From a virus (Duplodnaviria; Heunggongvirae; Uroviricota; Caudoviricetes): a stretch of 64,000 nucleotides of DNA. Both the position numbers and the translations under genes were made by a program. The notes beneath the pieces are model-generated. The model did no database searches, was not told the origin of the DNA, and saw nothing but the letters and a program-made list of their open reading frames with translations. Positions within the stretch are counted from its first letter, which is position 1, and the number at the start of each line of letters is the position of its first letter. Where the stretch lies: IMG/VR virus record IMGVR_UViG_3300037264_002389, positions 10,545 to 74,544 of that record; one strand, 5' to 3'. Shown one piece after another: positions 1 through 64,000 of the stretch.

Positions 1-42
1 ATCAAGTTCGAGGTCTTATCACAACTTGGCCACCCGGTCGTA

Positions 43-684
43 ATGGTTGAATTGACAGAACCACAATTAGAACAAGCAATTAGAGTTACTGGTGACTTTA
101 TAGCTCAATACTTTCCTCTTGAAGAGAAATATTCATATTTTTATACACAACCACTGGTAACAGAGTATGATCTGCCACCTGATGCCTATTGGGTGCAAGA
201 TGTTAAATGGGATCCAGCTACTACAAGAATCGGAGACATATTTGGAGCCGAGAGCTTTCTATTCAATGTCGGAAACGTTACTGGCATTCAGAACATCCTT
301 CTCGATTATCACTTGCTCCAAGCGTATCGTAAATTCAGTCAACGTATTCTAGCCACAGAGGGGCAATGGGAAGTTAAAGGAAATAATAAAATTAGGTTAT
401 TTCCAACGCCACGAGGTAGTTTCCCAGTGGTAGTTGAATACTATCCAACTGTTCAGCGGTTCCGTTCGCCGCATGCCAGAGAGATTTTGAAACGCGCCCT
501 AGTGGCTGAAGCCAAGATTATGCTTGGTAATTCTAGGAGTAAATTTGGTAATATTCCCGCCCCAGGTGGTGGATCATTAAGTCTTAATGGTGATGCATTA
601 AGGACAGAAGGACAGGCTGAGAAAGATAAAGCGGTTCAAGATGCTATATTATTGTCTGAGCCTTTGGGACCGATCCTGTGGTGA
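43..684 (+). CDS. hypothetical protein, probably structural (tail or baseplate region). The reading frame stays open to position 1, so the gene may begin upstream of the window.
   Basis: 213-aa ORF, co-oriented with the structural block; no stop in frame between positions 1 and 42. Confidence 0.45.
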   Translation: MVELTEPQLEQAIRVTGDFIAQYFPLEEKYSYFYTQPLVTEYDLPPDAYWVQDVKWDPATTRIGDIFGAESFLFNVGNVTGIQNILLDYHLLQAYRKFSQRILATEGQWEVKGNNKIRLFPTPRGSFPVVVEYYPTVQRFRSPHAREILKRALVAEAKIMLGNSRSKFGNIPAPGGGSLSLNGDALRTEGQAEKDKAVQDAILLSEPLGPILW

Positions 685-732
685 ATTATACAACTCGTAA
701 CTTGTAATCAATAAAATATATTTAGGTGAGTT

Positions 733-1194
733 ATGGCTAAATCAGAAATCATGATTAAGAATAAGTTAGAAATTCTTAATGGAAATGTAATTACTGTGCC
801 TGGATGCGAGCCTGTATCTTCTGTGACTGGAACTAGTTTGCTGCGCAATATTAATTGTAATGCTTCAGTTATTCCAGTTGAAGATGTGCTTCGCCTTATA
901 CCTGGTTCGAAAATCGTTAAAGTAATGACTCCGGCTGGGCAGAATGGCACTGGCCGTTTTATTGAACTACCAAGTGGCCCGCCACCAAATGCTAATAAAT
1001 GTCCTAAAATATGTCTAACTGATTATTATAGAATTCTAAAGGAGAACGCTAAGGTTAAGAAACCGTCTGATAAACTAATTGTTGATGGCGATGTATGTTC
1101 AGGGTTTAATTTTAGTGGATGCGTGCTTGAACAGGACGTGCTTAGAACAACACGTGATCCGAGCATGAGGCCGAATAGTAATCCATTGGGGTAA
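733..1194 (+). CDS. hypothetical protein
   Basis: 153-aa ORF with an RBS-like 'aggtgag' upstream and an AAATATATTT promoter-like motif near 710. Confidence 0.45.
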   Translation: MAKSEIMIKNKLEILNGNVITVPGCEPVSSVTGTSLLRNINCNASVIPVEDVLRLIPGSKIVKVMTPAGQNGTGRFIELPSGPPPNANKCPKICLTDYYRILKENAKVKKPSDKLIVDGDVCSGFNFSGCVLEQDVLRTTRDPSMRPNSNPLG

Positions 1195-1197
1195 GCC

Positions 1198-1812
1198 GTG
1201 GCTATTCACGATTTTGATCCGCAACAGCAATTTGTCTCTATTGACAAGTTGCCTGACCCACGTCTTGATCAAGAGAAGACCAACTCGTTGTTATCGTCCT
1301 ACAATCATGATAGCCCAGACATAGCATATGCTGAACGTCTTGCTGAGGAACTGGTTAATCTGTCAGGAGCTTGGATTACGGTGTATCAAAGGACCCAAAA
1401 TGAAGGTAATAAAGATGAGGTGTGGGATGAAGATGCAGACCCGACTTATCGGAATGGTAAGAAGATAAAAGGTTTCTTTGAACCAGCCCCAGCCGATATT
1501 CAATTGACTAGGTATGGTGTTGATATTCAGAACCAGACTACTGTGCATTTTTCTAGGGCTAATATTTTTCAGACATTCGGTAAGAGAATGATTTCTGAGG
1601 GTGACGTATTGATTGTTCCACACAATACGATGTCTGCAGCTCAGATTCCGGATATTCGTGAGGGTGTTCACAACAGAGTTGATAGATATAGAGTCATTAA
1701 GGCATCTGATTCTGGTAATTTCAAATATCGTTGGTTATATTGGAGTGCGTTGATTGAAAATATTACGGGCGACCAAACGATTGATGTATCATTTAGAACA
1801 GAAAAGAGTTGA
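1198..1812 (+). CDS. hypothetical protein (GTG start)
   Basis: 204-aa ORF tightly packed after the previous gene. Confidence 0.45.
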   Translation: MAIHDFDPQQQFVSIDKLPDPRLDQEKTNSLLSSYNHDSPDIAYAERLAEELVNLSGAWITVYQRTQNEGNKDEVWDEDADPTYRNGKKIKGFFEPAPADIQLTRYGVDIQNQTTVHFSRANIFQTFGKRMISEGDVLIVPHNTMSAAQIPDIREGVHNRVDRYRVIKASDSGNFKYRWLYWSALIENITGDQTIDVSFRTEKS

Positions 1813-1892
1813 GAGTATATTTCAGCAGAAGCAATAAAATTTGATAGATATGTGTATGTGATGTGTTAATCCAAATATAATTATGGTGATAT

Positions 1893-2216
1893 ATGGCTAA
1901 GATCCAAGTTAAGAATACTATTGATATAATGAGACTTGCTAGGGATGTAATTCGTCAAGTTAAGAATGAGGCCATAACAACGATAGCTCAAAATGCTAAA
2001 GAACAAATTCGTGTTAAGTCAGAAAGGCAGTTTGATCCAGACATTAAATATGCGCCAGATGCCGCTTCTATTGTTGTAGAACCTGCAGTAGACGATCCAA
2101 AAGGAGAGAAGATTAGGGCGATAGAACGAAATACTCGTGCTGTTGAGTCAGCATATAAACAGTTGTCATCTAAACCATACGTGGTTAGTTTATTAAGTAG
2201 GAAAAGGGTTAAATAA
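1893..2216 (+). CDS. hypothetical protein
   Basis: 107-aa ORF preceded by AAATATAAT and an RBS. Confidence 0.45.
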   Translation: MAKIQVKNTIDIMRLARDVIRQVKNEAITTIAQNAKEQIRVKSERQFDPDIKYAPDAASIVVEPAVDDPKGEKIRAIERNTRAVESAYKQLSSKPYVVSLLSRKRVK

Positions 2217-2229
2217 GGAGGATTAGTTC

Positions 2230-3126
2230 GTGCCAATTTATGATTTTGAGTTTAATAATGACGCAGTTCCAGTTAAATGGACAAACCAACAATTTGATCC
2301 GAAGAATCGTCATGGTTTAGAACAGAAACCAGCCATTCATCAACGTGTTGAGGACCCTAGGCCAAGAGACGATATCTTTTTTGAACGTCAAAATGTCAAT
2401 ATTGCCGAAGAAGTCCATGAGATACTACCACAGGGCCATCGTACGATGGATCGTGGTCTTAAGAATTATTTCTCAGGAATTCCAGTACCAACAAAAGATG
2501 GCGTTAGGATAATGGGAGTGCGAATTAGCGGTGGTGATAAACCATACCTGATTTGGGCACAAGATTTACGGTATGGTCGTGTTACGCTCCCAATAATGGC
2601 GATCCGGAGAGAAAGTGATGAATTTCATTTCATGAAGTTTAGCCCAGCGCATCATCACTATATTGCTAAGCGGTTCATTGATCAAGAATGCAGTCGGATA
2701 GCTCTAACTTATCGACCTGTGCCTTCTCTTATAAATTATACATTATCAGTTTGGGCAGAGCATAAGCGTGATCTTGAATATGTTAATTATCAAGTAAGGC
2801 GCAGATTTAATCCTGTGGCTGAATTTTTGGTTGAAGATGAACATCTGCGTGGTAGTGTGTTTTTAAAGTATAATGGTACTACTATGGCAATAGACGATGA
2901 TATACCTGCAGAACAACGTCAGAATAAGCGTTATGATTATTCGATAACTATGGAGGGATGGATGCCGCTACCAGAGAAGATTGTTCCAAGCATTCTTGGC
3001 ACAGTAACTAGTTTGCGTGAGGGGAGGGGTGTGCTCAGCACGCCAGGTATAGGCGTGGGAGATCTACTGGAAACAGTTTCCGGCAAGAGTGACCTTCCAC
3101 TTGTGCAGATTAGGAGTCGTCCATGA
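2230..3126 (+). CDS. hypothetical structural protein
   Basis: 298-aa ORF; RBS 'aaggagg' at 2215-2221. Confidence 0.5.
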   Translation: MPIYDFEFNNDAVPVKWTNQQFDPKNRHGLEQKPAIHQRVEDPRPRDDIFFERQNVNIAEEVHEILPQGHRTMDRGLKNYFSGIPVPTKDGVRIMGVRISGGDKPYLIWAQDLRYGRVTLPIMAIRRESDEFHFMKFSPAHHHYIAKRFIDQECSRIALTYRPVPSLINYTLSVWAEHKRDLEYVNYQVRRRFNPVAEFLVEDEHLRGSVFLKYNGTTMAIDDDIPAEQRQNKRYDYSITMEGWMPLPEKIVPSILGTVTSLREGRGVLSTPGIGVGDLLETVSGKSDLPLVQIRSRP

Positions 3127-3431
3127 ATAAACAGAATAAACAGAATCAGCAAGTCAAGCGCCCACCCACTATGCATGAAATGCAGGTGGAAAAACAAAAG
3201 AAGGACAAAGGACCAGAACTTATTATAGAGAATATTTCAAAACAATTAATACCGATTCATCAACGTCAACCAAAGGGAGTTGATTTCTATTTTGGTGCCC
3301 AAGATATTAGGTTGGGTCCTGGGCAGCGTTACAAATTTGATAAGCGGCGTCTTTTTACCAGTCAGGTTGAGCGACTACAAAAACAGAGGAAAATTCAGGT
3401 TATATATGACGAAGAGAAACAACCAAAGTAA
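3123..3431 (+). CDS. hypothetical basic protein
   Basis: 102-aa Lys/Gln-rich ORF overlapping the previous stop (ATGA). Confidence 0.4.
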   Translation: MNKQNKQNQQVKRPPTMHEMQVEKQKKDKGPELIIENISKQLIPIHQRQPKGVDFYFGAQDIRLGPGQRYKFDKRRLFTSQVERLQKQRKIQVIYDEEKQPK

Positions 3432-3497
3432 GTTATAGTTTACAGTAAAGCAAATATAATATGATCGCGGCGGGTATCATTAAGAGGAGAAAAACCC

Positions 3498-6362
3498 ATG
3501 GCAGTCTTTCTTTCGCCAGGAGTATTTCCTAGAGAGGTAGATCTGAGTGCGATTCCGACAAACACAGGTGCATTAACGCCTGCGTTTATCGGAACAGCCA
3601 AAAAGGGTCCACTTCAAAATCCAACTTTTATAAGTAACTCACAGCAATTTGTTGATATTTTCGGTGAACCATTTCAAGAGAGTTTCCTTGGCTATGCAGT
3701 GCTAGCTTATTTCGAAGATGGTGGAAGAGCATGGATATTACGGGTTGGCGTGGAATGTGAAGAAGGACAGCCAGATGGTCTAGCAGATATTTGTATTGAT
3801 AATTCAGGCGCACGTGGTAAAGGATGGGGTCGAATACCAATATTCTCCGGAATCGACTTCGGCAAAATTTGCACAAGAGTAGTAAATGCCGATCTTCCAT
3901 TAGCCTTCCATGCGGCTCTGGTATCAGATATCGATTACAATGACATTGATGTAGATCCGACTCCAGGACCAGTATCTGCCACCTTAAGCTTTGTTAGCCT
4001 AACCAGCTATTCAGGCGCTATTGATGATTCATTCACGGTTCTGATTACCAGTGACGTACCAGTAACTGGTGGTTCAGTAATGGATGGTGCAACTTTTGAA
4101 GTTATTCGTAATTCTGATGGTGTTACAGTATTGACCGATACGATTGTTGAAAGTGGTACTCCTGGTACATCGGAGTTAATTGATATTGGTGATGGGATGG
4201 TATTTGCGATTGTCGTGACTGGATCGGTTCCACTAGCCGTCAATGATACGTTTACATTCATCGTTCGACCAGATAACCGAATCTTCTCCTTCAATGTTGA
4301 TAGGCAAGATTCCGGGTCAGTAGTTGAATATACGATTCCTGATGGTTCGACCTACACCGATGTTAATGATTTTGCCGATGATATTAATGCACTAATTTCG
4401 AGTTCAGAACCATACAGGGCTATTGCACAAAGTGATGACACAGCGTGCTTCACAACCGACGTAGCTGGTAGGAACATTCAGCTTGTATCGAGAGAGGCTT
4501 TTAGCTTAGAGATTGGACAAACTTTATACGCTTATGATATTCCACGTAGCCATCTCAACTCGACCAATACCGGGCCATATGATATTACTACCGAAAATAA
4601 TCGTGTCAACATTGAAGTTGTCGGGCAGAGTAGCACAACCGAAATCGAGTTTAGTGTCACGGTTGGCTTAAACCAATCAGAAGCCGCCGTTGCCAATGCG
4701 ATCCATCTTGGTGGTGTTAAGACTGGTGAACGTTATTGGCGTTCATTTACGATGCTTATTCCTGGTGGCGAAACTCAAGTCTTCATTGAGACAGTGGTTG
4801 ATCATCAGTTCGATCAATTGAAGATGCAAGCAGATGGATCTCATTTTAAGACACTACGCTTTGCAGAAGAACTTGGGATCCAGTTCCCTTACACAAGGGC
4901 ATACCAGGTATTTAGTGATTCACGGGTTCTGCTGCCTGATGCTGGCACAGTCACTCCTAATACACCACTCTCTTGCGAGGTTGATGCATTCAGTGATGAA
5001 TGTGCAGCTGATTCAGCGTACTTTGCTAACATCGTTGGTTGGTTGGTAGCCAAGAGTGCTGGTACATGGGTTGATGATTTCAAGGTTACATTACAGATTT
5101 TTGGTACCGGTGAAGGTGCTGGCGATGTCGCTGGCCGCTTCAAGATTATCATTGAAGATAAGAACAATCAAACTGTTGATGCGATTGAAGATGTTACATT
5201 CGATCCTCGCGATGAACGATACATCGGTAATGTAATTAATGAGGGATCACAATTTGGTGGGCCAAATGGCAATAGCTTTGTTCAATGGATTCCACGTCCA
5301 GCTTTCCTGAATAATGATCCAGTGAATGATCTTGACAACTTTGAAGTTAGAGTGCCAGGTTCATTCAGCCGCTTTACCTTCTCCGGTTCGGCAAATGGTA
5401 TCCCATCTGATCCAGCGTTCTCATCCGAGCTTGATAGGGCCGTTATTGGTAATCCGAATCTGGAGACTGGTATATTCGCATTCCAGAACCCAGAGGTGTA
5501 TGACATTTCACTATTGGTCATCCCAGGATTCAGCTCTGGTGCAGTAATTGGTCAAGGTTTGAGAATGTGTGAGACGCGTGGCGATTGTCTCTTCATTATT
5601 GACCCTCCATTTGGTCTGCGTGCTCAGCAGGTGGTTGACTGGCATAACGGAATCCTCTTTAGTGACCTGGCACAAGCAATCAACTCTAGTTATGGTGCGC
5701 TCTATCATCCGTGGTTGAAGCTATTTGATCAGTTTAATGGCGGCACAATCTTCACGCCTCCAAGTGGCCATGTTTCCGGTGTGTATGCTAGGACTGAACG
5801 TGTGACCGAGACTTGGTTTGCTCCTGCTGGCGTTAATAGAGGCCGATTGCTTACCCCGCTCGATACAGAGGTCGATTTGAGTATGGGCGAGCGTGATCTA
5901 ATGTACGGATCAGGAAATGCCGTTAATCCGATTGTCAATTTCCCACAGGACGGAATTACGATTTGGGGTCAGCGAACCCTGCAGCGCCGAGCCACTGCAC
6001 TTGATCGCGTGAACGTTCGTATGCTCCTAATCTTCATCAAGAAGAATGCAATCAATTTCCTGCGACAGTTTGTGTTTGAGCCGAATGATAGGATTACACG
6101 GGCACGGGTTGTGAACGTTAGCAATTCATTCCTTGCCGATATCCAGGCTAGGAGAGGACTGACTGGGTTTTCAGTCGTCTGCGATGAAAGAAATAACACA
6201 CCAGAGAGAATTGATCGTAATGAGTTGCACGTTGCGTACTTCTTGAAGCCAACGCGTGCGGCAGAATTCATTCAGCTGAACCTGGTAGTCCTCCGGACCG
6301 AGGCGAGCTTCTCCTCTGAGGCTGTGCTACAAGCTGGTGGCGTAGTTCTAGCGACTCAGTAA
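3498..6362 (+). CDS. contractile tail sheath protein (T4 gp18-like, large variant)
   Basis: 954-aa ORF; C-terminal region contains GVYARTERVTETWFAPAGVNRGRL, typical of the conserved sheath C-domain. Strong RBS 'aagaggag' at 3481-3488 and AAATATAAT at 3452-3460. Confidence 0.85.
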   Translation: MAVFLSPGVFPREVDLSAIPTNTGALTPAFIGTAKKGPLQNPTFISNSQQFVDIFGEPFQESFLGYAVLAYFEDGGRAWILRVGVECEEGQPDGLADICIDNSGARGKGWGRIPIFSGIDFGKICTRVVNADLPLAFHAALVSDIDYNDIDVDPTPGPVSATLSFVSLTSYSGAIDDSFTVLITSDVPVTGGSVMDGATFEVIRNSDGVTVLTDTIVESGTPGTSELIDIGDGMVFAIVVTGSVPLAVNDTFTFIVRPDNRIFSFNVDRQDSGSVVEYTIPDGSTYTDVNDFADDINALISSSEPYRAIAQSDDTACFTTDVAGRNIQLVSREAFSLEIGQTLYAYDIPRSHLNSTNTGPYDITTENNRVNIEVVGQSSTTEIEFSVTVGLNQSEAAVANAIHLGGVKTGERYWRSFTMLIPGGETQVFIETVVDHQFDQLKMQADGSHFKTLRFAEELGIQFPYTRAYQVFSDSRVLLPDAGTVTPNTPLSCEVDAFSDECAADSAYFANIVGWLVAKSAGTWVDDFKVTLQIFGTGEGAGDVAGRFKIIIEDKNNQTVDAIEDVTFDPRDERYIGNVINEGSQFGGPNGNSFVQWIPRPAFLNNDPVNDLDNFEVRVPGSFSRFTFSGSANGIPSDPAFSSELDRAVIGNPNLETGIFAFQNPEVYDISLLVIPGFSSGAVIGQGLRMCETRGDCLFIIDPPFGLRAQQVVDWHNGILFSDLAQAINSSYGALYHPWLKLFDQFNGGTIFTPPSGHVSGVYARTERVTETWFAPAGVNRGRLLTPLDTEVDLSMGERDLMYGSGNAVNPIVNFPQDGITIWGQRTLQRRATALDRVNVRMLLIFIKKNAINFLRQFVFEPNDRITRARVVNVSNSFLADIQARRGLTGFSVVCDERNNTPERIDRNELHVAYFLKPTRAAEFIQLNLVVLRTEASFSSEAVLQAGGVVLATQ

Positions 6363-6365
6363 TGG

Positions 6366-6393
6366 AAAGGGGAGGATGAAACCTCCCCTTTTC
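6366..6393 (+). terminator. rho-independent terminator after the sheath gene, possibly bidirectional
   Basis: Hairpin aaaggggagg / cctcccctttt with a T-run after it and an A-run before it, so it could also terminate the convergent minus-strand ORF. Confidence 0.7.
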
Positions 6394-6408
6394 ATTATAA
6401 ATTAATAA

Positions 6409-6858
6409 TCAGCCAATTAATGAATCAAGTTCTATTAATGCTTCTGCTTTATTGTTATCATGACGGCTATTAATAAATGATCTGATATCTTGTAATGGGA
6501 ATCCAAAAATAATGCCTTGAATATAGTGATATTCAGCGTCATTAGAGTCGAATGTGTTGCTTGTATGGAGCCATTCTAATAATTTAGCGATGTCTTCATT
6601 AGCTTCATTATAGAAGATTTCGGATTTGCTGTCTGGCACACCATCAATTGTATTAAATCCTTGTGGGACTTCGCCAATTGTATTAAATCGTACTTGGCTA
6701 TTTATTGTCGTAATCGCTTTCCTGCCATTAATCACTAATTTTATACAATCTGATTCATTACGTGGTGGACTAAGTGGCCCCCAGGTATATGCTTTATTAA
6801 AGGCAGAGTGATACTCTGTGGGTATTGAGCTTAGTATTGATATTGTCCATGGACCCAT
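6409..6858 (-). CDS. hypothetical protein
   Basis: 149-aa minus-strand ORF between two terminator-like and head-to-head junctions. Confidence 0.4.
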   Translation of the reverse strand: MGPWTISILSSIPTEYHSAFNKAYTWGPLSPPRNESDCIKLVINGRKAITTINSQVRFNTIGEVPQGFNTIDGVPDSKSEIFYNEANEDIAKLLEWLHTSNTFDSNDAEYHYIQGIIFGFPLQDIRSFINSRHDNNKAEALIELDSLIG

Positions 6859-7866
6859 ATGTTATGTTTGTATTTTATCAGAATGCCAGAGCCTGTTGAA
6901 TATATGCCTGAGGCACTGCGTCCGAGACGTAAAATTTCACGTAAATTAGAATATGGTATTGGTATTCCGGATGGCAATTCAAGTTTTGGCATGACTAATG
7001 GTCCAGTTGAGAATCTTCAAGAGATGTTAAATGTTATTCCACATGATGTTAAGTCAGTAATTATTAGGTTTAATGAGGATCAATCTGATGATGTGATTTA
7101 TAAATGGAACCATAATCGTTGGATTCGTGTTGATCCTGATATTGAGCGTTTGAGTAATTTTCATTGGGACCCAAGTAAATTAGATAAATCACAATTCGAG
7201 TCTATTCCATCTATTCCAATAACCGTTAGTGATGTTAAAGGGAAAGAACAATGGCAAGAGCGCGTAATGCGGATGTTATATCAAGTTAGTAATGTGGTGC
7301 GATCTTGTAGCATGTGTTCTTTAGGTAGACAATTGTGTGATGAACACAACACAGTGTTTGATCCACATGTGTTTAGTACAATGAATCCAAGCAGGTTGGT
7401 TGTAGTTGGTCAGAATCCTGGGTTTAATGAATGTTTACAGGGCAGGCCATTTGTCGGCGATGCTGGTAAGTTTTTTGATGAAGCTATTGTGCGGCATGGC
7501 TTATCGAGGAATGATTTTTATATAACTAATCTTGTCAAGTGTTATACTATTGGTAATAATCGACCTACTAAAGAACACATGGTGCGTTGTGAGTCTATAT
7601 TGAGAATGGAAATCACATTACTTAGACCATTATTGGTAATTACACTTGGTTCGGTGGCTTTTGAGGCTTTCTTTCATGGCATGACTTTATCAGAGCATCT
7701 TGGTGATTTAATGAAATCAGATAAATTCGATGTTGAGGTTTATCCAATGTATCATCCGTCACCGAGAAATATGCAAGATTCAGTTCGTCGTGCTAAATTT
7801 ATTGATAATATTAATGACCTTTGTGAATTAATTAAAGCTTATAGATCGAGTGTCTTAAACTCGTGA
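6859..7866 (+). CDS. uracil-DNA glycosylase family 4-like protein (Fe-S type) with a ~150-aa N-terminal extension
   Basis: C-terminal half has CSMCSLGRQLC (cluster cysteines), GQNPGFNE (family-4 GEGPG-like motif), FVGDAGKFFDEA, LVKCYT and a terminal HPSP motif. Confidence 0.6.
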   Translation: MLCLYFIRMPEPVEYMPEALRPRRKISRKLEYGIGIPDGNSSFGMTNGPVENLQEMLNVIPHDVKSVIIRFNEDQSDDVIYKWNHNRWIRVDPDIERLSNFHWDPSKLDKSQFESIPSIPITVSDVKGKEQWQERVMRMLYQVSNVVRSCSMCSLGRQLCDEHNTVFDPHVFSTMNPSRLVVVGQNPGFNECLQGRPFVGDAGKFFDEAIVRHGLSRNDFYITNLVKCYTIGNNRPTKEHMVRCESILRMEITLLRPLLVITLGSVAFEAFFHGMTLSEHLGDLMKSDKFDVEVYPMYHPSPRNMQDSVRRAKFIDNINDLCELIKAYRSSVLNS

Positions 7867-8439
7867 GTGTCGTAGAAGTTCACATAAAATTTTCGCATGT
7901 TGTGGAATAGTTCGATTGATGTAATGTGATATGTCTTTACCCATAATAAGACTAGTCTGTATGATTACGTCTTGTGTGCGTTGATAGCCGTCTTCTATGC
8001 CGATTATAATCATTGGCGGGCCTGCTTGTTTTGATTTAATTCTGACCAGATGCGCACCGAGTTCGTACAATACGATTGGATTTAATGTCTCCTTACTAAA
8101 CCAAAATGATATTATATCTGCTTGCCATAAATATTCATATTCCCATTTAATTTGTTCTTCGGCTGCTTTAGGATTATGCACTGAAAATTCTTTTCGTCTC
8201 GGATTGAAGATGGTTCCTTTATTTTGAATTAATAATTCTATCAGTTCTGATTGCCAATCTCTACAGTTTGTGATTCCACCTGCTAGAAATAACCAAGGAC
8301 GTTGGTCTAATTTATTTGGATGATTTGGAGCTTCACAGTAATTCACGTTTAATTTCCTAGCTGTGATTGAATATGAAATACTGCACTTGTGATTGTTTAT
8401 TGTTGAAGATATTTTAATGATGATTGAGTTGTTGCTCAT
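7855..8439 (-). CDS. nucleoside 2-deoxyribosyltransferase / Rcl-like (NDT superfamily) protein
   Basis: WLFLAGGITNCRDW resembles the YLAGP...W nucleotide-binding motif of the NDT/DNPH1 fold; 194 aa. Confidence 0.4.
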   Translation of the reverse strand: MSNNSIIIKISSTINNHKCSISYSITARKLNVNYCEAPNHPNKLDQRPWLFLAGGITNCRDWQSELIELLIQNKGTIFNPRRKEFSVHNPKAAEEQIKWEYEYLWQADIISFWFSKETLNPIVLYELGAHLVRIKSKQAGPPMIIIGIEDGYQRTQDVIIQTSLIMGKDISHYINRTIPQHAKILCELLRHSRV

Positions 8440-8501
8440 AGGAATTATTTATCTGATATGTAAAAATAATTTATGAATAGGCGCTGTTAGCAGGTGCCGT
8501 T

Positions 8502-8738
8502 ATGAAGAAATTAGTTAAAGTAACATTAACAATTGCTGATCTCGCTTCGCTTATATGTGACGAACGAATCACGATGAAGCAATCTGGTATTCATGATCTA
8601 GAAATATCATTAAAAGACTTTATTGCAGAAGATCTTGATGACCTTGAAGCAATACTAGATGTCTTAGAAACAGAGATTAATGCAATTCGTAATGAAGAGC
8701 CTGAGGAAGAGCCTGAGGCAAGACCAGATGGCGAATAG
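8502..8738 (+). CDS. small acidic hypothetical protein
   Basis: 78 aa, Glu/Asp-rich C-terminus. Confidence 0.4.
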   Translation: MKKLVKVTLTIADLASLICDERITMKQSGIHDLEISLKDFIAEDLDDLEAILDVLETEINAIRNEEPEEEPEARPDGE

Positions 8739-8743
8739 GGCAG

Positions 8744-8800
8744 CCACCCCCGTCCCATTAATGGTGATTGTCACCATTACGGATGGTGGTGGCTGCTCTT
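8744..8800 (+). promoter_or_regulatory. long imperfect hairpin between genes
   Basis: gcagccaccc...ggtggtggctgc outer stem with an inner taatggtga/tcaccatta stem; no U-tract. Confidence 0.3.
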
Positions 8801-8810
8801 AGGAGATAAC

Positions 8811-9584
8811 ATGAAATATATTGAAGGATTGGTTGGATTATGGAGAAGATTTAAGTTATTAGATAACAAATATCTAATGTACTTCTTAATAGCATTAATT
8901 GGCATAATGGCCGCTTATGCATTAAGCCTCAAAACCGATTATAAGATTAAGGTAAAGATGATAGTTCAACCACGTGTGATAGAGACTTTGCCCAGCCATG
9001 TTATCGACTCGACAATTACCATAAGAACACCATTCGGATTTGGATCAGGAGTAGTAGTATCGAAGCACTTTATATTGTCAGCGGCACACCTATTGGCGAC
9101 CCCGCCATGGGAAAATGATGAGGCTGTGGTAGAAGTAGAGATACGTCATCATGAGTTGCAGGTAAATGTATGGACGCGTGCGACGATTGCAAAAGTGGAT
9201 AAAGAATCTGACCTGTTATTGTTATTTGTTCCTATTGAACTACCACATGCTATTAGTACAATAGCTACCAATGATATGATGAATGCTGGCGATAAGTTAT
9301 ATGTGGTTGGTTATCCATATGGCGCATCGGCCCCTAATTGTAGTGATGGTAGATTAACGGCTAAATTTAATAATCATAATGAGGATGCTCCATTCTTATG
9401 GCACTGTAGTGCACCAGCTTTCCCCGGAAATTCTGGTGGCCCAGTGTTTTTAGCGAAAACAGGTGAATTAATTGGTATCTTAGTTCGCGTGCCAATTATA
9501 AGTGAAAATATCTTATCTAATAATGTCTCTTATTTTGTGCCATGGGATAGAATCGTGAACTTCGTTGGTCCACAAGGAAATTAG
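8811..9584 (+). CDS. trypsin-like (S1 family) serine protease with an N-terminal TM segment
   Basis: VSKHFILSAAHLL (His motif), a DLLLL-context Asp, and GNSGGPVF (Ser motif). Confidence 0.7.
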   Translation: MKYIEGLVGLWRRFKLLDNKYLMYFLIALIGIMAAYALSLKTDYKIKVKMIVQPRVIETLPSHVIDSTITIRTPFGFGSGVVVSKHFILSAAHLLATPPWENDEAVVEVEIRHHELQVNVWTRATIAKVDKESDLLLLFVPIELPHAISTIATNDMMNAGDKLYVVGYPYGASAPNCSDGRLTAKFNNHNEDAPFLWHCSAPAFPGNSGGPVFLAKTGELIGILVRVPIISENILSNNVSYFVPWDRIVNFVGPQGN

Positions 9585-9672
9585 TAATGAAAACATGGGT
9601 GCAGGAGAGTCTTAGGAGGCCATAAGTTATATTTAGATTCAAAGATAATTCGGATTAACAGGAGGTCTGATT

Positions 9673-10203
9673 ATGCCAGGCTTTATAATTGGTGGCGTTG
9701 GGGCAGGTCCAAACCATACCGTAGAGACTCGGCGTAAACACCGTTGGTTATTTCGTACTTTAGGTAAAGCCGCTGCTGGTGAATTTGCGGCAGAAGTGCT
9801 TGTTATTCTCAAAGAGGCCAGTAGGCCACATCCGACTTTCGAAGAGCCTGAAATGCACCACAACCAGGAAAAAAGTTACTTTGCTGGTAAGCATTCATGG
9901 GAACCAATTAAGTTGGTATGGTATGATGGTGAACAGGCTCCTGATGTTTCTAGGGAGATGTGGGATTGGTTGAATGGTGTACTTGGCGTTCACCGTGGTA
10001 ATATCCCAGTTAATAAACCAAATCAGTATAAGAAGAATGGCAGCCTAGAGATGCTCATGGGGGATGGTACGCCATCTGAGCGTTGGGAATTGTTTGGTTG
10101 TTGGCCACAGGATATTAACTGGAATACGTTAGATTACGCTGATACTGAGATTCAGACAATTGAAGTTAACATGCGGATTGATCGAGCCAATCGCGCTGCT
10201 TAA
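9673..10203 (+). CDS. tail tube protein paralog 1 (gp19-like)
   Basis: Begins MPGFIIGG; shares WEPIKLVWYD and a C-terminal EIQTIEV block with the next two ORFs and with T4 gp19 (NEIQTFEVTLALDY). Confidence 0.65.
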   Translation: MPGFIIGGVGAGPNHTVETRRKHRWLFRTLGKAAAGEFAAEVLVILKEASRPHPTFEEPEMHHNQEKSYFAGKHSWEPIKLVWYDGEQAPDVSREMWDWLNGVLGVHRGNIPVNKPNQYKKNGSLEMLMGDGTPSERWELFGCWPQDINWNTLDYADTEIQTIEVNMRIDRANRAA

Positions 10204-10229
10204 TTATAGATCTAGCATTAATCATTTCA

Positions 10230-10237
10230 TATAAATA
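10230..10237 (+). promoter_or_regulatory. TATAAATA box (T4-type late promoter consensus) upstream of tube paralog 2
   Basis: Exact TATAAATA 18 nt upstream of the ATG at 10255. Confidence 0.4.
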
Positions 10238-10254
10238 TAACTTGGAGGTTATAT

Positions 10255-10770
10255 ATGCCTGGTTTCATCATTGGTGGTATTGGACAAGGTCCAAATCATG
10301 CTATTGAGACACGGAGAAAGCATCGTTGGTTATTTGAGACTCTTGATGGCGTTGATGACAAAAAAATTTTAACCTATTTAAAAGAAGCAACTAGACCACA
10401 TTTAGTTATAGAACAGTCAGAGGTTTATCATAAACAAGAACGTATTTATTTAGCGGGTAGACATTCTTGGGAACCAATCAAGTTAGTATGGTATGACGTG
10501 GCTGATGAGGTTGATTCATCTGACGCTATTTGGCAATGGGTTAATAAAGTTATCGATTTCTTCAGGGATGTTGGTGTCCCACCACCAGGATCATATAAGA
10601 AAAATGGTCGTTTGATTATGCTGGATGGTGATGGGCGAACTAATGAAAATTGGGAGATATTTAACTGTTGGCCTGCAGAAGTGAACTGGAATGCTGTTGA
10701 TTACGCTGATTCAGAAATACAGACAATTGAAGTTACAATGCGGTACGATAGAGCAGCGAGATTTACCTAA
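10255..10770 (+). CDS. tail tube protein paralog 2 (gp19-like)
   Basis: About 55% identical by eye to paralog 1; a TATAAATA late-promoter-like box lies at 10230-10237. Confidence 0.65.
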   Translation: MPGFIIGGIGQGPNHAIETRRKHRWLFETLDGVDDKKILTYLKEATRPHLVIEQSEVYHKQERIYLAGRHSWEPIKLVWYDVADEVDSSDAIWQWVNKVIDFFRDVGVPPPGSYKKNGRLIMLDGDGRTNENWEIFNCWPAEVNWNAVDYADSEIQTIEVTMRYDRAARFT

Positions 10771-11267
10771 TGCCTGGATTCAATATTGATGGTGCTGGCG
10801 ATGGACCTGAAGGAACAGTTGATGTTCTGCGGCAGTATCGTTGGGAGATTCAACAATTAGGACCAATATCAGATAGAATTGTTAGACTATTAGCTAGGGA
10901 GATGGTTTTGCCAGAAAGTAAAATTGATACACAAGAGGTGCTTGGTGGTTTATTATATTACAAATATGCAAAATCAGTAAAATGGGAGAATATTAGTGTA
11001 ACGTTCTACGACACTACTGACACATTGAAAGAATTAATAGCATGGCGCGATAAGATTTATACAAATCAGGGCGGAATTAAGATTCATTCAAGATATAAAC
11101 TTGACAGCATCTTTCTCTTACAAGATGGTCTAGGCGCAACACTCAAAACAATTACAGCAAAAGGTTCATGGCCAGTTTCGATTGCCCAAGGCCAATTGTC
11201 TTATGCTAGTAGTGATGCTAAAATAATCACCGTAACATTAGCTTATGATTATGCAGAAGTAACATAG
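10770..11267 (+). CDS. tail tube protein (closest to T4 gp19)
   Basis: C-terminus KGSWPVSIAQGQLSYASSDAKIITVTLAYDYAEV parallels gp19 KGLWPTNVGELQLDWDSNNEIQTFEVTLALDYWE. Confidence 0.75.
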   Translation: MPGFNIDGAGDGPEGTVDVLRQYRWEIQQLGPISDRIVRLLAREMVLPESKIDTQEVLGGLLYYKYAKSVKWENISVTFYDTTDTLKELIAWRDKIYTNQGGIKIHSRYKLDSIFLLQDGLGATLKTITAKGSWPVSIAQGQLSYASSDAKIITVTLAYDYAEVT

Positions 11268-11302
11268 AACAGTACATAATATTGACATCATAGGAGAATA
11301 CT

Positions 11303-12325
11303 ATGCCAGAAAAAGAAGTAAATTTATTGAGTGGTGAACAACCAACTCAATCAGCTAAACCAGTGCCACATAAAGATGAATCGCCACCAAAAGAAACATC
11401 ACAAATGATTCATGGGACTAGACCTGATTTTAGTAGTGAGTTGAATCCAACTAGTAGTCCAGCAGATATTATCTCATTTCTGGCCAATAAGACCACAGAT
11501 GAGTTGATCCCATGGGAAGAGGTACAATTACCTAGTTTGGGAATTTATTATAATGGATTAATCCCCGATGGTAAAGTGCAAGTTAGACCGATGACAATTT
11601 ATACCGAAAAGATACTAGCAACAGCACGATTAGCGCAGACTAACCAATCAATTGATTATGTCTATAAGAATTGTGTTAAATTCCCATCGACATTTGATCC
11701 ACTCGACCTCTTAAATGGCGACAGAATGTTTCTATTGTTTTATATTCGTGGTGTGACCTATGGTAATGATTATGAATTTATGATTACATGTACAAACGAT
11801 GCTTGCAAGCAACAGAGTACGCATGAATATGACCTGAATATGCTTGCTAGCACTATTCGTGCTCCTAAACATCCAACTGAACCAATTAAAATTGCTTTGC
11901 CATATTCATCTGAAATCACCAAACGAGAAGTATGGGTTGAGATTCGTTTCTTACGTGGACGCGATATGCAAGTGATCAATCAGCGGAGGTCCATTAGAGA
12001 TAAAGCAATCGGTGCACCAGTTAGAAACGCTAAATCAGGTATGTCAAGTCCAGTCGAATCAGTTGCTCTTGATGATGCTATTGAAGCTAACTTGAATTTG
12101 GTCGCTGTAAGTGCCAACGGTCTCAAGGATAGAAATATCTTAAGTCAATTTATATCGAAGCTACATGGTATCGATACTGCGGCTATTAGGAAATGCCTGA
12201 ACGATGAGGCACCAGGTATTGATATGGATATTGTTGTAACTTGTCCACATTGTCAAAATGAAATGCGTATGCCGTTGCCGTTTACTGACAGCTTTTTTCG
12301 TCCAACGCACCGTGGGGGAATGTGA
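11303..12325 (+). CDS. hypothetical virion or neck protein with Cys pairs
   Basis: 340 aa; CTNDACKQ and CPHCQNE zinc-ribbon-like pairs. Confidence 0.45.
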   Translation: MPEKEVNLLSGEQPTQSAKPVPHKDESPPKETSQMIHGTRPDFSSELNPTSSPADIISFLANKTTDELIPWEEVQLPSLGIYYNGLIPDGKVQVRPMTIYTEKILATARLAQTNQSIDYVYKNCVKFPSTFDPLDLLNGDRMFLLFYIRGVTYGNDYEFMITCTNDACKQQSTHEYDLNMLASTIRAPKHPTEPIKIALPYSSEITKREVWVEIRFLRGRDMQVINQRRSIRDKAIGAPVRNAKSGMSSPVESVALDDAIEANLNLVAVSANGLKDRNILSQFISKLHGIDTAAIRKCLNDEAPGIDMDIVVTCPHCQNEMRMPLPFTDSFFRPTHRGGM

Positions 12326-12534
12326 AGCAGAATGGAATCACCTAATGGAGCAGGAATTCCTTCTTAAACGTTACGGCGATTTCTCTATATTCGAAATTAA
12401 TGCAATGACAGCAGAAGAGAGAAATTGGTTTTTAACTCGTATTAATAAAGAGAATAAGAGAATCAAAGACGATTCAAACACAAGTGGAATAACACCAAAA
12501 TAGGTCAAAAATATTCTAGATCAGGGGCATATAT

Positions 12535-13347
12535 ATGGCAACAGCAGGTAGTGAACCATTTCCGCGAGTAAGTGGCAGACTTGGTAGTCAACTTGATCTG
12601 AATATTACATTCTATAAGAATGGAGTACCAGCAGACCCCTTTGCTATACGTCTTGTTCAGATTTACAAATCATCAGTACAACAAGAAAACCTAATCGCCG
12701 AATTTCCAATTTTAGATCCAGACGAAACAGGCTATCCATCACCATTAACTCGTGAGTACGATGCTAATAACAATATTAAACCAGGTGTCTTCCACTTAAT
12801 ATGGGATGTGCCGACGCAAGGCATACCAACACCAGATATTTTCTTTGACGTGTGGTCCTATATACCAGAAGAACCAGATAGTGCATCAGATCTAGATGCC
12901 GTATTAGATGACGAGACTAGATGGCAGCGTTGTTGTAATGAGTTTTGGTTGTTGCCAGATGGATTCTACTGCGATAGTGGATTAACGAATATACGATTTG
13001 GGTTTGAACCAATCGATGTCAAATTCAATCAGCCTGAAGTACGGACCTTAGAAGTTGGACTTACACCATTGCCGCTATATGATTTCGAATATAACAAGGT
13101 AGCACCAATAATACCACATCTGAGGGCATTCATTACGCTGCGCACAGAGAATTGTGAATTATTAGTCGATAGGGAGCCGATGAGAATTGGTTTGCGGCAA
13201 GGTACGTACCGGTCTAATCCATTTGTACTTCAATACACTTTTGATAGTAACCGTGTCCTTAAAGGCACATATCAGTACCAGGTCGCTGTGTGCCTGCCAA
13301 ATGGCGAATCGCGTGTTAGCAAATTCTTTAGCCTTCAGGTGTCATAA
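12535..13347 (+). CDS. hypothetical structural protein
   Basis: 270-aa ORF. Confidence 0.45.
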   Translation: MATAGSEPFPRVSGRLGSQLDLNITFYKNGVPADPFAIRLVQIYKSSVQQENLIAEFPILDPDETGYPSPLTREYDANNNIKPGVFHLIWDVPTQGIPTPDIFFDVWSYIPEEPDSASDLDAVLDDETRWQRCCNEFWLLPDGFYCDSGLTNIRFGFEPIDVKFNQPEVRTLEVGLTPLPLYDFEYNKVAPIIPHLRAFITLRTENCELLVDREPMRIGLRQGTYRSNPFVLQYTFDSNRVLKGTYQYQVAVCLPNGESRVSKFFSLQVS

Positions 13348-13814
13348 TGTCAAAGGCATTTTTAAATCAACATGGTTTGCGCAAATTACTACCATACTTG
13401 GAAGGTATAGTACCTGGCATTAGAAATAAACTAGTAATTGAAGGCAACCATCTCAAGATACGTGACGAAGATTTTGACATTTTAATAAGAATACCTATTA
13501 CAGAACAGGCACCATTGCCAAGCCAAGCGGCTATGCCGACTCAAGCATCAGGGCCGACAGCAGCAACACCAACCAGTCAATTACCAGCAAGTAAAGCAGT
13601 CAGTAAAGGACCAGAACAGGAAGTATCACAAATCGGCAGGGCCGGTGCTAGAAAAGACGAAGAAGAGATGCTTGAGAAATTAATTGAGAAATTGAGTAAG
13701 CATTTCACAACCAGAAAAGAATTCGATGAGTATTTGTCAGGTGCTAAATCTGAAAATGAGAAGGCTGATGCTGCGAATACTTTTGAACAAATCGCAGCGC
13801 TATTGAAAAAGTAA
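13347..13814 (+). CDS. hypothetical protein
   Basis: 155 aa; start overlaps the previous stop. Confidence 0.4.
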   Translation: MSKAFLNQHGLRKLLPYLEGIVPGIRNKLVIEGNHLKIRDEDFDILIRIPITEQAPLPSQAAMPTQASGPTAATPTSQLPASKAVSKGPEQEVSQIGRAGARKDEEEMLEKLIEKLSKHFTTRKEFDEYLSGAKSENEKADAANTFEQIAALLKK

Positions 13815-13822
13815 ATATCTGC

Positions 13823-14272
13823 ATGGCTTACTACGAACTTGACCATAAAAAGCGTGAACATTTAGGTGCATTAATATCTGAAGCAGAGGTGAAAGGTAGT
13901 GACGCAATATATGTTATTGAATTGTCTAAAGCTTTAGCTGGCCTCCCTAACCCTATCGATAAGGATCAACGATATGTTAATATGTCTGACGAATTGGTAA
14001 GGTTTCTATTGACAACTATTGACAATGTGATTATTAGAGGCAAAATGGCTCTAATTATTATTGAATTACAATTAGCATTAAAGCGAAGGCTCGATGTACT
14101 ACCAACAACTCAATCGGACAAGGATAAAAAGTCGCCTGAAAAACCAGTCAAATTACAGCCGCAAATGATTAAAGAGGGCACCTGCCCACCGCCGATGCGA
14201 CCAACTTCATTAATTGAAACTGGCAAGAAATTGCCTGAGAAACCAGCTAAATTGCAGTCAAAGCCGACCTAA
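13823..14272 (+). CDS. hypothetical protein with duplicated KLPEKPAKLQ C-terminal repeat
   Basis: 149 aa. Confidence 0.4.
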   Translation: MAYYELDHKKREHLGALISEAEVKGSDAIYVIELSKALAGLPNPIDKDQRYVNMSDELVRFLLTTIDNVIIRGKMALIIIELQLALKRRLDVLPTTQSDKDKKSPEKPVKLQPQMIKEGTCPPPMRPTSLIETGKKLPEKPAKLQSKPT

Positions 14273-14290
14273 AACAAGTATTTAATTATA

Positions 14291-15994
14291 ATGCTGGCAC
14301 GTATCGTCGATAACCATTTCATATACTTGGATCAAGTTACACAGGGTATAGAAGAAAGTCTTATTGTTCATTTTAGCATTCGTGATCCACGTGCCTATCG
14401 TATGTCGGGGCCATGGGATGGATGGTATAGACGCTATAACACTAAAGAACAACGGCTTGCATTACCATTTTTAGATGAATTAAAGATTTGTTGTGATATT
14501 AATAATATTCCATTAGAGATTGTTGATGAGAGACCAGCACCCCAATACTCAGCCCCACAGGAAGACCAAATTACTGAAGATCTGGTGCCGAATATTAAAT
14601 TAGAATTATATCAGGTTAGATGTTTAAAAGTGTGTTGTCATGAAGAGATTGGTATTGTATCAGCAGTGACAGGTGCGGGAAAATCAGAGTTGATGTGTGG
14701 ATTGGTTAAAATGTTTCGCTGCCCAACTGTAATCATTACAGAACAAATAGTTGTTTTGGAGCAAATAGTCAAGCGATTAGAGGCACGCAATGTAGTTCAT
14801 AATAATGATGTTGGTATGTTTTGCCATGGTCATATGCCAGATGGGAATCTGGTTATAGTTGGCAGCATACAATCATTAAGTTCTCCACCAAAACCAGAAA
14901 AGAAGAAGATTAAAGTAACCATTAAGCAAGCTATTAAGCGTGTGACTGATTGGGCCAGGAAGCGTGATGAGCACATATTTAATATATTCCCACAAATATT
15001 AGCTGACTCTCTTTGTGATAATCCGTCTGGGGTAATGTGCTTACAAGGGAAATATCTACAATTATTAATTGATTATTGTATTGAACTTGAGTGGGAGCGG
15101 GTACGACATGCCTACTATACTAGGCATCAACATGCAAAACAAATTCAAGACGAAGTCGCCAAATGCGATCTATTGATCGTGGATGAATGTGATCTGGCCT
15201 CAACAACTAATTATTCTAAACTTTTTAAGCGCTATTTTAATGGGCGTAGGCGATTTGGATTTAGTGGAACTCCGTTTGATAAATCGAAGCCAGTTCAGGC
15301 ACTTTTCTTGAAAGAGAATTTGGGCAATGTAATCGCCGAGGCAACGCGTGAGGAAGTCCAGAGTCGGGGTAGGATAATACCCATTAAGATGTTTATGATT
15401 GGAATTGGTGAAGATGGCGATAAGGATGATGCGCGAGCTTATGATATAGCAATGCGCGAGGAGATGATTGAGAGTCATTCGTTTCATCAGTCAGTAGCAA
15501 ATATTGTATCGGCTTTTCCAAAAGATGGTACTTTAATACTTGTCGATACATCTCCAATTGAACCATTGGGTAATGCACTACAAGGAATAATTCCTCACTC
15601 AAAATTTATCTTTGGTGGTACTCCTAAGACGGAGCGTCGTAGATACATACAATTATTTGAGAGTAGACAATTAACTTGTTTGATAGGCAGCAAGATCTTG
15701 AAACGTGGGTTGGATCTGGAAGGTGGTGTCGAGAATCTAATAATAATCGGAGGTGGTGGGCAATGGTCTGATTTTGAACAGAAGGTAGGTCGAGCAGTAC
15801 GGGTGAACAAAAGGGGGTGGACGCGGATCTTCAGTTTCTTCTTCCTGAATAATAAATATTTGTATAAGCATTCCAGGGAGAATCTGAAGGCCATAGTGAG
15901 CATGGGTTATGATGCACGAGTCATCATTGGTGGAACAGAGATCGATGGCAAAGCTTTCGTCAAATCAAGATTCCGCATCACCAAAAATCGATGA
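14291..15994 (+). CDS. SF2 DNA/RNA helicase (DExD-box, possibly UvsW-like)
   Basis: Walker A TGAGKSE, Walker B LIVDECD, and a helicase-C-like LIGSKILKRGLDLEG. Confidence 0.7.
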   Translation: MLARIVDNHFIYLDQVTQGIEESLIVHFSIRDPRAYRMSGPWDGWYRRYNTKEQRLALPFLDELKICCDINNIPLEIVDERPAPQYSAPQEDQITEDLVPNIKLELYQVRCLKVCCHEEIGIVSAVTGAGKSELMCGLVKMFRCPTVIITEQIVVLEQIVKRLEARNVVHNNDVGMFCHGHMPDGNLVIVGSIQSLSSPPKPEKKKIKVTIKQAIKRVTDWARKRDEHIFNIFPQILADSLCDNPSGVMCLQGKYLQLLIDYCIELEWERVRHAYYTRHQHAKQIQDEVAKCDLLIVDECDLASTTNYSKLFKRYFNGRRRFGFSGTPFDKSKPVQALFLKENLGNVIAEATREEVQSRGRIIPIKMFMIGIGEDGDKDDARAYDIAMREEMIESHSFHQSVANIVSAFPKDGTLILVDTSPIEPLGNALQGIIPHSKFIFGGTPKTERRRYIQLFESRQLTCLIGSKILKRGLDLEGGVENLIIIGGGGQWSDFEQKVGRAVRVNKRGWTRIFSFFFLNNKYLYKHSRENLKAIVSMGYDARVIIGGTEIDGKAFVKSRFRITKNR

Positions 15995-16838
15995 ATTCGA
16001 ACGAAAAGAAGAATATAAATCAAATTGGTATTTCGACAATGAAGTAGTAGAACGATTAATGTATCGATATGTAGAAGGTGCATGTACAGATGTGTCACTT
16101 CGCGACCAGATAATGGAACATGCATCAGAATTAATCAGACAATTAATCAAAGCACACAATCTAGGCCAAATTTATCCAGGTAAAGAAGAATCATCAATAG
16201 GCGATCTATTCCAAGTCGCATGGCTTCAAATAGAAGGTGCGTTGTATAAATATGAGGCACACCCACATTGTTCTGCTTGCTTCAACAAATTAAGACCAAC
16301 TGATTCGTTACTTAGTAATGAATTCATGTTGGTTAGTGAGATTATAACCAAAATTGGTAAGTGTCCGCATTGTAAAGCACGATTAGAACCTAGCAAGATT
16401 TATTATAGAGGCAAATCCAGATTATTTAACTTATGGTCGCAGATCGCTCGAACCGTAATTCTAGCGCACATTAAGAAAGAAAATCGTGATAAGAAGAATG
16501 GATCGTTATTCCAAGAACATCTAGAAAATCGTCGTGTACAAAAAACGAACATGTTAGAACGATTCCAAACAGAGGCTAGATTACTCTGTCAGTATAACAA
16601 AGATTATCTTAAAATAATTGATACTTTAGATAAATTATACAGAGAAGACGAGAAACCACATGAAGGCTTAATTGGTAAATTGGTTGAAATGACAAGTTTA
16701 CCGCGCTTGACAATAACATCATTTTTGAAAATTTGTAGATTAAGAAGTTATGAATTTACTGATTCACCTATAAATGAAGAATTCGACACAATACGACGGC
16801 GCTCAACTGATCAGGATCAACAGGATGGAGATAACTGA
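15909..16838 (+). CDS. hypothetical regulator, possibly sigma-factor-like; the true start may be the ATG at 15945
   Basis: DLFQVAWLQIEGALYKYE resembles sigma-70 region 2.2 (DLIQEGNIGLMKAVEKFD). Also has a CSACF...CPHCKARL zinc ribbon. Overlaps the helicase 3' end by 86 nt. Confidence 0.3.
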   Translation: MMHESSLVEQRSMAKLSSNQDSASPKIDEFERKEEYKSNWYFDNEVVERLMYRYVEGACTDVSLRDQIMEHASELIRQLIKAHNLGQIYPGKEESSIGDLFQVAWLQIEGALYKYEAHPHCSACFNKLRPTDSLLSNEFMLVSEIITKIGKCPHCKARLEPSKIYYRGKSRLFNLWSQIARTVILAHIKKENRDKKNGSLFQEHLENRRVQKTNMLERFQTEARLLCQYNKDYLKIIDTLDKLYREDEKPHEGLIGKLVEMTSLPRLTITSFLKICRLRSYEFTDSPINEEFDTIRRRSTDQDQQDGDN

Positions 16839-17436
16839 GCGTGCCGTTACAGCGATCCAACGAATCCTAGATTCTTATTTAGCAGCCACAGGTCAAGCCC
16901 TAGAAGATATATTTATGATAGACAAAGATCTAGAGGAGGCATACATGTCAATTAACGGTAACAAAGAAATAACCGAAGCAACACCCAAGTCAACTTTAGA
17001 AAAGATGTATCGTAAATCAAGACCAAAAACAATTAGAACAAAAGCAGTCCATATGACAGGTAGAGTCGTACCCAAGAAAACGGCCAATAATGATCCACGT
17101 CGAGGTGGAAACAGAATTCATAATGAGAAATTTAATGAGCATTTAATTACAACCATTAACAAATTGAAAGAATTACTCACAGAAGACACACCTACCAGAA
17201 CATCATTGCATAATTTTAAACACATGGGTGAATTGAAAGAACTTCTTGAACATATGATTGCAGTTAGTAAAGATGGTTGGAAATTGGATAATGGAATACT
17301 AGTAAATAAAAATGGTCGTATGGCTTCGCCACAACGGTGGACGCTAAATGACGGCTATTTAGTTTGTCGACAAAATAGCAAAACGCCCAGTTACAATATA
17401 AATAAACTAGTTGAGATTAGGAAATTATTATCATGA
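16774..17436 (+). CDS. hypothetical protein
   Basis: 220-aa ORF. Confidence 0.4.
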   Translation: MKNSTQYDGAQLIRINRMEITERAVTAIQRILDSYLAATGQALEDIFMIDKDLEEAYMSINGNKEITEATPKSTLEKMYRKSRPKTIRTKAVHMTGRVVPKKTANNDPRRGGNRIHNEKFNEHLITTINKLKELLTEDTPTRTSLHNFKHMGELKELLEHMIAVSKDGWKLDNGILVNKNGRMASPQRWTLNDGYLVCRQNSKTPSYNINKLVEIRKLLS

Positions 17437-17999
17437 ACCAAAATCAAGAATTAATAGAAATTCTTAGTTCTGTTACTGAACCAGAACAGCCAGATGAACC
17501 CATGCCTCCATCGCCAGCTACCCCGCCTGAACCTCAAATTAAAGAACCAGCATTGATTCAAGCTGAGCCATTAGAACCAAATCTCCCACCATCTGACTTA
17601 ATAAAAGCGCAGGATAACAAGAACATTAATGATAATTTCAAACGATTAATTGAATTGTTCGGAACATCAGTCAATGAAATAATTAACAATCAACATACTG
17701 ATAGAGAGCAAGTTGATAGTGCAATACAGATCGTTCAGGCGCAGATTAATACTATGATTCAGTCAGGGAATACAAAAGGCATTGGAGTCTATTTAGATGC
17801 ATGGGCTAGATTGTTACAGACTAAAGCAGAGGTTAATGCAAATGCGCCACGTTCAATGGATTCAATAGCTAAATTATTGTCAGCCGCAAAATCAAATGAT
17901 TTAATTATTAATCTTGGTGGAGGGGCAGCAAAGGGCACTCTTAATTTAGAAGAGTTATTATCACAACCCATGAAGGACGATATAGATGACTCAGCTTGA
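17433..17999 (+). CDS. candidate small terminase subunit (by position only)
   Basis: 188-aa ORF overlapping the large-terminase start by 14 nt; T4 gp16 sits in the same position. Confidence 0.3.
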   Translation: MNQNQELIEILSSVTEPEQPDEPMPPSPATPPEPQIKEPALIQAEPLEPNLPPSDLIKAQDNKNINDNFKRLIELFGTSVNEIINNQHTDREQVDSAIQIVQAQINTMIQSGNTKGIGVYLDAWARLLQTKAEVNANAPRSMDSIAKLLSAAKSNDLIINLGGGAAKGTLNLEELLSQPMKDDIDDSA

Positions 18000-19884
18000 G
18001 CAGATGGCATTATTGATCAAACGCTGTCAAGCTCAGCCGTCGTTTTTTATTGAAAACTTTTGTATAATTAAACATCCAAAAGCTGGTATTATTAAATTTA
18101 AATTGTTTAAATATCAGCGTAAATCAATTCAAGCCTATTTAAAATATCGCTACACAATTTATAGAAAGTGTCGTCAATCTGGAATATCAACTTTAGCTGG
18201 AGCATTTGCTCTATGGTATGGCATGTTTTTCTCAAATAAGAAAATATTAATTGTCAGTAAACGAGACGAAGATGCTAAAGAATTTTTAAAGAAGAATGTG
18301 AAAATACCTTATGAACATCTTCCAGACGAATTTAAGAACATCTATGGCAATCCGAACCCAGAAGCATCGGGTGGAATCTGGAATGAACACTCGGTTGGAT
18401 TTCCAAATGGCTCAGTCATTAAGAGTCTAACGTCAAGCAAAGACACAATGCGATCTGAATCAGCATCACTTAATATTATTGACGAAGCAGCGTTTATGCC
18501 ACACATGGATGAAATGTGGAGTGGTGCCCAACCGACGTTACAACACGGTGGATCGGTAATAGTAATCAGCACATGCCTAGGAGTCGGCAATTGGTATCAT
18601 GCCACATGGGATGACGCGGAAAAGGGTCAAAATGACTTTTATCCAATCCATATTAACTGGTGGGAGATGGATTGGGAAATCGCCTATAAAGATGAGTTTA
18701 ATGGTAAGATGAGAAAGATCAGCCCAGCTGCTGGCTTAAAAAAGTGTGAAACCAAAGAAGAAATAGAAAAATGGGGGCCATATTGGAGTCCATGGCTCGA
18801 AGAACAATATAGACAATTACAACGGAAAGGTGAAGCTCACAAGTTCAAACAAGAAGTGTTGGCTGAATTCATCGGATCAGGCAATACAGTCTTACCAGCT
18901 AACGTCTTAAAGCATATAGAGACAACAATTGATGATAAATATTGGATTGTTGGTAAAGTTGACTATGTTCACCCGGTTAGTAGTGATACTATTCAACTCG
19001 ACTTTAGTAATGAGCTAAAAATATGGCGTAAGCCAGTAAGACCAGAACCAGATCTAATCGAAAATGGTCGCGTCATCAAGCCAGGCGCATCTGGCCATTC
19101 ATACTCAGTTGGTGTTGACTTTTCATCAGGTGAAGATGAGGACTTCTCAGCAATTGTAGTAATTGATTGTGTTACTAAGGAACAAGTTGCAGAACTTAAT
19201 ATAAAAGTTCTCCCAGGCACAATAGTAATGATGGTTGATTATCTAGCCAGGTGGTATAACAATGCATTTGTAGTACCAGAACGTACAGGTATAGGAATAC
19301 CAATATGTAATTCGTTATACTATGATGTTGCTTATACCAACATCTATCGCATGAAGACACCATCAGGCCAGGTTAGCAAGAAGCTTGGATTCCCGACATC
19401 GCCAGCACATAAACCAGATCTTGAGAAAGCTCTTATGGATCACCTTGGAGAAGATGGTATAATATTATACAGTAGAAAACTCCTAGAACAACTACACATT
19501 TATGTGCATCTAGGCAATAGAAAAACGGGTCACACGAAGGGACCAGGTAATCATAGTGATCTTGCGATAGCACTTGGATTAGCATTAATTGGTATTCGTG
19601 ATGCTATAATAGCCGACACTAGTACCTTAACCCCGATGCATAATGTTTCTAACCAGAGTCCAGCTTTGACTGCACACGACACTATTAAAGTTTCTGATTT
19701 CTTAGAAAAAGGTGGTGTACAAGCATTATTGCCAATAGCCATGGGGCGCAAAATAGATAATCAGACCCTATCACCAGAAGAGGAATTGCAAAGATTTACT
19801 CACCAATTAGGTGGAATAATGCTTGGAACCAAATACAGTAACCCATTAATGAAAACGAGGAGACCCATAATACATAAACAGTAA
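17986..19884 (+). CDS. terL: terminase large subunit (gp17-like)
   Basis: ATPase motifs RQSGISTLAG (Walker A-like) and LNIIDEAAFMP (Walker B); C-terminal nuclease-like VGVDFSSGEDEDFSAIVVID; 632 aa. Confidence 0.85.
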   Translation: MTQLEQMALLIKRCQAQPSFFIENFCIIKHPKAGIIKFKLFKYQRKSIQAYLKYRYTIYRKCRQSGISTLAGAFALWYGMFFSNKKILIVSKRDEDAKEFLKKNVKIPYEHLPDEFKNIYGNPNPEASGGIWNEHSVGFPNGSVIKSLTSSKDTMRSESASLNIIDEAAFMPHMDEMWSGAQPTLQHGGSVIVISTCLGVGNWYHATWDDAEKGQNDFYPIHINWWEMDWEIAYKDEFNGKMRKISPAAGLKKCETKEEIEKWGPYWSPWLEEQYRQLQRKGEAHKFKQEVLAEFIGSGNTVLPANVLKHIETTIDDKYWIVGKVDYVHPVSSDTIQLDFSNELKIWRKPVRPEPDLIENGRVIKPGASGHSYSVGVDFSSGEDEDFSAIVVIDCVTKEQVAELNIKVLPGTIVMMVDYLARWYNNAFVVPERTGIGIPICNSLYYDVAYTNIYRMKTPSGQVSKKLGFPTSPAHKPDLEKALMDHLGEDGIILYSRKLLEQLHIYVHLGNRKTGHTKGPGNHSDLAIALGLALIGIRDAIIADTSTLTPMHNVSNQSPALTAHDTIKVSDFLEKGGVQALLPIAMGRKIDNQTLSPEEELQRFTHQLGGIMLGTKYSNPLMKTRRPIIHKQ

Positions 19885-19992
19885 ACATTGGTATTTGAGA
19901 ATTATAGCTAGGGCCTGACCAAGGAACGAATTGGATGACTGAAGCGAACTCTAAAGTTAATATGCCGCCTCTTAGAAAATATATCAAGATGA

Positions 19993-22914
19993 TTGGAGTC
20001 ACTAATGCCTCTTAAATGGCAATTATGGGATCGAGTCCGCGCTTTTATGCGGCAAGCTCAGATCTACAGAACCGATAATTTATATCAAGACCAAGAGACA
20101 ATCGACAAGATAGTATATGGAGGACAATTTCTTGACTTTAGTAAACAATCGGCTCTATTTGAACAGACCAGTCTACAGATAAATCGTCTGGAGCGCTATA
20201 AAGATTATGACATGATGGACGAAGTAGGTGAAGTCAGTCTAGCACTTGACATGTACGCGGACGAATCAACATTAATTGATCCAGAACGAAAGCACTCAAT
20301 AATAGTAAAAGCCAAGCGTAAGGGTCTCAAGAAAATTGTAGAAGATCTATTATATAACACATTAATGATTGACAGAGAAATTAGACCATTGGTACGTTAC
20401 CTATGCAAATATGGCGACTTTGTATCAGAAATTATACCAACTAAGAACCGCGATGGAGTTGCATCATTCAAATTCATGAACGTCTATAATTTCACACGAG
20501 TTCAAACCAAATATGGTGATCTAGTCGGTTTCTATTACCAAGACGCCGGTCTAGCAGAACCACAATTCTTACACCCATGGCAAGTAATGCACCTAAGACT
20601 TACAAGTTATGAAACTGTGTATCACCCTTACGGGCGATGTAGCGCACTGTGCAGCACAGTGTGCACACCAACTGGTTATAAATTATTGAAAGATATTCAG
20701 AAAGGTGATCAAGTATATTCGTTTGATCTTAAGACACAAAAACCAGTTATTACTACCGTTCTTGATAAGGTCTTAAATGGCAAGAAGAAGACGTTAATTA
20801 TTAAGACTAAACATCGTTCAATTCAAGTTACACCAGAACACCCAATGTTGGCTATTATTAAGAATAATTATATTTGTGAAGAACAATTATGTAGAGGTAC
20901 CGACCGCAATAAGCCACATATTCGTAGGCAACATAAGAGAGATATTAAAACTAAACAGTATGTTTTAGCACAAGATCTGGTCAGAAATGATAAACTTGTA
21001 CTTCCGAAGCTACACAATCCTGGGGTTGATATTCCAATTGAATCATACAAAATTGCACAACAATATGATGGTAAGAGAATGTGCTTCCCGCAATATGTTA
21101 CTGAAAATTTTGCTAGATTGATTGGTTTTTTGATTGGTGATGGTTGGGTCCCAAATGGAGGTAGGACATTATGTTTTGCAGAAGGTGAATATCAAGAATT
21201 AAATAATAAATATATTAGTATTATTAAATTATTTAATTATGAATCAGAACCATATCGGCATATTATCAAGGATAAAAATGGGCAAGAAAAGAAACATGGT
21301 TATTTCACATTTAACTCCATAGAATTAGCTCAGACAATAGTTAATATGGGTCTTGTTGGTCGCTGTTATGAGAAACGTATTCCTAAATGGGTGTTTGTTG
21401 CTAAGGAAGAAATTAAGAAGGCATTTATTGAAGGGTTGGTCGATGCAGATGGTTCAACAAATATTGATGAATGGGATTGTGAGCGATATCAAATTGAATT
21501 AACCTCAGAAGAGTTAGTGAAAGATCTGAAGGTCTTATTAGATCAAATGAATATTAAGTGTGGGAATATTAGCAAGCGTAATCGCTCTGATCCGATTGTT
21601 GTGTTTGATGGTGAAGAATATGAACGTCGTGATTCATGGATTGTGTATTGGTATGATGCTAAGATGCCATCAGGTGATTTAATGCATATGGGTAAGCGTA
21701 GGACGAAGTACGACAATTCATCTGATGACTATCTGGTTGAATCTATCCTATCGATAGAAGACGGTGGCGAGGTTGAAGTTGGTGATATCCAGGTTTCAGA
21801 GCATCACAACTTCGTGGCCGATGGTGTTGTTATCCACAATTCGATGTTAGATGGTGGTCGTAAGGATTTCAAACGTCTTAGACTGATGGAAGATGCCGCG
21901 CTTGTCTACAGGCTGACCCGCGCCCCCGAAAAGCGGATTTTTAGTATTCCAGTTGGTAATATTCCACCTAAGGAAGTGCCACAATATATTGAGTTGCTTG
22001 CTCGTCAGATGAAGAAGCATAAGTTCGTTGATCCTGCTACTGGTCAAGTTAATGAGCGTTATAGTCCACTAATTCAAGATGATGATTTCTGGTTGCCTAA
22101 GAGAGCTGATGGCACCGGCCCAACTATTGATACTTTACCGGGTGCTGAGAACCTTGATCAGATTGCTGATATTGAATATTTCAAGAAGAAGATGGTGGCT
22201 GGATTAAAGATTCCGTTTAATCGGGTTGGTATTGGTGAACCAGCTGAGGCCGATGGACGCTCATTGGCTTCTGTTTCACCTGAGTTTGCCAAGGCGATTC
22301 AATGGGTACAGCGTGAAGTGGTAATGGGTATTAAGAAGATTGTGCTTGTTCATTTGGCACTTCGTGGGCATTCTGTTGACGATCTTAGCAGTTTTGATTT
22401 GTCAATGACCGCCGCAAGTGCGATCGATGAGTTATATCGTATTGAAACATGGAATACTAGATCTGATATTATGAAGAACCTGAAGGAGCTTGGCTTCTTC
22501 CCTGATGAATGGATTGTTGAGCGCTTTACGGATATGTCGCCAGATGAAATTGCGCTTATGAAGAAGCAGAAGGGTGTTATTGCGCCGGATGAAATGAAGG
22601 CTGAAGATGTACAAGATGATGAAACTCGTGATCTAATTCTTGAGTATAATAACTTGCGGCCACACAGAGAATTACAGATTGATAATAGACATGATGTTAT
22701 AATATTTGCACCACAGTTCTATGTTAATGCTAAGGAACTTGATGGTTTGAAGAATAAGGATGGCAAGTATATTGTCGAAAGTAGTGTTGCAGAGGACGAT
22801 GCAACCGCAGTTAAAAAAGAGACGCGTAATTTATTGATGGAGGAAGCTGGTCACAAATCAGTTGAAGTTGATAGTGTTGTTAAGCAAATGGACGATGTTC
22901 CTACAAAAGAATAA
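19993..22914 (+). CDS. portal protein (gp20-like) interrupted by an intein
   Basis: 973 aa; about 580 aa remain without the intein, consistent with T4 gp20 size. Lies directly downstream of terL and upstream of the prohead protease. Confidence 0.8.
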   Translation: MESLMPLKWQLWDRVRAFMRQAQIYRTDNLYQDQETIDKIVYGGQFLDFSKQSALFEQTSLQINRLERYKDYDMMDEVGEVSLALDMYADESTLIDPERKHSIIVKAKRKGLKKIVEDLLYNTLMIDREIRPLVRYLCKYGDFVSEIIPTKNRDGVASFKFMNVYNFTRVQTKYGDLVGFYYQDAGLAEPQFLHPWQVMHLRLTSYETVYHPYGRCSALCSTVCTPTGYKLLKDIQKGDQVYSFDLKTQKPVITTVLDKVLNGKKKTLIIKTKHRSIQVTPEHPMLAIIKNNYICEEQLCRGTDRNKPHIRRQHKRDIKTKQYVLAQDLVRNDKLVLPKLHNPGVDIPIESYKIAQQYDGKRMCFPQYVTENFARLIGFLIGDGWVPNGGRTLCFAEGEYQELNNKYISIIKLFNYESEPYRHIIKDKNGQEKKHGYFTFNSIELAQTIVNMGLVGRCYEKRIPKWVFVAKEEIKKAFIEGLVDADGSTNIDEWDCERYQIELTSEELVKDLKVLLDQMNIKCGNISKRNRSDPIVVFDGEEYERRDSWIVYWYDAKMPSGDLMHMGKRRTKYDNSSDDYLVESILSIEDGGEVEVGDIQVSEHHNFVADGVVIHNSMLDGGRKDFKRLRLMEDAALVYRLTRAPEKRIFSIPVGNIPPKEVPQYIELLARQMKKHKFVDPATGQVNERYSPLIQDDDFWLPKRADGTGPTIDTLPGAENLDQIADIEYFKKKMVAGLKIPFNRVGIGEPAEADGRSLASVSPEFAKAIQWVQREVVMGIKKIVLVHLALRGHSVDDLSSFDLSMTAASAIDELYRIETWNTRSDIMKNLKELGFFPDEWIVERFTDMSPDEIALMKKQKGVIAPDEMKAEDVQDDETRDLILEYNNLRPHRELQIDNRHDVIIFAPQFYVNAKELDGLKNKDGKYIVESSVAEDDATAVKKETRNLLMEEAGHKSVEVDSVVKQMDDVPTKE
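20662..21840 (+). mobile_element. intein with two-motif LAGLIDADG homing endonuclease
   Basis: N-terminal Cys candidates at 20638, 20650 and 20662, so the start is uncertain. LAGLIDADG blocks LIGFLIGDGW and IEGLVDADGS. Ends VVIHN (HN at 21835-21840) followed by Ser at 21841 as the +1 residue. Confidence 0.8.
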
Positions 22915-23007
22915 TGTCTACAATCAAATCTAAATTTAGATGATCGATAAATCCTTGCCCTGATGTAAAGATAGGGCAATTGGAAATCGAGTTAAGGGGA
23001 ATTACTC

Positions 23008-26000
23008 ATGGCACAGCCAATCAATCGTATTGACAATATTATCGAGATGGATGCCCGCAAGTTCTTAAGAATGCTTAATTCAGGGGCACCAAGTCAAATT
23101 ACAATCTTTAGTGAACGCGTTCAGGCCATGGGCGAGAAGATTGGTCGGAACTGGCAGTTGGTATCACTTGATAGCACTAGCATCATAATTGAAGACAAAG
23201 GCAATCACACCTATTATTGTGCCAGCATTGAACGTTTAGCTCAAGGTCGTGTCAAAATTGCGAATCCAAGACCAATTAAGATTACAGAATCAGAAAAACC
23301 CGAAATGTTCCACAAGAATGTTGTTGAGTTGATCGAAGCGATTGAGGATGAAGATACAAAGAAAGCCGATAGCTGTTTTAATCGTATCGCCCATCAACGC
23401 TTTCGGTCCAAGGTAATACCTGAGTCTGGCTTCATTACGACCTTAGACGGAATCTCACGATACATTCCGGTATCGAAGACTATTGTAAGTGAGAAATGTA
23501 AGCCAGAGATTATCAAGAAGATCTGCGAGGCATTAGTCGATACAGTCAAGGTTACTCGTGGACGTATCGTAGAGGCAGTATTCAATGAGAAGCCAGTTCA
23601 ATTCCCAGTAAGTGAATTAACTCGTAGACGTGTAGTTGCTCGATGCATGAAAGATGTTGCGAGCAAGGCATATACCTCCGAAGGATTCCAGAATCGGATT
23701 AAGCACATTGCGTCATTAGTCTGTGATGGCAAGATTAAAGAAGCGGTTCAGAATGCAATCGAGTTCTTGAAGGAAGAGCAAGAATTTTCTTTACTAAATC
23801 TTGCCGAGACACAGACACTGACCGCCAACACTCTGGCGGCAGTTGGTAGCTTTAATGATAAGTTAGCAGAAGATGTTGGAAAGCTCTTCTATAGGACTAA
23901 CTGCACAATCAACAAAGACAATATTATTAAAGAATGGCGAGAAGTGGCTAGAATGACCGAATTTGCGCCATTTGTTGAGAACGTTCATAAGCTCGCTGAA
24001 TCAAAGGACTTCGAGAAAGATTACCCAATATTCCTTGATGTTATATTCAATGAGGACATGACTACTAAAGCGGCGAAGGCCAAGATGTACCTCAATGCCC
24101 TCAAGGATATGCGTAATATCCTAGCCAATAGTGATGTCGATCAGGAATTGACAGAGTCAATTGATGAATATATCGTCAGACTTGAACGTTCCGCAGATCA
24201 TATTGATGATGCGACCTTAATGGAAATCGAAGAATTGGTAGCATCAACATCTGAGAATCTGCTTAATGATGTGAATAGTTTAGCTGATTATGATTCAATT
24301 CCTGAACCAAAAGATGCTGAACCAGAAACATTTGGTGATCAGGATCTTGGCGGAGCTGCTGGTGCGGGAGCTGGTGAAGGTGGCTTATCACTCCCACTGG
24401 GTGGCGAGGAGTCGGCAGCCCCTGAGGGTGGTGAGGGTGGTGAGGGTGGTGAGGCTGGTGAAGGTGGTGGTGAAGGTGATGAAGGTGAGGGCGAAGAAGG
24501 AGCTGGAGAGGAAGCAGAGGATATTCTCAAGGCCTTTGAGTCTAAAAAGACAAAGGGCACACCCATCTCAGAAATGGGCACGACAACAGCTAATATAGCT
24601 GTTGCGCCTCATGGACGGGTGGCCGAAGATAAATGCTCGAAATGTGGCGGCATGATTCAGGATGAAGTTTGTTCAGAATGTGGCCATGTGGCCGAGGATG
24701 AACTTGAGAAATATGAAGCCAAGTTATCGACTGCTGTTGCTTCTCTCAGTGAAGAACAACTTACGATTGAATTGAAGGAATGGCAGAAGAATCATAAGAA
24801 GTTCTTTGCAGAGGACGGCAATGAAAAGGCGGCTCGTACCCTTAAGGTTTACATTCTACATGCCAATAAGTTAAAGTCGAATGGCTTGGTAGAGAGTTTC
24901 AAGCAGATTCTGTTTGAGAACGTTGAGCCAGATCTGTCAGAAGTCAAGACTGATCCATATGCTTACAAGGCACCAAAAAATACCAAGATCGGTCACACTT
25001 ATAATAGTCTGAAAGAAGACCATGCCGAAATGCCGGGTAAGATGAAGCAGAGTAAAGAAGGTGGGCAAGTTGGTAGTAAGGAGACTGCCAAAGGCAATGC
25101 AATGGGCTGTGGCGGCGAAGAGGATCAGAATGTCGCCAAAGATGCAGGACATAAGGGCGCTCTTCTCAAGAAGGGTACTAAGACAGCTGCCGAAGATATT
25201 ACTTGCCCTGAATGCAAGCGTAATTCTGATCTTGCTGAATGCATGACAGCAGATGGTGCAGCCTGTCCACATTGTGGTGCAGATGTAACCGAGTTAATGA
25301 TTGAAGCCCTTGAAATTAAGGAGAACATCAAGGGTGCCGGTCATAAGATGGATCGGATTGATGGAGACAAGGGCAGTGTTGCTAAGACTACTGCTACTCA
25401 GTCAAATGGTGCCCGTGTTGGTGGTAGTGCTGATGGTATGGATGGTCAGGATGGTAAGGGAGTTACTGGTAGAGGTACATCTCAAAATGATGGACGAGGT
25501 GCAGGCGGCAAAAAAGATGGTATGGATGGTCAGGATGGTAAAGGAGTAACTGGTGCCGGGATGGGCAAGAGTGATGGTAAGTCTGGTGGATCTGCCGCTA
25601 AGGGAGTTGATGAGGATCAATATAAGAGTGGTATTAAACGTCGCCGGATGGCTTTCCCAGGTGCTGGTCGTGCAGCAATAACTAAGTCGGAGGCGACTAC
25701 CCCTAAGAATATGATTGAGGCTTTTGGCGATGAGTTAGGTGATAAATCGCTAGATGACGATATGCCTGAGGAGCCAGTAGGTGGCGCTATGGAGGGGCCG
25801 GTTGAGGAGCCGATGGAAGAGCCGATGGAAGAGCCGATGGAGGAGCCGATGGAGGGTGGTGCTATTGGCTCTCCATCTACGACTGTTACTGTCACCGGTT
25901 CTGAAGAGACTGATGATGGTCGTTCTAAGTCTCAGTCGGTTACTTGGACCACACCCGATACCGTTGATGATGTTGTAAGCAAGATTGCGGCTAGTCTTGA

Positions 26001-26538
26001 ACCTGAGATGGGTGGGCTTGATATGGGTGAAGAGCCTGGTGAGGGTCTGCCAGGTGAGGGTCTGCCAGGCGATGAGGGCTTGCCAGGTGGCGAGGTTCCA
26101 GAAGATGACATGATGCCACCAGATGAAGACGAAATGGAATTGCCTGGTAGTGAAGGCGAAGAGGGTGGTGAAGAGGGTGGTGAAGGGGGCGGACCACCTC
26201 CTGGTATTACGGAGCCAGAAGAAGGTGAGGGAGAGGAAGAAGAGGAAGAGGAAGAAGAGGTAGAAGAAGGTAAACTACCAGCTCACTTAAAGAAATTTAA
26301 ATTTGGTAAGAAGAAAGATGATTCGTCAGATGATGAATCAGATGAATCAGACGAATCATCGAAAGATGCCGTAAAAGAAGACAATAATATTGGTAAGCCA
26401 ACCGATAAGGGCCACGATAGTGTTGAAACCGCTCGTAAGGATGGCGGTGGCAAGCAGATGAATCCGAAGCCAAAATGGTCCGATAAGGACTATGATGGAA
26501 CTAAAGGTGCAAAGACAGCTAAGAGTGGAGATAAGTAA
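23008..26538 (+). CDS. very large acidic low-complexity protein with two Cys4 zinc ribbons (candidate prohead core or internal protein)
   Basis: 1176 aa; GEGGEGGEAGEGG, DGMDGQDGKGVTG x2, (EEPM)x4, EEEEEEEE runs, DESDESDES. CSKCGG...CSECGH and CPECKR...CPHCG zinc-ribbon pairs. Occupies the gp67/gp68/IP position. Confidence 0.6.
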   Translation: MAQPINRIDNIIEMDARKFLRMLNSGAPSQITIFSERVQAMGEKIGRNWQLVSLDSTSIIIEDKGNHTYYCASIERLAQGRVKIANPRPIKITESEKPEMFHKNVVELIEAIEDEDTKKADSCFNRIAHQRFRSKVIPESGFITTLDGISRYIPVSKTIVSEKCKPEIIKKICEALVDTVKVTRGRIVEAVFNEKPVQFPVSELTRRRVVARCMKDVASKAYTSEGFQNRIKHIASLVCDGKIKEAVQNAIEFLKEEQEFSLLNLAETQTLTANTLAAVGSFNDKLAEDVGKLFYRTNCTINKDNIIKEWREVARMTEFAPFVENVHKLAESKDFEKDYPIFLDVIFNEDMTTKAAKAKMYLNALKDMRNILANSDVDQELTESIDEYIVRLERSADHIDDATLMEIEELVASTSENLLNDVNSLADYDSIPEPKDAEPETFGDQDLGGAAGAGAGEGGLSLPLGGEESAAPEGGEGGEGGEAGEGGGEGDEGEGEEGAGEEAEDILKAFESKKTKGTPISEMGTTTANIAVAPHGRVAEDKCSKCGGMIQDEVCSECGHVAEDELEKYEAKLSTAVASLSEEQLTIELKEWQKNHKKFFAEDGNEKAARTLKVYILHANKLKSNGLVESFKQILFENVEPDLSEVKTDPYAYKAPKNTKIGHTYNSLKEDHAEMPGKMKQSKEGGQVGSKETAKGNAMGCGGEEDQNVAKDAGHKGALLKKGTKTAAEDITCPECKRNSDLAECMTADGAACPHCGADVTELMIEALEIKENIKGAGHKMDRIDGDKGSVAKTTATQSNGARVGGSADGMDGQDGKGVTGRGTSQNDGRGAGGKKDGMDGQDGKGVTGAGMGKSDGKSGGSAAKGVDEDQYKSGIKRRRMAFPGAGRAAITKSEATTPKNMIEAFGDELGDKSLDDDMPEEPVGGAMEGPVEEPMEEPMEEPMEEPMEGGAIGSPSTTVTVTGSEETDDGRSKSQSVTWTTPDTVDDVVSKIAASLEPEMGGLDMGEEPGEGLPGEGLPGDEGLPGGEVPEDDMMPPDEDEMELPGSEGEEGGEEGGEGGGPPPGITEPEEGEGEEEEEEEEEVEEGKLPAHLKKFKFGKKKDDSSDDESDESDESSKDAVKEDNNIGKPTDKGHDSVETARKDGGGKQMNPKPKWSDKDYDGTKGAKTAKSGDK

Positions 26539-27248
26539 TGTTAGCGACTATGAAACCTAGAATTGATCGGGATAAGGTCTTCTACACGGGCCTTATTCCC
26601 GATGGTTATCAATTAATTCAAGATTCACGACCACTTAAGGTTCTAGACATTAAGCGTGGTACGATATCCGAAGAAAGAGATGGTAAGAATTTCGAAGTAC
26701 CAGTAATGCGTGTTGTTGGTGTATTCCAAAGAGCCAATGAGAAGAATGCTAATGGCCGGATCTACCCTAAGTCTGTTCTTGAATCAGCGGTTAAATCCAT
26801 ACAGTCTGCAATTAAAGAACGCCGAGTAATGGGTGAGTTTGATCACCCACCAGATGCTAAGATCCATCTTGACCGTGTATCGCATCTCATTACTAACTTG
26901 TCGATGGATGGAAATAATGTGGTTGGTGAAGCAGAAGTCATGAATGATGATCGGATGCCATGTGGTTCAATGTTAGCTTGTCTATTGGAACGTAAGGTTC
27001 AAGTTGGCGTATCGTCTCGTGGTGTTGGTGAGATGGATCTAACTAGACATGAAGGTGAAGATGCATACGAAGTTCAAGAGGGTTATGCATTAGTAACTTT
27101 CGATACGGTTGCCGAGCCTTCAGTGTCTGGGACACAATTGAAGGTGATGGAAGAGAGTTTAAACCGCCATAAGTTGAATTCCAGGCAGTTCCGCGTGATG
27201 CGTGAGCGCCTGTTAGTAAGAGAATTGAGGAAGTACCTGGTTAGTTGA
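26538..27248 (+). CDS. prohead core protease (T4 gp21-like)
   Basis: NEKNANGRIYPKSVLESAVKSI vs gp21 VNRNKRLYPKRILEKAVKDY; GEFDHPP vs GELNHPP; GVSSRGVGE vs GVSSRGLGS. Confidence 0.85.
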   Translation: MLATMKPRIDRDKVFYTGLIPDGYQLIQDSRPLKVLDIKRGTISEERDGKNFEVPVMRVVGVFQRANEKNANGRIYPKSVLESAVKSIQSAIKERRVMGEFDHPPDAKIHLDRVSHLITNLSMDGNNVVGEAEVMNDDRMPCGSMLACLLERKVQVGVSSRGVGEMDLTRHEGEDAYEVQEGYALVTFDTVAEPSVSGTQLKVMEESLNRHKLNSRQFRVMRERLLVRELRKYLVS

Positions 27249-27290
27249 CGATACCCTTAGGCAAAAATAATTTTCGAAGGAGATCGGAGC

Positions 27291-28013
27291 ATGGACAAGA
27301 TCATCGGCCTTTTGAAGCAGCTGGGAGCTTCCGATCAGCTATCTAAGTCAGTTGTAAGCGAGCTGAATGCGTGGAGAGCTGCTGAAGAAAAAGCGCTCAA
27401 CGAGAATTATGAGCGCAAACTAGTCAAGGCTAAACAAGCTTGCCTAGAAGCAGTTGAGAGTTATAAGGCCGATATTGCTAAGCGAATTGAGATCTTCCTT
27501 GAAGCACGAGTAAACACGATCAATCGGGAAGCGCAGAAGCAAGCCGCTGTGGGTGAATCCGAGGCAGCCAGGACACTGAGAGGGGTAAAATCCCTCATTG
27601 AAGGTGTCAAAATTGACTTGCCAGAGGGGAACCAGGTTGCGGTGGAAGAAACCAAGAAGCTGCGCGTCATGGTTGGTCAGCTGCAAGAGAAGCTTGAAGC
27701 ATCCGAACAGTCCAAGCGACATGCTAACATCATCGCTCGCAAACTGCTCGAACGTAACAAGCTCCTCGAAGCCAAGGGTGGCGCAGTAACAGAAGATAAG
27801 ACTGTAACTGAGTCAACCGAAGCCAAAAAGACAGAGCGACTTGAGGATCTTCGTGCTAAGAGCGAAAATCCTAAAACCACTAGGCCAGCAGCGGTTGAAA
27901 CCATTGCTAAGCCGAGTGTCAAGTCAACTGTCTCTCAGCAAGCTGGCGACCAAGATGTAATGGCAATCGCCGAAGGACTTGATGGAAGTCCGGCGTTGGT
28001 AATCACCGAATAA
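27291..28013 (+). CDS. prohead scaffold protein (gp22-like)
   Basis: 240 aa; Ala/Glu/Lys-rich coiled-coil character; sits between protease and capsid genes; GC-rich like the capsid gene. Confidence 0.6.
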   Translation: MDKIIGLLKQLGASDQLSKSVVSELNAWRAAEEKALNENYERKLVKAKQACLEAVESYKADIAKRIEIFLEARVNTINREAQKQAAVGESEAARTLRGVKSLIEGVKIDLPEGNQVAVEETKKLRVMVGQLQEKLEASEQSKRHANIIARKLLERNKLLEAKGGAVTEDKTVTESTEAKKTERLEDLRAKSENPKTTRPAAVETIAKPSVKSTVSQQAGDQDVMAIAEGLDGSPALVITE

Positions 28014-28038
28014 GGCCCCTAAACCTGGAGAAGTAACA

Positions 28039-29619
28039 ATGCGGAATGCAACCCGATCAGGCGTCCCGGCACACGCCAGTCACTACGCTGGTGCTCTGAC
28101 CGAAGAACGCCGAGTAGTTCGTGACCAGCGCCTCATGCTGGAAGGTAAGAAAAACAAGCTCGTGAATCGCTGGAACCCAGTCCTCCGCAAGTGCTTGGAG
28201 ATACCGGCTCAGAAGTTTGGCCTCATGGCTGCTATGCTGGAAAACCAGTACGCAGCTTGGGACCCAAAGAACCGCAGCGCCATCTTTGAGGAAGCAACCA
28301 CCACAGGCAACATCGCTGACTTCACCCGATTTGCGCTCCCACTCATCCGCAAGAGCTACCCACGGCTAATCGCTGACAACTTGGTCGGCGTGCAGCCAAT
28401 GAGCAGCCCAGCTAGCTTGATCTTCTACATCCGGTATCGCTACGCCATTAGCAAGGGCCAAACGATTGCCGGAACGCAGATCATGCGCCAGAACACGGCG
28501 CAGCAGTTCAGCCGTCAGAACGGTTGGGCACTTGATCCATACTACAGCAGCCAGACCGTCAAGGGTGAAGAACTCACCATTAGCGGCGGTGGTGCAGTAA
28601 TCAGCGGCACTCTGGCCCACAAGCCAGTCCTCGCCGGAACAGTTGTTGTCAACGTCTTCCTCGAAGACGACGACAACTGCGAAGATCCAACCCCATGTCT
28701 CCAAGTCACCTTCGATGCCAACGGGAATCCAGATCTAGTCCTGGTTGGTGAATCGACGGACTGCCCAGACGTGACGGTTGACACCAGCACGACCGGTGCC
28801 ACGGTCTTCGACCACACCACTGGTGAAGTAACCATCACGCTCTCGGCTGGTTCCTTCGCTGGAACAGCAATTGCTCGCGCTGATTACGAGTTCGATCTGG
28901 AAAATAATCCTTTTCAGCCAGAACTAACTCTGTCGATCGACAGTGATTCAGTCTCAGCCGTAACTCGTAAGCTCAAGACCACCTGGTCCCTCGAAGCGGC
29001 CCAGGACCTCAAGAGCGTTCACAACATCGATGCCGAAGGCACCCTCACCGACCTGATGGCCGATGAGATCGTAGCCGAAATCGACCGCGAAATCATCAAC
29101 GATCTAATCATCGCGGCCTCGATCCGAGCTACGCACAACTTCGGTACCGCTGCCGGTGCATCAGTGAACTTCACAGACCGCAACATCGCGCTCCTCTACA
29201 AGGTGCTCGAAGTCGCCAACGTGATTCACCGCACCACCCTCCGTGGACCAGCCAACTGGATGGTAACCAGTGCTGATATTGCCTCGAAGTTTGAGCAGCT
29301 GAATGACTTCCGAGGCTCTGATGCACTGGCTCAGGACGGAATCGATATCGGCATCATGAGCGCCGGTACGATTCAGGGCAAGATCAAGCTGTACAAGGAC
29401 CCGTTGTTCCCGAACTGCAAAATCCTCCTTGGCTTCAAGGGGAACTCGGTTCTGGATGCGGGTTACTTCTACGCACCGTACATCCCACTCCTGAGCACCC
29501 CAACGGTCCTCGATCCCAATAGCTTCACGCCAAGCAAGGGTGTAATGACCCGCTACGGCAAGAAGTTGATTGAGGATGGAGGTCTTTATTACGGGGTAAT
29601 CACGGTTTCGAATTTGTAA
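28039..29619 (+). CDS. major capsid protein (T4 gp23 family)
   Basis: LVGVQPMSSP vs gp23 CGVQPMNSP; SLEAAQDLKSVHNIDAEGTLTDLMADEIVAEIDREIIN vs SIELAQDLRAVHGMDADAELSGILATEIMLEINREVVD; AGYFYAPYIPL vs AGIYYAPYVAL. Confidence 0.92.
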   Translation: MRNATRSGVPAHASHYAGALTEERRVVRDQRLMLEGKKNKLVNRWNPVLRKCLEIPAQKFGLMAAMLENQYAAWDPKNRSAIFEEATTTGNIADFTRFALPLIRKSYPRLIADNLVGVQPMSSPASLIFYIRYRYAISKGQTIAGTQIMRQNTAQQFSRQNGWALDPYYSSQTVKGEELTISGGGAVISGTLAHKPVLAGTVVVNVFLEDDDNCEDPTPCLQVTFDANGNPDLVLVGESTDCPDVTVDTSTTGATVFDHTTGEVTITLSAGSFAGTAIARADYEFDLENNPFQPELTLSIDSDSVSAVTRKLKTTWSLEAAQDLKSVHNIDAEGTLTDLMADEIVAEIDREIINDLIIAASIRATHNFGTAAGASVNFTDRNIALLYKVLEVANVIHRTTLRGPANWMVTSADIASKFEQLNDFRGSDALAQDGIDIGIMSAGTIQGKIKLYKDPLFPNCKILLGFKGNSVLDAGYFYAPYIPLLSTPTVLDPNSFTPSKGVMTRYGKKLIEDGGLYYGVITVSNL

Positions 29620-29644
29620 ACCGTAGTACAGTCCGTCGTCCCTT

Positions 29645-29678
29645 AAACGGCCAGGCTAATCACCTGGCCGTTTTTGTA
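29645..29678 (+). terminator. rho-independent terminator after the capsid gene
   Basis: aaacggccagg-ctaatca-cctggccgttt hairpin followed by TTTTT. Confidence 0.8.
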
Positions 29679-29895
29679 TCTATACTTCTGTATTTAAAAA
29701 CTGCTATATGGCAAGGGTGGCCAACTTCGTGTTGGGAATGTTGCTTGGCGTAGGGTTGATGGCGAGGTTGAGTTGAGTTTGATTCCTGATTTTATTGATA
29801 AAGTTAAGGATAAGTGTGGGTCGCTTAGGGACGCTTTTGCTTAGATGGTGTATATCTTCTTGACTTTCTACCTTCTGATATAATGAGTAATAGAG

Positions 29896-29925
29896 AGGAG
29901 GTAATTAAATATGCCTGATGATATG
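29896..29925. repeat. 30-bp direct repeat, copy 1 (aggaggtaattaaatatgcctgatgatatg)
   Basis: Exact copy again at 30080-30109. Confidence 0.9.
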
Positions 29926-30081
29926 AACGAAAAACGTAAGCAGGAGAATAATAGTAAACTTCTTTCTATAATAGAAGATTCTGAATGTAAATTATCCTTA
30001 ATATATATATTTGTTTTTGGAATTCCATTTTTAATTTTATTGATTAAGATATTATTTGATATTTATACTTATAATAAATAG
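29911..30081 (+). CDS. 56-aa AT-rich small membrane peptide (MPDDMNEKRKQ...FGIPFLILLIKILF)
   Basis: Perfect RBS aggagg 8 nt upstream; hydrophobic C-terminal half; very AT-rich unlike its neighbours. Confidence 0.4.
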   Translation: MPDDMNEKRKQENNSKLLSIIEDSECKLSLIYIFVFGIPFLILLIKILFDIYTYNK

Positions 30082-30109
30082 GAGGTAATTAAATATGCCT
30101 GATGATATG
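30080..30109. repeat. 30-bp direct repeat, copy 2, recreating RBS plus ATG and then a stop after five codons (MPDDM*)
   Basis: Exact duplicate of 29896-29925. Confidence 0.9.
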
Positions 30110-30135
30110 TAGGTACGTTTCTGTTTCTTGTTGTT

Positions 30136-30396
30136 TTGTTAGCTAGCATTATCGCGTTTATTGTCAGTACGGAAGTCGTGGTGCGTGTGTTGGCAGCTGG
30201 TATGATGTTTGGATTGTTCATTGGTTGGGTGTTCGGGAGCGTGGATAGCCCGAACTTCAGGTATACGTGGCGGATCAAGGATGGCAACGATATCTGGTTT
30301 TCAGACGAAAAGCTCTATCGCAGCCGACAAGCGGCTCAGGATGGTGCGGTCAGCACGTCTAGCACGATCTTCTGCCCCAAGGTTGGAGATCATTGA
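30136..30396 (+). CDS. small membrane protein (TTG start as drawn in the ORF track)
   Basis: 86 aa with a hydrophobic N-terminal segment AAGMMFGLFIGWVFG; GC-rich. Confidence 0.3.
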   Translation: MLASIIAFIVSTEVVVRVLAAGMMFGLFIGWVFGSVDSPNFRYTWRIKDGNDIWFSDEKLYRSRQAAQDGAVSTSSTIFCPKVGDH

Positions 30397-30432
30397 ACTG
30401 TAGCTTAGTCCTTAAAACGAAAGGAGCATGTA

Positions 30433-30807
30433 GTGGCAAGCGAGAAGGAAACCATGGCGTTGCTATTTGCTGAGATCGCTGCCGAGCGTAAGCGCCAGAA
30501 TAAAAAGTGGGGCGAGCAGGATTATCTAAGTTTTGATCCTGTCCTAATGGACCGTGAAGGTGGCTGTTCTGTTGAGAGGCTGGCCGAATATTATGGAATT
30601 CCGGGTCCTGAACGGGCGCGATATATGACCGCTACGGCTGCTGATCACAAAGAGCTTACTTGGATGCATGTTCTGGTTGAGGAAGTGGCCGAACTGATCG
30701 AAGAAAAAGACAATACTGCCAAGCTGCGAGCCGAGCTGATCCAGTGTGCGGCTGTTTGTGCAGCTTGGATTGAGTGCCTGGATAGACAAAAGGGATTAAA
30801 GCATTAA
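30433..30807 (+). CDS. MazG-like all-alpha NTP pyrophosphohydrolase (tentative)
   Basis: EEVAELIEE (ExxE) followed by an E...D helix pattern (RAELIQ...WIECLD); 124 aa. Confidence 0.35.
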   Translation: MASEKETMALLFAEIAAERKRQNKKWGEQDYLSFDPVLMDREGGCSVERLAEYYGIPGPERARYMTATAADHKELTWMHVLVEEVAELIEEKDNTAKLRAELIQCAAVCAAWIECLDRQKGLKH

Positions 30808-30839
30808 GGTTTTAGATACCATTTTGTTGTATTTGATAG

Positions 30840-32480
30840 TTGATAAGACAATGCAACCCCGACAAAGGAGGTCACATGGTGTTGTTTATTATTGGGATAT
30901 TACTGGTGGTGGCTGGAATTGTGATATATGCTGGAGCGCCAATGAATAGATTGGTTAAACTTGCTATTGCAGCTAGTTTAGGTTTAGTTGGTTTTGTTTT
31001 CGTGTTTACTTCGACGGTGGCTCTTGTGCCTGATGGTACATCTGGTGTTGTTATTAAGAAATTTGGGCCTAATTTACCGCAGGGTCAAATTGTTGCACGT
31101 AATGGTGAACAGGGACCACAGGCTGCGTTACTTGGTCCTGGTTGGCATTTTTGGTTTTGGCCTTGGGTGTATACGATTGAGCCTGTGGATATTTATGAGG
31201 TACAACGTGGTCAAGTTGGTGTTGTCGTTGCTCTTGATGGTAAGCCACTTCTGGATGGTGAGATATTCGCCAAAGAGTTTTCGTCAATTGATGATATGAT
31301 TGATGGTGAAAAGTTCTTGGCTAGTGGTTTTAAGGGTCCGCAGCTAACTGTTCTTGGTCCTGGTCAATATCGTATTAATCCTAGATTATTTAATGTTAGT
31401 AATCATCCTGCTCTTGAGGTCGATATGGGTGAGGTTGCAGTTATTAAGGCTAATGCTGGTCAGATGCCAACAGAAAAGGATATTAATGTACTTGTTAATG
31501 GTTTGCCGTTGGTTCCTAAGTGATTTCGTGGTGTGTGGAAGGATGCTTTGCCTCCTGGGGCATATTATTTGCATCCGAATGCATATATCGTTACTAAGGT
31601 TGCTACGTCTAAGCGTGTATATGATTATGCTTTATCTGAGGTTAAAGATCTTAGTGATCCTATTTCGGTTAGGTCGAAGGATGGTTTTACTTTTCCGGTT
31701 GATGTGCGTGTTGCGGTTTCTATTTCTGCAGAGGAGGCTCCATATATTTCAGCTATGTTAGGCAATCCGGATGGTATTGTTCAAGATGGTGAGGATAAGG
31801 GCAAGATTTGTATTCTTGAGGCTAGGTTGATTTTGCCTTCGATTAGGACTATTTTTAGGAATGTTGCTGAGAAGTTGACTGCTTTACAATTTGTTGATTC
31901 TCGTTCTGTTGTAGAGAAAAATGCTACTGATTTGTTTATTGCAGATGTGAAGCAATTTCGTATCAATACTAATGGTGTATTTGTTGGTCAGATCGATCTA
32001 GACAATAATGAGATTACTAGATCATTGATGAAGACCAGGACTGATATGGAGATTGCGTTGAATCAGCAGAAGATGTATCTGGAGCAGGAGAGAGCACAAC
32101 AGGAGCGAGCTAAGTTTACCAAGTCAGAGGAGATTGCTGAGCAACAGAAGACTTTGGTTGCTGCTCAGTTTCAGGTTGATGTTCAGAAGGAGAAGTCAAA
32201 GGCGCGTGAGGTTGAGGCGGCTGGTGAGGCTAAGTATGTTGAGATTACGTTTGCTGCTCGTCGTAAGGCGTATGAGGATTTGTGTAAGGCGATTGGTTCT
32301 GAGTCAGTTACTATTCTTGAGATTTTAAAGACAGTTAAGGAAGGTAATATTCAGATTACGCCTCAGGTCATGGTGTCTGGTTCTAGTGGTGATGTTACGG
32401 GTGCATTGGCTGGTACGATTCTTAATAGTATTCTTAAGAAGGATACTCTTAAGAAGGGATCGCAATCAGAGAAGGAATAG
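30840..32480 (+). CDS. SPFH/band-7 flotillin-like protein interrupted by an in-frame TGA at 31521-31523
   Basis: N-terminal part has a TM segment plus an SPFH-like core GVVIKKFGPN...VQRGQVGVV. The second ORF (31533..) continues in the same frame with a long coiled-coil flotillin-like C-terminus. Combined length is about 545 aa, typical of YqiK-type flotillins. Confidence 0.6.
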
Positions 32481-32663
32481 AATGTCTGATCAAGTTAATT
32501 GGGTCTAAAACTTTGTGAAATCATCTTCGGCGAATATTTCGTTTAGTCGGTCGATTAGTGCCATACAATATGTTTGAGGCTATCCGAATCGTTGGCATAT
32601 TCGAATAATATGGATTAGTATCTTTGAGAAAATATAGTTGGATCGAGTCTCAAAGGAGAATAT

Positions 32664-33185
32664 ATGATCAATATTAAGGAATTGGCGATGTTGTTGTCTG
32701 AGGATATTAGGGATAATAATGGTTTTGTGTTGAATGAGGCAGGTATTCAACCTGGTCAACCTGGTCAGCCTGGTGGTAAGCCCCAGACAGGGTCTGGGGA
32801 TGAAATTACTCAAAATGATGATGTAGTTTTTCAAGCAATTGCAAGAAGTATCGCGATTGCTCTTGATGAGCAGGATTTGTATAGGATGTTGGATGGTGGC
32901 AAAGTAGTTACTCTACAACAGCTTGAAACTGATGATGTTGTTTTTGTGTTGAATAATGTGTCTGTGAAGCAGTTATCAGGTAATGAGGAAACTAGGGAAC
33001 TTCAGGTGTCTGGGGTTATGGATGAAGCAGTGATCGCTGCCAATACCGATCAAGAGCGAACTGTTCTTAATGTGCCTTTCAATGGTAAGTTATTGATTAC
33101 CCCAGGTGGAGTTGAGGGTGCTATTAAGATATATGGTTCACGTGGTAAGCCTGATAGTGGAAGTAATCTAATAGCATTAGGTTGA
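32664..33185 (+). CDS. hypothetical protein
   Basis: 173-aa ORF with RBS aaaggag. Confidence 0.45.
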   Translation: MINIKELAMLLSEDIRDNNGFVLNEAGIQPGQPGQPGGKPQTGSGDEITQNDDVVFQAIARSIAIALDEQDLYRMLDGGKVVTLQQLETDDVVFVLNNVSVKQLSGNEETRELQVSGVMDEAVIAANTDQERTVLNVPFNGKLLITPGGVEGAIKIYGSRGKPDSGSNLIALG

Positions 33186-33255
33186 ATATTGAATGACAGT
33201 ATGGGTGAACTACCATTAAAAGTGAATAGGGTTCTGAGTGAACCAGTATATTAAT

Positions 33256-33298
33256 ATATTGGGTTACTCCTCACTAATGACGAGGAGTAACCCAATAT
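33256..33298 (+). promoter_or_regulatory. 17-bp perfect stem hairpin abutting the start codon of the next gene
   Basis: atattgggttactcctc-actaatgac-gaggagtaacccaatat; the right arm contains gaggag (RBS-like); ATG at 33300. Confidence 0.5.
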
Positions 33299-33299
33299 T

Positions 33300-33650
33300 A
33301 TGTATCTGAATCATATGAGTATTATGAGGGAGATTACTGAAAAGGATTGGGCTAAGAAGGATGAGTTGCAGAGTAGGTTGGATAAGTTGTTGGTGGAGGC
33401 TACAGAGGCTAAGTTGGTGTTGTATTTCCATGTTGGTCTAAAGCGTTCGGCTTTTATGATGTCTTATTTGTCTGAGACGATGAAGAATAATACAGCTGGG
33501 GCTTCATTTGGTTTTAAGGGTATTTGTGATTTTACTCCTCTGCCGTTCAGATTTGATTTTGATAGTAGCGATGGTGCTTTGTCTTATGGGTCTTCACCGC
33601 GTCCTGCCGATGAGCTAGCTATTAAGAAGAGGATTTACGCGCAGGAGTAG
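33300..33650 (+). CDS. hypothetical protein
   Basis: 116-aa ORF. Confidence 0.45.
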   Translation: MYLNHMSIMREITEKDWAKKDELQSRLDKLLVEATEAKLVLYFHVGLKRSAFMMSYLSETMKNNTAGASFGFKGICDFTPLPFRFDFDSSDGALSYGSSPRPADELAIKKRIYAQE

Positions 33651-33654
33651 ATCA

Positions 33655-33927
33655 TTGAGTGATTTAGAGTCTGTTGGCCCATTGTTGGTCGAGATGATGA
33701 AGGCTGGTTATTTTTGTCGAGTATGGTGTCAATCTGAGGTTAGTGAGGAACGGCGTTGGCATGTGACTTTTGAAAAAGGCTGTCCACGTCCTAATCAGGA
33801 AGTGTGGCCGTGGGCGTGGGCTGAGGACACTGATTTGGTTGTTGCGGTTAAACGAGCATCGTCTGAGGCTAGGGAGCGCGAACGGGAGTTTTCTTACAAG
33901 GAGAATCGCCATGGAAGAACTGATTGA
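33655..33927 (+). CDS. hypothetical small protein carrying repeat B1
   Basis: 90 aa; contains the 33739-33888 sequence that is repeated at 35092-35199. Confidence 0.35.
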   Translation: MSDLESVGPLLVEMMKAGYFCRVWCQSEVSEERRWHVTFEKGCPRPNQEVWPWAWAEDTDLVVAVKRASSEAREREREFSYKENRHGRTD

Positions 33928-34204
33928 ACAAGTAGTCCGGGAGTTCGACTACGAAAAGTGTTTGTTATTGATGAGGGCTTCTGGGCATCAATGGGCTTGC
34001 GAAGGTATGCCCGGAAGTGAGTACCCCTCCGTCGAAAGAATGAAGGCATCGCTTGCCGACATACTTCGCGATCTTCTGATTAAGTTCGAAGGAAATGGGG
34101 AGTGTGGTGTCGGAGGGTTCAAGGTTTCTATTCGAGACGGGAAACTTCAAGTTTGGTTTGTTACGTCTTTTAAACAGGAGTTCGGGGTGGAGGTCTGCGC
34201 CTGA
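33911..34204 (+). CDS. hypothetical protein (internal ATG with RBS aaggagaa)
   Basis: 98 aa read from an ATG inside the 33770 ORF frame. Confidence 0.35.
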   Translation: MEELIEQVVREFDYEKCLLLMRASGHQWACEGMPGSEYPSVERMKASLADILRDLLIKFEGNGECGVGGFKVSIRDGKLQVWFVTSFKQEFGVEVCA

Positions 34205-34251
34205 AGTAGGTTGATACTTTACGCGAAGATCTTAAATGATACGACCCTCGT

Positions 34252-34885
34252 AGACAACTCGGTGTCTGGTCCACGCCGCCCACTCGTCAGAGGGGCGATA
34301 CCGAAAGGAGAGTAGCCGTGTACCATCGCGGAAAAGCCCTCAAACAGAGGGCAATCAGCCACATCGTCGCCACAATGCACAACATCCCCGAATGTGCGCC
34401 TACGGGGGTGGGTGCTGGTCCCAAGAAAATCGGCTATCTGGCCGGTTTCGACTTCCACAGCCCCCATAAGCGGCAGTTCGCCAGGGGTCTGCTCTTGGAA
34501 GCTCTTGACCTGGGCTTGGTCAAGCAAGTACCGATGGGTAGGAGCCGCCATCGGTATGTCCTCAGCGTCGAACAACAACAGCCGACGCATTCCCCGTACT
34601 ATGCTAACTGGCTCAAGCAAGAAGGCGCAACCATCATCGTAGCGTCCATGAATCTGTATCTGGATTATTTCATCCAGGTTGGTCCTCGTCTCAAGTCCCT
34701 TGAAGTTGAAGTTGGGACTGGGTTGTACGAGCCGAGTAACAGCCATACCCACCGTGGTTACTGGGCATGGCTGATCAGGGAAGAACTTGTTCATCGCGGA
34801 CAGCTCGTCAAGGTTGAGAACGAGCTGAGGATTGTTCTAGGTGATGCCCGTAGCATCATCTAGTTAATCAGACACCGAGTTGTCT
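34252..34885. mobile_element. GC-rich island bounded by perfect 17-bp inverted repeats (agacaactcggtgtctg / cagacaccgagttgtct)
   Basis: IRs at 34252-34268 and 34869-34885; the interior is about 58% GC against ~40% background; one ORF inside. Confidence 0.45.
34318..34863 (+). CDS. hypothetical protein encoded inside the IR-flanked island (GTG start, RBS gaaaggagag)
   Basis: 181 aa with high GC3 codon bias on the + strand. Confidence 0.4.
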   Translation: MYHRGKALKQRAISHIVATMHNIPECAPTGVGAGPKKIGYLAGFDFHSPHKRQFARGLLLEALDLGLVKQVPMGRSRHRYVLSVEQQQPTHSPYYANWLKQEGATIIVASMNLYLDYFIQVGPRLKSLEVEVGTGLYEPSNSHTHRGYWAWLIREELVHRGQLVKVENELRIVLGDARSII

Positions 34886-34948
34886 TATTTTGTTATTTTG
34901 TTGATTTTCCGGCTATATTAATATATCTCTCTATACAAATATATTAAT

Positions 34949-35119
34949 ATGGCTAATAGCATTGAGTTAGATGGTATTAAACGTTATGAAAAAGCAATTA
35001 AACAGATAATTAGTACCCTTACTGGTCCTATTGGCCCTACTGGGTTAACTGGTCCTATTGGCCCCACGGGTCCCACCGGTCCTGCCGAAGGGTTAGTGAG
35101 GAACGGCGTTGGCATGTGA
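34949..35119 (+). pseudogene. truncated duplicate of the tail-fibre 5' end fused to repeat B2 (56 aa, [24 protein letters not shown] plus GPxG repeats)
   Basis: Near-identical to 35962-36040 and then diverges into B-repeat sequence at 35092. Confidence 0.55.
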
Positions 35120-35264
35120 CTTTTGAAAAAGGCTGTCCACGTCCCAATCAGGAAGTGTGGCCGTGGGCGTGGGCTGAGGCTAAGGAGCGCGAACGGGAGA
35201 GTCTTTCCAGAAGTCGTTAAGAAGACGTGGTTCTGGTAAAAATAGAAATAGGTTGGGTTAAGAT

Positions 35265-35819
35265 ATGAGAATGTTCCATTTAACCCGCAAGAGCAATCTA
35301 GAATCAATCAAGCAATCTGGTCTACAAGTTAGAAATGCAGATCCAACTCATGGCAAAGGGATTTACGTATTCGACAATATTGATCGTGCGGACGTGATGA
35401 TGTACCATCTATATGGAGGCTATGGCGGCGAGCCATCTGATTTCGTCATTGTTGAAGTAGACATCGACCCGAAGGACCTCCTTATGGATGAGGACGCCCT
35501 AATAAATCTATTTAATGACCAAGACTTTGCCGCTTATGTATCGCCAGAAGCATTTAAGGTCTATCAGTTAGCGGTTGAGAAATGGGGCGATGATGTCAAT
35601 TCCATAGACGATCCGGAGGTTGCATTGTTTAAACAGTGGTTGATCGAGAAATACAACATCTTAGCAGATAAACGATTTACAATACCTACGAGAGATTTTA
35701 TTTTCACAGGCAAGGTGCTCTCACAGCCGCCGATTATTGCGTTTCATGCAATGCCAGTTGAGGATGAAGATGGATTTGATGAAAAACTTTCCGAGGCGCT
35801 AAGATACCACGCATTATGA
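35265..35819 (+). CDS. hypothetical protein
   Basis: 184-aa ORF. Confidence 0.45.
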   Translation: MRMFHLTRKSNLESIKQSGLQVRNADPTHGKGIYVFDNIDRADVMMYHLYGGYGGEPSDFVIVEVDIDPKDLLMDEDALINLFNDQDFAAYVSPEAFKVYQLAVEKWGDDVNSIDDPEVALFKQWLIEKYNILADKRFTIPTRDFIFTGKVLSQPPIIAFHAMPVEDEDGFDEKLSEALRYHAL

Positions 35820-35961
35820 GTTAGTAGTCGTTAGGATAGAACCAGTCATGGCTTGATATTCGATGAATTCTAGGAAGTTAGTGATGTCGTGTATTCCATA
35901 AGCCACCTATTTCCGGCGCTCTGTAAAAGCGTATAGCGCTATTCTATACAAATATATTAAT

Positions 35962-38319
35962 ATGGCTAATAGCATTGAATTAGATGGTATTAGACGTTAT
36001 GAAAAAGCAATTAAACAGATAATTAGTACCCTTCCACAAGGCCCTACCGGAGACACTGGCCCCATTGGTCCTACCGGATCAATTGGTCCCACTGGTCCCA
36101 TCGGTCCCACTGGGCCTACTGAGGGGTTTGTTAAGACTGCTGATAATGCTCCAAATATTTTGGTACTTTCTACGGATTTTCTTTATCAGATTCAGGTGTC
36201 TGGCGATACCGGTGATCGTTATAATATTGATGGCGCTGGGAAAATGTCGTGGGGAAATGGCGGTGGCGCTACTGATGTGTCTCTTGAGAGACTTGCCGCT
36301 AATATTCTTAAAATAGATGATACATTACAGGTAGATAATATTCTTCTTAATAGCCCATTTTCTTTTGCTGACGGTGTGCTTTCAAGTGATTCGACTTCTT
36401 TTTTACGCCTATTTACAGCAACTCCGAGCGCATATACAGCTGATCCTGATGTAGATGCGTTTGATATATTTTTCCGTGCTCAAGATGGTGGTGCACATAC
36501 TGTTAATAATCCTGTTGGCGGATCATTTGTTTATGTTCCTGGAGATCAAGGTGCTGGTGGGTCGGGTGCGCGAGGGAAGTTTATTGTCCGTGCTCCCGTG
36601 GCTGGGGAATATGCGACGTTCCAGGCGCAGGATAGTGGTAGCAATGCCAGATTTACTATTAATTCTGGTGGCGCGGTTAGTATGACGCCAGTTGCACAGT
36701 CAGGCACCGTTAATCCTGATTTTACTTTTACGGCTCCTGCACATGGGCCGCTTACGGCTGGTACTTCCCGTGCGGATGTAACGTTTGATCTGACGGCTAC
36801 TCATACTTGGGCAACTGGTGCTGGCCCAAACCCTCAGCGGTTCATCCGGTTTCTAGCTCCGACTCTGGACTATGTTGGGGCTTCGTCCTCGAATCTGATT
36901 CACTTCATCAACATCAGTGGTGGAGTGATTGCCGGACCTAACGCTACTATCGGGGTGAGCACGGCGCTCTACATCAGCAGCCACAACGTCGCCTCTGGTG
37001 GCGGCATCGTTTCTCAAGCGCGTGGCTTAAGCGTCGATCACCCCACAGGCGCGTCGTACAACATGGCGTTCCGGGTTCCTACTGCGCCTCAAGCAAGCAG
37101 CGGAAGCGCGTCACTGGCGATAGGCAGTGCTCGATTCGATGCCTCTGGTTTGACTCCCTTCTTCGGCAGCGTGAATGGCACGACCATTGGCGTGGCGGAA
37201 AACAGCTTTACCGGCTCGCTGATTGATTTACAGAACAATCAGAATCCTCATTTCCGTGTTTCTACTGGAGGTGTCGCTACTTCTGCTGTCGGACTTGAAG
37301 TTTTGTCTGCTGCTGCTGCCGGTGGTCTGAATCTTAATACATTGTCTACAGGAGCGAATGAATCATTAACGATTTCTTCAAAGGGCACTGGGACATTTAC
37401 TTTATCGTGCCCAGGGATCGGTAATGTTATTCTTCGCGCTAATGGTAACAATAGCATTACCGTCAGTCAGACAAGTTTTTCTTTTGTTCCAGTTGCTAGA
37501 TCTGGTGCTGACGGAAGCACTGCGACTTTTGTGATTACACTTCCAAGTGAATCTGCTGCTGCATTTACAGCGAGCACTGAGTCGCCAGATGTTAATCTTA
37601 ATATGACGCATACTAAGCAGCATGCCACTGGTGCTCTTACAACTAATCGTGAATTTATTGTTCAATCTGCTACACATAGTTTTGTGGGTGCGTCTACGTT
37701 GACGACTGCGGCTACTTTAGCAATTGATAATGCGCCTAGGGCTGGGTCAAATGCTACGATCACCAATAGTATTGCTTTTTTAATTCAATCGGTGAATTCT
37801 GTTGCTAATGGAGGAGCAGTTAATAATGCGTATGGTGCTTTAATTAATGCCCCAGTTGGGGCGACCAATAATATCGCTCTAGCATTGAAGGCAGCCGCTG
37901 GTCAGACTTCAAATATGTTCGAGATTCAGAATAGTTCTGGAACAGTTGAACTTTCTATTGATTCTGCTAATAATATTACATCTATTGGACGACTTACTCC
38001 GCGTGTTCAAACGGCAGCTGATGCTACTAGTATTACTCCAACTGGCAACACTGCGGATTTGGTCATTCAGACTAATACACAGGCTGCTGGTACACTTACC
38101 TTAAATGCACCTACAGGAACACCAGTCGATGGGCAGGTTCTTGTGGTAAGAGTTAAATGTACGAATAGTCAAACGTGGAGTTTTAATGCGATTTATAGAA
38201 GTGGAACTGATGTTTCCTTACCCACGACCACTACGGCTGGTATGGATGATTATCTTAGCTTCAAGTATAATGCTGCAGCCGCTGCATTTGATTGTGTTGG
38301 TCTTGCTAGAGGGTATTAG
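35962..38319 (+). CDS. tail fibre-like protein with N-terminal collagen-like GPxG repeats
   Basis: 785 aa; [27 protein letters not shown] at 36040-36120; Gly/Ala/Thr/Ser-rich repetitive beta-like body. Confidence 0.65.
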
Positions 38320-38357
38320 TGAGAATATATAGAATAGATCATGATAGGAGATAATTT

Positions 38358-38807
38358 ATGCAATTGATTTTAACCCCAGGCGAGTCGGTTTTCTTGTATC
38401 GAATATTGTTTAACCCTTATGCTTTTCCTCTTACGCATGTTCGAGTGGCAGGTCAGCCTCTCCTACCATGGCGTCCAAGAGGTGAAGGAAAAGAGGCGCT
38501 TCGAGTTGCGAAACAGATTCATGCTCTTAAGAAATGGTTCAACTTACATGTGGCAACCGAAGTTAGTGAAAAGTTTGGAAAAATCGAGCATCAATTTGGC
38601 ACTAGTGATATTCAGGTTGGTCTTACGCAAGTATATATTGATCTCCTTCTCGATCTTATTGAATATTATGAGCCTATAGGATGTTTAGCTGAATATGTTG
38701 ACGTATACTTGCCGTTAATTGGAAAATTAAAAGATGAAAAGTATATGATTGAAGATCCGTTTGTGGCACCGGAGTCTGAATCTACACCGAAGTCTGAACC
38801 TAAATAG
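38358..38807 (+). CDS. hypothetical protein (candidate fibre assembly partner by position)
   Basis: 149-aa ORF directly after the fibre gene. Confidence 0.4.
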   Translation: MQLILTPGESVFLYRILFNPYAFPLTHVRVAGQPLLPWRPRGEGKEALRVAKQIHALKKWFNLHVATEVSEKFGKIEHQFGTSDIQVGLTQVYIDLLLDLIEYYEPIGCLAEYVDVYLPLIGKLKDEKYMIEDPFVAPESESTPKSEPK

Positions 38808-38875
38808 CCATACTTCTAGAATTGGCTGTTGACGCTATGATTAGGTGCATGAGATCGTCATTTATAATCTGAAAA

Positions 38876-39298
38876 ATGAAACCTAGGAGCATTAAAATGA
38901 AGATCGAGTTGGAGAATCGTGATGCTTTGAATTTGATTTTTGGTGTACCAATTATGATAACAGTTATAATTTTAGTCACAATTGTTGTAATATCACTTCT
39001 TGCACGTTTTGATCTTCCACCTATTAAAGTAGAAATTAAGAATGACATCCCAAAAGCAGAGATAACCATGAAAAATGATGTAAAGATTAATGAAATTATT
39101 AGAGAGAGAACTGTTGTGTCTCCTATTGAAATGAAGAATGTGGTAAATGTTCCTGAAATCAAGATACCTGAAATCAAGATACCAGAGTTCAAGATCCCAC
39201 CTGCACCCAAAGCAGAAGTAACATTTATTACAGATGTGCGGAAGGAAAATGAAGACGAAATAGACGGAATTCTTTTACCGCCACCTAAGGTAAAGTAG
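38876..39298 (+). CDS. membrane protein with EIKIPEIKIPEFKIP tandem repeats
   Basis: 140 aa with an N-terminal TM; 15-bp tandem repeats at 39151-39198. Confidence 0.45.
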   Translation: MKPRSIKMKIELENRDALNLIFGVPIMITVIILVTIVVISLLARFDLPPIKVEIKNDIPKAEITMKNDVKINEIIRERTVVSPIEMKNVVNVPEIKIPEIKIPEFKIPPAPKAEVTFITDVRKENEDEIDGILLPPPKVK

Positions 39299-39322
39299 TA
39301 TAATTGCCCTAAAATATATTGT

Positions 39323-39610
39323 ATGAAGCAACATACTTATAATGGGGATTGTTGGTGTAAACCAATCATCCTTCAATTATGCTTAGAATGCTTTGATGCT
39401 GAGGCTGGCTTCGTATGCTCACATTGTGAGGGAATGTGTTTGATACCAGTATATGATGAAGACCGTACTGATTTAATTGTAATTGTACATGATCACACTG
39501 TTTCCAATGAATTTGAAGGATGCCATAGATCTGATATTACACATACGTTTTTGGACCCGATACCATGGCAACGCATAGTTAAATTTTTCAGTATGGGCAA
39601 ATATATTTAG
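39323..39610 (+). CDS. Cys/His-rich small protein
   Basis: 95 aa; CWC...CLEC...CSHCEGMC. Confidence 0.4.
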   Translation: MKQHTYNGDCWCKPIILQLCLECFDAEAGFVCSHCEGMCLIPVYDEDRTDLIVIVHDHTVSNEFEGCHRSDITHTFLDPIPWQRIVKFFSMGKYI

Positions 39611-39624
39611 GAGGCAATTCAATT

Positions 39625-39885
39625 ATGTCAGCCATAACTATACGACAGCAAAATTTACTGCCCATCATTAATAATTTCGTTATAATTCCTGATGTTGGTA
39701 GTACAAAGCGACTTGCTCTTGATACAGCACTTGCTGCATTACCTGGGTCAAGTATAACTACGTTTTTCATCGACAAACGTCAGCGTCTATTTAAGCTTCC
39801 TGAACATCAAAGTGATACTGGATATTCTGATGATTTCCATGCTATATTGAGGGGAGCTTCTTCAGTTATTGCCGATACAGTCTAG
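39625..39885 (+). CDS. hypothetical protein
   Basis: 86 aa. Confidence 0.35.
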   Translation: MSAITIRQQNLLPIINNFVIIPDVGSTKRLALDTALAALPGSSITTFFIDKRQRLFKLPEHQSDTGYSDDFHAILRGASSVIADTV

Positions 39886-39894
39886 TATTTTAAA

Positions 39895-40608
39895 ATGATT
39901 AACGGAGGTACTATGTCCAATAAGATTACCATATTTGTTAGAAATTTATCTGTCTTTAGCGATTCAATGAAGCAAGCATTAGATGCACAAATTACTAAGG
40001 ATACTAAAGCAGCACCAGGACAAATTAGGAAAAACAAAGACTGGTATTCTCTTACGTTTCTTCGCGTGGTTAAAGTTAAGAATTTTAATCCAGAAACGTT
40101 ATTGCTAGATGAAAATGAAATTTCATGTATTCGTGCGACGATGTTCAAATTTGACGGGTCGAGGTTATTAGTGCAGGGAGCAAAAGGTGAAATTAAGGAA
40201 ATTATATCGTATTTTGATAGTTTGGCACTGAAATTAGTATCAAACACACAACAGACCGAGATTAATTTCGACCAATTCTATAGAATAGACGATCCGAATA
40301 TTGATTTAGGGAATATTTTGTCTAAGCTAGAAGATGATGGGGTTATTAGTAATATTAGAAAGTTGCGATTGCGTGCGATGGAAATTACGTTGGGTAAAAT
40401 TGATAATTGTATCGTTAAGACATCTGACTATGGTGCCACGAAGAAAGTAGTAGAGGAACAAGAAAGTAAGGCATGTGGTTATGAAATTGATTTAAATAAT
40501 CCAAAAGACACGTTGGTATATATTGATTTAGATGGTCAGGTCCGTGTTGCTTCTAAAAGTGATGCTGACATATGTGGTGTGGCCATGCAATTCTGTAATA
40601 TGTTGTAA
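39895..40608 (+). CDS. hypothetical protein
   Basis: 237 aa with RBS acggaggt. Confidence 0.45.
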   Translation: MINGGTMSNKITIFVRNLSVFSDSMKQALDAQITKDTKAAPGQIRKNKDWYSLTFLRVVKVKNFNPETLLLDENEISCIRATMFKFDGSRLLVQGAKGEIKEIISYFDSLALKLVSNTQQTEINFDQFYRIDDPNIDLGNILSKLEDDGVISNIRKLRLRAMEITLGKIDNCIVKTSDYGATKKVVEEQESKACGYEIDLNNPKDTLVYIDLDGQVRVASKSDADICGVAMQFCNML

Positions 40609-40665
40609 GGGTAATGTCTGTTAGGATCGAGCAAATATAGAAAGAGGAATAATTGGAGGCATACC

Positions 40666-41721
40666 GTGAAGCTTAATTATCTGCATATTGGTGCAGTTAG
40701 CGATCTAACTATTAATGAGGATTTTAATCCTGGGCAAGAAGAGCAATTAGCATATCTGCAAATGATGGCTGCACGGCAGGGTAAAGATGCCACTAAGTTT
40801 ATTAATAGAGTTCGTGGGTACGTTGATCCAACCCATGCCAAGAAGATGGGAGCAAAAGCCACTTTTGAGCGTTGGGTACAGGCAGCTATGCCGGGTGAAT
40901 CCAGAGTGGGACGCACTCTTGGTCGGCGGGTTAAAATCACAGTTCTAGAATCAGCGGTCAAAGAAGCAATTACCGAAGGATTCTTTTCTGATATAGGCGA
41001 TGTTATCTTATCGAAGTTGCGTAATATTCTTGGCGATGATCGCAAAGAGCATGCCTTGGTTACTTCAGCATTGGATAGACATCCAGCACTCGCAGCTATA
41101 CATCGTTATGCTAAGAGAGCAGAACAACCGATTTATGATGACGAGAATTTCTGGGCGCTCGTCGATAAGATTACTAATGGCAAGGCTAATGAAATTAAGC
41201 GATTGACGCAAGCCACATTCAAGCGCATGTTAGAATCTAAAGAGCGTGTTAGTGTTCTTTCCGAGTGTGTTATAGTTGAAGCTAAGATGTCGGATGTAAT
41301 GTCAGAATTGGGCCTTGATCGTGATACTATTGACGGTTTAATACGACAATTTAATTTACGTGACGATGACTATGATTTAGCGCGAATGCGCGATGCCTTG
41401 ACCAAAGCCAAGGGTCGTGTAGAAGACGCTGTGCGTTATATGGCTGAGTTGCCCGGACGTAAGGCTGGTGAGTTAGTGCGTGGTGCTGGCGAGTTAGTGC
41501 GTGGTGCTGGTGAGAAGATTAAATCTGTTACCGACACCAAGCGCATGCAGGATGAGAATGCTGATTTAGCCGATCATGTGATTAGTTTGGCTGCTGTGAT
41601 TATGGATGTTCGTGAGGCGGATGCCACTACCCCGCAGGAGGTTGCGCAGGTTGTTGGCCAGGCTGCTAAGGTTGCAGACCCGTCTATAGTTGGTGCTGAA
41701 GAATTAGGAGCTAACGTCTAG
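40666..41721 (+). CDS. hypothetical protein with an internal 21-bp tandem duplication (GELVRGA x2)
   Basis: 351 aa; tandem repeat at 41466-41515. Confidence 0.45.
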   Translation: MKLNYLHIGAVSDLTINEDFNPGQEEQLAYLQMMAARQGKDATKFINRVRGYVDPTHAKKMGAKATFERWVQAAMPGESRVGRTLGRRVKITVLESAVKEAITEGFFSDIGDVILSKLRNILGDDRKEHALVTSALDRHPALAAIHRYAKRAEQPIYDDENFWALVDKITNGKANEIKRLTQATFKRMLESKERVSVLSECVIVEAKMSDVMSELGLDRDTIDGLIRQFNLRDDDYDLARMRDALTKAKGRVEDAVRYMAELPGRKAGELVRGAGELVRGAGEKIKSVTDTKRMQDENADLADHVISLAAVIMDVREADATTPQEVAQVVGQAAKVADPSIVGAEELGANV

Positions 41722-41735
41722 TTCATCAAATCATA

Positions 41736-42080
41736 TCAATTGGCGATCCTGCAACGTTTTTGAGTGCTTTTCCTACTCACGTGAACACCACCCTTTCTGG
41801 TTTTGGTGGGAGATTGGAGATTTCCGGGGTTTTTCGTTGAAACTAGAGTACCTATTGGCAATAGGAAAGATTTAATTCTGTAGGGGATAGTTGGTAGAAC
41901 ATACGCTACTTCGCACAATTTACCTTCATTCCTTAGTTCTTCAATCAATTCTGGGAAGATTGGGTACGATGATACTGCTATTTCTTCATCTGTGCATACT
42001 TCGATTGCCTTGCATCCGTTCTTATTTGTGACGAATGCGATAATCTTGTTCTTAATTTGGTTACGACTTAGTTTTTTCAT
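41736..42080 (-). CDS. hypothetical protein
   Basis: 114-aa minus-strand ORF. Confidence 0.4.
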   Translation of the reverse strand: MKKLSRNQIKNKIIAFVTNKNGCKAIEVCTDEEIAVSSYPIFPELIEELRNEGKLCEVAYVLPTIPYRIKSFLLPIGTLVSTKNPGNLQSPTKTRKGGVHVSRKSTQKRCRIAN

Positions 42081-42672
42081 TCCGATTCAGTTGCCCCTTA
42101 ATAAGATTGGCAATATTCATCTTGGCAAGTCCAAGTGGTTTGGACTTATGCTTATCGATTTTCTCTTTAGAGATATTCAATTCTTGTGCCCATTTAATGA
42201 CTTCCTCAAGTGACTTGGTTGCTACTTGCTGGCTGAATTCCGATTTGGGCCTCTGTGTTTTTGGCATTTGCTGTATTCTCTCCTTTTCTTGTTTTCTCTC
42301 TGTCTTTTTGATGCTGGCTATCACTTTCTTTTCAACATTCGCCGATCTTGGTGTATCGCGCAAATCGAGTTTTGCTAAGATCTCCTTGTCTTTTTCTAAT
42401 ACTTTAATTGATTGCTCGCGATCATATAATTTACTATAGAAGTTGGCTTGTATGGCACGTCTGGCTCCATTTATTAGGATGTCTTTGTTGTCACAATGTG
42501 GCCACTTCCCATAGAGCCTGTAGATTATCTCTGTTATACCACTCAGAGTAAAGCCTTCAAGGTATATACTTACCCTGTTTAATAAGTCAAGATGACTTGG
42601 TTGTGGTTTTTCAGGGTCACCCCTGAAATATATGACGAACTCGTTGAAATTAGTGAGATGAGTAATATCCAT
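42061..42672 (-). CDS. hypothetical basic protein
   Basis: 203-aa minus-strand ORF overlapping the previous one. Confidence 0.4.
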   Translation of the reverse strand: MDITHLTNFNEFVIYFRGDPEKPQPSHLDLLNRVSIYLEGFTLSGITEIIYRLYGKWPHCDNKDILINGARRAIQANFYSKLYDREQSIKVLEKDKEILAKLDLRDTPRSANVEKKVIASIKKTERKQEKERIQQMPKTQRPKSEFSQQVATKSLEEVIKWAQELNISKEKIDKHKSKPLGLAKMNIANLIKGQLNRNEKTKS

Positions 42673-42745
42673 ATTAATGGTTCCTGTACCCTTTATTCTA
42701 TCTAGAACGAGAATTCTCTAAATTATAAATGTATTTAAGTCGAGA

Positions 42746-43372
42746 ATGGAAACAATTGATCTATCAAATCAATCAGATTATAATTATGAACCACATGGTT
42801 CATTATATATTAAGCGCGATCCGGATCAATCCTTCATACCAAAATTTGCCAAATCAGGTGATGTTGGACTCGACCTGCCAGTAAAAATCAATATCGATCA
42901 AGCTAAATTCACGCAGAGTGGTGAAGTTAAGGATCGTCTCAGAAATCCAATGCTATATCCTGATGTTAAGGAATTCGTATATCCCAATGGTACGAGTGAT
43001 GATCCAAATCCATTTTTGTTGGTGCCTCCTATGGGATGGGCCGAGATACCAACAGGCATATCGATTAAATTACCAGATGATGCTTGGGGAATGATTAAAA
43101 GTAGATCATCAACCGGATGGAAAAAGCACCTTGAGGTAATTATCGGAACTATTGATACTGGTTATGTGGGCCTATTGGGAACCCTTGTCTATAATCCAAA
43201 TACCTCGCCTGTAAAAGTATATGAATACGATCCTGTGACTGGGAAAGGGGATTGCTTATCGCAGCTTATTCTGATACCTGTATATCCACTTAAGAAGATG
43301 TTCCTAGTCGATAGACTTCCAGTAACGGTGCGTGGCAAAACTGGCTTTGGGAGCACTAGTCTAGGCACATGA
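42746..43372 (+). CDS. dUTPase / dCTP deaminase family protein
   Basis: VGLDLPV (motif 1-like), IPTGISIKLP, GTIDTGYVGLLG (motif 3, G-x-ID-x-GY-x-G); 208 aa. Confidence 0.7.
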   Translation: METIDLSNQSDYNYEPHGSLYIKRDPDQSFIPKFAKSGDVGLDLPVKINIDQAKFTQSGEVKDRLRNPMLYPDVKEFVYPNGTSDDPNPFLLVPPMGWAEIPTGISIKLPDDAWGMIKSRSSTGWKKHLEVIIGTIDTGYVGLLGTLVYNPNTSPVKVYEYDPVTGKGDCLSQLILIPVYPLKKMFLVDRLPVTVRGKTGFGSTSLGT

Positions 43373-43665
43373 CTAAACATATTGTTTTATATGCGGCAAT
43401 TATTGATCATGATGAAGCCGGTATTTTTGTAGATGCTTATTTCTTGGGAGGTGTTGTTGATACACATTCAGCAGCAGAAAAATTAGCATGGAGTTTAACA
43501 AATGACAAGACAATTCCAGGTACCATATTGACCAAGATTTATAAATTCAATAGTCATACTGAATTTGGGCGTGTTCTTGATATGGCTACTAAATATTTTC
43601 ATCAATTAGCTTTGGATATGTATGATACCGAAGATGTCCAGAAGAAGTCTAAGAACAGGGATTAA
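43369..43665 (+). CDS. hypothetical protein
   Basis: 98 aa, overlapping the previous stop. Confidence 0.4.
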   Translation: MTKHIVLYAAIIDHDEAGIFVDAYFLGGVVDTHSAAEKLAWSLTNDKTIPGTILTKIYKFNSHTEFGRVLDMATKYFHQLALDMYDTEDVQKKSKNRD

Positions 43666-43695
43666 TTATTAATGTTAGTACGATACGAATAATCC

Positions 43696-44625
43696 ATGAG
43701 AGAAGAATTTAAAGAAGTTCGTTTCACGCCAGCATCATCACAGCGCATTGAACAATGTAACTCAATTATTTCAAATTATCAAGCACAGCATCTGCGATTG
43801 ACATTGCGGCAATTGTATTACCAGATGGTTGTACGGAATTGGTTAGTAAATGAAGAGCGATCATATCGACAATTATCTGGCTTGATTTCTGATGCGCGTT
43901 TAGCTGGGCTAGTTGATTGGGATGCTATTGAAGATCGTGTGCGTGTTCCGCGTATTCCAACCGAATTTACAAATTTGCGTGAATTAACCGAAGCCGCACT
44001 ACAATCTTATCGTTTACCACGTTGGGTTGGTCAGAAGCATTATGTTGAGTTATGGGTAGAGAAGGATGCTCTAGCTGGGGTGTTAATACCGTTGGCTAGG
44101 CATTTTCATGTTACCCTAATGGTCAATCGTGGCTATAGTTCCCAATCTGCCATGTATGAGAGCGCAAATCGTTTTAGAGAAAAATCAGCTATATTAGAGG
44201 ACAATAGTAATCTAATCATATTTTATCTTGGCGACCATGATCCATCTGGCGAGGATATGGTTCGTGATATTCGCGATCGTCTGTTTATGTTTGGTATGGA
44301 TATTGATGTCCGTAAAATTGCTTTAACGATGGAACAAATTGAGCATTATAATCCGCCACCAAACCCGACTAAATTGACTGATTCTAGAGCACCAGCCTAT
44401 ATTGCTATGCATGGCAATAATTCATGGGAAGTTGATGCGCTACCGCCTGAGGTATTAACTGGGCTTATTACCAGTGAGCTTAATGCCGTGATTAATAAGA
44501 GAGATATGAATGTGGTGAAGGCTCTTGAGGAAAGAGATAAAAAGAATTTGCGTGTTGTTGTTGAAGGGCTTCTAAATAGTAAGCCCAAGAAGTTAAGTAA
44601 GCCTAGGAAGCCCAAGAAGAAGTGA
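43696..44625 (+). CDS. Topo VI-A / Spo11-like 'mini-A' protein (5Y-CAP plus Toprim)
   Basis: RQLYYQMV (the R-x-x-YY catalytic tyrosine motif of type IIB cleavage subunits); ELWVEKDAL (Toprim Glu, cf. VVEKE); YLGDHDPSGEDM (the DxDPxG Toprim motif of Spo11/Topo VI-A). Spacing Y to E about 80 aa and E to DxD about 60 aa, as in Topo VI-A. Only 309 aa. Confidence 0.6.
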   Translation: MREEFKEVRFTPASSQRIEQCNSIISNYQAQHLRLTLRQLYYQMVVRNWLVNEERSYRQLSGLISDARLAGLVDWDAIEDRVRVPRIPTEFTNLRELTEAALQSYRLPRWVGQKHYVELWVEKDALAGVLIPLARHFHVTLMVNRGYSSQSAMYESANRFREKSAILEDNSNLIIFYLGDHDPSGEDMVRDIRDRLFMFGMDIDVRKIALTMEQIEHYNPPPNPTKLTDSRAPAYIAMHGNNSWEVDALPPEVLTGLITSELNAVINKRDMNVVKALEERDKKNLRVVVEGLLNSKPKKLSKPRKPKKK

Positions 44626-44691
44626 TACTTACTTGACAAGCTTGATTTATGTGGTAAAATATAGATTGGAGATGTTTGATAACGATACTGA

Positions 44692-44768
44692 CGCAGGCGG
44701 CTAGGGCTGGCTGCTCTGGAGAGGCCCATAACCTTTCAACGAGAGTTCGATTCTCTCGCCTGCTACCA
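44692..44768 (+). ncRNA. tRNA-like RNA element, candidate tRNA-like module of a Y RNA
   Basis: Canonical T-arm gagag-TTCGATT-ctctc, 7-bp acceptor-like stem with a 1:72 mismatch, discriminator A plus CCA. Anticodon-like stem-loop agagg-CCCAUAA-ccttt (CAU). No foldable D-arm and no U8 or U33. Lies immediately upstream of a Ro60 gene. Confidence 0.5.
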
Positions 44769-44772
44769 CAAG

Positions 44773-44990
44773 ACAGGGGACTGCGCGTCATTCCAGCTAC
44801 CGATAATGGCAAAATGACTTCGTAAATCCCCCTGTATTATGAGGAGACAATCGAGAGACTGCGCGTCATTCCAGCAACTTCATACGGAGAAGTCAGGTGT
44901 AAACCTGAGCGAAAAAATGACCACGCGATTCCTCTCGATTTTATACCTACTTGGTCGTAAGATTTAGAGACTGCACGTCACTATTGACTG
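44773..44990 (+). repeat. three iterated stem-loop units sharing the core gactgcgcgtcattccagc
   Basis: Core copies at 44779-44797, 44857-44875 and a degenerate 44968-44985. Each is embedded in flanking inverted repeats (acagggga/tcccctgt; tcgagag/ctctcga; tagaga/tctct). Confidence 0.6.
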
Positions 44991-45028
44991 CGATTTCTCT
45001 TTAATTACGAAGTCTAATTACGACAACC

Positions 45029-46624
45029 ATGACGCAAGATACGAAATACGAACGCAATGGAGAAGATATAATGTCAACTACTACCCAAACAAATCAACTA
45101 GCCCACATAGAGCATTTCACGCCGGAACTTAAAGCGCGAATCCCACAGGCTCTATCAGATATGATCGATGTGTCATTCTCGGCAACTAACCGAGCAACGT
45201 TCTATAACTCCAAGCAGGAACAGGAAGCAGCTGTTGAGAAAATTCACAAGGAATTATTTAACCTGGATAGAGGTCTATATGGACTAAGCCTCCTATTACC
45301 GGGAACGAACGACTATGCGAGACAACTTGGCCTAGGGTTTTTGCTTGATAATCCCCGTGGCGGCAAATTGGCTGTGTTAACAGAAGCACAGGAAGCCAAG
45401 CTAGTAACCTACTTGGCCCAATTCATGCCCCCACAGCGATTATTTAAGCTTTATCGCGAGCTACGGCAGAACCGTGTCAATAACTCTAGGACAAGAAAAC
45501 TCATCCTCCGAACCATCCTAGGTTCACGAAGACTTGAATTATGGGCAGTCAAGTACAGATTTAAAATCAGACAGGCACTTAGCCATGCATGGGGCCGCGC
45601 TACAGCACTGGCAATGAAGGCAATCCTATCCAAAGAAGGGAAAGATAGATCTGAGCAGGAAACCAAAGGATTGGAGAGGAATATCACCAAGTACGCAGCA
45701 GAGCCGACCAAGGCACTAGAGTGTGTTAAATTCATTTTCGGAGTAGAGACTGGACTAACCATCCCGATCCTTAAGTCTTATCATGCCGCCAGAACTGATC
45801 TGTCTAAAGGGAAGGATCTACCAGAAGAACAACTCGAATATTTGCGCAACAGGCTCCATCCAACGGTCAGCCGAGCAGAAGTGCTTAAACTCGCCAAGAG
45901 CACTATGTCCGAAGGCAAGAAAATGGCAGTTCAAAGACAGGCTAAAGAAGCCGGTGTCGAAATTAAATTCGATCCATCAGCAGCTGATCCTGTTAGGCTC
46001 TACATTTATGCCTATGAAATGGGCATGACGAATGAAATTTCCAATGAACTAAAAAAGAAGGCAAAGAAAACAGCAGATATGCTACTCACCAAATACGATA
46101 AGATTGGTATTGTGATTGACAACTCTTTATCAATGCGTGGACATGGTACGCAGAAGAACCGCCCAATTGCAGTTGCTCTTGCTACTCGTGATATGCTTGA
46201 GGCGGCATCAGAAAATGCCACCATTGAATATTGTGGGCAAGAAACTAATAAACTGGTTCAGCCGATTGGTGATACTAGTCTGTCATATGCTTTGGTTAAG
46301 GTTCTCAAGAGTGGCAAATTAGATTCAGTGTTCGTCATTACTGATGGATATGAAAATGCTCCCGCTGGGCGTTTCGCTCAGACGGTAGAGGCTGTTAGGA
46401 AAATCGGAATCGTTACGCCGATCTTCCAGATCGCCCCTGTAATGGCTGCTGAGAAGGGCGGTATTCGGCAGATATCATCGCAAGTTCCGGCTATGCCATT
46501 GAATAAGCCGGAAGCGATAAATGTTGTAATCATCAAATCATTGCTTGTTTCTGATGTCGATAAGGCAATCCTAGGGATGGCTAAGTCTCTATTGCCACAA
46601 CTTGGGGAGAATAGCGATGACTGA
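45029..46624 (+). CDS. rsr: Ro60/Rsr orthologue (TROVE domain plus C-terminal vWA with MIDAS)
   Basis: [22 protein letters not shown] vs human Ro60 [36 protein letters not shown] vs MWGRALRKAIADW; vWA [9 protein letters not shown] (DxSxS) vs [17 protein letters not shown] vs [25 protein letters not shown] vs ADVFIVFTDNETFAG; 531 aa. Confidence 0.78.
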   Translation: [531 protein letters not shown]

Positions 46625-47675
46625 ATTGACTATTAGTGAGATTCTACGTGGGTTAGTGCCCGGTAGATTACAATCGGTTGGTTTGATGCAGGTTATTCCG
46701 TTGACCTGCACGGACCCCGATCTATTTGATCAGGATCTAGTGTCGCCGATGCATAATTATGATGCACAGTCTTCGAATGTGCGAGTCACTAGCGGCACGA
46801 CAGGATATGGTGCAATGCAGTTTAAGAATCCGACTGATAAGGTTTTGCTTGTCCCATGCCATGTTGGTTATGTTACCAAACATGCATCGCAGGACCACGC
46901 TATGGCTACTTCTGGTTTAGTCGCAGCAAAGAAGGAGAAGATATTTGAGAACGCGATGTGTATTCAACAGAGGCAAGGTGGCTTGATTCCACTTGAGCAA
47001 CATAAGATGTTAATCCTCCCATACTCTCTACGCGAATGTGCTTTAGCTAAGAGAAGCAGCAATGAATTTAGTAGACTATGGGAAGACATTGATGACTTTA
47101 ATAAGACACTTGGTATTGCCACGCGAGGTGGGCATCTTGAATACTTCATGGATGCTTTTAAAGAAGAGCTAGATCAATTTGTTGCCGAGTTTGAGATTGT
47201 ACCTGGACAGACTGGCGCGATTATCTTGGTTAATGGTTCGGTGGTAGGTGTTGAGCGAGCACCTTCTCCTAAGTTCTGGTCAGAGGTTTGGGATGCTCTG
47301 ATTAGAGAGTGCTATGGTTCGCTGGCTATTGAAGTTAGCCGTAAAACAGGTAATCGTTTACCGCCTCCAAGCACTAGGACTGCGATTGATCTGCAACAGA
47401 TTAATACCCTTGATGATCTGGAAAAGGAATTGCAACGCGCAGATTGCGACGCCGAGGCGAGGGTTAAGACCATAGTGCGCGATCTATTGGAAGATCCGTT
47501 TAAAACCAAGAACGAAGGTGATCTTAATAGATATAATCTCATGACCCTTGAGAATGGTCAATTTAATGGTCAGGTGGTACGAGAGAGCCAGAGGGTTGTT
47601 TATGCCTCTCTGTTCACCACTAAGTCATGGGCTAAGAATGCTCCGTGGATGAAGGCCAGTAAGTTTGCAGTCTAG
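46602..47675 (+). CDS. hypothetical protein co-operonic with the Ro60 gene
   Basis: 357-aa ORF overlapping the rsr stop by 23 nt. Confidence 0.5.
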   Translation: MGRIAMTELTISEILRGLVPGRLQSVGLMQVIPLTCTDPDLFDQDLVSPMHNYDAQSSNVRVTSGTTGYGAMQFKNPTDKVLLVPCHVGYVTKHASQDHAMATSGLVAAKKEKIFENAMCIQQRQGGLIPLEQHKMLILPYSLRECALAKRSSNEFSRLWEDIDDFNKTLGIATRGGHLEYFMDAFKEELDQFVAEFEIVPGQTGAIILVNGSVVGVERAPSPKFWSEVWDALIRECYGSLAIEVSRKTGNRLPPPSTRTAIDLQQINTLDDLEKELQRADCDAEARVKTIVRDLLEDPFKTKNEGDLNRYNLMTLENGQFNGQVVRESQRVVYASLFTTKSWAKNAPWMKASKFAV

Positions 47676-47939
47676 GAGCTGTTATTGATGGTTTTGTGCG
47701 AATGGCTTGGGTTGTTCTTGGTGGATTCTCATTAGCAATTATTGGTTTTTGTGTAGCGTGTCCGTTCATGTACTTTTTCTGTTTTTTGGAACGCGCACAC
47801 GAGTCAAACGTATGTAAGAAGTGACGCGGAACTAGCGGCGTATAACAGCTAGTGAAGGACCCAGCGAACCGGCTTCGGCCCAAGTAACTCGGTCAACAAG
47901 ACGCCGAAAACAAGGCGTCAGCGCGAAAGGTGGTGCAAG

Positions 47940-48872
47940 ATGTCTAGTGCCCATGTTTCTTCCCTCCAAGACCGAATCTCACAAGCAGCAAAGGTGATGA
48001 AAATCACCGAAGACCAACTATGGGAACACCTATCTGATCTTGGTATTAATCAAAAAGACGACGACGCATTAGCCCTATTGGAAGCTGAAACTACACGCGA
48101 AGGTGATGCACGGAAAGTGTTTTGTGAAAATGCTGTGGCTCCCTATGTTCCAGTAGCACGATTCCTGGCAGGATGGGCAATTCTGAAAGGCCGTAACTAT
48201 CAAGTCGGTGTAGATATGGCTTCCGGACCAGACAAATCGGTAGTTACCATTATTGAATCACTTCGACCCATTAATAGTCTCAAAGACAAAGAACTCATCG
48301 AAAAATACGGACCAGACGCTTCAACCGAAATCTACGACGAACTAAATCGTAGATCCCATGGTAGACCATTCATAATCTTCAATGAAGACAACACAATTGT
48401 TGATGTGGAGAAGACCACCAATCATCTCCGCATCGCTCGTAGAAATGAAACCAAATCAACACATGTAATCTCCACACCAGAAGGTAACAAACCAGTTCGT
48501 GTATATTGTGTTGGTGAATTCCCGATGCTATGGTTAGAAGAAAGCCCAATCCATCCAGAAATTATCTTAGTTAATGGTTACTGTGAAAAATGTGGCAACA
48601 CCTGGGATGGTATCTCAATGGAAGATAGGGTTCTTGTTCGAATTGGTGTAATGGTTGGATTACATTATGCCGATCATAAACTTGAGGTCCACAATTTAAT
48701 CGCTAATATCAAGAAAGCAGGCAATGCCAAGTTCTTGTTGGATATTCCAGATGTTAAATTCAAGTATGATGAATTGAAGGAGCAAAATCAATTGCCGGTC
48801 TTACGCAGACGCACATCAGCAAGTCGGGATGGCAAAGCTGACCCATGTTTCGTGCGTAACCGGTCTTATTAA
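47940..48872 (+). CDS. hypothetical protein
   Basis: 310 aa; preceded by a GC-rich structured 265-nt leader. Confidence 0.5.
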   Translation: MSSAHVSSLQDRISQAAKVMKITEDQLWEHLSDLGINQKDDDALALLEAETTREGDARKVFCENAVAPYVPVARFLAGWAILKGRNYQVGVDMASGPDKSVVTIIESLRPINSLKDKELIEKYGPDASTEIYDELNRRSHGRPFIIFNEDNTIVDVEKTTNHLRIARRNETKSTHVISTPEGNKPVRVYCVGEFPMLWLEESPIHPEIILVNGYCEKCGNTWDGISMEDRVLVRIGVMVGLHYADHKLEVHNLIANIKKAGNAKFLLDIPDVKFKYDELKEQNQLPVLRRRTSASRDGKADPCFVRNRSY

Positions 48873-48927
48873 CCCAAATGGGGATCACCAAGTCGGTGAT
48901 CCCCAACATTTAAATTAGGAGATCAAC

Positions 48928-50031
48928 ATGGATGCCACACAGATAGCCAAAACAGGCTTTAAATTGGAGATGCAACATAAGGGTTTCAAGGCCCAATTAA
49001 TGCGTGCGCAGCGTCTTAAGGATATAGGACGTGCACATGGTTTGCCACCTGGGGTTGCAATACCGATTTGGCCAATCGAATCACTCCCAGGTGTTCCATC
49101 TAGTTGGATCAATGAAGCTGGTAGCTATGTATGTCCTGTAAGTACGAATTATGGCTTGTGGTTTGATTGGACAATGAATGATGGTCTGAATACAGCAGTT
49201 GTCCCTAGTGTTAAGGGTATGAATCCTATTACTGGTCTTAAAATTACAGAACCACGATTAGAGCAATATCTTGAGAAATGTCCGAAGCATAATATTGCAT
49301 TTAAGGATGAACTTTATTGTCCAAAGTGCAAGTATAAATGGCCAACACAATCATATGTTGCTAATCCAAATGTCCTGTGGTGGGATGGATTTAGGCAGGC
49401 TAATGGGACAGTTAGACAATTCTTTTTTACCGATAAGGATGAACGTGATATTGCATCAATTATGATCGGTAAACAAAATGTAGTTCCGGCGTTTGGTTTT
49501 ATGTTCTTTCAACCAAAGCAAAGACGTGAATATCCGAAGGTCAATATGCTGCGTGGTGATGATCTTATTAAGACACAAGGTTTCTATGGGTGGACAGCAG
49601 ATGATCATCCAAATTTAGGTTGCGCTCCAGGAGGAATGTCAGGAGGAATGTCAGCAGGTGGTAATCAGCACATAGGAGTACCAATGGCTTATTACCATGC
49701 AGACAGTCTTTCATATCAATCAGAAGAGAAGACTGCCGCGCCAATACTCGCATCAATGAATACTTCTGCGCCAAGATCAAGATCAATACAAAATCGTTTA
49801 GACAATCCGATTGCCTCAATCCGAGATGTCTCAGTAGGGGCTGGTGCCGAAATCAATCAAAGTTTACAGCGTGATCCATTAAAAATTGAAGACTGGAAAG
49901 ATGAACCAGCAGCAATAATTAGATTATACTTTGTCTTCGAGCGACAATTCCAAGATATTGTTAATAAAGGTGGAATTTTGGATTTAGAGGGTGATAGAGA
50001 GGGATACCTTAAAAATTTACCAGTTGGATGA
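48928..50031 (+). CDS. hypothetical protein with a CPKH...CPKCKYKW zinc ribbon and a GGMSGGMS repeat
   Basis: 367 aa with RBS taggagat. Confidence 0.5.
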   Translation: MDATQIAKTGFKLEMQHKGFKAQLMRAQRLKDIGRAHGLPPGVAIPIWPIESLPGVPSSWINEAGSYVCPVSTNYGLWFDWTMNDGLNTAVVPSVKGMNPITGLKITEPRLEQYLEKCPKHNIAFKDELYCPKCKYKWPTQSYVANPNVLWWDGFRQANGTVRQFFFTDKDERDIASIMIGKQNVVPAFGFMFFQPKQRREYPKVNMLRGDDLIKTQGFYGWTADDHPNLGCAPGGMSGGMSAGGNQHIGVPMAYYHADSLSYQSEEKTAAPILASMNTSAPRSRSIQNRLDNPIASIRDVSVGAGAEINQSLQRDPLKIEDWKDEPAAIIRLYFVFERQFQDIVNKGGILDLEGDREGYLKNLPVG

Positions 50032-50384
50032 TAGAATCGATCATGCTACAAGTTGGCGATTTAGTACGCTTCTCGAATGAGTATCTCAGCGGCATTGGTC
50101 GTGAGATCAATGATGGAAGATCGCGTAGGGGTAAGAATAAGATTATGCGGATTGTCGCTCTTAATAGGACAGAGGTTAAATGGTTCAGATTAACTGATCG
50201 TAGAGCTATATTTAGTCAAGTTGCTACACTTGATGTTACCAGGGAGATTAGGGCCAAATTGCCGATTTGTTTTTTGCCGATAGAAATTAATGTTTGTTTT
50301 TTGAGGTTTTACAAGCGTCCAAAGAAGGAGGATATAAATATTGGAGGATTAATTTCTCGGCCTAGGCGAGTGTTGGATTTGTGA
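50028..50384 (+). CDS. hypothetical protein
   Basis: 118 aa, overlapping the previous stop. Confidence 0.35.
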   Translation: MIESIMLQVGDLVRFSNEYLSGIGREINDGRSRRGKNKIMRIVALNRTEVKWFRLTDRRAIFSQVATLDVTREIRAKLPICFLPIEINVCFLRFYKRPKKEDINIGGLISRPRRVLDL

Positions 50385-50571
50385 TCATGCAGCCATCTGG
50401 TGTTGCATGAATCATTCGGATTAGGAGATGCCATTAGATTATGTCCGGATGAGCAGTTGCGAGACGTTAACTCCTGGTAAGAGTGTGATGCGTCTCGACC
50501 AGAGCCACATTCTATAACACCTTGTGCACGGGTGTGAATGTGGAAAATAGTAGTTTAGTGTGTTGTGAGTG

Positions 50572-50615
50572 TCCCGGTTGACACGTTATACCAGCGTGTC
50601 AACCGGGATTTTAAT
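50572..50615 (+). terminator. strong rho-independent terminator closing the rsr operon
   Basis: 14-bp perfect stem tcccggttgacacg / cgtgtcaaccggga with a 9-nt loop, followed by TTTTAAT. Confidence 0.75.
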
Positions 50616-50627
50616 AAGGCATAAACT

Positions 50628-51131
50628 ATGATCTACCGCGCACTAATGTTCGCCAAAGCAGCCCATAAAGGTCAATTCAGAAAATATACTAACGAACCAT
50701 ACGTAACACACCCAATCAGAGTAGCACACGCAGTAATGCTACATCCTATAGTGGCAGAAGATATGATAGCAGCAGCCTTCCTACATGATGTGCCAGAAGA
50801 TACCGAATTCACAATAGAACAAATCACTAACCTATTTGGACAAGAAGTAGGAACCTTAGTTGACGAACTAACAAACCAAAGCAAAGCCACCGGATTGCCA
50901 AGAGCAGAACGAAAATCCATGGATCGTGAACGCCTCAAAACAGTCAGTAAGAAAGCTAAGATCATTAAAATGCTAGACCGAATTGATAACCTTAATGAAA
51001 TGCATGGAGCAGAATACGACTTCAAGAAACTATATGTCGGTGAGTCATTATGGTTAGCAGATTCTATTGGAGATGCAGACCCAGCTCTGAAGAAAAGATT
51101 AATAACAGCAGCCAATTTACTACATGCTTGA
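50628..51131 (+). CDS. small alarmone hydrolase (SpoT/RelA HD-domain, Mesh1-like)
   Basis: AHKGQFRKYTNEPYVTHP (cf. AHxGQxRxSGEPYIxHP), AAFLHDVPEDT (HD...ED), KMLDRIDNL (cf. KLADRLHNM); 167 aa. Confidence 0.78.
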   Translation: MIYRALMFAKAAHKGQFRKYTNEPYVTHPIRVAHAVMLHPIVAEDMIAAAFLHDVPEDTEFTIEQITNLFGQEVGTLVDELTNQSKATGLPRAERKSMDRERLKTVSKKAKIIKMLDRIDNLNEMHGAEYDFKKLYVGESLWLADSIGDADPALKKRLITAANLLHA

Positions 51132-51333
51132 ACCCACCGACCTAGATCCGGAGCTAACACGTCTGCTAACATGGTGGATGAAAAACAAGCAGCGAGTCGC
51201 ATGGGCTTATGGAGCAGACCAAATAATCGTCGGAGCAGAAATAGCTTGTAATATCGAACTAACTCCAGATGAAGTATTGGCAATAAAGGACAGAAAAGCA
51301 TTTAAATTAAAGATACCAGCATTCAAGAAATAA
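51124..51333 (+). CDS. hypothetical small protein
   Basis: 69 aa, overlapping the previous stop. Confidence 0.3.
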   Translation: MLEPTDLDPELTRLLTWWMKNKQRVAWAYGADQIIVGAEIACNIELTPDEVLAIKDRKAFKLKIPAFKK

Positions 51334-51765
51334 TCATTTCTTGTACTGCTTATAATAATCAAATGGAGCTTGATTAGGTGATGGTGGCGGTTCTAGCTTT
51401 GGTAACTCTGGTGGCCCAATTTCAGGAATAGTGGGTATGGTGGTGGGTTTATTTAATTTAGTCTCTAAAGCAGTAATCTTATTGAGTAACTCAGCTTCTC
51501 TAAGGACAGTTTCATTATTAAGATCAATTATCCGCTGATTAAGCGCTACAATCTTCTCTGAGCATTCAAGTCTGATCTTGGTAATTTCAATTTGATTTCT
51601 TTCACGTTGTAATTCTGCGTCACCATCCGCACGCCATGCTTTAAAGCATGAATAACCAAGCACAATTAATGCCATCCAAGCCATAGCACTAACTAAAGCT
51701 TCGGCTACCTTTTCCTTCAACCAATTCCAATATGTCTTATTATCAATCTTAGATGATGTATCCAA
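51334..51765 (-). CDS. membrane-anchored coiled-coil protein with a Pro-rich C-terminus (i-spanin-like architecture)
   Basis: TM segment AMAWMALIVLGY, then a long coiled coil, then a PPELPKLEPPPSP tail; minus strand. Confidence 0.4.
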   Translation of the reverse strand: MDTSSKIDNKTYWNWLKEKVAEALVSAMAWMALIVLGYSCFKAWRADGDAELQRERNQIEITKIRLECSEKIVALNQRIIDLNNETVLREAELLNKITALETKLNKPTTIPTIPEIGPPELPKLEPPPSPNQAPFDYYKQYKK

Positions 51766-51768
51766 ATG

Positions 51769-52026
51769 TCACCTCTCGTTAAGCTCGTTAGGCTCGTTAG
51801 TATCTTCGTTAATTCGCTGAATGCGATTAGATTCTCTATGATGATATATGGCTTCATTAGCGCAACGAGTGCACTTATACAGAGGACCAGCCGCAGTTTG
51901 CCCCATAAAAATATGTTTTACACTAATATGGCATTTGCAACAATGGAAGTTCTGATCGCGATGAGTTTTCATGGCACCCCATAAATAATTTTTATTAGAT
52001 CTTGCACATTGTAAATTCAAGACCAC
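51769..52026 (-). CDS. small zinc-ribbon protein
   Basis: CCKCH...CTRCANE cysteine pairs; 85 aa; minus strand. Confidence 0.4.
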   Translation of the reverse strand: MVLNLQCARSNKNYLWGAMKTHRDQNFHCCKCHISVKHIFMGQTAAGPLYKCTRCANEAIYHHRESNRIQRINEDTNEPNELNER

Positions 52027-52049
52027 TAACTCGATGATATGATAAAAAC

Positions 52050-52958
52050 ATGGACAAACGACAGCAAAAACTAGAACGAAAACGCAAAAAACGCAACAAG
52101 CTTAGGCAAGAACACCTATGTAAGCGTGGTCTTGAACGGAAAAGCTTACTCCGCGATTACCTAATGCGCGGCCAATATGTCCTACCAAAGCACTGTCTCC
52201 CATCCAAAGACGACATGGACGGCTGGCACGACATTAATGCCATTCGAGACCGTGCCAAAATTATGACTAAAGCTATCGAATTATTCGATACAGACGTCAC
52301 TCTTAAAGAGTATTTGGACGGTCATCTAAACATCCACGACAACCAAAAACGAAAGAAATTAAACGAAATTTTTAGTATCGCTGCACAAGAATTATGTTGC
52401 AAACCACCTTACTTCATACCCCATATGACCATGATAGCTGATGGCAGATATTACGCACCAGCACTAAGCCTCTACCTACTCAAGAAAAAAGGCACAGGAC
52501 CAGGAACCCTCTGGTACGACCTCGAAAACATTCTAGAAATTGATTCCAAACACGTCCTATTCTCAACCCACGCCATAGAGCGCATCATAGCTAGACTGGA
52601 CCTCGTCAAAAACAAATACACGAAAAACACACTGTCTATACTCCTATTCTCGCGTATGAAATTAGGCCCAATGGCAGCAGCTAGAGGCGAACCACTACTA
52701 CAACTATATAATGAACCACTCTATGGCGATACAGAACCATTCGGATACTGCCCAATCTCATATAACAAAGACATCATAGTAGCCACCACCTACCTATTAC
52801 CAGGCATGTCTGGCACCCCAGAAGGAGTAGTCCTCAGAATGGCCGGAGAATATCCAGCAATCAACAACATTAATGATTTAGAGGAGAATAAGGAGAAATT
52901 TGAGAAGGCTGGACTACCGACATTCATTAGTGAGAAGGACGATTCACAAAAGACATGA
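52050..52958 (+). CDS. hypothetical protein
   Basis: 302 aa with a basic N-terminus. Confidence 0.45.
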   Translation: MDKRQQKLERKRKKRNKLRQEHLCKRGLERKSLLRDYLMRGQYVLPKHCLPSKDDMDGWHDINAIRDRAKIMTKAIELFDTDVTLKEYLDGHLNIHDNQKRKKLNEIFSIAAQELCCKPPYFIPHMTMIADGRYYAPALSLYLLKKKGTGPGTLWYDLENILEIDSKHVLFSTHAIERIIARLDLVKNKYTKNTLSILLFSRMKLGPMAAARGEPLLQLYNEPLYGDTEPFGYCPISYNKDIIVATTYLLPGMSGTPEGVVLRMAGEYPAINNINDLEENKEKFEKAGLPTFISEKDDSQKT

Positions 52959-53862
52959 CTCTTTGGGCTTTTCTATCGAGATATAATGTACAGTTTGTGT
53001 ATAATGCTCTTCCTATGAGTAAGGCGTCGTGACCGCACCACCAGGTATTGTAGATTAGTTGTTTTGATATTTTGTTTATTTTAATGGTTTCCTGATATTG
53101 TGTCAATACTAATTTAATGATTTGTGTTTGAACCCACTCTATTATCGGATAATGTCGGCTGCAGAATCCCAATCTTAGATAACGATTTTTATTGTGGGTA
53201 ACAGTTCCATCACCATCCCACAATCCGCGTAAGAAATGTTTCATGTTTAGATTAAGTTTTTCTAATTTGATAATGCCTTGCTTATATTCTGGCCAACCAG
53301 CTTGTTGATAGAATTCATATAATTCTTTATTATTAATAGAGATGTAGGCTCTGTCGAATGTTTTACCAGCGCATCTGACTTGACCTTTCTTTGGTTGGAT
53401 TGTGCTTTTTAATGATCTAGATAATTTATATAAGTGGCCAATATCTTTGTAAGCTAGATTTATTCTAATACGATGTGTAGTTTTTGGCATATACCCGTCA
53501 CTTAGGAAGAAACCAAACCAGTAACTGCCAGTCTCACTTGATAGATCCATAATGTCGGTTAGATCGAGATCATAATGGCGGGCAGCTGTACTTCGGTCTC
53601 GTAGTTCGACATTATGCTTCTTTAACTGCATCGCGACTACTATTGCACTACATCTGAATCTTTTTGCTATGTCATATGTGCTCATGCCTGAATTGTATAA
53701 GGAGGTAGCCAAAGTTGTATTGACCTTCATTGGCGTTGGTGGACGTGGTTTTATTTTGTTTTCTCTGAGTATTTTATATATGGTTTTATCGTTTACATGG
53801 TACTTTCGCGCTAGTTTTCTTATACCAGTCCCAGAAATGTATTCGGTGACGATGTTTATCAA
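52927..53862 (-). CDS. free-standing LAGLIDADG homing endonuclease with N-terminal HTH modules
   Basis: LRGLWDGDG and WFGFFLSDG motifs; two HTH-like segments (IRKLARKYHVNDKTIYKIL; TYDIAKRFRCSAIVVAMQL); minus strand among + genes. Confidence 0.6.
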   Translation of the reverse strand: MINIVTEYISGTGIRKLARKYHVNDKTIYKILRENKIKPRPPTPMKVNTTLATSLYNSGMSTYDIAKRFRCSAIVVAMQLKKHNVELRDRSTAARHYDLDLTDIMDLSSETGSYWFGFFLSDGYMPKTTHRIRINLAYKDIGHLYKLSRSLKSTIQPKKGQVRCAGKTFDRAYISINNKELYEFYQQAGWPEYKQGIIKLEKLNLNMKHFLRGLWDGDGTVTHNKNRYLRLGFCSRHYPIIEWVQTQIIKLVLTQYQETIKINKISKQLIYNTWWCGHDALLIGRALYTNCTLYLDRKAQRVMSFVNRPSH

Positions 53863-53930
53863 GTTTTTACCCTAATAATATTATATACTCGATGCAAATT
53901 TTCTATAAGTAATAGGAGGTAATTAATTTA

Positions 53931-56750
53931 ATGGCTAAGTTACCAGATGTTGATAATCTTGTTGATTCTCAATTTTTCCAGGTCCCTTTAAGCGATGGTT
54001 TATTAGCAGGGTTTAGCTACGATTCGCAGACTCGTTCGTTAATTCAAAAAGAATCACAGGTGATCGTACCGAGTCGCCATGGCATGACCCATGTCGCGGA
54101 GGACCCCGTACCAGATGCGTCATGTGATCTACATGGTTTGATGTCTGCCGACGATAAGTGTAAGTTGGATGCGATGTTGCAGATGCGTTTGGGGATTTTG
54201 GGTTTTCAAGGAAGTGGTTTCCCAGATGATGGTGGCTTCTTGGTTGGCGATGTTGTCTTGGCCGCTGGTAGCGAGTTTATTAGCATAGAACGCATTGGTA
54301 ATACGATCAGGTTTACGGTTGATTCTCCGTTGCCTTTGAATTGTGCGTGTGAGGAATGTGCTAGGATTTTTTGGATTCAGGATGAGTCTGAGGCTCGTGC
54401 GATTCGTCCTCCATCGTGCAATGGTGTGATGCCTGATGTTAATACTTATGGCGAGTTGAAGATTTATACCTTCCCTGAATCTACTCTTCTTGATGTTACT
54501 GATCCGCTGGCTACTTTAAATCGGAAGGGTGAATTTCCGGCGTTGGTGTTTAAGCGTTTTGATGATGCGGTTACGCCTGGTCAGAATGAGTTTGAGATGG
54601 TTCTGAAGCGTAATGCTAATCTTACTTCTAATGTTGGTTGGGCTTTTACGCCTGGTGCTCAGGGTATTGCGCAGTGTGTTTGGTTTATGGGCAATGCTAA
54701 TGATGGTTCGCAGATGAAGTTTGAGTTGGCTCCTGAGGTTGAGCCTGGGTTGTTGGGTTCGTTGTTGTTTATGGGGCATTTGATTACTAAGCAGATGGCA
54801 GTGGTTGTTGATGTTGATCAGAATGTTCTTAGTAATAATCAGTATGTGTTACGTAAGTGGGACATTCAGGGTGCCAAGCCGCTTGGTCAGAGTTTTACCG
54901 CTACAAATGTTTGGATGTATAATAATCCTGAAAATTCTCCAACTGCGATTAGTAATCCACGTACTTTGACGCTTGATAGCACTAAATCGATCATTCCGAT
55001 TGGTTCGTTGATTGAGATTTGGGAGTTCGAGATTACTCGTAATTCGCAGCAGCGGGTTACGAGGCATTTCTTTAGTAAAGAACCTCAGCTAAATCCGTCG
55101 TCGTTGTGGGCTTTGGCTGATGCTTTACAATTCGGTGATCTATTTGCTGCTCGTGAGGAGATTAATGATCCTCAGAGTGATACTGCAGTGTCTGCTTCTG
55201 AGATCGATGTGTCAGATAAGCGTTTATTGGAGAAGACGTTGTGGGGTTTGACCAATTTTGAGGATAGATTACTATTGTCCGATGATGGTGGTGAGGTTGA
55301 ATCTTCGGATGGCATTATTCGTCGTGAGCCGTCTGGTGAGCCGGTTAATAATGACATCGTGGCTGATATTGATCCTACTTTGCCTGGTTTGAGAGTGGTG
55401 CATCAAGCTAAGAGTTTAATTGCTGATATTAATGGAGATGGGATAGTAGATGATGAGGATTTAAGATTATTCATGTGTGCGTATAATACGACGATTTTTG
55501 ATGCTAAGTATAATCCTGGGGCTGATTTTAATGCCGATGGTAAGGTTGATGTGCGTGATCTCTCCATTCTTGGTCAACAGTTTGATTTGAATATTGAGAA
55601 GGTTAGCGATAGACCGGTGTTCCTATGGCATCGGCAGAATCATAAGAATATCTTGTTGAAGTTTAAGATTGGTATGCCAGATTCTGTGCAACAGAAGACA
55701 TTCCCACCATATGATTTGTTATTGTCTGCACCTGTTGATAGTTTCGATGACACTTATCTTAAGATTGTTAAGCGTGGTGTGTTTACTACTGGCCCGTTTG
55801 CTGGTTTGCCGTTTGTAGTTGCCAAGGGGATGCGTTGGGAGGATATGCCAGATCGGGGCGTACTACGGATTTTGACCGGTGCGTTTAGAAATGGGGTGTG
55901 GCCATATCAGTTTAAAGCGGCGTTTGCTAACTGGGATGACGATGGGATTACGTTGATTGGTTCTGGGGATGTTTTCCCATTCGATGAGGATTTCCCGATT
56001 GGTGATTTGGCTACTGGTTGTGATGTTGAAGCTACGGGTGCGGATGTGACGGGTTGTCCTACGGATGGTTGTCCTCCAATTGAGAGCACAGCTGCTACTG
56101 AGGTGACCGCTGCTATTTCTGAGATTGAAGCGGTTGAGGTTCCTGCAAATTCGACTGTGGTTGAATTGTTACGGCAGGATTTTACCGCTCCTTGTGTGAG
56201 GTTCCAATTTAGTGTCAATACTGATTCTGGCAGTGAGTCAGTGCAGTTGCAGGTGAAGGTTGGACTATTAGACATGAGTGTGCCATATGAGTTGAATGAT
56301 TCGATTGATCCTGTTGATGATTTGGTGCGTGGATTCCGTGCGGGTGCTGCTGTTAGTCGTGTGTTTACTCAATCTGGTATTATTACTGATGGTGTGGGTT
56401 TAGATGTTACGTCTGATCCTGAAGGTTTTAGGGTGTATTCCGGTGGAGAGTTAGATGTTCCGGTGAATGGTCAGGTTGAGAAGTGGAATGATGTTGAAAT
56501 TATGTTTAGAGATGGTCAGGTGTGGGTTTGGTGGAATGGGCTATTGATTACTCCGGATACGGTGGAGTCGGCGAGTTTGACTTCTCCGGTTGCTGTTAAT
56601 ACTCCATATTTCCCGTTGAACCCACAGGTTGCTATTGGGAAGGTTGCGTTTAGGCTGTTCCCTGGGGCTACGATGCGGTTTGTTGAGGTTAGGGACCAGC
56701 TTGAAGCTTTTACAGAATTTAGTAAGGGTCAGTTACAGCTGACTAATTGA
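53931..56750 (+). CDS. large virion or fibre-like protein with an internal dockerin-like duplicated Ca-binding segment
   Basis: 939 aa; DINGDGIVDDEDLRLF ... DFNADGKVDVRDLSILGQQF (nt ~55425-55590) matches the duplicated DxNxDGxVxxxDL dockerin repeat; RBS ataggaggtaatta. Confidence 0.6.
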   Translation: MAKLPDVDNLVDSQFFQVPLSDGLLAGFSYDSQTRSLIQKESQVIVPSRHGMTHVAEDPVPDASCDLHGLMSADDKCKLDAMLQMRLGILGFQGSGFPDDGGFLVGDVVLAAGSEFISIERIGNTIRFTVDSPLPLNCACEECARIFWIQDESEARAIRPPSCNGVMPDVNTYGELKIYTFPESTLLDVTDPLATLNRKGEFPALVFKRFDDAVTPGQNEFEMVLKRNANLTSNVGWAFTPGAQGIAQCVWFMGNANDGSQMKFELAPEVEPGLLGSLLFMGHLITKQMAVVVDVDQNVLSNNQYVLRKWDIQGAKPLGQSFTATNVWMYNNPENSPTAISNPRTLTLDSTKSIIPIGSLIEIWEFEITRNSQQRVTRHFFSKEPQLNPSSLWALADALQFGDLFAAREEINDPQSDTAVSASEIDVSDKRLLEKTLWGLTNFEDRLLLSDDGGEVESSDGIIRREPSGEPVNNDIVADIDPTLPGLRVVHQAKSLIADINGDGIVDDEDLRLFMCAYNTTIFDAKYNPGADFNADGKVDVRDLSILGQQFDLNIEKVSDRPVFLWHRQNHKNILLKFKIGMPDSVQQKTFPPYDLLLSAPVDSFDDTYLKIVKRGVFTTGPFAGLPFVVAKGMRWEDMPDRGVLRILTGAFRNGVWPYQFKAAFANWDDDGITLIGSGDVFPFDEDFPIGDLATGCDVEATGADVTGCPTDGCPPIESTAATEVTAAISEIEAVEVPANSTVVELLRQDFTAPCVRFQFSVNTDSGSESVQLQVKVGLLDMSVPYELNDSIDPVDDLVRGFRAGAAVSRVFTQSGIITDGVGLDVTSDPEGFRVYSGGELDVPVNGQVEKWNDVEIMFRDGQVWVWWNGLLITPDTVESASLTSPVAVNTPYFPLNPQVAIGKVAFRLFPGATMRFVEVRDQLEAFTEFSKGQLQLTN

Positions 56751-56751
56751 T

Positions 56752-57273
56752 ATGGATTCGTTTGATGCTAGGCTAACAGAGGCTATTAATGACATCCTGT
56801 CATCTGAAGATGCCTGGCTTAATTACGACACGACTTTCCATGACATTATTAGACGTGGTGGTTCACCAGAGCAGACTATTAATGATCTATTCATTTATGC
56901 GAATATTGGTGCAGAAACTAAATTATTGAGTTTCGAGCTGATGGGCGATTCTGTTCGTGTTGTCTTTTCTCAGTTTGGTGTTAAGCGTACGTATTACTTT
57001 TCAGTGAATGAAAGGGTTATGGATTCAATATATGTACTATCACCCAGTAAAGTTACGTTCAAAGAGTTGATTGATGCTAGAGCGCCCTTAGGCTTGGTAT
57101 TAGCTCAGGTGCTTGATTCACTGGCAGTTGGTTATACTGTTAGAGATATTGATACTGAGAATCAATATATTGAGGTAATGCATGTGTCGAAGGGGAAGTA
57201 TGTGTCCGATAAGTTTAGGTTTAGGTTTGAGCAGAGCCTGGGTAATTGGGTACGATCTTTGCTTAGGATCTAA
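56752..57273 (+). CDS. hypothetical protein
   Basis: 173-aa ORF. Confidence 0.45.
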   Translation: MDSFDARLTEAINDILSSEDAWLNYDTTFHDIIRRGGSPEQTINDLFIYANIGAETKLLSFELMGDSVRVVFSQFGVKRTYYFSVNERVMDSIYVLSPSKVTFKELIDARAPLGLVLAQVLDSLAVGYTVRDIDTENQYIEVMHVSKGKYVSDKFRFRFEQSLGNWVRSLLRI

Positions 57274-57328
57274 TCCTCTCTCCACTTTCCTAGGACCCGA
57301 ACCAGAGAACCAATGCATACATAGTTAT

Positions 57329-58396
57329 ATGCTCATCGGCATCTTTACCAAAATGGACGGCCTAGCCGGAACAGAACACCGCGCCATAGAAATGGCCAAT
57401 GCCATAGTACGATATACAAACCACGAATGTACCTTATTCTGCGAACGTGGCATTACCCAATATATGCTTAGCAAAGCCGATCCAAATGTCAAAATCGCAA
57501 TTGAAACATTCGGTGAAAGAGGAATTAGTGCCAACCAACTCTATCAATTAGATAGCTTACTTGTTATTAATTCTGATATACATGAATTCTCACAATTAAC
57601 CTATTGGCAAGGCAGAACCGATCGTCATAGATTTAGCATCGAAATTAATAAGATACCACAGGTAATATTCCTATATAATTCAATATTGGACCCAGCTTCT
57701 AAGTTACACGAAATAGCTGCAGTTTGCCCAAATACCAGAATTATTTGTGCCAACAAAGAAATGAGCAATATACTTAGCACCGATAAGAAATATTCAGAGA
57801 TCAGATTTTTGCCACGGTTAATCTTGGAAAGTCCAATTGACCCACACACTGGTAATTATCAGAAGAATCCATATAATAAGATCAGAATTGGGCGACATAC
57901 TAATTGTCAATCGTACAAATTCAATGAGGATCATGTCAAGTTAATTAAAATGGTTAATGAGACTTATGGGTACCAAGTTATTTGGGATTTTATGGGAGTT
58001 CCATCTAATAGAGAGAAGGAATTGTCGCAGTTTAAGAATGTAATAATAAGGAAGCCATTTTCGACTAATGTACCTGACTACTTTAGAGATATTGATATAT
58101 ATCTACAATTTATTAATTATACATATAATGAGCCATGGTCACGTGGAGTGGCAGAGGCAATGCGATGTGGGTGTCCTGTATTGGCAACGAATAGAGGAGG
58201 GCATCGCGATCAGATTATTCAAGGAAATACGGGTTATCTCTGTGATACTCTGGATGATTTCTATAAGCATCTTGTTGGGTTGTTAGACAACCCACAAATT
58301 ATACATGTCTTAGGTTTTAATGCACATATTCATGCGAAGCAATTCTTGTCAATAAACATAATTGGTAAATATTTAGATTTTATAACGTCGAAATAA
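57329..58396 (+). CDS. GT-B glycosyltransferase (GT4-like); start chosen inside ORF 57182..58396
   Basis: C-terminal GVAEAMRCGCPVLATNRGGHRDQI...GNTGYL, the EX7E-region signature of GT4 enzymes. The upstream part of the ORF overlaps the previous gene, and MLIGIFTK... is a more GT-like N-terminus. Confidence 0.6.
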   Translation: MLIGIFTKMDGLAGTEHRAIEMANAIVRYTNHECTLFCERGITQYMLSKADPNVKIAIETFGERGISANQLYQLDSLLVINSDIHEFSQLTYWQGRTDRHRFSIEINKIPQVIFLYNSILDPASKLHEIAAVCPNTRIICANKEMSNILSTDKKYSEIRFLPRLILESPIDPHTGNYQKNPYNKIRIGRHTNCQSYKFNEDHVKLIKMVNETYGYQVIWDFMGVPSNREKELSQFKNVIIRKPFSTNVPDYFRDIDIYLQFINYTYNEPWSRGVAEAMRCGCPVLATNRGGHRDQIIQGNTGYLCDTLDDFYKHLVGLLDNPQIIHVLGFNAHIHAKQFLSINIIGKYLDFITSK

Positions 58397-58403
58397 TCAG
58401 GGG

Positions 58404-58607
58404 GTGATGATGCAAGGGATAACCGAGTTCAACATGATACATGGACAGAGGCTTCTAGTTCCTTCCGATTATATTATTTATACTATTATTAATAATGATG
58501 GGACAGCATATGTGAAAATCAAAGATGTGTCCGAAACATTCTTGGTTAAGTGGCCTCCGTCGAAACCTGATACATCAATCGAAGACCATCAGAACGCAAG
58601 TCAATGA
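58404..58607 (+). CDS. hypothetical small protein
   Basis: 67 aa. Confidence 0.3.
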   Translation: MMMQGITEFNMIHGQRLLVPSDYIIYTIINNDGTAYVKIKDVSETFLVKWPPSKPDTSIEDHQNASQ

Positions 58608-58643
58608 ATTGAAGTTATATATCAAAAATACATAGGACTTATT

Positions 58644-58877
58644 ATGAAGACCAAGAATAAGCAACGGATTGGGCATCTAGTCGGTATAGGTTATGATAGT
58701 GATGGCCATGTTCGGATAACCAAGGGCGATGACTTTAGCATTATTGGTGGTAGTAAAAAGACCCATGAGCAGCTCCAAGAAAAAGTGACCAAGTTCAATG
58801 AGTGTCTAAAAAGGAAGGGTAAGAGTATCCATGATATTAGTCGGAGAGAATTCTTCGACATTATGGATAGAATTTAA
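58644..58877 (+). CDS. hypothetical small protein
   Basis: 77 aa. Confidence 0.35.
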   Translation: MKTKNKQRIGHLVGIGYDSDGHVRITKGDDFSIIGGSKKTHEQLQEKVTKFNECLKRKGKSIHDISRREFFDIMDRI

Positions 58878-59466
58878 TAGTTTAGATTATCACGATATAA
58901 TCAATATAATGAAAGAGTTGAGCAATTTAGAAATCGTTATGCTTGCTTTTAATGAAATTGGCTCGCTTGGTGAGTCAATACACCAAGAACACATTTATGC
59001 GAAATGTTTCGAACTTGCTCCTCAGCGGTTTGCTTGGAGATTACCAGAATATAATAAATGGCCCAATACTGAGATGATCCGTAGAGCTTTGCGCACTGCA
59101 AGCAGGAGCGGCTTAATTGGGTATCATGCTATCCAATGGTACTTGACTCCGAAGGGGATTAGTTGGCTACAAGAAAATAGCTCTGATAAGCACATTGCTT
59201 CGTCCAATAATATTAAGGCTGATTATACATTTTTCCACCGAGCGCAGAAGTCCGTATTGTTCCAACGCTATCTTAAATTAGGCAGGATGAAGAAGACAGA
59301 CAGATGTTTGTTCACGGACATGCTCAGCTTGCCACCTCTGGCTGAACAGAACCTGATTAGAAGTAAGGTTAACTCATTAGAGATAATTGCAAACGACACA
59401 CAAGACGATAAATTTGGCGGTTTTATTAAAGAGGCTAAACATTTATTCATAGAGACTGTAAAATGA
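58831..59466 (+). CDS. hypothetical protein
   Basis: 211 aa. Confidence 0.4.
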   Translation: MILVGENSSTLWIEFNSLDYHDIINIMKELSNLEIVMLAFNEIGSLGESIHQEHIYAKCFELAPQRFAWRLPEYNKWPNTEMIRRALRTASRSGLIGYHAIQWYLTPKGISWLQENSSDKHIASSNNIKADYTFFHRAQKSVLFQRYLKLGRMKKTDRCLFTDMLSLPPLAEQNLIRSKVNSLEIIANDTQDDKFGGFIKEAKHLFIETVK

Positions 59467-59511
59467 ACACAAAATTTCGCTTTCGCTTTCTAACCTTCTG
59501 GAGGTAGTAAA

Positions 59512-61734
59512 ATGAGCACTACGGCGATACAAGCTTTGCCCAGGCAAATTATGCAGTTGACCGCTCGTGCGATTGGTCAACAAGCCAGTGAGCGCATAAC
59601 CGACATTAGTTGGTTGTTATTGGAATTGATCACGAATAGCGACGATATTTATGCTGTACTTGGTGTTCAACGCGATGTATGGATCGAAATCATCTATAAG
59701 AAAGAGAATTCGATAATCATTTATAAGGACAATGGAAGTGGTCTTACTTATGAGGAACAGTTACAAAAGTTGAACCGTTATGGTGCGCACACATCGGCTG
59801 AAGGGGTGCGTGGTTTCTTTTCCGTAGGGGCTAAAGACATCATCCCACATGTTAATGATTTCGTTATTGTGTCTTTTAAAGATGGCCAATATTACAGGTC
59901 GAAATATTTTATTGAGTCTAATGGTTCTTATTCGTTATTTCCAGTTGATGACGACAACAATAAGATTCATAATACGGAAGGCAGACCAGCATCTAAAAAG
60001 GATTATGAGAGTTTCGATTTTAAGCCGGGGATGAATGGTTTAATTTTCATCCTAGATGGAATCCGCCTAAATTTGCCACGTTATAAGAATCTATGCGCTT
60101 TGTTATCAGAACTTCCGCAATTGCGTTTAATTATGATGAATCGGTCTAGTCATGGTATTAAAAAGATAGTTGTTAGTTGTCGTGATGAGTCACAAGAATT
60201 GAATTATGAGGAACCTAAAGGTGAATTGTTATTTAGTAGGGTTATTACTAGTAATATCATGAAGGACGCTAAGATTAAGTTAGTTGTGTTTCAATCCCAT
60301 AAGCCATTGATTGACGGCGACTATTATCCACGGAATGGTTTTATTGTCACGGCAGGTCGCATGGCAATAGAACATACATATTTTGATCACGCGTTTAAGA
60401 ATTGTCAAGCTACGCAATATGTCTATGGCGAATTACGTATTCCATATGATTTAGTTAGGGGTTTGTTGGTCGAGTATGATGTTATTGAGCGAGAAAAGAG
60501 TAAGCGTCCAATACACAATGATCGGTGTCTATTAAGGCCGACCAGAAAAGAAGGGCTTGATAAGAACCACCCATTTGTAAAAGATTTATTTGAACAAGTT
60601 CGATTGATTCTCATGGATGAAGTGGTTGGTGAACAGGGTGATGGTGAATTGCCTAAGGAGTTTATTGACGAGTTTATGCGTCTTGCGATGGAAGAATGTC
60701 AGGATGAGGGCGACGAGGAAGATGGTGAATATGACGACGATTTTCTAACCAAAGCCCTTGGACAAGATGGTGTCTATATTATGCCACAAAATATTAAGAT
60801 GTTTAAGGATAGTGTGCGCCGGTTGTCTATTTATGTGAATAATGATCTAATCACAGATAAGAAAGATCAGAAAGTAATCAAATTGGAGATGGAGCAGGAT
60901 AAGAATTTGATTATCGCCAAGCGGCGACCAAATGATCCCACGCGTGGTCCGAGGGAGATGACACAAAAGATTAATCTTCCGGTGCGCCAAATGGGCAAAC
61001 GGTTTGGTGCTCAGGTTGATATTATTAGTAGATCACTTATTGGGACGACAAAATTAACTGCGAGTTTTGAAGATGCTTATAAGAATGAGACAACAGTTGA
61101 AATAGACAATTATAAAGTAATTGGATTAATGCAGTTCTTTCGTCCTCAATTTAGTGTGAAAGTTGGCCATGGCAAACGAATATCGCTGGATATTAATGCT
61201 GACGAACTTGATTTGAAACAGATTAAGCAAGTTAAGCTCTCAATGGAACCGAAGGGTCTAGTAACTATTGAGCATGGTGGGAAACCAGTCTATAATGATG
61301 TCAAGAAGTGTTATGAATATTGGGTGTCTGTTACGGCTAAGGCTGTAGGTAAGGTAAACCTAACGGCTGAGTTACAATATGGTCTAATGAAGAGGAAGGG
61401 TGAATCAACTAAGAAAGCACAGGTTGAGTGTGCGGTTAATGTTTATCCTGCGCAACAAGTTACACCAGCTAAAATTGAGATCGATAAGAGTGAAACGTCG
61501 AGCATGTTTGAATGGGTGCCAAATACTAAGATTCCGACATTGAAGGTTTATATTGGCAACAAGTCTGTCAAAAAAATAATTAATGATCCGGTGTTGTATA
61601 AGAATCTGATTATTCTACCAGCATTCGCGTCGAGGAATGCAATTAAGACGATTGGTAAGGTGGAAGGGGTTGAAGAGTATAGTCATGAGTATCAGGCTGA
61701 GATGACTAGGTTTCTGCGAAGAGGTCTAAAATGA
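59512..61734 (+). CDS. GHKL-superfamily ATPase (Bergerat fold; Hsp90/MORC/MutL/Topo VI-B-like N-terminal domain) with a ~540-aa C-terminal extension
   Basis: N-box ELITNSDDIY (ExxxNSxDA), G1 box IYKDNGSGLT, G2-like EGVRGFFSVGAKD; 740 aa. Confidence 0.6.
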   Translation: MSTTAIQALPRQIMQLTARAIGQQASERITDISWLLLELITNSDDIYAVLGVQRDVWIEIIYKKENSIIIYKDNGSGLTYEEQLQKLNRYGAHTSAEGVRGFFSVGAKDIIPHVNDFVIVSFKDGQYYRSKYFIESNGSYSLFPVDDDNNKIHNTEGRPASKKDYESFDFKPGMNGLIFILDGIRLNLPRYKNLCALLSELPQLRLIMMNRSSHGIKKIVVSCRDESQELNYEEPKGELLFSRVITSNIMKDAKIKLVVFQSHKPLIDGDYYPRNGFIVTAGRMAIEHTYFDHAFKNCQATQYVYGELRIPYDLVRGLLVEYDVIEREKSKRPIHNDRCLLRPTRKEGLDKNHPFVKDLFEQVRLILMDEVVGEQGDGELPKEFIDEFMRLAMEECQDEGDEEDGEYDDDFLTKALGQDGVYIMPQNIKMFKDSVRRLSIYVNNDLITDKKDQKVIKLEMEQDKNLIIAKRRPNDPTRGPREMTQKINLPVRQMGKRFGAQVDIISRSLIGTTKLTASFEDAYKNETTVEIDNYKVIGLMQFFRPQFSVKVGHGKRISLDINADELDLKQIKQVKLSMEPKGLVTIEHGGKPVYNDVKKCYEYWVSVTAKAVGKVNLTAELQYGLMKRKGESTKKAQVECAVNVYPAQQVTPAKIEIDKSETSSMFEWVPNTKIPTLKVYIGNKSVKKIINDPVLYKNLIILPAFASRNAIKTIGKVEGVEEYSHEYQAEMTRFLRRGLK

Positions 61735-62009
61735 AACGTAATCCGGTGAATAATCTTGAAAAAGAATTAAACAAGATTTTTATTGACATTGATCCGGAAG
61801 GATTGATTAGGATGGGTGCTTATTCTGATGAATATAATTCAGAAGTTCGAACACTGATTAAACAGCGTAATAAGTGTACAAATGTGCGGCAAACTGCAAC
61901 AGTAATTGCTAAGATATTTAATGAATCTTTTGGTTCACAATACCACAAGCCAAAAGCGTATATGAAGGCCGCGAAGAATATATTGAAAACATTGGCCGAA
62001 CAGAAATGA
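61731..62009 (+). CDS. hypothetical protein
   Basis: 92 aa, overlapping the previous stop. Confidence 0.35.
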   Translation: MKRNPVNNLEKELNKIFIDIDPEGLIRMGAYSDEYNSEVRTLIKQRNKCTNVRQTATVIAKIFNESFGSQYHKPKAYMKAAKNILKTLAEQK

Positions 62010-62233
62010 AGAAAATTAAGGCATTCAACCCCGAAACTGGAAAAGTTGATTTGGAAGTTAAAATTCCAGATGGTAGACCAAGTGAGTATGTGTGTAAAAG
62101 TTGTGGCGATGTGGTAGGCGGTTGTTTCGAGAAATATGTAGATGTAGGCCACATGGAGAGCCGATTGCAATATATCTGTTGTCCACGTTGTGGTTTGAGC
62201 GGCTCAGAGAATATTAAGATTCGACATTATTAA
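62006..62233 (+). CDS. small zinc-ribbon protein
   Basis: CKSCG...CCPRCG; 75 aa. Confidence 0.35.
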   Translation: MKKIKAFNPETGKVDLEVKIPDGRPSEYVCKSCGDVVGGCFEKYVDVGHMESRLQYICCPRCGLSGSENIKIRHY

Positions 62234-62784
62234 GATTCTATCGTTCCGCGTTCCGTTTCAACTCTCTTAATGATTTTAGTTAGGTCGTTCCATACGTCTC
62301 GCTGTACTTTATCCTTGACTTTCTTCCAATCAACTGGTTCCTTAGTAACCTTGAGGACGCGATAGATGTCGCCAATATCGCTTGGGTCACCGCGTCGTAA
62401 TTTGATGATGATTAGATCAGTTAGGCTAGCTATGTGTGGGTTGGCCAAGCTTGATTTAATTTCTGATGTCTTCGGGAAAATACCACCACCGAGCAATACA
62501 TCTACTTGCATACCTGTCTTTTTGTGTAGTAGGTTACCGAAGTTACTACCTGGCGTGATTTTCTTTCTGAAGTCTTGACTATCTAATTTGTCGAAGTCGT
62601 CTTGGTCGATAACCACGTCAATGTCTCTAGTTAAGCGTTCCCATCCATGGTATGTAACTGCTACTCCTCCGACCACATAGAATTTGATGCCTGTTTTCTG
62701 TAGGTCAGCTATGATCTGTGAGAAGAGTTTAGCTGATTCATCTAGTCTTTGCAATGCTTGGTCGATGCGGTTGCTGAAGTTCAT
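62230..62784 (-). CDS. minimal nucleotidyltransferase (Pol-beta superfamily, MNT-like)
   Basis: VVGGVAVTYHGWERLTRDIDVVID gives the GG-x(n)-[DE]xD nucleotidyltransferase signature; 184 aa; minus strand. Confidence 0.55.
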   Translation of the reverse strand: MNFSNRIDQALQRLDESAKLFSQIIADLQKTGIKFYVVGGVAVTYHGWERLTRDIDVVIDQDDFDKLDSQDFRKKITPGSNFGNLLHKKTGMQVDVLLGGGIFPKTSEIKSSLANPHIASLTDLIIIKLRRGDPSDIGDIYRVLKVTKEPVDWKKVKDKVQRDVWNDLTKIIKRVETERGTIES

Positions 62785-62939
62785 TTAGGTTGACGCTCCA
62801 CTGTTAGTATATTTTATCGCGTTATTGAGGTTAGTGGAATTATTTGTGTTAATAATCATGATTTCTCGAATTAGAAGCGAGTATGATTGATCGATATAAT
62901 TCCTAATGATACAAAAATATGGGTCAAGGAGACTAAGCC

Positions 62940-63875
62940 ATGCGCTTTATGATTATTTCTCTGTTATTGTTGTCTTTGCAGTTAGTTGGTGAAGAATCGA
63001 CGATTATCGGTAAGGCACATATTAAGACTGATCCGGCTGGAGCTGAAATCTTTAAGGCAGATGTTAGCCTTGGGAAAACACCATGTTTGATTGATCTTGG
63101 AGCGGGTGGTTCTCATATGTTGGTGGTTAGATTGAAGGGCTACGTGGACAAAGTTTTAAATATTGAGATTAAAGATGCTTCAATTCATAAGTTAGATGTG
63201 GTTAAACTAGAAGCAATTAAGGTGAAGTTTGATGTAGTATTCCTTGAGGAAGGATGGGAGATTGTTGTTGATAAGGTTTCTTATGTTAAGGATGGTAAGC
63301 CGGTTACTGCTCCTGCTACTATTGAAATCATACCTGGTCAGCACGAGATTAAGCTAGTTAAAGACAATTTTCAAGACATTGTGGGTAAGGTTGACACTGA
63401 GAAGGTTAAGCAATGGGAAGTGACCGACAAGCCTAAGCAGGGGCGAAGTAGCAAAACCATAGTCAAAAATGAGACACAAATTCAAACCGAATCAAATAAG
63501 GGATTGTTGCTGATTACGGGAAATGAACGTAAAACATATTTGAATGATTCTCAACTTCTTTTGCCTAGTGCAAAAACTAAGACCTCTTTTACCGGGTGGT
63601 TAGTGTTGCCGGAAAATTTTAAATCGTTGCGTCTTAGAAGTGGTAGCGCGGTTGGCAGTGAAGGATTGAAATTTTCAATCGAAGGACAAACATTAATCTT
63701 TGACGCTGTTAAGTTGCATAGATTTGTTGTGGTTCCACCAAAATATCAAAGAAGAGTTAAGTTGTGCATTGATCGATCTATTGCTGTTAATGAGTTTCCA
63801 TGGGGGCCTCTAGAATGGTCAATTGATGATTCTGATTGGATTGCTATTCCTTTAGAGAATTTATACACGCGTTAA
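62940..63875 (+). CDS. secreted or exported protein with an N-terminal signal peptide
   Basis: MRFMIISLLLLSLQLVG hydrophobic leader; 311 aa. Confidence 0.45.
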   Translation: MRFMIISLLLLSLQLVGEESTIIGKAHIKTDPAGAEIFKADVSLGKTPCLIDLGAGGSHMLVVRLKGYVDKVLNIEIKDASIHKLDVVKLEAIKVKFDVVFLEEGWEIVVDKVSYVKDGKPVTAPATIEIIPGQHEIKLVKDNFQDIVGKVDTEKVKQWEVTDKPKQGRSSKTIVKNETQIQTESNKGLLLITGNERKTYLNDSQLLLPSAKTKTSFTGWLVLPENFKSLRLRSGSAVGSEGLKFSIEGQTLIFDAVKLHRFVVVPPKYQRRVKLCIDRSIAVNEFPWGPLEWSIDDSDWIAIPLENLYTR

Positions 63876-64000
63876 TCATTTTCGTGTAATCTTGTTTCCA
63901 ATTTGGTTGAATATTATATAACAATGGCAAATTTATTTTATTGACATACTTTCCTACCTCATTTTGTCCACGATTCCAACCAAATGATGACAAATGATAG

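Follow-up and report, generated by a model that had tools for sequence, protein, structure and literature searches.

A virus-borne Mini-A protein, a probable stand-alone type IIB topoisomerase A-like enzyme, in a T4-like myovirus

[quoted passage not shown] This raises the question of which family the protein belongs to and how it could act. An original prediction, made from the sequence alone, described it as a stand-alone Spo11/Topo VI-A-like 'mini-A' that lacks the N-terminal region, and drew attention to a GHKL ATPase encoded 15 kb away.

The gene, its product and its family

The open reading frame encodes a protein of 309 aa, and the opposite strand of 43696–44625 is interrupted by stops throughout. 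The N-terminus of the protein aligned with the N-termini of its homologs, which share the consensus MKExFK. The gene and the features of its product are as follows.

43696..44625, plus strand: Mini-A coding sequence, 309 aa plus stop (ATG 43696, TGA 44623-44625)
43696..44031, plus strand: N-terminal winged-helix domain, a truncated 5Y-CAP (aa 1-112)
43807..43821, plus strand: RQLYY motif with conserved Arg38 and presumed catalytic Tyr42 (aa 38-42)
44032..44445, plus strand: Toprim domain (aa 113-250)
44053..44067, plus strand: WVEKD, with the Toprim metal-binding Glu122 (aa 120-124)
44125..44160, plus strand: NRGYSSQSAMYE, a motif conserved family-wide (G146 and S149 in 101/101 representatives)
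44233..44250, plus strand: DHDPSG, the Toprim DxDxxG acidic cluster (aa 180-185)
44353..44388, plus strand: PPPNPTKLTDSR, a conserved motif C-terminal of the Toprim core
44422..44442, plus strand: SWEVDAL, a T2BI box of the Mini-A type (S243-L249)
44446..44622, plus strand: C-terminal helical extension (aa 251-294) and tail SKPKKLSKPRKPKKK (aa 295-309)

The three motifs on which the prediction was built (RxxYY, WVEKD and DHDPSG) are all present. In the AF2 model, the C-terminal extension forms two helices, comprising residues 251–265 and 268–294. The tail SKPKKLSKPRKPKKK that follows is basic, rich in Lys and Pro and variable among homologs, and we infer that it may bind DNA.

[quoted passage not shown] All of the listed sequence features were found in the 309-aa protein, which is of the expected length and consists solely of 5Y-CAP and Toprim domains. 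Homology searches agree with this assignment. The PHROGs family phrog_6247, annotated 'DNA topoisomerase', matched the full length of the protein (aa 1–290, E 4.2e-89), ending before the basic tail. The NP1 protein (NC_031058) shares 42.6% identity with it (E 3e-62), and the protein of Listeria phage LWP01 shares 48.3% (E 4e-75). The product of 43696–44625 is clearly an ordinary member of the known Mini-A family.

Like the exemplars, it combines a truncated 5Y-CAP with a Toprim domain, carries RxxYY, Glu plus DxDPxG and WE(L/V)DAL, and is encoded by a virus with no B subunit nearby. The differences are minor: the T2BI box has Val in place of the Leu of the Mini-A signature at position 246, and the protein ends in a Lys/Pro-rich tail. 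The host element also differs from the named genera among the cultured carriers (Nipunavirus, Sanovirus and Xiamenvirus), which are siphoviruses, in being a large T4-like myovirus with a contig of at least 129 kb. The window encodes a tail sheath, a baseplate hub, a large terminase, a T4-type portal and a major head protein.

The family is large. At E ≤ 1e-3, matches to the protein fell into at least 7,685 clusters at 50% identity, and tblastn identified 79 phage records with Mini-A, NP1 among them; searches at the level of HMMER retrieved only proteins of Mini-A length. The novelty suggested by the prediction was thus overstated, as the family has been known since 2019 and has very many members.

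To measure conservation across the family, 101 diverse representatives were drawn from the clusters at 50% identity. Arg38 and Tyr42 are each present in 100 of them, while position 41 is occupied by Y, F or H. Glu122 and Lys123 are invariant, as are Asp180, Pro183 and Gly185 (101/101 each), and Asp182 is found in 100. Within the PPPNPTKLTDSR motif, K226 is conserved in 99, D229 in 100 and R231 in all 101 sequences. The SWEVDAL box is nearly as constant (W244 95/101, E245 100/101, D247 95/101, A248 99/101), with Leu in 62 and Val in 35 representatives at position 246. In total, about 40 residues are near-invariant in the family (≥93% conserved).

Inteins characteristically occupy functional sites of replication enzymes. 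Intein or intein-like insertions were found in Mini-A homologs at three separate sites, each within a conserved motif: directly before the Toprim Glu in homologs P0248 and P0377; between Y147 and S148 of the NRGYSSQSAMYE motif in homolog P0241, where the insertion had no Pfam match; and at the PPPNPTKLTDSR motif in homolog P0254, where it contains a LAGLIDADG sequence. Because R38, Y42, E122, D180 and D182 are each kept in 100 or 101 of the 101 representatives, and because the inteins lie inside conserved motifs, Mini-A has probably retained catalysis.

Relation to Top6A, Spo11 and Topo VIII

The 5Y-CAP-like and Toprim halves of the protein each independently gave Top6A as the top structural match. 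For the N-terminal domain this held when it was modelled by itself, and its winged helix was nearest to the Top6A CAP domain. We also aligned profiles of 101 Mini-A sequences and 88 Top6A/Spo11 sequences with hhalign; the latter set comprised deposited PDB sequences and proteins from databases with both PF04406 and PF21180. The alignment had an E-value of 8.2e-5 and a probability of 61%, with most of the score coming from the Toprim half, and placed the R/YY, E and DxD motifs collinearly in a single alignment. RQLYY falls on the R-E-a-Y-Y of Top6A, the Glu of WVEKD on the IET/VEK Glu, and DHDPSG on D-G-D-P-Y-G. With shallow profiles (Neff ~2), the Toprim motifs alone were aligned, at a probability of 2.6%.

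Sequence searches were blind to this relationship. Pfam, including TP6A_N (PF04406) and TOPRIM_C (PF21180), returned no match to Mini-A even at E 10, and the single protein likewise had no match in NCBIfam or among PDB sequences. A 30-sequence Mini-A profile searched against the PDB returned spurious matches alone (E 0.19 and 1.6), and a Foldseek search against the PDB gave no significant match. The evidence for kinship with Top6A thus comes from structure prediction and a modest profile–profile score.

The same collinear Arg/Tyr, Glu and DxD residues occur in Top6A (1D3Y, 2ZBK, 2Q2E) and Spo11 (8URU), and the presumed common chemistry is a 5'-phosphotyrosyl intermediate with Mg2+. The predicted type IIB A-subunit spacing proved approximately right: 80 residues separate Tyr from Glu and 58 separate Glu from Asp, compared with 94 and 52 in Methanocaldococcus jannaschii Top6A (1D3Y). 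The catalytic Tyr stands at position 42 in our protein but at position 106 in M. mazei Top6A (2Q2E chain numbering), and residue 1 of Mini-A aligns within the Top6A sequence in the hhalign alignment. About 60 N-terminal residues are therefore absent from Mini-A, as had been anticipated; in Top6A this is the part that binds Top6B. Identity to Top6A and Spo11 in structural alignments is just 10–15%, and the T2BI box reads WE(L/V)DAL in Mini-A, as opposed to R/KxExxA/S. Genuine Top6A proteins contain all of PF04406, PF20768 and PF21180. With neither PF04406 nor PF21180, no adjacent GHKL or transducer gene and a shortened N-terminus, the protein falls outside Top6A/Spo11 proper.

Topo VIII, the plasmid-borne enzyme in which B and A parts are fused, is similar in two respects: the first half of the 5Y-CAP is likewise missing from its A-like C-terminal part, and it too resides on mobile elements. 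However, Topo VIII comes with a Bergerat ATPase, H2TH and transducer, encoded either in one polypeptide with the A part or by a neighbouring gene, and none of the three accompanies Mini-A here. Its box is RVELNAM rather than SWEVDAL, and its conserved Arg three residues past the catalytic Tyr corresponds to Val at position 45 of our protein. At 309 aa, without an ATPase part and with a SWEVDAL box, the protein is not a Topo VIII.

Gene context and alternative readings

The neighbouring genes, together with more distant genes of the window that bear on the function of the protein, are as follows.

14291-15994: helicase
42746-43372, plus strand: dUTPase gene, the upstream neighbour of Mini-A
43369-43665, plus strand: 98-aa ORF, between the dUTPase gene and Mini-A
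44695-44768: tRNA-Met (ARAGORN)
45029-46624: vWA-like protein
46602-47675: ARPP-1 protein
59512-61734: GHKL-like protein of 740 aa, about 15 kb downstream of Mini-A, with Bergerat-type motifs by eye

No GHKL gene is found among the genes adjacent to Mini-A, in agreement with the prediction; the 740-aa protein is the sole GHKL-like product of the window. The position of Mini-A after a dUTPase gene resembles that in replication and nucleotide modules of other phages. An Rfam search of the intergenic region downstream of Mini-A gave only a weak tRNA-like match, which overlaps the ARAGORN tRNA. A megablast search with 12 kb around Mini-A returned no match in the phage collection; the phage has no close cultured relative. 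In other phages, the neighbours of Mini-A include DNA polymerase, ligase, ThyX, dut, RecA-like, RecB-like, primase or methyltransferase genes. None of these is constant across phages, and the biological role of Mini-A is therefore weakly constrained.

Asking whether the 740-aa protein could supply the missing subunit, we examined its motifs and distribution. ELITNSDD, DNGSGL and GFFSVGAKD can be recognised by eye as Bergerat-type N, G1 and G2-like motifs, whereas the Pfam models HATPase_c and HATPase_c_3 reached E 0.11 at best. The GHKL ATPase of the original prediction is thus plausible but weakly supported. If Mini-A were half of a type IIB topoisomerase divided into separate A and B proteins, the 740-aa protein would be a non-adjacent, non-canonical 'Mini-B'. 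The motifs are compatible with such a scheme, one distant relative of the protein contains PF13589 (HATPase_c_3), and Takahashi et al. left room for a 'non-canonical B-subunit yet to be discovered' (PMC7671362). However, the two proteins differ in distribution: a search of 5.8 billion proteins gave 15 relatives of the GHKL-like protein, and 50,697 phage records contained none, compared with the thousands of clusters and 79 phage records of Mini-A. Within about 5–10 kb, no GHKL relative was found at 12 Mini-A loci and no Mini-A at four GHKL loci. One relative lies in a 4.3-Mb bacterial chromosome, and the transducer model Topo-VIb_trans did not match the 740-aa protein even at E 10. Distribution and co-occurrence rule out the protein as a general partner of Mini-A, and we regard the split-enzyme scheme as extremely improbable. 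In a close relative of the phage, the GHKL-like protein is 76% and Mini-A 83% identical to those described here; a lineage-specific split topoisomerase, limited to these two phages, is equally hard to credit. The importance that the prediction attached to the 740-aa protein was overstated.

Other readings dispense with a partner of this kind. The protein could be a Toprim nuclease like JetD or MksG, either a Wadjet-type effector or a phage-encoded imitation, that cuts DNA by metal-dependent hydrolysis with no covalent tyrosine intermediate. JetD and MksG are not known to carry the R-x-x-Y-Y tyrosine, whereas in Mini-A this motif is essentially invariant (100/101) and aligned with the catalytic Tyr of Top6A. 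PADLOC, whose library spans known defence systems, gave no match to Mini-A, the GHKL-like protein or eight other ORFs, and no SMC, kleisin or JetABC component was detected among the surrounding genes examined with Pfam, PHROGs and PADLOC. The gene is viral and sits in a phage replication/nucleotide module rather than a defence island of the host. With no PADLOC match and no JetABC or MksBEF partners, it does not belong with the JetD/MksG proteins of Wadjet and MksBEFG, and a nuclease of this type is very unlikely. Toprim proteins of the OLD, Gabija or DnaG-primase type were likewise rejected. OLD proteins join the Toprim domain to an ABC-type ATPase and the DnaG type to a zinc-binding/primase domain, neither having a 5Y-CAP. 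PADLOC gave no OLD or Gabija match, and since the N-terminal half is a winged helix closest to the CAP domain of Top6A, the protein does not fall in an unrelated Toprim family that lacks a 5Y-CAP. A non-catalytic DNA-binding or structural role would suit the winged helix and the basic tail, and several actinobacteriophage homologs, in Microbacterium and Curtobacterium phages, are annotated 'DNA binding protein'. The near-perfect conservation of Tyr, Arg, Glu and Asp-x-Asp in the 101 representatives would, however, be difficult to explain without catalysis, and the inteins at conserved motifs point the same way, making this role exceedingly unlikely.

By analogy with HUH endonucleases, Mini-A might instead act as a replication initiator, whose site-specific nick or cut would prime rolling-circle or recombination-dependent replication. 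Such a role was proposed, as a hypothesis, for the Topo mini-A of Asgard skuldviruses, which encode Mini-A and no other recognisable replication protein (10.1101/2021.07.29.453957). In all cultured phages examined, Mini-A lies in the early/replication module, as an initiator might. Against this, most Mini-A phages have replication proteins of their own (as does this window, with its helicase), and neither a conserved target sequence nor an origin-like repeat was seen beside Mini-A. We consider an initiator role rather doubtful; it is a narrower form of the favoured explanation and not an alternative to it.

Proposed mechanism and significance

Taken together, homology to the NP1 and Listeria proteins, the signature box and the Top6A matches of both halves bear out the stand-alone Spo11/Topo VI-A-like protein of the original prediction, and the collinear catalytic motifs in the profile comparison with Topo VI-A and Spo11 agree with it. 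Membership of Mini-A, the two-domain fold and catalytic residues that are intact and highly conserved are shown by the analysis. For the explanation as a whole, a virus-borne, stand-alone type IIB topoisomerase A-like protein with a truncated 5Y-CAP, a Toprim domain and a SWEVDAL box, carried by a T4-like myovirus and acting as set out below, we estimate a probability of roughly 85%.

By homology to Topo VI-A and Spo11, such a protein would form a homodimer with hybrid active sites, in which Tyr42 of one protomer works with the Mg2+ site in the Toprim domain of the other. Tyr42 would attack the DNA backbone and become joined to it through a 5'-phosphotyrosyl link, and the dimer would thereby break or nick duplex DNA. 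With no ATPase gate, ATP-dependent strand passage would not be possible, which would make Mini-A either a Spo11-like break-former or an ATP-independent cleave-and-rejoin enzyme. As a precedent, mouse SPO11 forms covalent double-strand breaks in vitro without a partner (PMC11922746). In the literature we found no biochemical activity reported for any Mini-A and no functional work on the family after 2020; reviews to December 2024 call its role unexplored. The gene context suggests that Mini-A may serve phage DNA replication or recombination, where it could supply the ends or nicks from which replication starts or restarts, or resolve replication intermediates.

A single gene adds little, as it is one among many thousands of Mini-A genes. 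The by-products useful at the bench are the size of the family, the list of near-invariant residues and the intein sites at three conserved motifs. Mini-A is the simplest natural form of the DNA-breaking module of Topo VI-A and Spo11, and phages and archaeal viruses carry it in great abundance. A relative of Spo11 that is small, soluble and free of partners could serve as a convenient model for the formation and control of type IIB double-strand breaks, and could also expose an uncharacterised step of phage DNA replication or recombination.

Identity and conservation of the window Mini-A

The original prediction was a stand-alone Spo11/Topo VI-A-like 'mini-A' at 43696-44625, and both this ORF and its motifs RQLYY, WVEKD and DHDPSG were confirmed at the predicted places. 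The ORF (+ strand) has an ATG start, 309 codons and a TGA stop, and no open frame was found on the opposite strand. Its N-terminus, MREEFKEV..., aligns with the N-termini of homologs, and the annotated start codon is therefore correct. Conservation was counted over 101 Mini-A representatives, one per 50%-identity cluster.

Motifs of the window Mini-A, with the number of the 101 representatives keeping each residue
RQLYY, aa 38-42: R38, 100; Y42, 100
WVEKD, aa 120-124: E122, 101; K123, 101
DHDPSG, aa 180-185: D180, 101; D182, 100; P183, 101; G185, 101
SWEVDAL (T2BI box), aa 243-249: W244, 95; E245, 100; D247, 95; A248, 99; position 246, Leu in 62 and Val in 35

Mini-A proteins have been described as ~300 residues long and confined to viruses and proviruses, retaining RxxY/FY and E + DxDxxG, carrying a specific C-terminal T2BI box (xWELDAL) and lacking a Bergerat-fold gene nearby (Takahashi et al., 2019; PMC7671362). 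With RxxYY, E + DxDxxG and SWEVDAL among its features, the window protein has all the sequence hallmarks of Mini-A. It is 42.6% identical (E 3e-62) to the protein of Pseudomonas phage NP1, the Mini-A exemplar in the published alignment (PMC7671362). Searches against Pfam, NCBIfam and PDB sequences gave no match; in PHROGs, phrog_6247 'DNA topoisomerase' matched full-length (aa 1-290, E 4.2e-89).

Relatives are abundant. A word-indexed search gave at least 7,990 clusters at 90% identity among the matches listed, and HMMER, run exhaustively over 1.84 billion representatives, gave 7,685 clusters at 50% identity (E<=1e-3), 1,138 of which reached E<=1e-30. With tblastn, 79 cultured-phage records contain a Mini-A (28-48% identity), including Listeria phage LWP01, the Pseudomonas NP1/PaMx25/JG054 group, Roseobacter RDJL phages, archaeal virus HCIV-1, Salmonella phages such as SPN19, and phages of Xylella, Xanthomonas, Stenotrophomonas, Brevundimonas, Microbacterium and Bacteroides. 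In many of these records the annotation is already 'DNA topoisomerase'. The window gene is a further member of an already described, very common family.

Four homologs from the HMMER scan are lengthened to 533-694 aa by insertions. P0248 and P0377 carry Hint + LAGLIDADG inteins directly before the Toprim glutamate (ELW|intein|EKDAL; window equivalent aa 120/121). P0254 has a LAGLIDADG-containing insertion within PPNPTKL|SDSR, also written PPNPTK|TDSR (aa ~227/228), and P0241 an intein-like insertion without a Pfam match within NRGY|SSQSAMYE (aa 147/148). All three insertion sites lie in invariant Mini-A motifs. Inteins typically sit at functional sites of replication enzymes, so the insertions agree with a critical function for these motifs. 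In P0298, another homolog, DUF1643 is fused at the N-terminus.

Relationship to Topo VI-A and Spo11

Since membership of a Toprim family lacking a 5Y-CAP domain would contradict the prediction, each half of the protein was compared separately. The highest scores against the window Mini-A were those of M. jannaschii Top6A (1D3Y, 10.4), Top6A (2ZBK, 9.7; 2Q2E, 9.4), MksG (8B7F, 9.5), a small Toprim protein (2I5R, 9.1) and yeast Spo11 (8URU, 8.7), with the best-scoring structures aligned over only ~140 residues, close to the extent of the Toprim half. Scores for DnaG primases and GyrB were ~7. Foldseek against the PDB and HMMER Mini-A profiles against the PDB returned nothing informative.

We then aligned the 101-sequence Mini-A profile by hhalign with a Top6A/Spo11 set, comprising deposited PDB sequences and 84 full-length database Top6A proteins with PF04406, PF20768 and PF21180. 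The match (E 8.2e-5, probability 61%) has its confident core at aa 155-229, the DxDPxG region. When the posterior threshold is relaxed, a single collinear alignment spans all three catalytic motifs, pairing LTLRQLYYQ with aTkREaYYvS, WVEKD with aIETa and GDHDPSG with tDgDPYG (Mini-A and Top6A, respectively). These results support a Topo VI-A/Spo11-like protein by fold and catalytic residues and, together with the Mini-A sequence features, uphold the stand-alone Mini-A reading. The Top6A Pfam models miss the window protein, whose sequence is too divergent from Top6A. This is consistent with the published phylogeny, in which Mini-A forms a clade of its own (PMC7671362).

Genomic setting and the distant GHKL-like protein

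The window derives from a T4-like myovirus; among its products are a tail sheath, baseplate hub, gp17-like terminase, Portal_T4 protein and gp23-like major head protein. A comparison of 12 kb around Mini-A with the phage collection found no close cultured relative. An identical Mini-A protein lies on a database contig of up to 129 kb, and the gene arrangement recurs in two other sequencing runs.

Features of the window
6859-7866 (+): 335-aa protein, C-terminal uracil-DNA glycosylase superfamily domain (PF03167, E 2e-32)
19993-22914 (+): Portal_T4 (gp20-like) protein, 973 aa, containing a LAGLIDADG homing-endonuclease intein (~aa 214-616 by Hint and Intein_splicing matches)
42746-43372 (+): dUTPase gene, 5' of Mini-A
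43369-43665 (+): 98-aa ORF, directly 5' of Mini-A
44633-44660: predicted near-consensus sigma-70-type promoter (TTGACA, 16 nt, TG-n-TAAAAT), 3' of Mini-A
44695-44768: tRNA-Met(CAT), CCA end encoded, 3' of Mini-A
45029-47675 (+): 531-aa protein with a weak vWA match, then an overlapping ARPP-1/ARPP-2 domain protein (PF20208, E 7e-33)
52927-53862 (-): free-standing LAGLIDADG homing endonuclease with N-terminal HTH domains; most genes lie on the other strand
59512-61734 (+): 740-aa GHKL-like protein

The ~400-nt intergenic region 44633-45028 contains two direct copies of a 20-nt sequence, AGACTGCGCGTCATTCCAGC, at 44778-44797 and 44856-44875, where chance predicts none; a third, degenerate copy lies near 44957. 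The vWA-like/ARPP pair, directly 3' of the tRNA, is conserved in two further assemblies of this phage. The presence of both the glycosylase-domain protein and the dUTPase suggests that the phage polices uracil in its own DNA.

In seven other phages, Mini-A again lies within an early, replication or nucleotide-metabolism module, near genes for DNA polymerase, ligase, ThyX, dut, RecA-like ATPase, RecB-like exonuclease, primase, ribonucleotide reductase or methyltransferase. Across these seven there was no constant neighbour and no GHKL neighbour, and the contigs (73-199 kb) of a 62%-identical homolog likewise showed no shared neighbours. Several Mini-A phages carry DNA-hypermodification genes: Pseudanabaena phage Pam3 encodes aGPT-Pplase1 and aGPT-Pplase2, and Pseudomonas phage JG054 belongs to Queuovirinae, a 7-deazaguanine-associated subfamily.

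The 740-aa protein, 15 kb from Mini-A, is the putative ATPase named in the original prediction. By eye it shows Bergerat/GHKL-like motifs (ELITNSDD, DNGSGL, GFFSVGAKD); its matches to Pfam HATPase_c and HATPase_c_3 are sub-threshold (best E 0.11), Pfam gave no transducer domain, and PDB, PHROGs and PADLOC gave no match. Among 5.8 billion proteins it has just 15 relatives, one with PF13589, and it has zero matches in 50,697 phage records. These relatives occur in unrelated settings, including a 4.3-Mb bacterial chromosome; one lies on a Candidatus Palauibacter chromosome, with HicB, DUF488 and HD-domain genes close by. By tblastn, four GHKL loci contained no Mini-A and 12 Mini-A loci (~5-10 kb around) no GHKL relative. 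With 15 relatives against thousands of Mini-A clusters, and no co-occurrence, we rejected this protein as a general Mini-A partner; a partnership limited to the window phage lineage is highly improbable.

Proposed mode of action

Mini-A has a two-domain architecture with intact, near-invariant catalytic residues. By analogy with Topo VI-A and Spo11, it would act as a homodimer with hybrid active sites, in which Tyr42 of one protomer meets the Mg2+-binding E122/D180/D182 of the other, and would cleave DNA via a 5'-phosphotyrosyl intermediate. In the apo form, the T2BI box probably masks the catalytic tyrosine, as described for 1D3Y. Mouse SPO11 cleaves DNA without a B subunit (PMC11922746), indicating that an A-type subunit can cut alone. 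Lacking an ATPase gate, Mini-A would not be expected to drive strand passage with ATP. The literature, including reviews up to December 2024, holds no measured activity for any Mini-A; for Asgard skuldvirus Mini-A, initiation of rolling-circle replication has been hypothesised (10.1101/2021.07.29.453957). The likely outcomes would be Spo11-like breaks or nicks, or ATP-independent cleavage and rejoining, either of which may serve phage replication or recombination. Nothing is special about the window copy, and its interest rests on the function of the Mini-A family overall.

Follow-up and report, generated by a model that had tools for sequence, protein, structure and literature searches.

The window analyzed here (the whole stretch of phage DNA, 64 kb in length) carries at positions 44692 to 44768 what we read as a real RNA gene for a noncanonical tRNA(CAU), likely an initiator-type tRNA that the phage makes alongside a Ro60-like RNP, and we regard this reading as about evenly balanced between right and wrong. 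The sequence features of the element are real and far above chance, and we are far more confident that it is a tRNA-type RNA, and is processed as one, than that it is charged: actual aminoacylation we would put at, or a little under, an even chance. The element, as a tRNA-Met-like gene, heads a phage operon whose other members are three Y-RNA-like hairpins, a very divergent Ro60-like gene, and a partner ARPP-1 gene; the arrangement is widespread among phages and bacteria, and a published description of it was not found in the literature searched.

Anatomy of the element

44692..44768, plus strand: noncanonical tRNA(CAU)-like gene (ARAGORN, MFE cloverleaf, model R2)
44692-44698, plus strand: acceptor 5' strand CGCAGGC, read from the letters
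44699-44703, plus strand: connector GGCUA, 5 nt
44704-44716, plus strand: compact D hairpin (GGGC 44704-44707, loop UGGCU, GCUC 44713-44716)
44717-44719, plus strand: UGG between the D hairpin and the anticodon arm
44720-44736, plus strand: anticodon arm (AGAGG 44720-44724, loop CCCATAA 44725-44731, CCTTT 44732-44736)
44727-44729, plus strand: anticodon CAT
44737-44740, plus strand: variable CAAC
44741-44757, plus strand: T arm (GAGAG 44741-44745, TTCGATT 44746-44752, CTCTC 44753-44757)
44758-44764, plus strand: acceptor 3' strand GCCTGCT
44765-44768, plus strand: A73 (44765), then encoded CCA (44766-44768)

Reading of the letters bears out most of what a preliminary description of this DNA had claimed, namely, a textbook T arm, a 7-nt acceptor 3' strand followed by the discriminator A and CCA, a 5' acceptor strand that pairs at 6 of 7 positions with a C1xU72 mismatch, an anticodon-like hairpin with a CCCAUAA loop, and the lack of both U8 (G at position 8 in the register of model R2) and U33 (C in the element). 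The claim that failed is the absence of a D arm: a compact hairpin, GGGC-UGGCU-GCUC, sits at the D-arm place, can be extended to 6 bp (UAGGGC/GCUCUG, 44702 to 44718), and is recovered in the MFE fold, in the Rfam tRNA-Sec alignment, and in the alignments to both custom models. Its 5-nt loop contains GG; A14 and A21 are absent, and 11:24 would be G:U where bacterial initiators have A11:U24, although numbering in so compact a D stem is uncertain. With G8, C33, the compact D arm, and Rfam scores below threshold, the element is, as had been said, not a standard tRNA.

ARAGORN, the MFE fold, and the letters agree on a cloverleaf of four arms in which the anticodon and T loops each have 7 nt and the acceptor pairs at 6 of 7 positions, and the MFE cloverleaf has an energy of -31.7 kcal/mol (z -2.2). 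The upper half is canonical, with a 12-layer acceptor/T stack, the GTTCGATTC T loop (GTTCRANYC is present), a 7-position acceptor followed by the discriminator A73, and CCA. The acceptor end is initiator-like (C1xU72, G2:C71, C3:G70, A73) and continues with A4:U69 and G5:C68, and the anticodon stem (A29:U41, G30:C40, G31:C39) has two of the three initiator G:C pairs at 29-31:39-41.

Chance controls and RNA models

ARAGORN, one of the checks that had been proposed for the element, calls tRNA-Met(CAU) at 44695 to 44768. This is its sole call in the 64-kb window, where the element is thus the only tRNA-type gene by this program, and it makes no call in 150 simulated windows of matching dinucleotide makeup; the composite motif of the preliminary description has a single occurrence in the real window and a single one across the 150 simulations.

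The proposed check with covariance models gave a divided result, in that the Rfam tRNA and Y RNA models remain below threshold and a custom tRNA(CAU) model, R2, matches. At the gathering score, Rfam has no match in the whole window. The best Rfam score of the element is to tRNA-Sec (24.2 bits, E 0.03), which is under threshold; as only tRNA-Sec, from the clan of RF00005, was kept at E<=10, RF00005 itself (gathering score, 29 bits) must have scored lower. YrlA (RF02553) has no match at E<=10 over 44400 to 45300, and blastn of the same interval against INPHARED phages returns no match.

The training set of R2 comprised 14 tRNA(CAU) genes with compact D arms, all from bacterial tRNA arrays and none from the window, and this family has compensatory changes at 18 of 21 pairs. 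Its sole match in the 64-kb window is 44692 to 44766 (43.6 bits, E 6.6e-9), a full-length match (model positions 1 to 70 of 70, register C1=44692) that includes the paired 5' strand. The score is well under the 63 to 80 bits of the training sequences; over approximately 400 tRNA calls in related loci, only one nonfamily region (that is, other than the 14 training sequences plus the duplicate L019:789) beats the element, and it is another tRNA-Met, at 45.4 bits. Array tRNAs of related loci score 31 to 67 bits on RF00005. The element has the family ends YGC.../...GCNAC, in the form CGCAGGC...GCCTGC-T-A-C, and its 5-nt connector and extra D-loop bases align to the family as an insertion. Family members have an invariant U33-C34-A35-U36 (U33 in 14 of 14) and a connector of 0 to 2 nt, and the element, with C33 and 5 nt, fits neither. 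The sole other copy of the element, on contig L102, is identical DNA, so covariation is not measurable on the element itself.

The full-length match also bears on the suggestion that the element is a tRNA 3' fragment, to which an attachment-site copy of a host tRNA may be added. It is true that the 3' half (T arm, acceptor strand, and CCA) is the most canonical part, but the element forms an entire cloverleaf with a paired 5' strand of its own, and R2 covers all of it; its noncanonical lower half does not look like one copied from a housekeeping tRNA, and the element lies within an RNA operon, directly 3' of a conserved promoter. The fragment reading fails on these points, and we give such an origin next to no credence.

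Relatives in bacterial tRNA arrays

Judged from sequence, the element belongs with the compact-D-arm, initiator-like tRNA-Met type of the arrays that flank bacterial Ro60-like/ARPP-1 loci. Its closest single relative is L032:6244, with which it has CGCAGG../..CCTGC-T-ACC and the anticodon stem xGAGG/CCUxx in common, and the Y1xY72 plus A73 subtype is common to the element, this gene, L009:853, L011:637, L003:1596, and L039:5921. The arrays hold neighboring pairs of CAU tRNAs in which one is paired at 1:72 and the other is Y1xY72 with A73, the pattern expected for an elongator and an initiator. TRNA calls, 5 to 36 of them, lie within ~3 kb of the Ro60-like gene in 18 of 60 scanned bacterial loci; our literature search found no paper that connects these arrays with Ro60-like genes or Y-like RNAs.

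Among the three readings put forward in the preliminary description, a degenerate tRNA-Met/Ile2 is nearest to the truth; the Y RNA module and the 3' fragment did not survive. The tRNA-Met-like part stands on the full-length R2 match and the initiator-like acceptor, and "degenerate" undersells the element. Ile2 identity is unlikely because the determinants of E. coli TilS are C4:G69 and C5:G68, from which A4:U69 and G5:C68 differ.

The RNA operon and its Y-RNA-like modules

44633..44660, plus strand: sigma-70-type promoter (TTGACA, 16 nt, TAAAAT, TG before the -10; 11 of 12 consensus matches)
44661..44691, plus strand: 5' leader, ~25 nt, putative RNase P-removed part (letters, MAFFT)
44772..44836, plus strand: Y-RNA-like module 1 (R1 27.4 bits, E 2e-6 over 64 kb, model positions 1-123)
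44850..44939, plus strand: Y-RNA-like module 2 (R1 27.4 bits, E 2e-6; inverted repeat I1; fold)
44962..45006, plus strand: Y-RNA-like module 3, minimal and weakly supported (R1 with filters off, 9.0 bits, E ~0.01 per 501 nt)
45059-45065, plus strand: RBS GGAGAAG of the Ro60-like ORF
45071..46624, plus strand: divergent Ro60-like protein, 517 aa (AF2 pLDDT 89, Foldseek Ro60 matches)
46617..47675, plus strand: ARPP-1 family protein, 352 aa, obligate partner gene of the Ro60-like ORF

Transcription is predicted to start at ~44667, and in the related phage contigs L073, L074, L077, and L078 the noncoding array opens with the same promoter, TACTTGACA-N16/17-TGTGGTAAnAT. When the whole leader is folded (z -3.95), the MFE and centroid structures alike show the cloverleaf and three hairpins. 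A giant stem around the tRNA-like RNA and the three modules was rejected, being a weak 7-bp, G-U-containing MFE pairing that is absent from the centroid. The leader sequence GGAGAUGUUUGAUAACGAUACUG is loosely like the 5' half of a Y-like module (MAFFT, by eye); the idea that 44668 to 44691 is what remains of a lost module's 5' half is a lead only, however, since R1 gives this stretch no score and it lacks a 3' partner. On the identical contig L102, no gene is called on either strand across 44626 to 45070, and the minus-strand ORFs at 44397-44729 and 44603-44812 are treated as spurious because they are uncalled there and overlap the supported plus-strand gene and RNAs.

We define a Y-like module by an outer 5-bp stem, a conserved asymmetric internal loop, an inner GUCRY/RYGAC stem, and a variable core; R1 is a covariance model of the local module, built without window sequence. 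Across the R1 family, 96.4% of cells are paired, versus 65% in shuffles and ~40% in slid controls. Module 1 has the outer stem ACAGGGG/CCCCUGU, the conserved asymmetric internal loop, the inner stem GUCAUU/AAUGAC, and a short core without a tRNA-like domain, and it is also visible in the fold and as repeat families D1-D3. Module 2 has the same scaffold with a core of two small hairpins, and module 3 has a GUCA/UGAC inner stem, no core, and the third copy of repeat D1.

In relatives, the Y-like stems enclose tRNA-like cores, and a rival to our reading is that the element is an uncharged tRNA mimic, the tRNA-shaped domain for the phage's Ro60-like RNP. The three local stems would be without their former cores, with the tRNA shape provided next to them, either as a ~145-nt chimera with module 1 (44692-44836) or in trans, as a bait, ligand, or decoy for a tRNA-binding factor. 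We consider this fairly unlikely. Of the 91 loci with enough upstream sequence, only ~80 of which were scanned with R1, at least 61 carry at least one module in the 1.5 kb before the Ro60-like gene; among the best 150 R1 matches, 101 reach the length (>=105 nt) that a full tRNA-like core requires, and many cores are complete four-arm tRNA shapes that score 41 to 60 bits on RF00005. The "anticodons" of these cores are unconstrained (39 different triplets, stop-reading and A34 types among them), with U33 and R37 mostly retained, and true module cores carry non-U33 CAU loops near-identical to that of the element (CACAUAA in L089 and CCCAUAA in L096). Furthermore, the CCA of the element is 4 nt from the module 1 stem, a gap that would impede 3' exonucleolytic trimming, and known Y RNAs tether Ro60 to an effector via their second domain (PMC4201824). 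Against this explanation, shape alone would need neither an encoded CCA nor the full Met/initiator identity set, R1 aligns to the core alone at 11.6 bits versus the 43.6 bits of R2, and no flanking stem encloses the element. C33 was rejected as a criterion for telling mimic from decoder: the frequency of non-U33 is 14% for tRNA calls inside modules versus 8% outside.

A narrower proposal, which builds on the bacterial Y RNA suggestion of the preliminary description, takes the element for the tRNA-like part of a YrlA-type Y RNA. The element does adjoin a gene with a Ro60 fold, and a YrlA-type permuted core exists in the family (L098 1909-1984; Rfam YrlA 34.9 bits, E 1.5e-4), but the arms of the element are in normal tRNA order, it has free ends and an encoded CCA, no Ro-binding stem encloses it, and YrlA finds no match to it at E<=10. 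We regard this reading as largely refuted and very improbable. What survives of the Y RNA intuition lies 4 nt downstream, in the Y-like stems of modules 1 and 2 (R1 27.4 bits each).

Finally, the element could be a decaying tRNA relic kept only as a handle for RNase P and 3'-end processing, which would trim the leader and set the 5' end of Y-like RNA 1. General tRNA models stay below threshold, U8 and U33 are missing, and the best-preserved part is the upper half, which is sufficient for processing enzymes; moreover, planctomycete loci put a tRNA-Cys (GCA) ~5 nt ahead of the first module. Yet the element keeps an intact anticodon arm (7-nt loop) as well as CAU, A73, and CCA, R2 matches over its full length, and related phages have a first module without any free tRNA ahead of it. 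A relic seems to us quite unlikely.

The Ro60-like and ARPP-1 genes

The preliminary description had placed the element just upstream of Ro60, and this adjacency is loose: the ORF begins 303 nt 3' of the element, with three Y-like modules between. The Ro60 fold is borne out by structure prediction, and searches of Pfam, NCBIfam, and PDB sequences did not confirm it. Taken as a whole, then, the original observation stood in its sequence features, fell on the missing D arm, and holds loosely for Ro60.

The start codon of the Ro60-like gene follows the identical P0001 and the gene call in L102. In its predicted structure, the protein has a helical-repeat ring domain and a vWA domain with a DxSxS MIDAS, of which D350/S352/S354 are invariant. 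The top seven Foldseek matches against the PDB are all Ro60 (E 5.5e-8 to 3e-6, TM 0.44-0.55), with alignments that span the full length (~550 columns), and identity to solved Ro60s is ~13%. Pfam TROVE has no match to the ORF, for which Pfam gives only a weak VWA_2 (E 5e-4), NCBIfam and PHROGs have no match, and phmmer against PDB sequences returns nothing relevant. A scan of viral contigs with the single protein found no relatives; an alignment-based scan did recover them. The ARPP-1 gene is paired with the Ro60-like gene in 91 of 102 loci, and we found at least 310 Ro60-like and at least 319 ARPP-1 proteins, hosted by phage-like contigs, viral contigs from IMG/VR (up to 436 kb), and bacteria (Planctomycetota, Myxococcota, Bacteroidota, and actinomycetes). 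ARPP-1 has conserved Cys and Gln residues.

A model for the transcript and its products

In the model that we favor, the element would be the first unit of a transcript that starts from the strong promoter matched at 44633-44660, crosses all three Y-RNA-like stems, and reads on into the ORFs for the Ro60-like protein and ARPP-1. Given the canonical upper half, RNase P would be expected to cut at 44691/44692, and 3' trimming would end at the encoded CCA, which would in addition release Y-like RNA 1 at its 5' end, 4 nt further on. The product would be a 77-nt tRNA-shaped RNA with CAU, A73, G2:C71, C3:G70, and an unpaired 1:72. These are the determinants of E. coli MetRS and formyltransferase, and we thus posit that the RNA is most likely a phage-supplied initiator-type tRNA, made along with a tRNA-directed Ro60-like RNP. 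Counting against a charged tRNA are C33, G8, the inserted connector and D-loop bases, the solitary position of the gene in the 64 kb, the R2 score under the training range, and the presence of only two of the three initiator G:C pairs; the element also occupies the place where relatives carry uncharged, stem-embedded tRNA mimics.

On a larger scale, we speculate that the loci represent an undescribed, widespread Ro60/Y-RNA branch in which a Ro60-like ring protein is obligately paired with ARPP-1 and the cognate tRNA-shaped RNAs come in three formats: stem-nested, circularly permuted, and, in the present phage, free-standing with CCA. Bacterial versions would be joined to large tRNA arrays, the free CAU RNA would be a functional initiator-type tRNA or an initiator decoy, and it and the RNP would jointly shield translation initiation from host defenses that target tRNAs. 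As a whole, this proposal is unlikely to be right. Ro60/Y-RNA particles are conserved from bacteria to humans. A series of RNA partners that runs from a bare stem through permuted mimics and four-arm tRNA shapes to a free CCA-ending tRNA, combined with ARPP-1 as a candidate partner enzyme and with Ro60-like/ARPP-1 genes that often lie within tRNA arrays, offers a handle on why Ro60 systems mimic tRNA, on the purpose of tRNA arrays, and on how phages defend or manipulate the tRNA pool. There is also a lesson for annotation, in that sequence-profile searches overlook the Ro60 clade of the present phage and its associated RNAs.

Comparison with known systems

TRNA-like units serve as processing punctuation for noncoding RNAs in MALAT1 mascRNA and in the tRNA-miRNA units of MHV68. 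Here, too, a tRNA shape abuts another structured noncoding RNA in one predicted transcript, such that tRNA end-processing enzymes would define the end of the neighbor; those systems are eukaryotic or viral-nuclear, and for the phage element such processing is a prediction.

Bacterial initiator tRNA-fMet resembles the element in CAU, the unpaired 1:72, G2:C71, C3:G70, A73 (the determinant list from E. coli), and a length of 77 nt. Compared with E. coli sequences, the element is identical to tRNA-fMet at 47 of 77 positions and scores 48 against fMet, 37 against elongator Met, and 36 against Ile2. Where the initiator has C1xA72, the element has C1xU72; A29:U41 replaces the first of the three G:C pairs, positions 33 and 8 are C and G, the D arm is compact (5-nt loop), and the score stays under the Rfam tRNA threshold. 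The bacterial tRNA arrays contain its nearest relatives, tRNA(CAU) genes; unlike these, the phage element is a lone tRNA-type gene.

Known bacterial and phage systems pair Ro60 (Rsr) with adjacent Y RNAs (YrlA/YrlB, Yrn1 of D. radiodurans, and Yrl1/Yrl2 of Thermus phage phiLo). The present locus likewise has a ring plus vWA/MIDAS protein with several structured RNAs just upstream on the same strand, but the protein has ~13% identity to solved Ro60s and is missed by Pfam TROVE and NCBIfam, and the partner gene is ARPP-1, not RtcB/RtcA. As in known Y RNAs, the ends of each module RNA form a stem with a conserved internal loop and, in the family, the distal domain mimics tRNA, with a YrlA-like permuted core in L098 and, elsewhere, cores of normal arm order whose RNA ends are at the acceptor side, as reported for D. 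radiodurans Yrn1, whose own form is less complete. In contrast, the stem motif (GGGRCUG..CGUCAYUNCAG / ..GAC..) differs, Rfam Y RNA models stay under threshold, many cores are complete tRNA shapes, and the flagged element is outside any Y-like stem. YrlA reportedly has no free CCA end in the paper on its structure. Its arm order is T arm, closed acceptor stem-loop, and D arm (PMC4201824), and in M. smegmatis, YrlA is cleaved by RNase P and then receives CCA (Chen et al. 2014, PMC4201824). The element and this YrlA are both tRNA-like RNAs encoded at Ro60 loci, each with an acceptor-type stem of 7 bp, and the recognition by tRNA end-processing enzymes that is established there is predicted here. 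In M. smegmatis, however, the Y RNA itself contains the tRNA-like domain and acquires CCA once cleaved, whereas the phage element stands apart as its own unit, has an anticodon arm, and encodes its CCA.

A divergent tRNA(CAU)-like gene

The putative operon that carries the tRNA-like element comprises the following features.

44633-44660, near-consensus promoter (TTGACA, 16 nt, TAAAAT with TG), 5' of the tRNA-like element
44692-44768 (+), non-canonical tRNA(CAU)-like gene
44772-44836 (+), Y-RNA-like module 1
44850-44939 (+), Y-RNA-like module 2
44962-45006 (+), Y-RNA-like module 3
45071-46624 (+), Ro60-like ORF, 517 aa
46617-47675 (+), ARPP-1 gene, 352 aa

Read directly, the element has the upper half that was first ascribed to it: a T arm (GAGAG-TTCGATT-CTCTC, 44741-44757), a 3' acceptor strand (GCCTGCT, 44758-44764) followed by A (44765) and CCA (44766-44768), and a 5' strand (CGCAGGC, 44692-44698) that pairs at six of seven positions, with a C1xU72 mismatch. 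The anticodon-like hairpin is likewise present at 44720-44736 (stem AGAGG/CCTTT, loop CCCATAA). The preliminary description also held that U8, U33, and the D arm were missing; the two uridines are indeed replaced, by G and C, but a compact hairpin, GGGC-UGGCU-GCUC, occupies the place of the D arm at 44704-44716. This hairpin, which can be extended to 6 bp, is seen in the minimum free energy (MFE) fold, in the Rfam tRNA-Sec alignment, and in the alignments to two covariance models of our own, R1 (Y-like modules) and R2 (compact-D-arm tRNA(CAU) genes from bacterial arrays).

ARAGORN made a single call in the 64-kb window, a tRNA-Met(cat) at 44695-44768, and no call in 150 simulated windows of equal dinucleotide content; the composite motif of the preliminary description occurred once in the real window and once in 150 simulations. 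Rfam gave no match in the window at the gathering score, and at E<=10 only tRNA-Sec (24.2 bits) was reported for the element, which is therefore not a standard tRNA by the general model, as had been proposed. There are no independent copies of the element, and no covariation is measurable on the element itself.

What, then, are its relatives? Among about 400 tRNA calls in related loci, the best match is a tRNA-Met(cat) in a Minicystis rosea array (L032:6244), with which the element shares CGCAGG../..CCTGC-T-ACC and the anticodon stem. The tRNA(CAU) genes of such arrays form a family with a YGC start, a GCNAC end, a CAU anticodon, and a compact D arm (stem of 3-4 bp, loop of 3-5 nt), and in 18 of the 21 pairs of their cloverleaf there are compensatory changes. 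They usually lie in adjacent pairs, one member with 1:72 paired and the other with a pyrimidine-pyrimidine 1:72 mismatch and A73. These pairs, in bacterial arrays beside Ro60-like genes, resemble an elongator/initiator pair, and in L032, at least, RF00005 scores below gathering on both members.

Adjacent tRNA(CAU) gene pairs (locus, positions)
L003, 1521/1596
L009, 768/853
L011, 549/637
L032, 6244/6314
L039, 5921/5991
L042, 306/376

R2, built from 14 array genes, has one match in the window, 44692-44766, at full length and in the register originally proposed (43.6 bits, E 6.6e-9; E-values of both custom models are rough, their calibration having been shortened). The range is 63-80 bits for the training members and for L019:789, which duplicates one of them; non-members reach at best 45.4 bits (another tRNA-Met) and 40.0 bits (a module core), with the rest below 38. 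The R2 match and its standing against these scores argue that the element is a divergent relative of the array family, from which it departs in the replaced invariant U33 and in insertions around the D hairpin. The earlier idea of a degenerate tRNA-Met/Ile2 thus survives as a tRNA-Met-type kinship. The element falls outside RF00005 and YrlA, and agrees in part with the array-type family and in part with an initiator tRNA. Another early idea, a Y RNA tRNA-mimic module, fares poorly: R1 aligns the core only, at 11.6 bits, with no scaffold stems around it, and the element is not one of the clade's own Y-like modules.

Y-RNA-like modules

Tandem RNA modules lie upstream of the Ro60-like gene in nearly all loci. 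They share the scaffold of the repeats in the window, in which a 5-bp outer stem is followed by an asymmetric internal loop that is conserved, then by an inner GUCRY/RYGAC stem, and the core varies. R1, built from 17 modules without any window sequence, gave 236 matches in 84 loci, every one on the gene's strand. Its pairing holds in 96.4% of cells, versus 65% when shuffled and about 40% with partners slid, and compensatory changes occur at every pair, these pairing figures being somewhat inflated by an alignment fitted to the model. In the window, R1 matches modules 1 and 2 at 27.4 bits each (E 2e-6) and, with filters off, module 3 as a weak third copy. The motif GAGACTGCGCGTCA(TTCCAGC) occurs three times downstream of the tRNA-like element, and each copy forms the 5' side of a long hairpin with bulges.

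The cores of most relatives are whole tRNA shapes in which the D, anticodon, and T arms are all present (RF00005, 41-60 bits), and a poorly paired acceptor connects them to the scaffold. Full-length cores (>=105 nt) make up 101 of the best 150 R1 matches; 90 of these 101 have a 7-nt anticodon-type loop, 78 have U33, and 87 have R37, and 39 different triplets occur as their "anticodons," stop-reading and A34 ones among them. An ACCA end stands at the tRNA position in some cores (10 at the offset versus about 1.6 expected by chance). In two loci (L098, 1856-2010; L096, 1800-1960) the cores are circularly permuted and run from the T arm through a closed acceptor stem-loop to the D arm, which is the YrlA topology; one matches Rfam YrlA below threshold (34.9 bits). 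Since the same stem scaffold holds permuted and non-permuted cores, both tRNA-mimic topologies coexist in one RNA family. These core properties argue that the modules upstream of Ro60-like genes are Y-RNA-like and that the Ro60 clade to which they belong is a divergent one.

Cores or neighboring tRNA calls also include stop-reading "anticodons" (TTA, TCA, CTA), many A34 triplets, and some 5-, 6-, or 8-nt loops (L090, 2209-2284; L081, 1757-1828; L082, 6008-6080; other module cores). Separately, among the modules upstream of the Ro60-like gene of one related phage contig lies a very strongly structured RNA of about 330 nt (L073:3312-3645, +; MFE -144.8 kcal/mol, z -7.7), which a stem of about 20 bp closes and which matches no Rfam family.

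The Ro60-like protein and its neighbors

The start of the Ro60-like ORF at 45071 follows that of an identical protein (P0001) and that of the gene called on L102, a contig identical to the window. Searches against Pfam TROVE, NCBIfam, and PDB sequences gave no match for the protein. Its AlphaFold model (pLDDT 89) aligns over the whole length to Ro60 structures, the seven best Foldseek matches are all Ro60 (best E 5.5e-8), and an invariant DxSxS MIDAS motif is present; on this predicted structure, the protein passes as Ro60 by fold only. There are at least 310 homologs, for which the most specific name is "VWA domain-containing."

The next gene encodes an ARPP-1 family protein, a family characterized no further than as a predicted enzyme whose activity is unknown, outside any Ro60 context (PMC9503650). 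We compared 72 bacterial loci (Planctomycetota, Myxococcota, Bacteroidota, Yinghuangia, and others), 24 IMG/VR viral loci, and five phage-like metagenome contig loci plus L102. Of the 102 loci, 91 have ARPP-1 together with the Ro60-like gene, and in 86 it follows immediately downstream in the same orientation; the remaining 11 stop at the Ro60-like match or shortly beyond it, or match that gene only partially.

The Ro60-like/ARPP-1 pair is often embedded in large tRNA arrays: 18 of 60 scanned bacterial loci (range L001-L072; e.g., L032, L039, L028, L003, and L007) have 5-36 ARAGORN calls within about 3 kb around it. In related phage contigs, ARPP-1 is followed by a Band_7/SPFH protein (L074, 6796-7806) or a second vWA protein (L077, 6951-8384). 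Relatives of the window's downstream ORF at 47940-48872 occur in L078 and L077, but it has no family assignment. About 4 kb from the RNA locus, 50628-51131 (+) encodes a protein of 167 aa whose match to RelA/SpoT proteins is confined to their N-terminal HD (hydrolase-type) region (Pfam HD_4, 5.8e-18; TIGR00691, positions 1-123 only); it looks like a phage small-alarmone-hydrolase-type gene.

A proposed transcript

The window is phage-like (tail-fibre PHROGs, dUTPase, a topoisomerase-like PHROG), and the promoter match also heads the RNA array in related phages. No gene was called at 44626-45070 on L102, and a terminator sought before the Ro60-like ORF was not found. The whole leader folds as a cloverleaf plus three hairpins in both MFE and centroid structures (z -3.95). 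We posit a single transcript bearing the tRNA-like RNA, three Y-like RNAs, and two ORFs. Because the acceptor/T half of the element is canonical, RNase P would cut at 44691/44692; trimming of the 3' end to the encoded CCA would also free Y-like RNA 1, which starts 4 nt later. In planctomycete loci, a tRNA likewise lies about 5 nt before the first module.

Would this RNA be charged? The element carries an unpaired C1x72, G2:C71, C3:G70, A73, and CAU, which we take to be the determinants of methionylation and formylation in E. coli; identity rules for MetRS, formyltransferase, and TilS, and E. coli tRNA sequences, served for comparison. Of the three G:C pairs typical of initiators, the element has two. 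In all three window modules the cores are short and lack a tRNA shape. The element's anticodon arm closely resembles the loops, CAU-type and non-U33, that true module cores carry in two other phage loci, L089 and L096. Alternatively, the RNA would be an uncharged tRNA shape that takes the place of the cores the modules lack, and it might remain attached to module 1. We slightly favor a charged RNA that would serve as an initiator-type tRNA.

The 3' strand of module 1 (GACTTCGTAA, 44816-44825) is a perfect complement of TTACGAAGTC (45005-45014), after module 3, and three copies of TACGAA stand between module 3 and the RBS (45004-45056); in other Y RNAs, CGAA is cited as the Ro60-binding motif (PMC12135203). 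The complementarity and the repeats could possibly provide alternative pairing or extra binding sites.

Relation to known systems

By itself the element is a modest curiosity; of more interest is the system to which it led. In the literature searched, we found no link of Ro60, TROVE, or Rsr to tRNA arrays or ARPP. One paper mentions, without further detail, that a ROT/TROVE protein and a tRNA-like partner of it occur in some jumbo phages (PMC7824862). Y RNAs are encoded beside Ro60 and mimic tRNA (PMC4201824), and a phage Ro60 has two upstream Y-like RNAs (PMC12135203). The clade's modules parallel these Ro60-adjacent Y RNAs, their tRNA mimicry, and phage Ro60 (PMC4201824, PMC12135203); judged from its sequence, the window system is functionally a Ro60/Y-RNA system with tRNA mimicry.

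Follow-up and report, generated by a model that had tools for sequence, protein, structure and literature searches.

An apparently stand-alone small alarmone hydrolase of a large, distant T4-type phage and its incidental-looking Ro60-like neighbour

Introduction

What does a small alarmone hydrolase (SAH) do in a large phage, and does it act alone or together with the genes that surround it? The question is raised by a 64,000-nucleotide stretch of viral DNA (hereafter the window), in which a putative SAH gene lies downstream of a gene for a Ro60-like protein. SAHs are present in many phages and prophages (Jimmy et al. 2020, PMC7229694). Those of the Salmonella phages PVP-SE1 (PbcSpo) and SSU5 (PaSpo), which are stand-alone enzymes, neutralise all five toxSAS toxins tested, namely CapRel, PhRel, PhRel2, FaRel and FaRel2 (PMC7229694), and incoming phages have been proposed to bypass alarmone-based defence by means of such enzymes (Jimmy et al. 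2020, PMC7229694). SSU5 PaSpo also removes the modification that FaRel2 installs at the 3′-CCA terminus of tRNAs (PMC11559606), and its co-expression is a routine means of taming CapRel (PMC9712102). Moreover, ‘HD-alarmone PDEases’ have been listed, and proposed, as a counter-defence of jumbo phages (Iyer et al. 2021, PMC7824862).

Results

Phage origin of the window

The window encodes a tail sheath, a baseplate hub, a helicase, a large terminase, a portal and a major head protein, and more phage-type genes are found on the other side of the SAH gene. The SAH is thus phage-encoded. The capsid protein belongs to a distant T4 type and is most similar to that of LR756511.1, an uncultured huge phage of 595 kb (39.8% identity), ahead of those of cyanomyoviruses (29%). 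With 10 kb of the window as query, megablast against 50,697 catalogued phages retrieved no relative at the nucleotide level.

The SAH gene and its borders

Coordinates of the SAH gene, its motifs and the neighbouring elements are collected in Table 1. A public protein identical to the window SAH (P0001) is recorded on a 129-kb contig, and a relative with 81% identity is also available (P0002). In the JGI gene call of P0001 the start is placed at Met7. We prefer the upstream ATG at 50628, because it is preceded by a Shine-Dalgarno-like AAGG and because SAH relatives align with the protein starting at residues 1-3. No promoter was identified for the SAH gene.

The opposite strand carries an open reading frame longer than the SAH itself (50672..51301, 209 aa), which we rejected as a true gene. 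It has no Pfam match and its codon score is -0.06 (log2 odds per codon), whereas the SAH frame scores +0.17 and five genes nearby score +0.09 to +0.31. We regard this antisense frame as a shadow ORF. On the coding strand, the 69-aa ORF whose start overlaps the SAH stop codon is possibly co-translated with the SAH. It has no match in Pfam, PHROG, NCBIfam or PADLOC, and among 101 loci none has a homologue of it beside the SAH gene, even with the threshold relaxed to E<5. The 118-aa ORF upstream of the SAH gene likewise gave no family match in domain searches of the flanking ORFs, and PADLOC reported no defence-system match for the SAH or eight of its neighbours.

Table 1. Positions of the SAH gene, its motifs and neighbouring elements in the window
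Feature	Position	Strand	Description
Ro60-like gene (‘rsr’ of the original prediction)	45029..46624	+	531 aa; Ro60-like by predicted fold
ARPP-1 gene	46602..47675		Next gene after the Ro60-like gene; ARPP-1 domain, E=7e-33
GC-rich terminator-like hairpin	50573..50615	+	Arms 50573-50585/50595-50607, perfect 13 bp, 9-nt loop, then ATTTTAAT
Shine-Dalgarno-like AAGG	50616..50619	+	8 nt 5′ of the SAH ATG at 50628
SAH gene	50628..51131	+	ATG to TGA, 167 aa; one HD_4 domain, then C-terminal helices typical of SAH/Mesh1
Codons H13-x-G-Q16-x-R18-K19 ... P24-Y25-x-x-H28-P29	50664..50714	+	Predicted substrate-binding Arg/Lys and first metal-binding His
Codons H53-D54-V-P-E57-D58	50784..50801	+	Predicted HD metal-binding dyad and ED catalytic dyad
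Codons D117-R-I-D-N121	50976..50990	+	Predicted last metal ligand and ribose/base-contacting Asn
69-aa ORF	51124..51333	+	Its ATG overlaps the SAH stop codon (ATGCTTGA)

The 243-nt spacer upstream of the SAH gene (50385-50627) folds exceptionally well as RNA (-98 kcal/mol, z=-7.4), and at its end lies the hairpin 50573-50607, the strongest stem of this fold. As predicted from the sequence, this terminator-like hairpin separates the SAH gene from the string of genes upstream. The original prediction had placed the SAH gene right after the terminator of an rsr operon. That a strong hairpin stands directly upstream is correct, but it is absent from the list given by a consensus terminator scan, and the gene called ‘rsr’ is Ro60-like by its predicted fold only.

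Family assignment of the SAH

Sequence profiles agree on the identity of the protein. Pfam HD_4 (PF13328) scores 65.5 bits over residues 5-129, where its cut-off is 27.2 (E=5.8e-18), and PHROGs returns phrog_990, ‘metal-dependent phosphohydrolase’ (E=2.8e-31). The match to NCBIfam TIGR00691 spoT_relA concerns only its N-terminal hydrolase part (E=4.7e-25), and it is also the N-terminal hydrolase part of PRK11092 that matches. Minor Pfam matches are the generic HD model (E=0.00063) and DUF7303, the latter being noise (E=0.2). Only HD-type domains are found at a significant E-value, with no synthetase, TGS or ACT domain, so the protein is single-domain. A sequence search of the PDB gave 23 matches headed by Drosophila Mesh1 (E=4.5e-17); the other top ones were Lmo0812, human MESH1 and the Rel and SpoT hydrolase domains, and the weaker ones included Aph1 and P. 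aeruginosa SAH (5e-4).

The motifs HxGQxR, PY..HP, HD..ED and DRxxN, which had been claimed for this gene, are all present, as H13-K-G-Q16-F-R18, P24-Y25-V-T-H28-P29, H53-D54-V-P-E57-D58 and D117-R-I-D-N121. A homologue search collected 76 SAH relatives, all with HD_4 as their sole domain and mostly of ~160-200 aa. Fourteen positions are invariant in the 47 relatives that were aligned (H13, R18, Y25, H28, H53, D54, E57, T82, R92, K114, D117, N121, Y136 and E139), and others nearly so: Q16 (44/47), K19 (46/47), P29 (45/47), D58 (46/47) and D120 (45/47). The metal-binding H...HD...D set, here H28, H53-D54 and D117, is thus kept in every aligned relative. In the PDB sequence alignments these motif residues line up with the equivalent residues of Mesh1 and Lmo0812; the correspondences used here are drawn from such alignments and from PMC10083569. 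In particular, N121 aligns with the Asn equated with TtRel N150 and Aph1 N114 in that study, which also reports the HD motif as necessary for activity in characterised SAHs (PMC10083569).

The predicted structure points in the same direction. An AlphaFold2 model built from the alignment of relatives has a pLDDT of 97.6 and a pTM of 0.92. With Foldseek, the whole chain superimposes on Mesh1 (3nr1, 3nqw) with a TM of 0.88 and an rmsd of 2.1 A over ~170 columns; the TM is 0.86 to P. aeruginosa SAH (6yvc) and 0.80-0.85 to C. glutamicum RelH. All 47 matches at E<=1e-3 are Mesh1, SAH, Rel, RelA, SpoT or Aph1, and the model aligns end to end with SAHs and Mesh1 of 170-180 aa. Judged from sequence and model, the protein is a member of the RelA/SpoT-homologue superfamily with an apparently complete active site, and this family assignment is secure. 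The prediction of a phage-encoded SAH is therefore borne out by the sequence profiles, the conservation of the motifs, the predicted fold and the phage hallmark genes on both sides.

Distribution of phage SAHs

Homologues of the SAH were found in 237 of the 50,697 catalogued phage records, all below 60% identity and the highest at 41%. Their carriers include phages of Dickeya, Agrobacterium, Erwinia, Pseudomonas, Vibrio and Escherichia as well as LR756511.1, which is also the closest capsid relative and whose copy is 37.8% identical to the window SAH. More than 528 IMG/VR viral contigs also carry a homologue, and one metagenome scan gave no SAH relative above 41% identity.

The Ro60-like neighbour and its ARPP-1 partner

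The product of the ‘rsr’ gene escapes recognition by sequence. It has no TROVE match in Pfam at E<0.01, where only a weak VWA_2 match appears (E=5e-4), no NCBIfam match and no PDB match by sequence. It has more than 300 homologues, none of the 120 listed having a Pfam domain; the few that are named are called ‘VWA domain-containing protein’. Its AlphaFold2 model (pLDDT 92) consists of helices forming an alpha-repeat region at residues 32-350 and a vWA-type alpha/beta region at 356-525. All seven PDB structure matches of this model at E<=1e-3 are Ro60/TROVE proteins, matched over the full length (E=1.1e-8 to 5e-5), with 12-14% identity and a TM of 0.35-0.52. On the strength of this modelled fold, the product is a very divergent Ro60-like protein and not a recognisable Rsr orthologue.

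Just upstream of this gene we found an atypical tRNA-like element (44695-44768, detected by ARAGORN only) and three repeated hairpin modules, with a near-consensus promoter ahead of the whole. No Y_RNA or YrlA match of Rfam lies beside the Ro60-like gene. More generally, no Rfam family reaches its gathering threshold over the whole window, and at E<=5 the sole weak match over 44.4-52.1 kb is tRNA-Sec, on the ARAGORN tRNA.

The pair formed by the Ro60-like and ARPP-1 genes recurs on two phage-like metagenomic contigs and in the huge phage LR756500.1. The three genes that follow the pair in the window, and the SAH gene, do not recur with it there. The pair is rare in catalogued phages, and it is not among the described ARPP neighbourhoods.

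Neighbours of SAH genes in other genomes

From its position next to the Ro60 module, the SAH had been suggested to belong to an island of host-manipulation genes. Conservation gives this proposal no support, the pair and the SAH not being together in the other loci examined. In tblastn searches, none of 13 window neighbours, among them the Ro60-like and ARPP-1 genes, was detected in 80 IMG/VR SAH loci or in the LR756511.1 locus; another 21 SAH loci from metagenomes stood outside these searches, their neighbours entering only an all-against-all clustering. In the gene tables of the two closest relatives that could be retrieved for the SAH (59% and 55% identity), no protein has the size or family of the Ro60-like one, and there the SAH genes sit in long arrays of small unannotated ORFs. 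Conversely, no SAH gene was found within 10-15 kb in the three other loci with the Ro60-like and ARPP genes. As the two are not found together in the other loci examined, their adjacency in the window looks incidental. The stretch of accessory genes that holds both also includes a LAGLIDADG homing endonuclease.

To look for partners, we took 99 loci and clustered every ORF lying no more than 2.5 kb from the SAH gene. Recurrent neighbours comprise an AAA_33 kinase, a DSP-like phosphatase, ClpP and a DNA ligase. Since the most frequent neighbour family occurs in only 19 of the 99 loci, the SAH appears to be a stand-alone gene.

Discussion

Proposed function

We propose that the window encodes a stand-alone, single-domain SAH, an accessory gene of a large, distant T4-type phage, whose product would act during infection as a 3′-pyrophosphohydrolase of broad specificity. 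From the sequence, the model and the analogy with characterised relatives, we give this reading a probability of about 0.8. By homology, the metal site formed by H28, H53-D54 and D117, probably occupied by Mn2+, and the E57-D58 dyad would hydrolyse a 3′-pyrophosphate ester. To judge by characterised relatives, the enzyme would strip the 3′-pyrophosphate from (p)ppGpp and (p)ppApp during infection, and the CCA ends of tRNAs pyrophosphorylated by toxic alarmone synthetases of the CapRel, PhRel or FaRel type are a probable further substrate. The host would in this way be kept out of the growth arrest imposed by the stringent response or by a toxSAS abortive-infection system, and the SAH would do so alone, with no conserved partner gene. 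The roles suggested for it at the outset, a reset of (p)ppGpp or the destruction of alarmones made by toxins, are in line with the activities demonstrated for other SAHs of phages (PMC7229694, PMC11559606).

Substrate preference and alternative readings

Some phage HD-domain hydrolases have a narrower range. Enzymes of the Aph1 type, specific for (p)ppApp, display D24-K25-A26 in place of the guanine-binding R43-R44-S45 of TtRel (Ahmad et al. 2023, PMC10083569). D24 takes the place of the guanine-stacking Arg of Rel and, with R96, D116, R119, K133 and Y134, makes up the Aph1 signature; D116 and R119 follow the catalytic Asn, and the double change D24R + R119A opens Aph1 to ppGpp (PMC10083569). 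The window SAH departs from this signature. The position of D24 is taken by R18 (47/47), followed by K19 (46/47), the register being that of the GQxR(K/R) motif alignment rather than of a direct alignment with Aph1. The positions +2 and +5 from N121 (N123 and H126) are neither D nor R, and they are variable in the family. The conserved Y136 could correspond to Y134 of Aph1. Because Arg18-Lys19 would occupy the base-contacting position as in Mesh1 and Rel, where Aph1 has an Asp, activity on both G and A alarmones is expected. Such broad specificity seems more likely than a restriction to (p)ppApp, the SAH resembling the promiscuous type of Mesh1, PaSAH and PaSpo, although this call is made at 25-38% identity to characterised enzymes, where sequence is not a reliable guide to substrate preference. 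The authors who described the SAH of phage Adele state the same caveat (PMC12846349).

These residues also bear on a different role, that of an Aph1-type hydrolase specific for (p)ppApp and conferring immunity to a toxin that makes (p)ppApp, be it encoded by the phage itself (e.g. a MuF-fused Apk2) or delivered by a competitor. Aph1 (7smg) is itself phage-encoded (PMC10083569) and is a detectable relative of the SAH by sequence and by structure (Foldseek E ~2e-4). The SAH is nevertheless far closer to Mesh1 and Rel (E 4.5e-17 vs 2.5e-6 for Aph1; TM 0.88 vs 0.56), the C-terminal helices absent from Aph1 are present in its model, and a Pfam scan of its neighbours over ~7 kb upstream and 3 kb downstream revealed no synthetase, MuF or toxin domain. 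We rejected this role, which we consider very unlikely, on the invariant Arg at the position of the determinant D24. A toxSAS would have to be encoded nearby if the SAH were the type IV antitoxin of a phage-borne pair, in the manner of ATfaRel, an SAH that neutralises the toxSAS next to it (PMC7229694). No ORF flanking the SAH gene contains a RelA/SpoT synthetase domain, the overlapping 69-aa and the upstream 118-aa ORFs having no family match at all. With the synthetase gene absent, the toxin-antitoxin reading was rejected and has hardly any credibility left.

The substrate could alternatively be a nucleotide other than an alarmone, phosphorylated in 3′ or 2′, for example NADPH or PAPS by analogy with metazoan MESH1, in which case the phage would rewire cofactor pools of its host. 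It is indeed with human MESH1 in complex with NADPH and PAPS that the SAH model gives its best Foldseek matches, and according to one report a bacterial orphan SAH is metabolically promiscuous (PMC9765508). Yet (p)ppGpp is hydrolysed with the same fold and residues by Mesh1 itself and by every Rel/SpoT enzyme, and we consider this possibility unlikely. To our knowledge, an NADPH or PAPS phosphatase role is without precedent in phages. Moreover, the products of toxSAS are the targets of the only phage SAHs tested (PMC7229694, PMC11559606). A last reading takes up the neighbourhood and makes the SAH part of an island for RNA surveillance or repair with the Ro60-like and ARPP-1 proteins, for example cleaning 3′-pyrophosphorylated ends of tRNA or tRNA-like molecules handled by the Ro60-like ring. 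The SAH gene lies on the same strand as the Ro60-like one, 4.0 kb downstream of its stop codon; upstream of the latter are a tRNA-like element and hairpin repeats; SAHs can act on tRNA 3′ ends (PMC11559606); and in other phages SAH genes are sometimes found near kinase, phosphatase or ligase genes. Against this, the two genes are never together in the other loci compared (the 80 IMG/VR SAH loci, the LR756511.1 locus and the three Ro60-like/ARPP loci), and their frequencies differ widely, with one phage record among 50,697 for the Ro60-like gene and 237 for the SAH. Three non-conserved genes, the structured spacer and the terminator-like hairpin also intervene between them. Such an island is highly improbable, and so, to the same degree, is its most explicit form, in which the SAH would free tRNAs or tRNA-like RNAs captured by the Ro60-like ring and ARPP-1 from pyrophosphate or other groups blocking their 3′ ends, the RNAs at 44.7 kb and 50.4 kb being Y-RNA-like cofactors. 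If it were true, a virus would have joined toxSAS counter-defence with RNA quality control of the Ro60 type.

Relation to known hydrolases

A stand-alone hydrolase of broad specificity, the reading that we prefer, has close parallels. The annotated phosphohydrolase SSU5_099 of phage SSU5, which we take to be PaSpo, is 37.6% identical to the window SAH over 141 aa in a pairwise comparison (E=7e-22). Both are stand-alone phage HD_4 hydrolases and their catalytic motifs are identical, but the SSU5 enzyme is longer (213 vs 167 aa), with a C-terminal extension absent from the window SAH, and the phage carrying the latter, of distant T4 type, is unrelated to SSU5. A search of the first 50 kb of the PVP-SE1 genome did not find the SAH of that phage. 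Mesh1/HDDC3 (Drosophila 3nqw; human 3nr1, 5vxa), the top match both in sequence and in structure, is a single-domain protein of similar size which has the R-K, H, HD, ED and D..N residues in common with the window SAH at 27-30% identity. The loop between the RK motif and PY is one residue shorter in the window SAH. While the latter is phage-borne, Mesh1 is a metazoan cytosolic enzyme with an additional NADPH phosphatase activity.

The bacterial enzymes PaSAH (6yvc), RelH of C. glutamicum (7qod) and Lmo0812 (4yf1) have the fold in common with the window SAH (TM 0.80-0.86) at 24-26% identity, but they are chromosomal, with housekeeping or anti-T6SS functions, and not phage genes. PaSAH hydrolyses (p)ppGpp as well as (p)ppApp (cited in PMC10083569, PMC12846349). 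Like the window SAH, Aph1 is a phage-encoded HD-domain alarmone hydrolase, although the similarity is weak and two C-terminal helices seen in the model of the window SAH are missing from Aph1. The ‘HD-alarmone PDEase’ of jumbo phages of groups 2 and 3 recalls the window SAH by its large-genome setting and its predicted counter-defence role; this class is defined bioinformatically only (PMC7824862).

Significance of the locus

The SAH is thus an ordinary, divergent addition to a class already known from published work to occur in phages and to neutralise toxSAS toxins. It matters little by itself, adding one divergent sequence to that class, but it could serve as a test case for the substrate preference of phage SAHs among (p)ppGpp, (p)ppApp and pyrophosphorylated tRNA. 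The Ro60-like/ARPP-1 pair, with the tRNA-like and hairpin RNAs upstream of it, is more unusual than the SAH and merits its own evaluation. Closer to the SAH gene, the structured spacer at 50385-50572 ranks among the more unusual features.

A Ro60-like gene paired with an ARPP-1 gene

The window carries a two-gene pair that is conserved in two phage-like metagenomic contigs and in the huge phage LR756500.1 (loci L102, L103 and L107). The 531-aa product of the first gene is predicted to fold into an alpha-repeat ring followed by a vWA domain, and the predicted-structure search gave significant PDB matches to Ro60/TROVE proteins only, at 12-14% identity. This protein is thus Ro60-like by its predicted fold only. 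Its family comprises more than 300 members, mostly bacterial, across which a Pfam domain is absent, and it occurs in only one of 50,697 catalogued phage records. Directly 3′ of this gene lies the second one, encoding an ARPP-1 domain protein. The ARPP neighbourhoods given in PMC9503650 comprise ARG systems, HIRAN, WYL and deacetylase; a Ro60-like partner is absent from them.

Coordinates of the features discussed (positions in the window or in the named locus)
Feature	Sequence	Coordinates	Strand	Remark
Portal ORF	window	19993-22914	+	973 aa
Capsid protein gene	window	28039-29619	+	
Spacer upstream of Ro60-like gene	window	44626-45028	+	
Ro60-like and ARPP-1 gene pair	window	45029-47675	+	
Non-coding structured stretch	window	50385-50572	+	immediately 5′ of the hydrolase's hairpin
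LAGLIDADG homing endonuclease	window	52927-53862	-	free-standing; N-terminal helix-turn-helix domains
939-aa ORF	window	53931-56750	+	
Ro60-like and ARPP-1 gene pair	L102	9780-12440		
Ro60-like and ARPP-1 gene pair	L103	10001-12794		
Ro60-like and ARPP-1 gene pair	L107	15001-17606		

Structured RNA upstream of the Ro60-like and hydrolase genes

The spacer 5′ of the Ro60-like gene contains a near-consensus promoter (TTGACA-16-TAAAAT, 44633-44660), followed by an element called by ARAGORN as ‘tRNA-Met(CAT)’ (44695-44768), which stays under Rfam's tRNA threshold. Further 3′, GACTGCRCGTCA is found three times (at 44779, 44857 and 44969), each copy within a hairpin module (fold z=-3.7). With its tRNA-like domain and putative protein-binding stems, the spacer could be a candidate Y-RNA/YrlA-like partner RNA.

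The 243-nt spacer 5′ of the small alarmone hydrolase gene is also highly structured (-98 kcal/mol, z=-7.4), RNA folding placing four more stable hairpins in its non-coding stretch besides the hydrolase's own. This stretch has neither an Rfam match nor a motif in common with the hairpin modules at 44.8 kb; it could yield a small RNA, contain a processing site or serve as an mRNA leader.

The hydrolase gene and its neighbourhoods in other phages

The identical protein of the public collection (P0001) is called as 161 aa, beginning at Met7 of the window hydrolase. We favour the upstream ATG at 50628 as start (start region 50628-50645), because of the alignment of relatives and of an AAGG at -8.

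In the hydrolase loci of other phages (L001-L101, drawn from IMG/VR and metagenomes), some genes recur close to the hydrolase gene: 15 loci have one for an AAA_33 P-loop kinase, 15 one for a DSP-like phosphatase (under the Pfam threshold), 8 one for ClpP and 6 one for an ATP-dependent DNA ligase. An unannotated ORF without Pfam match recurs in 19 loci; judged by eye only, its HFGH and GNHD motifs resemble a metallophosphoesterase's. As these loci are phylogenetically non-independent, they give only a hint of a neighbourhood for nucleotide or RNA-end processing.

Phage lineage, mobile elements and unusual ORFs

The window phage is a distant T4-type myovirus, with a contig on record of 129 kb. 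Its capsid protein is nearest to that of the uncultured huge phage LR756511.1 (595 kb, 39.8%), and the sole catalogued phage with the Ro60-like gene, LR756500.1, is likewise a huge phage, so a large-genome phage lineage may be the source of the window.

A distance of 1.8 kb separates the hydrolase from a downstream LAGLIDADG gene (Pfam LAGLIDADG_3, E=5.8e-8; phrog_4645, E=1.4e-27), which marks the surrounding stretch as a mobile, accessory region. In the portal ORF, portal profiles match residues 613-879 only, while residues 358-532 form an endonuclease-like segment (phrog_4645) and a helicase-like bit also precedes the portal-matching part. Such an arrangement points to a portal gene that either carries an inserted intein or homing endonuclease or is a fusion. 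Two Asp-rich repeats resembling dockerin/EF-hand motifs (DINGDGIVDDEDL and DFNADGKVDVRDL) are visible in the translation of the 939-aa ORF, which has no PHROG match; its product may have a structural or host-binding role.
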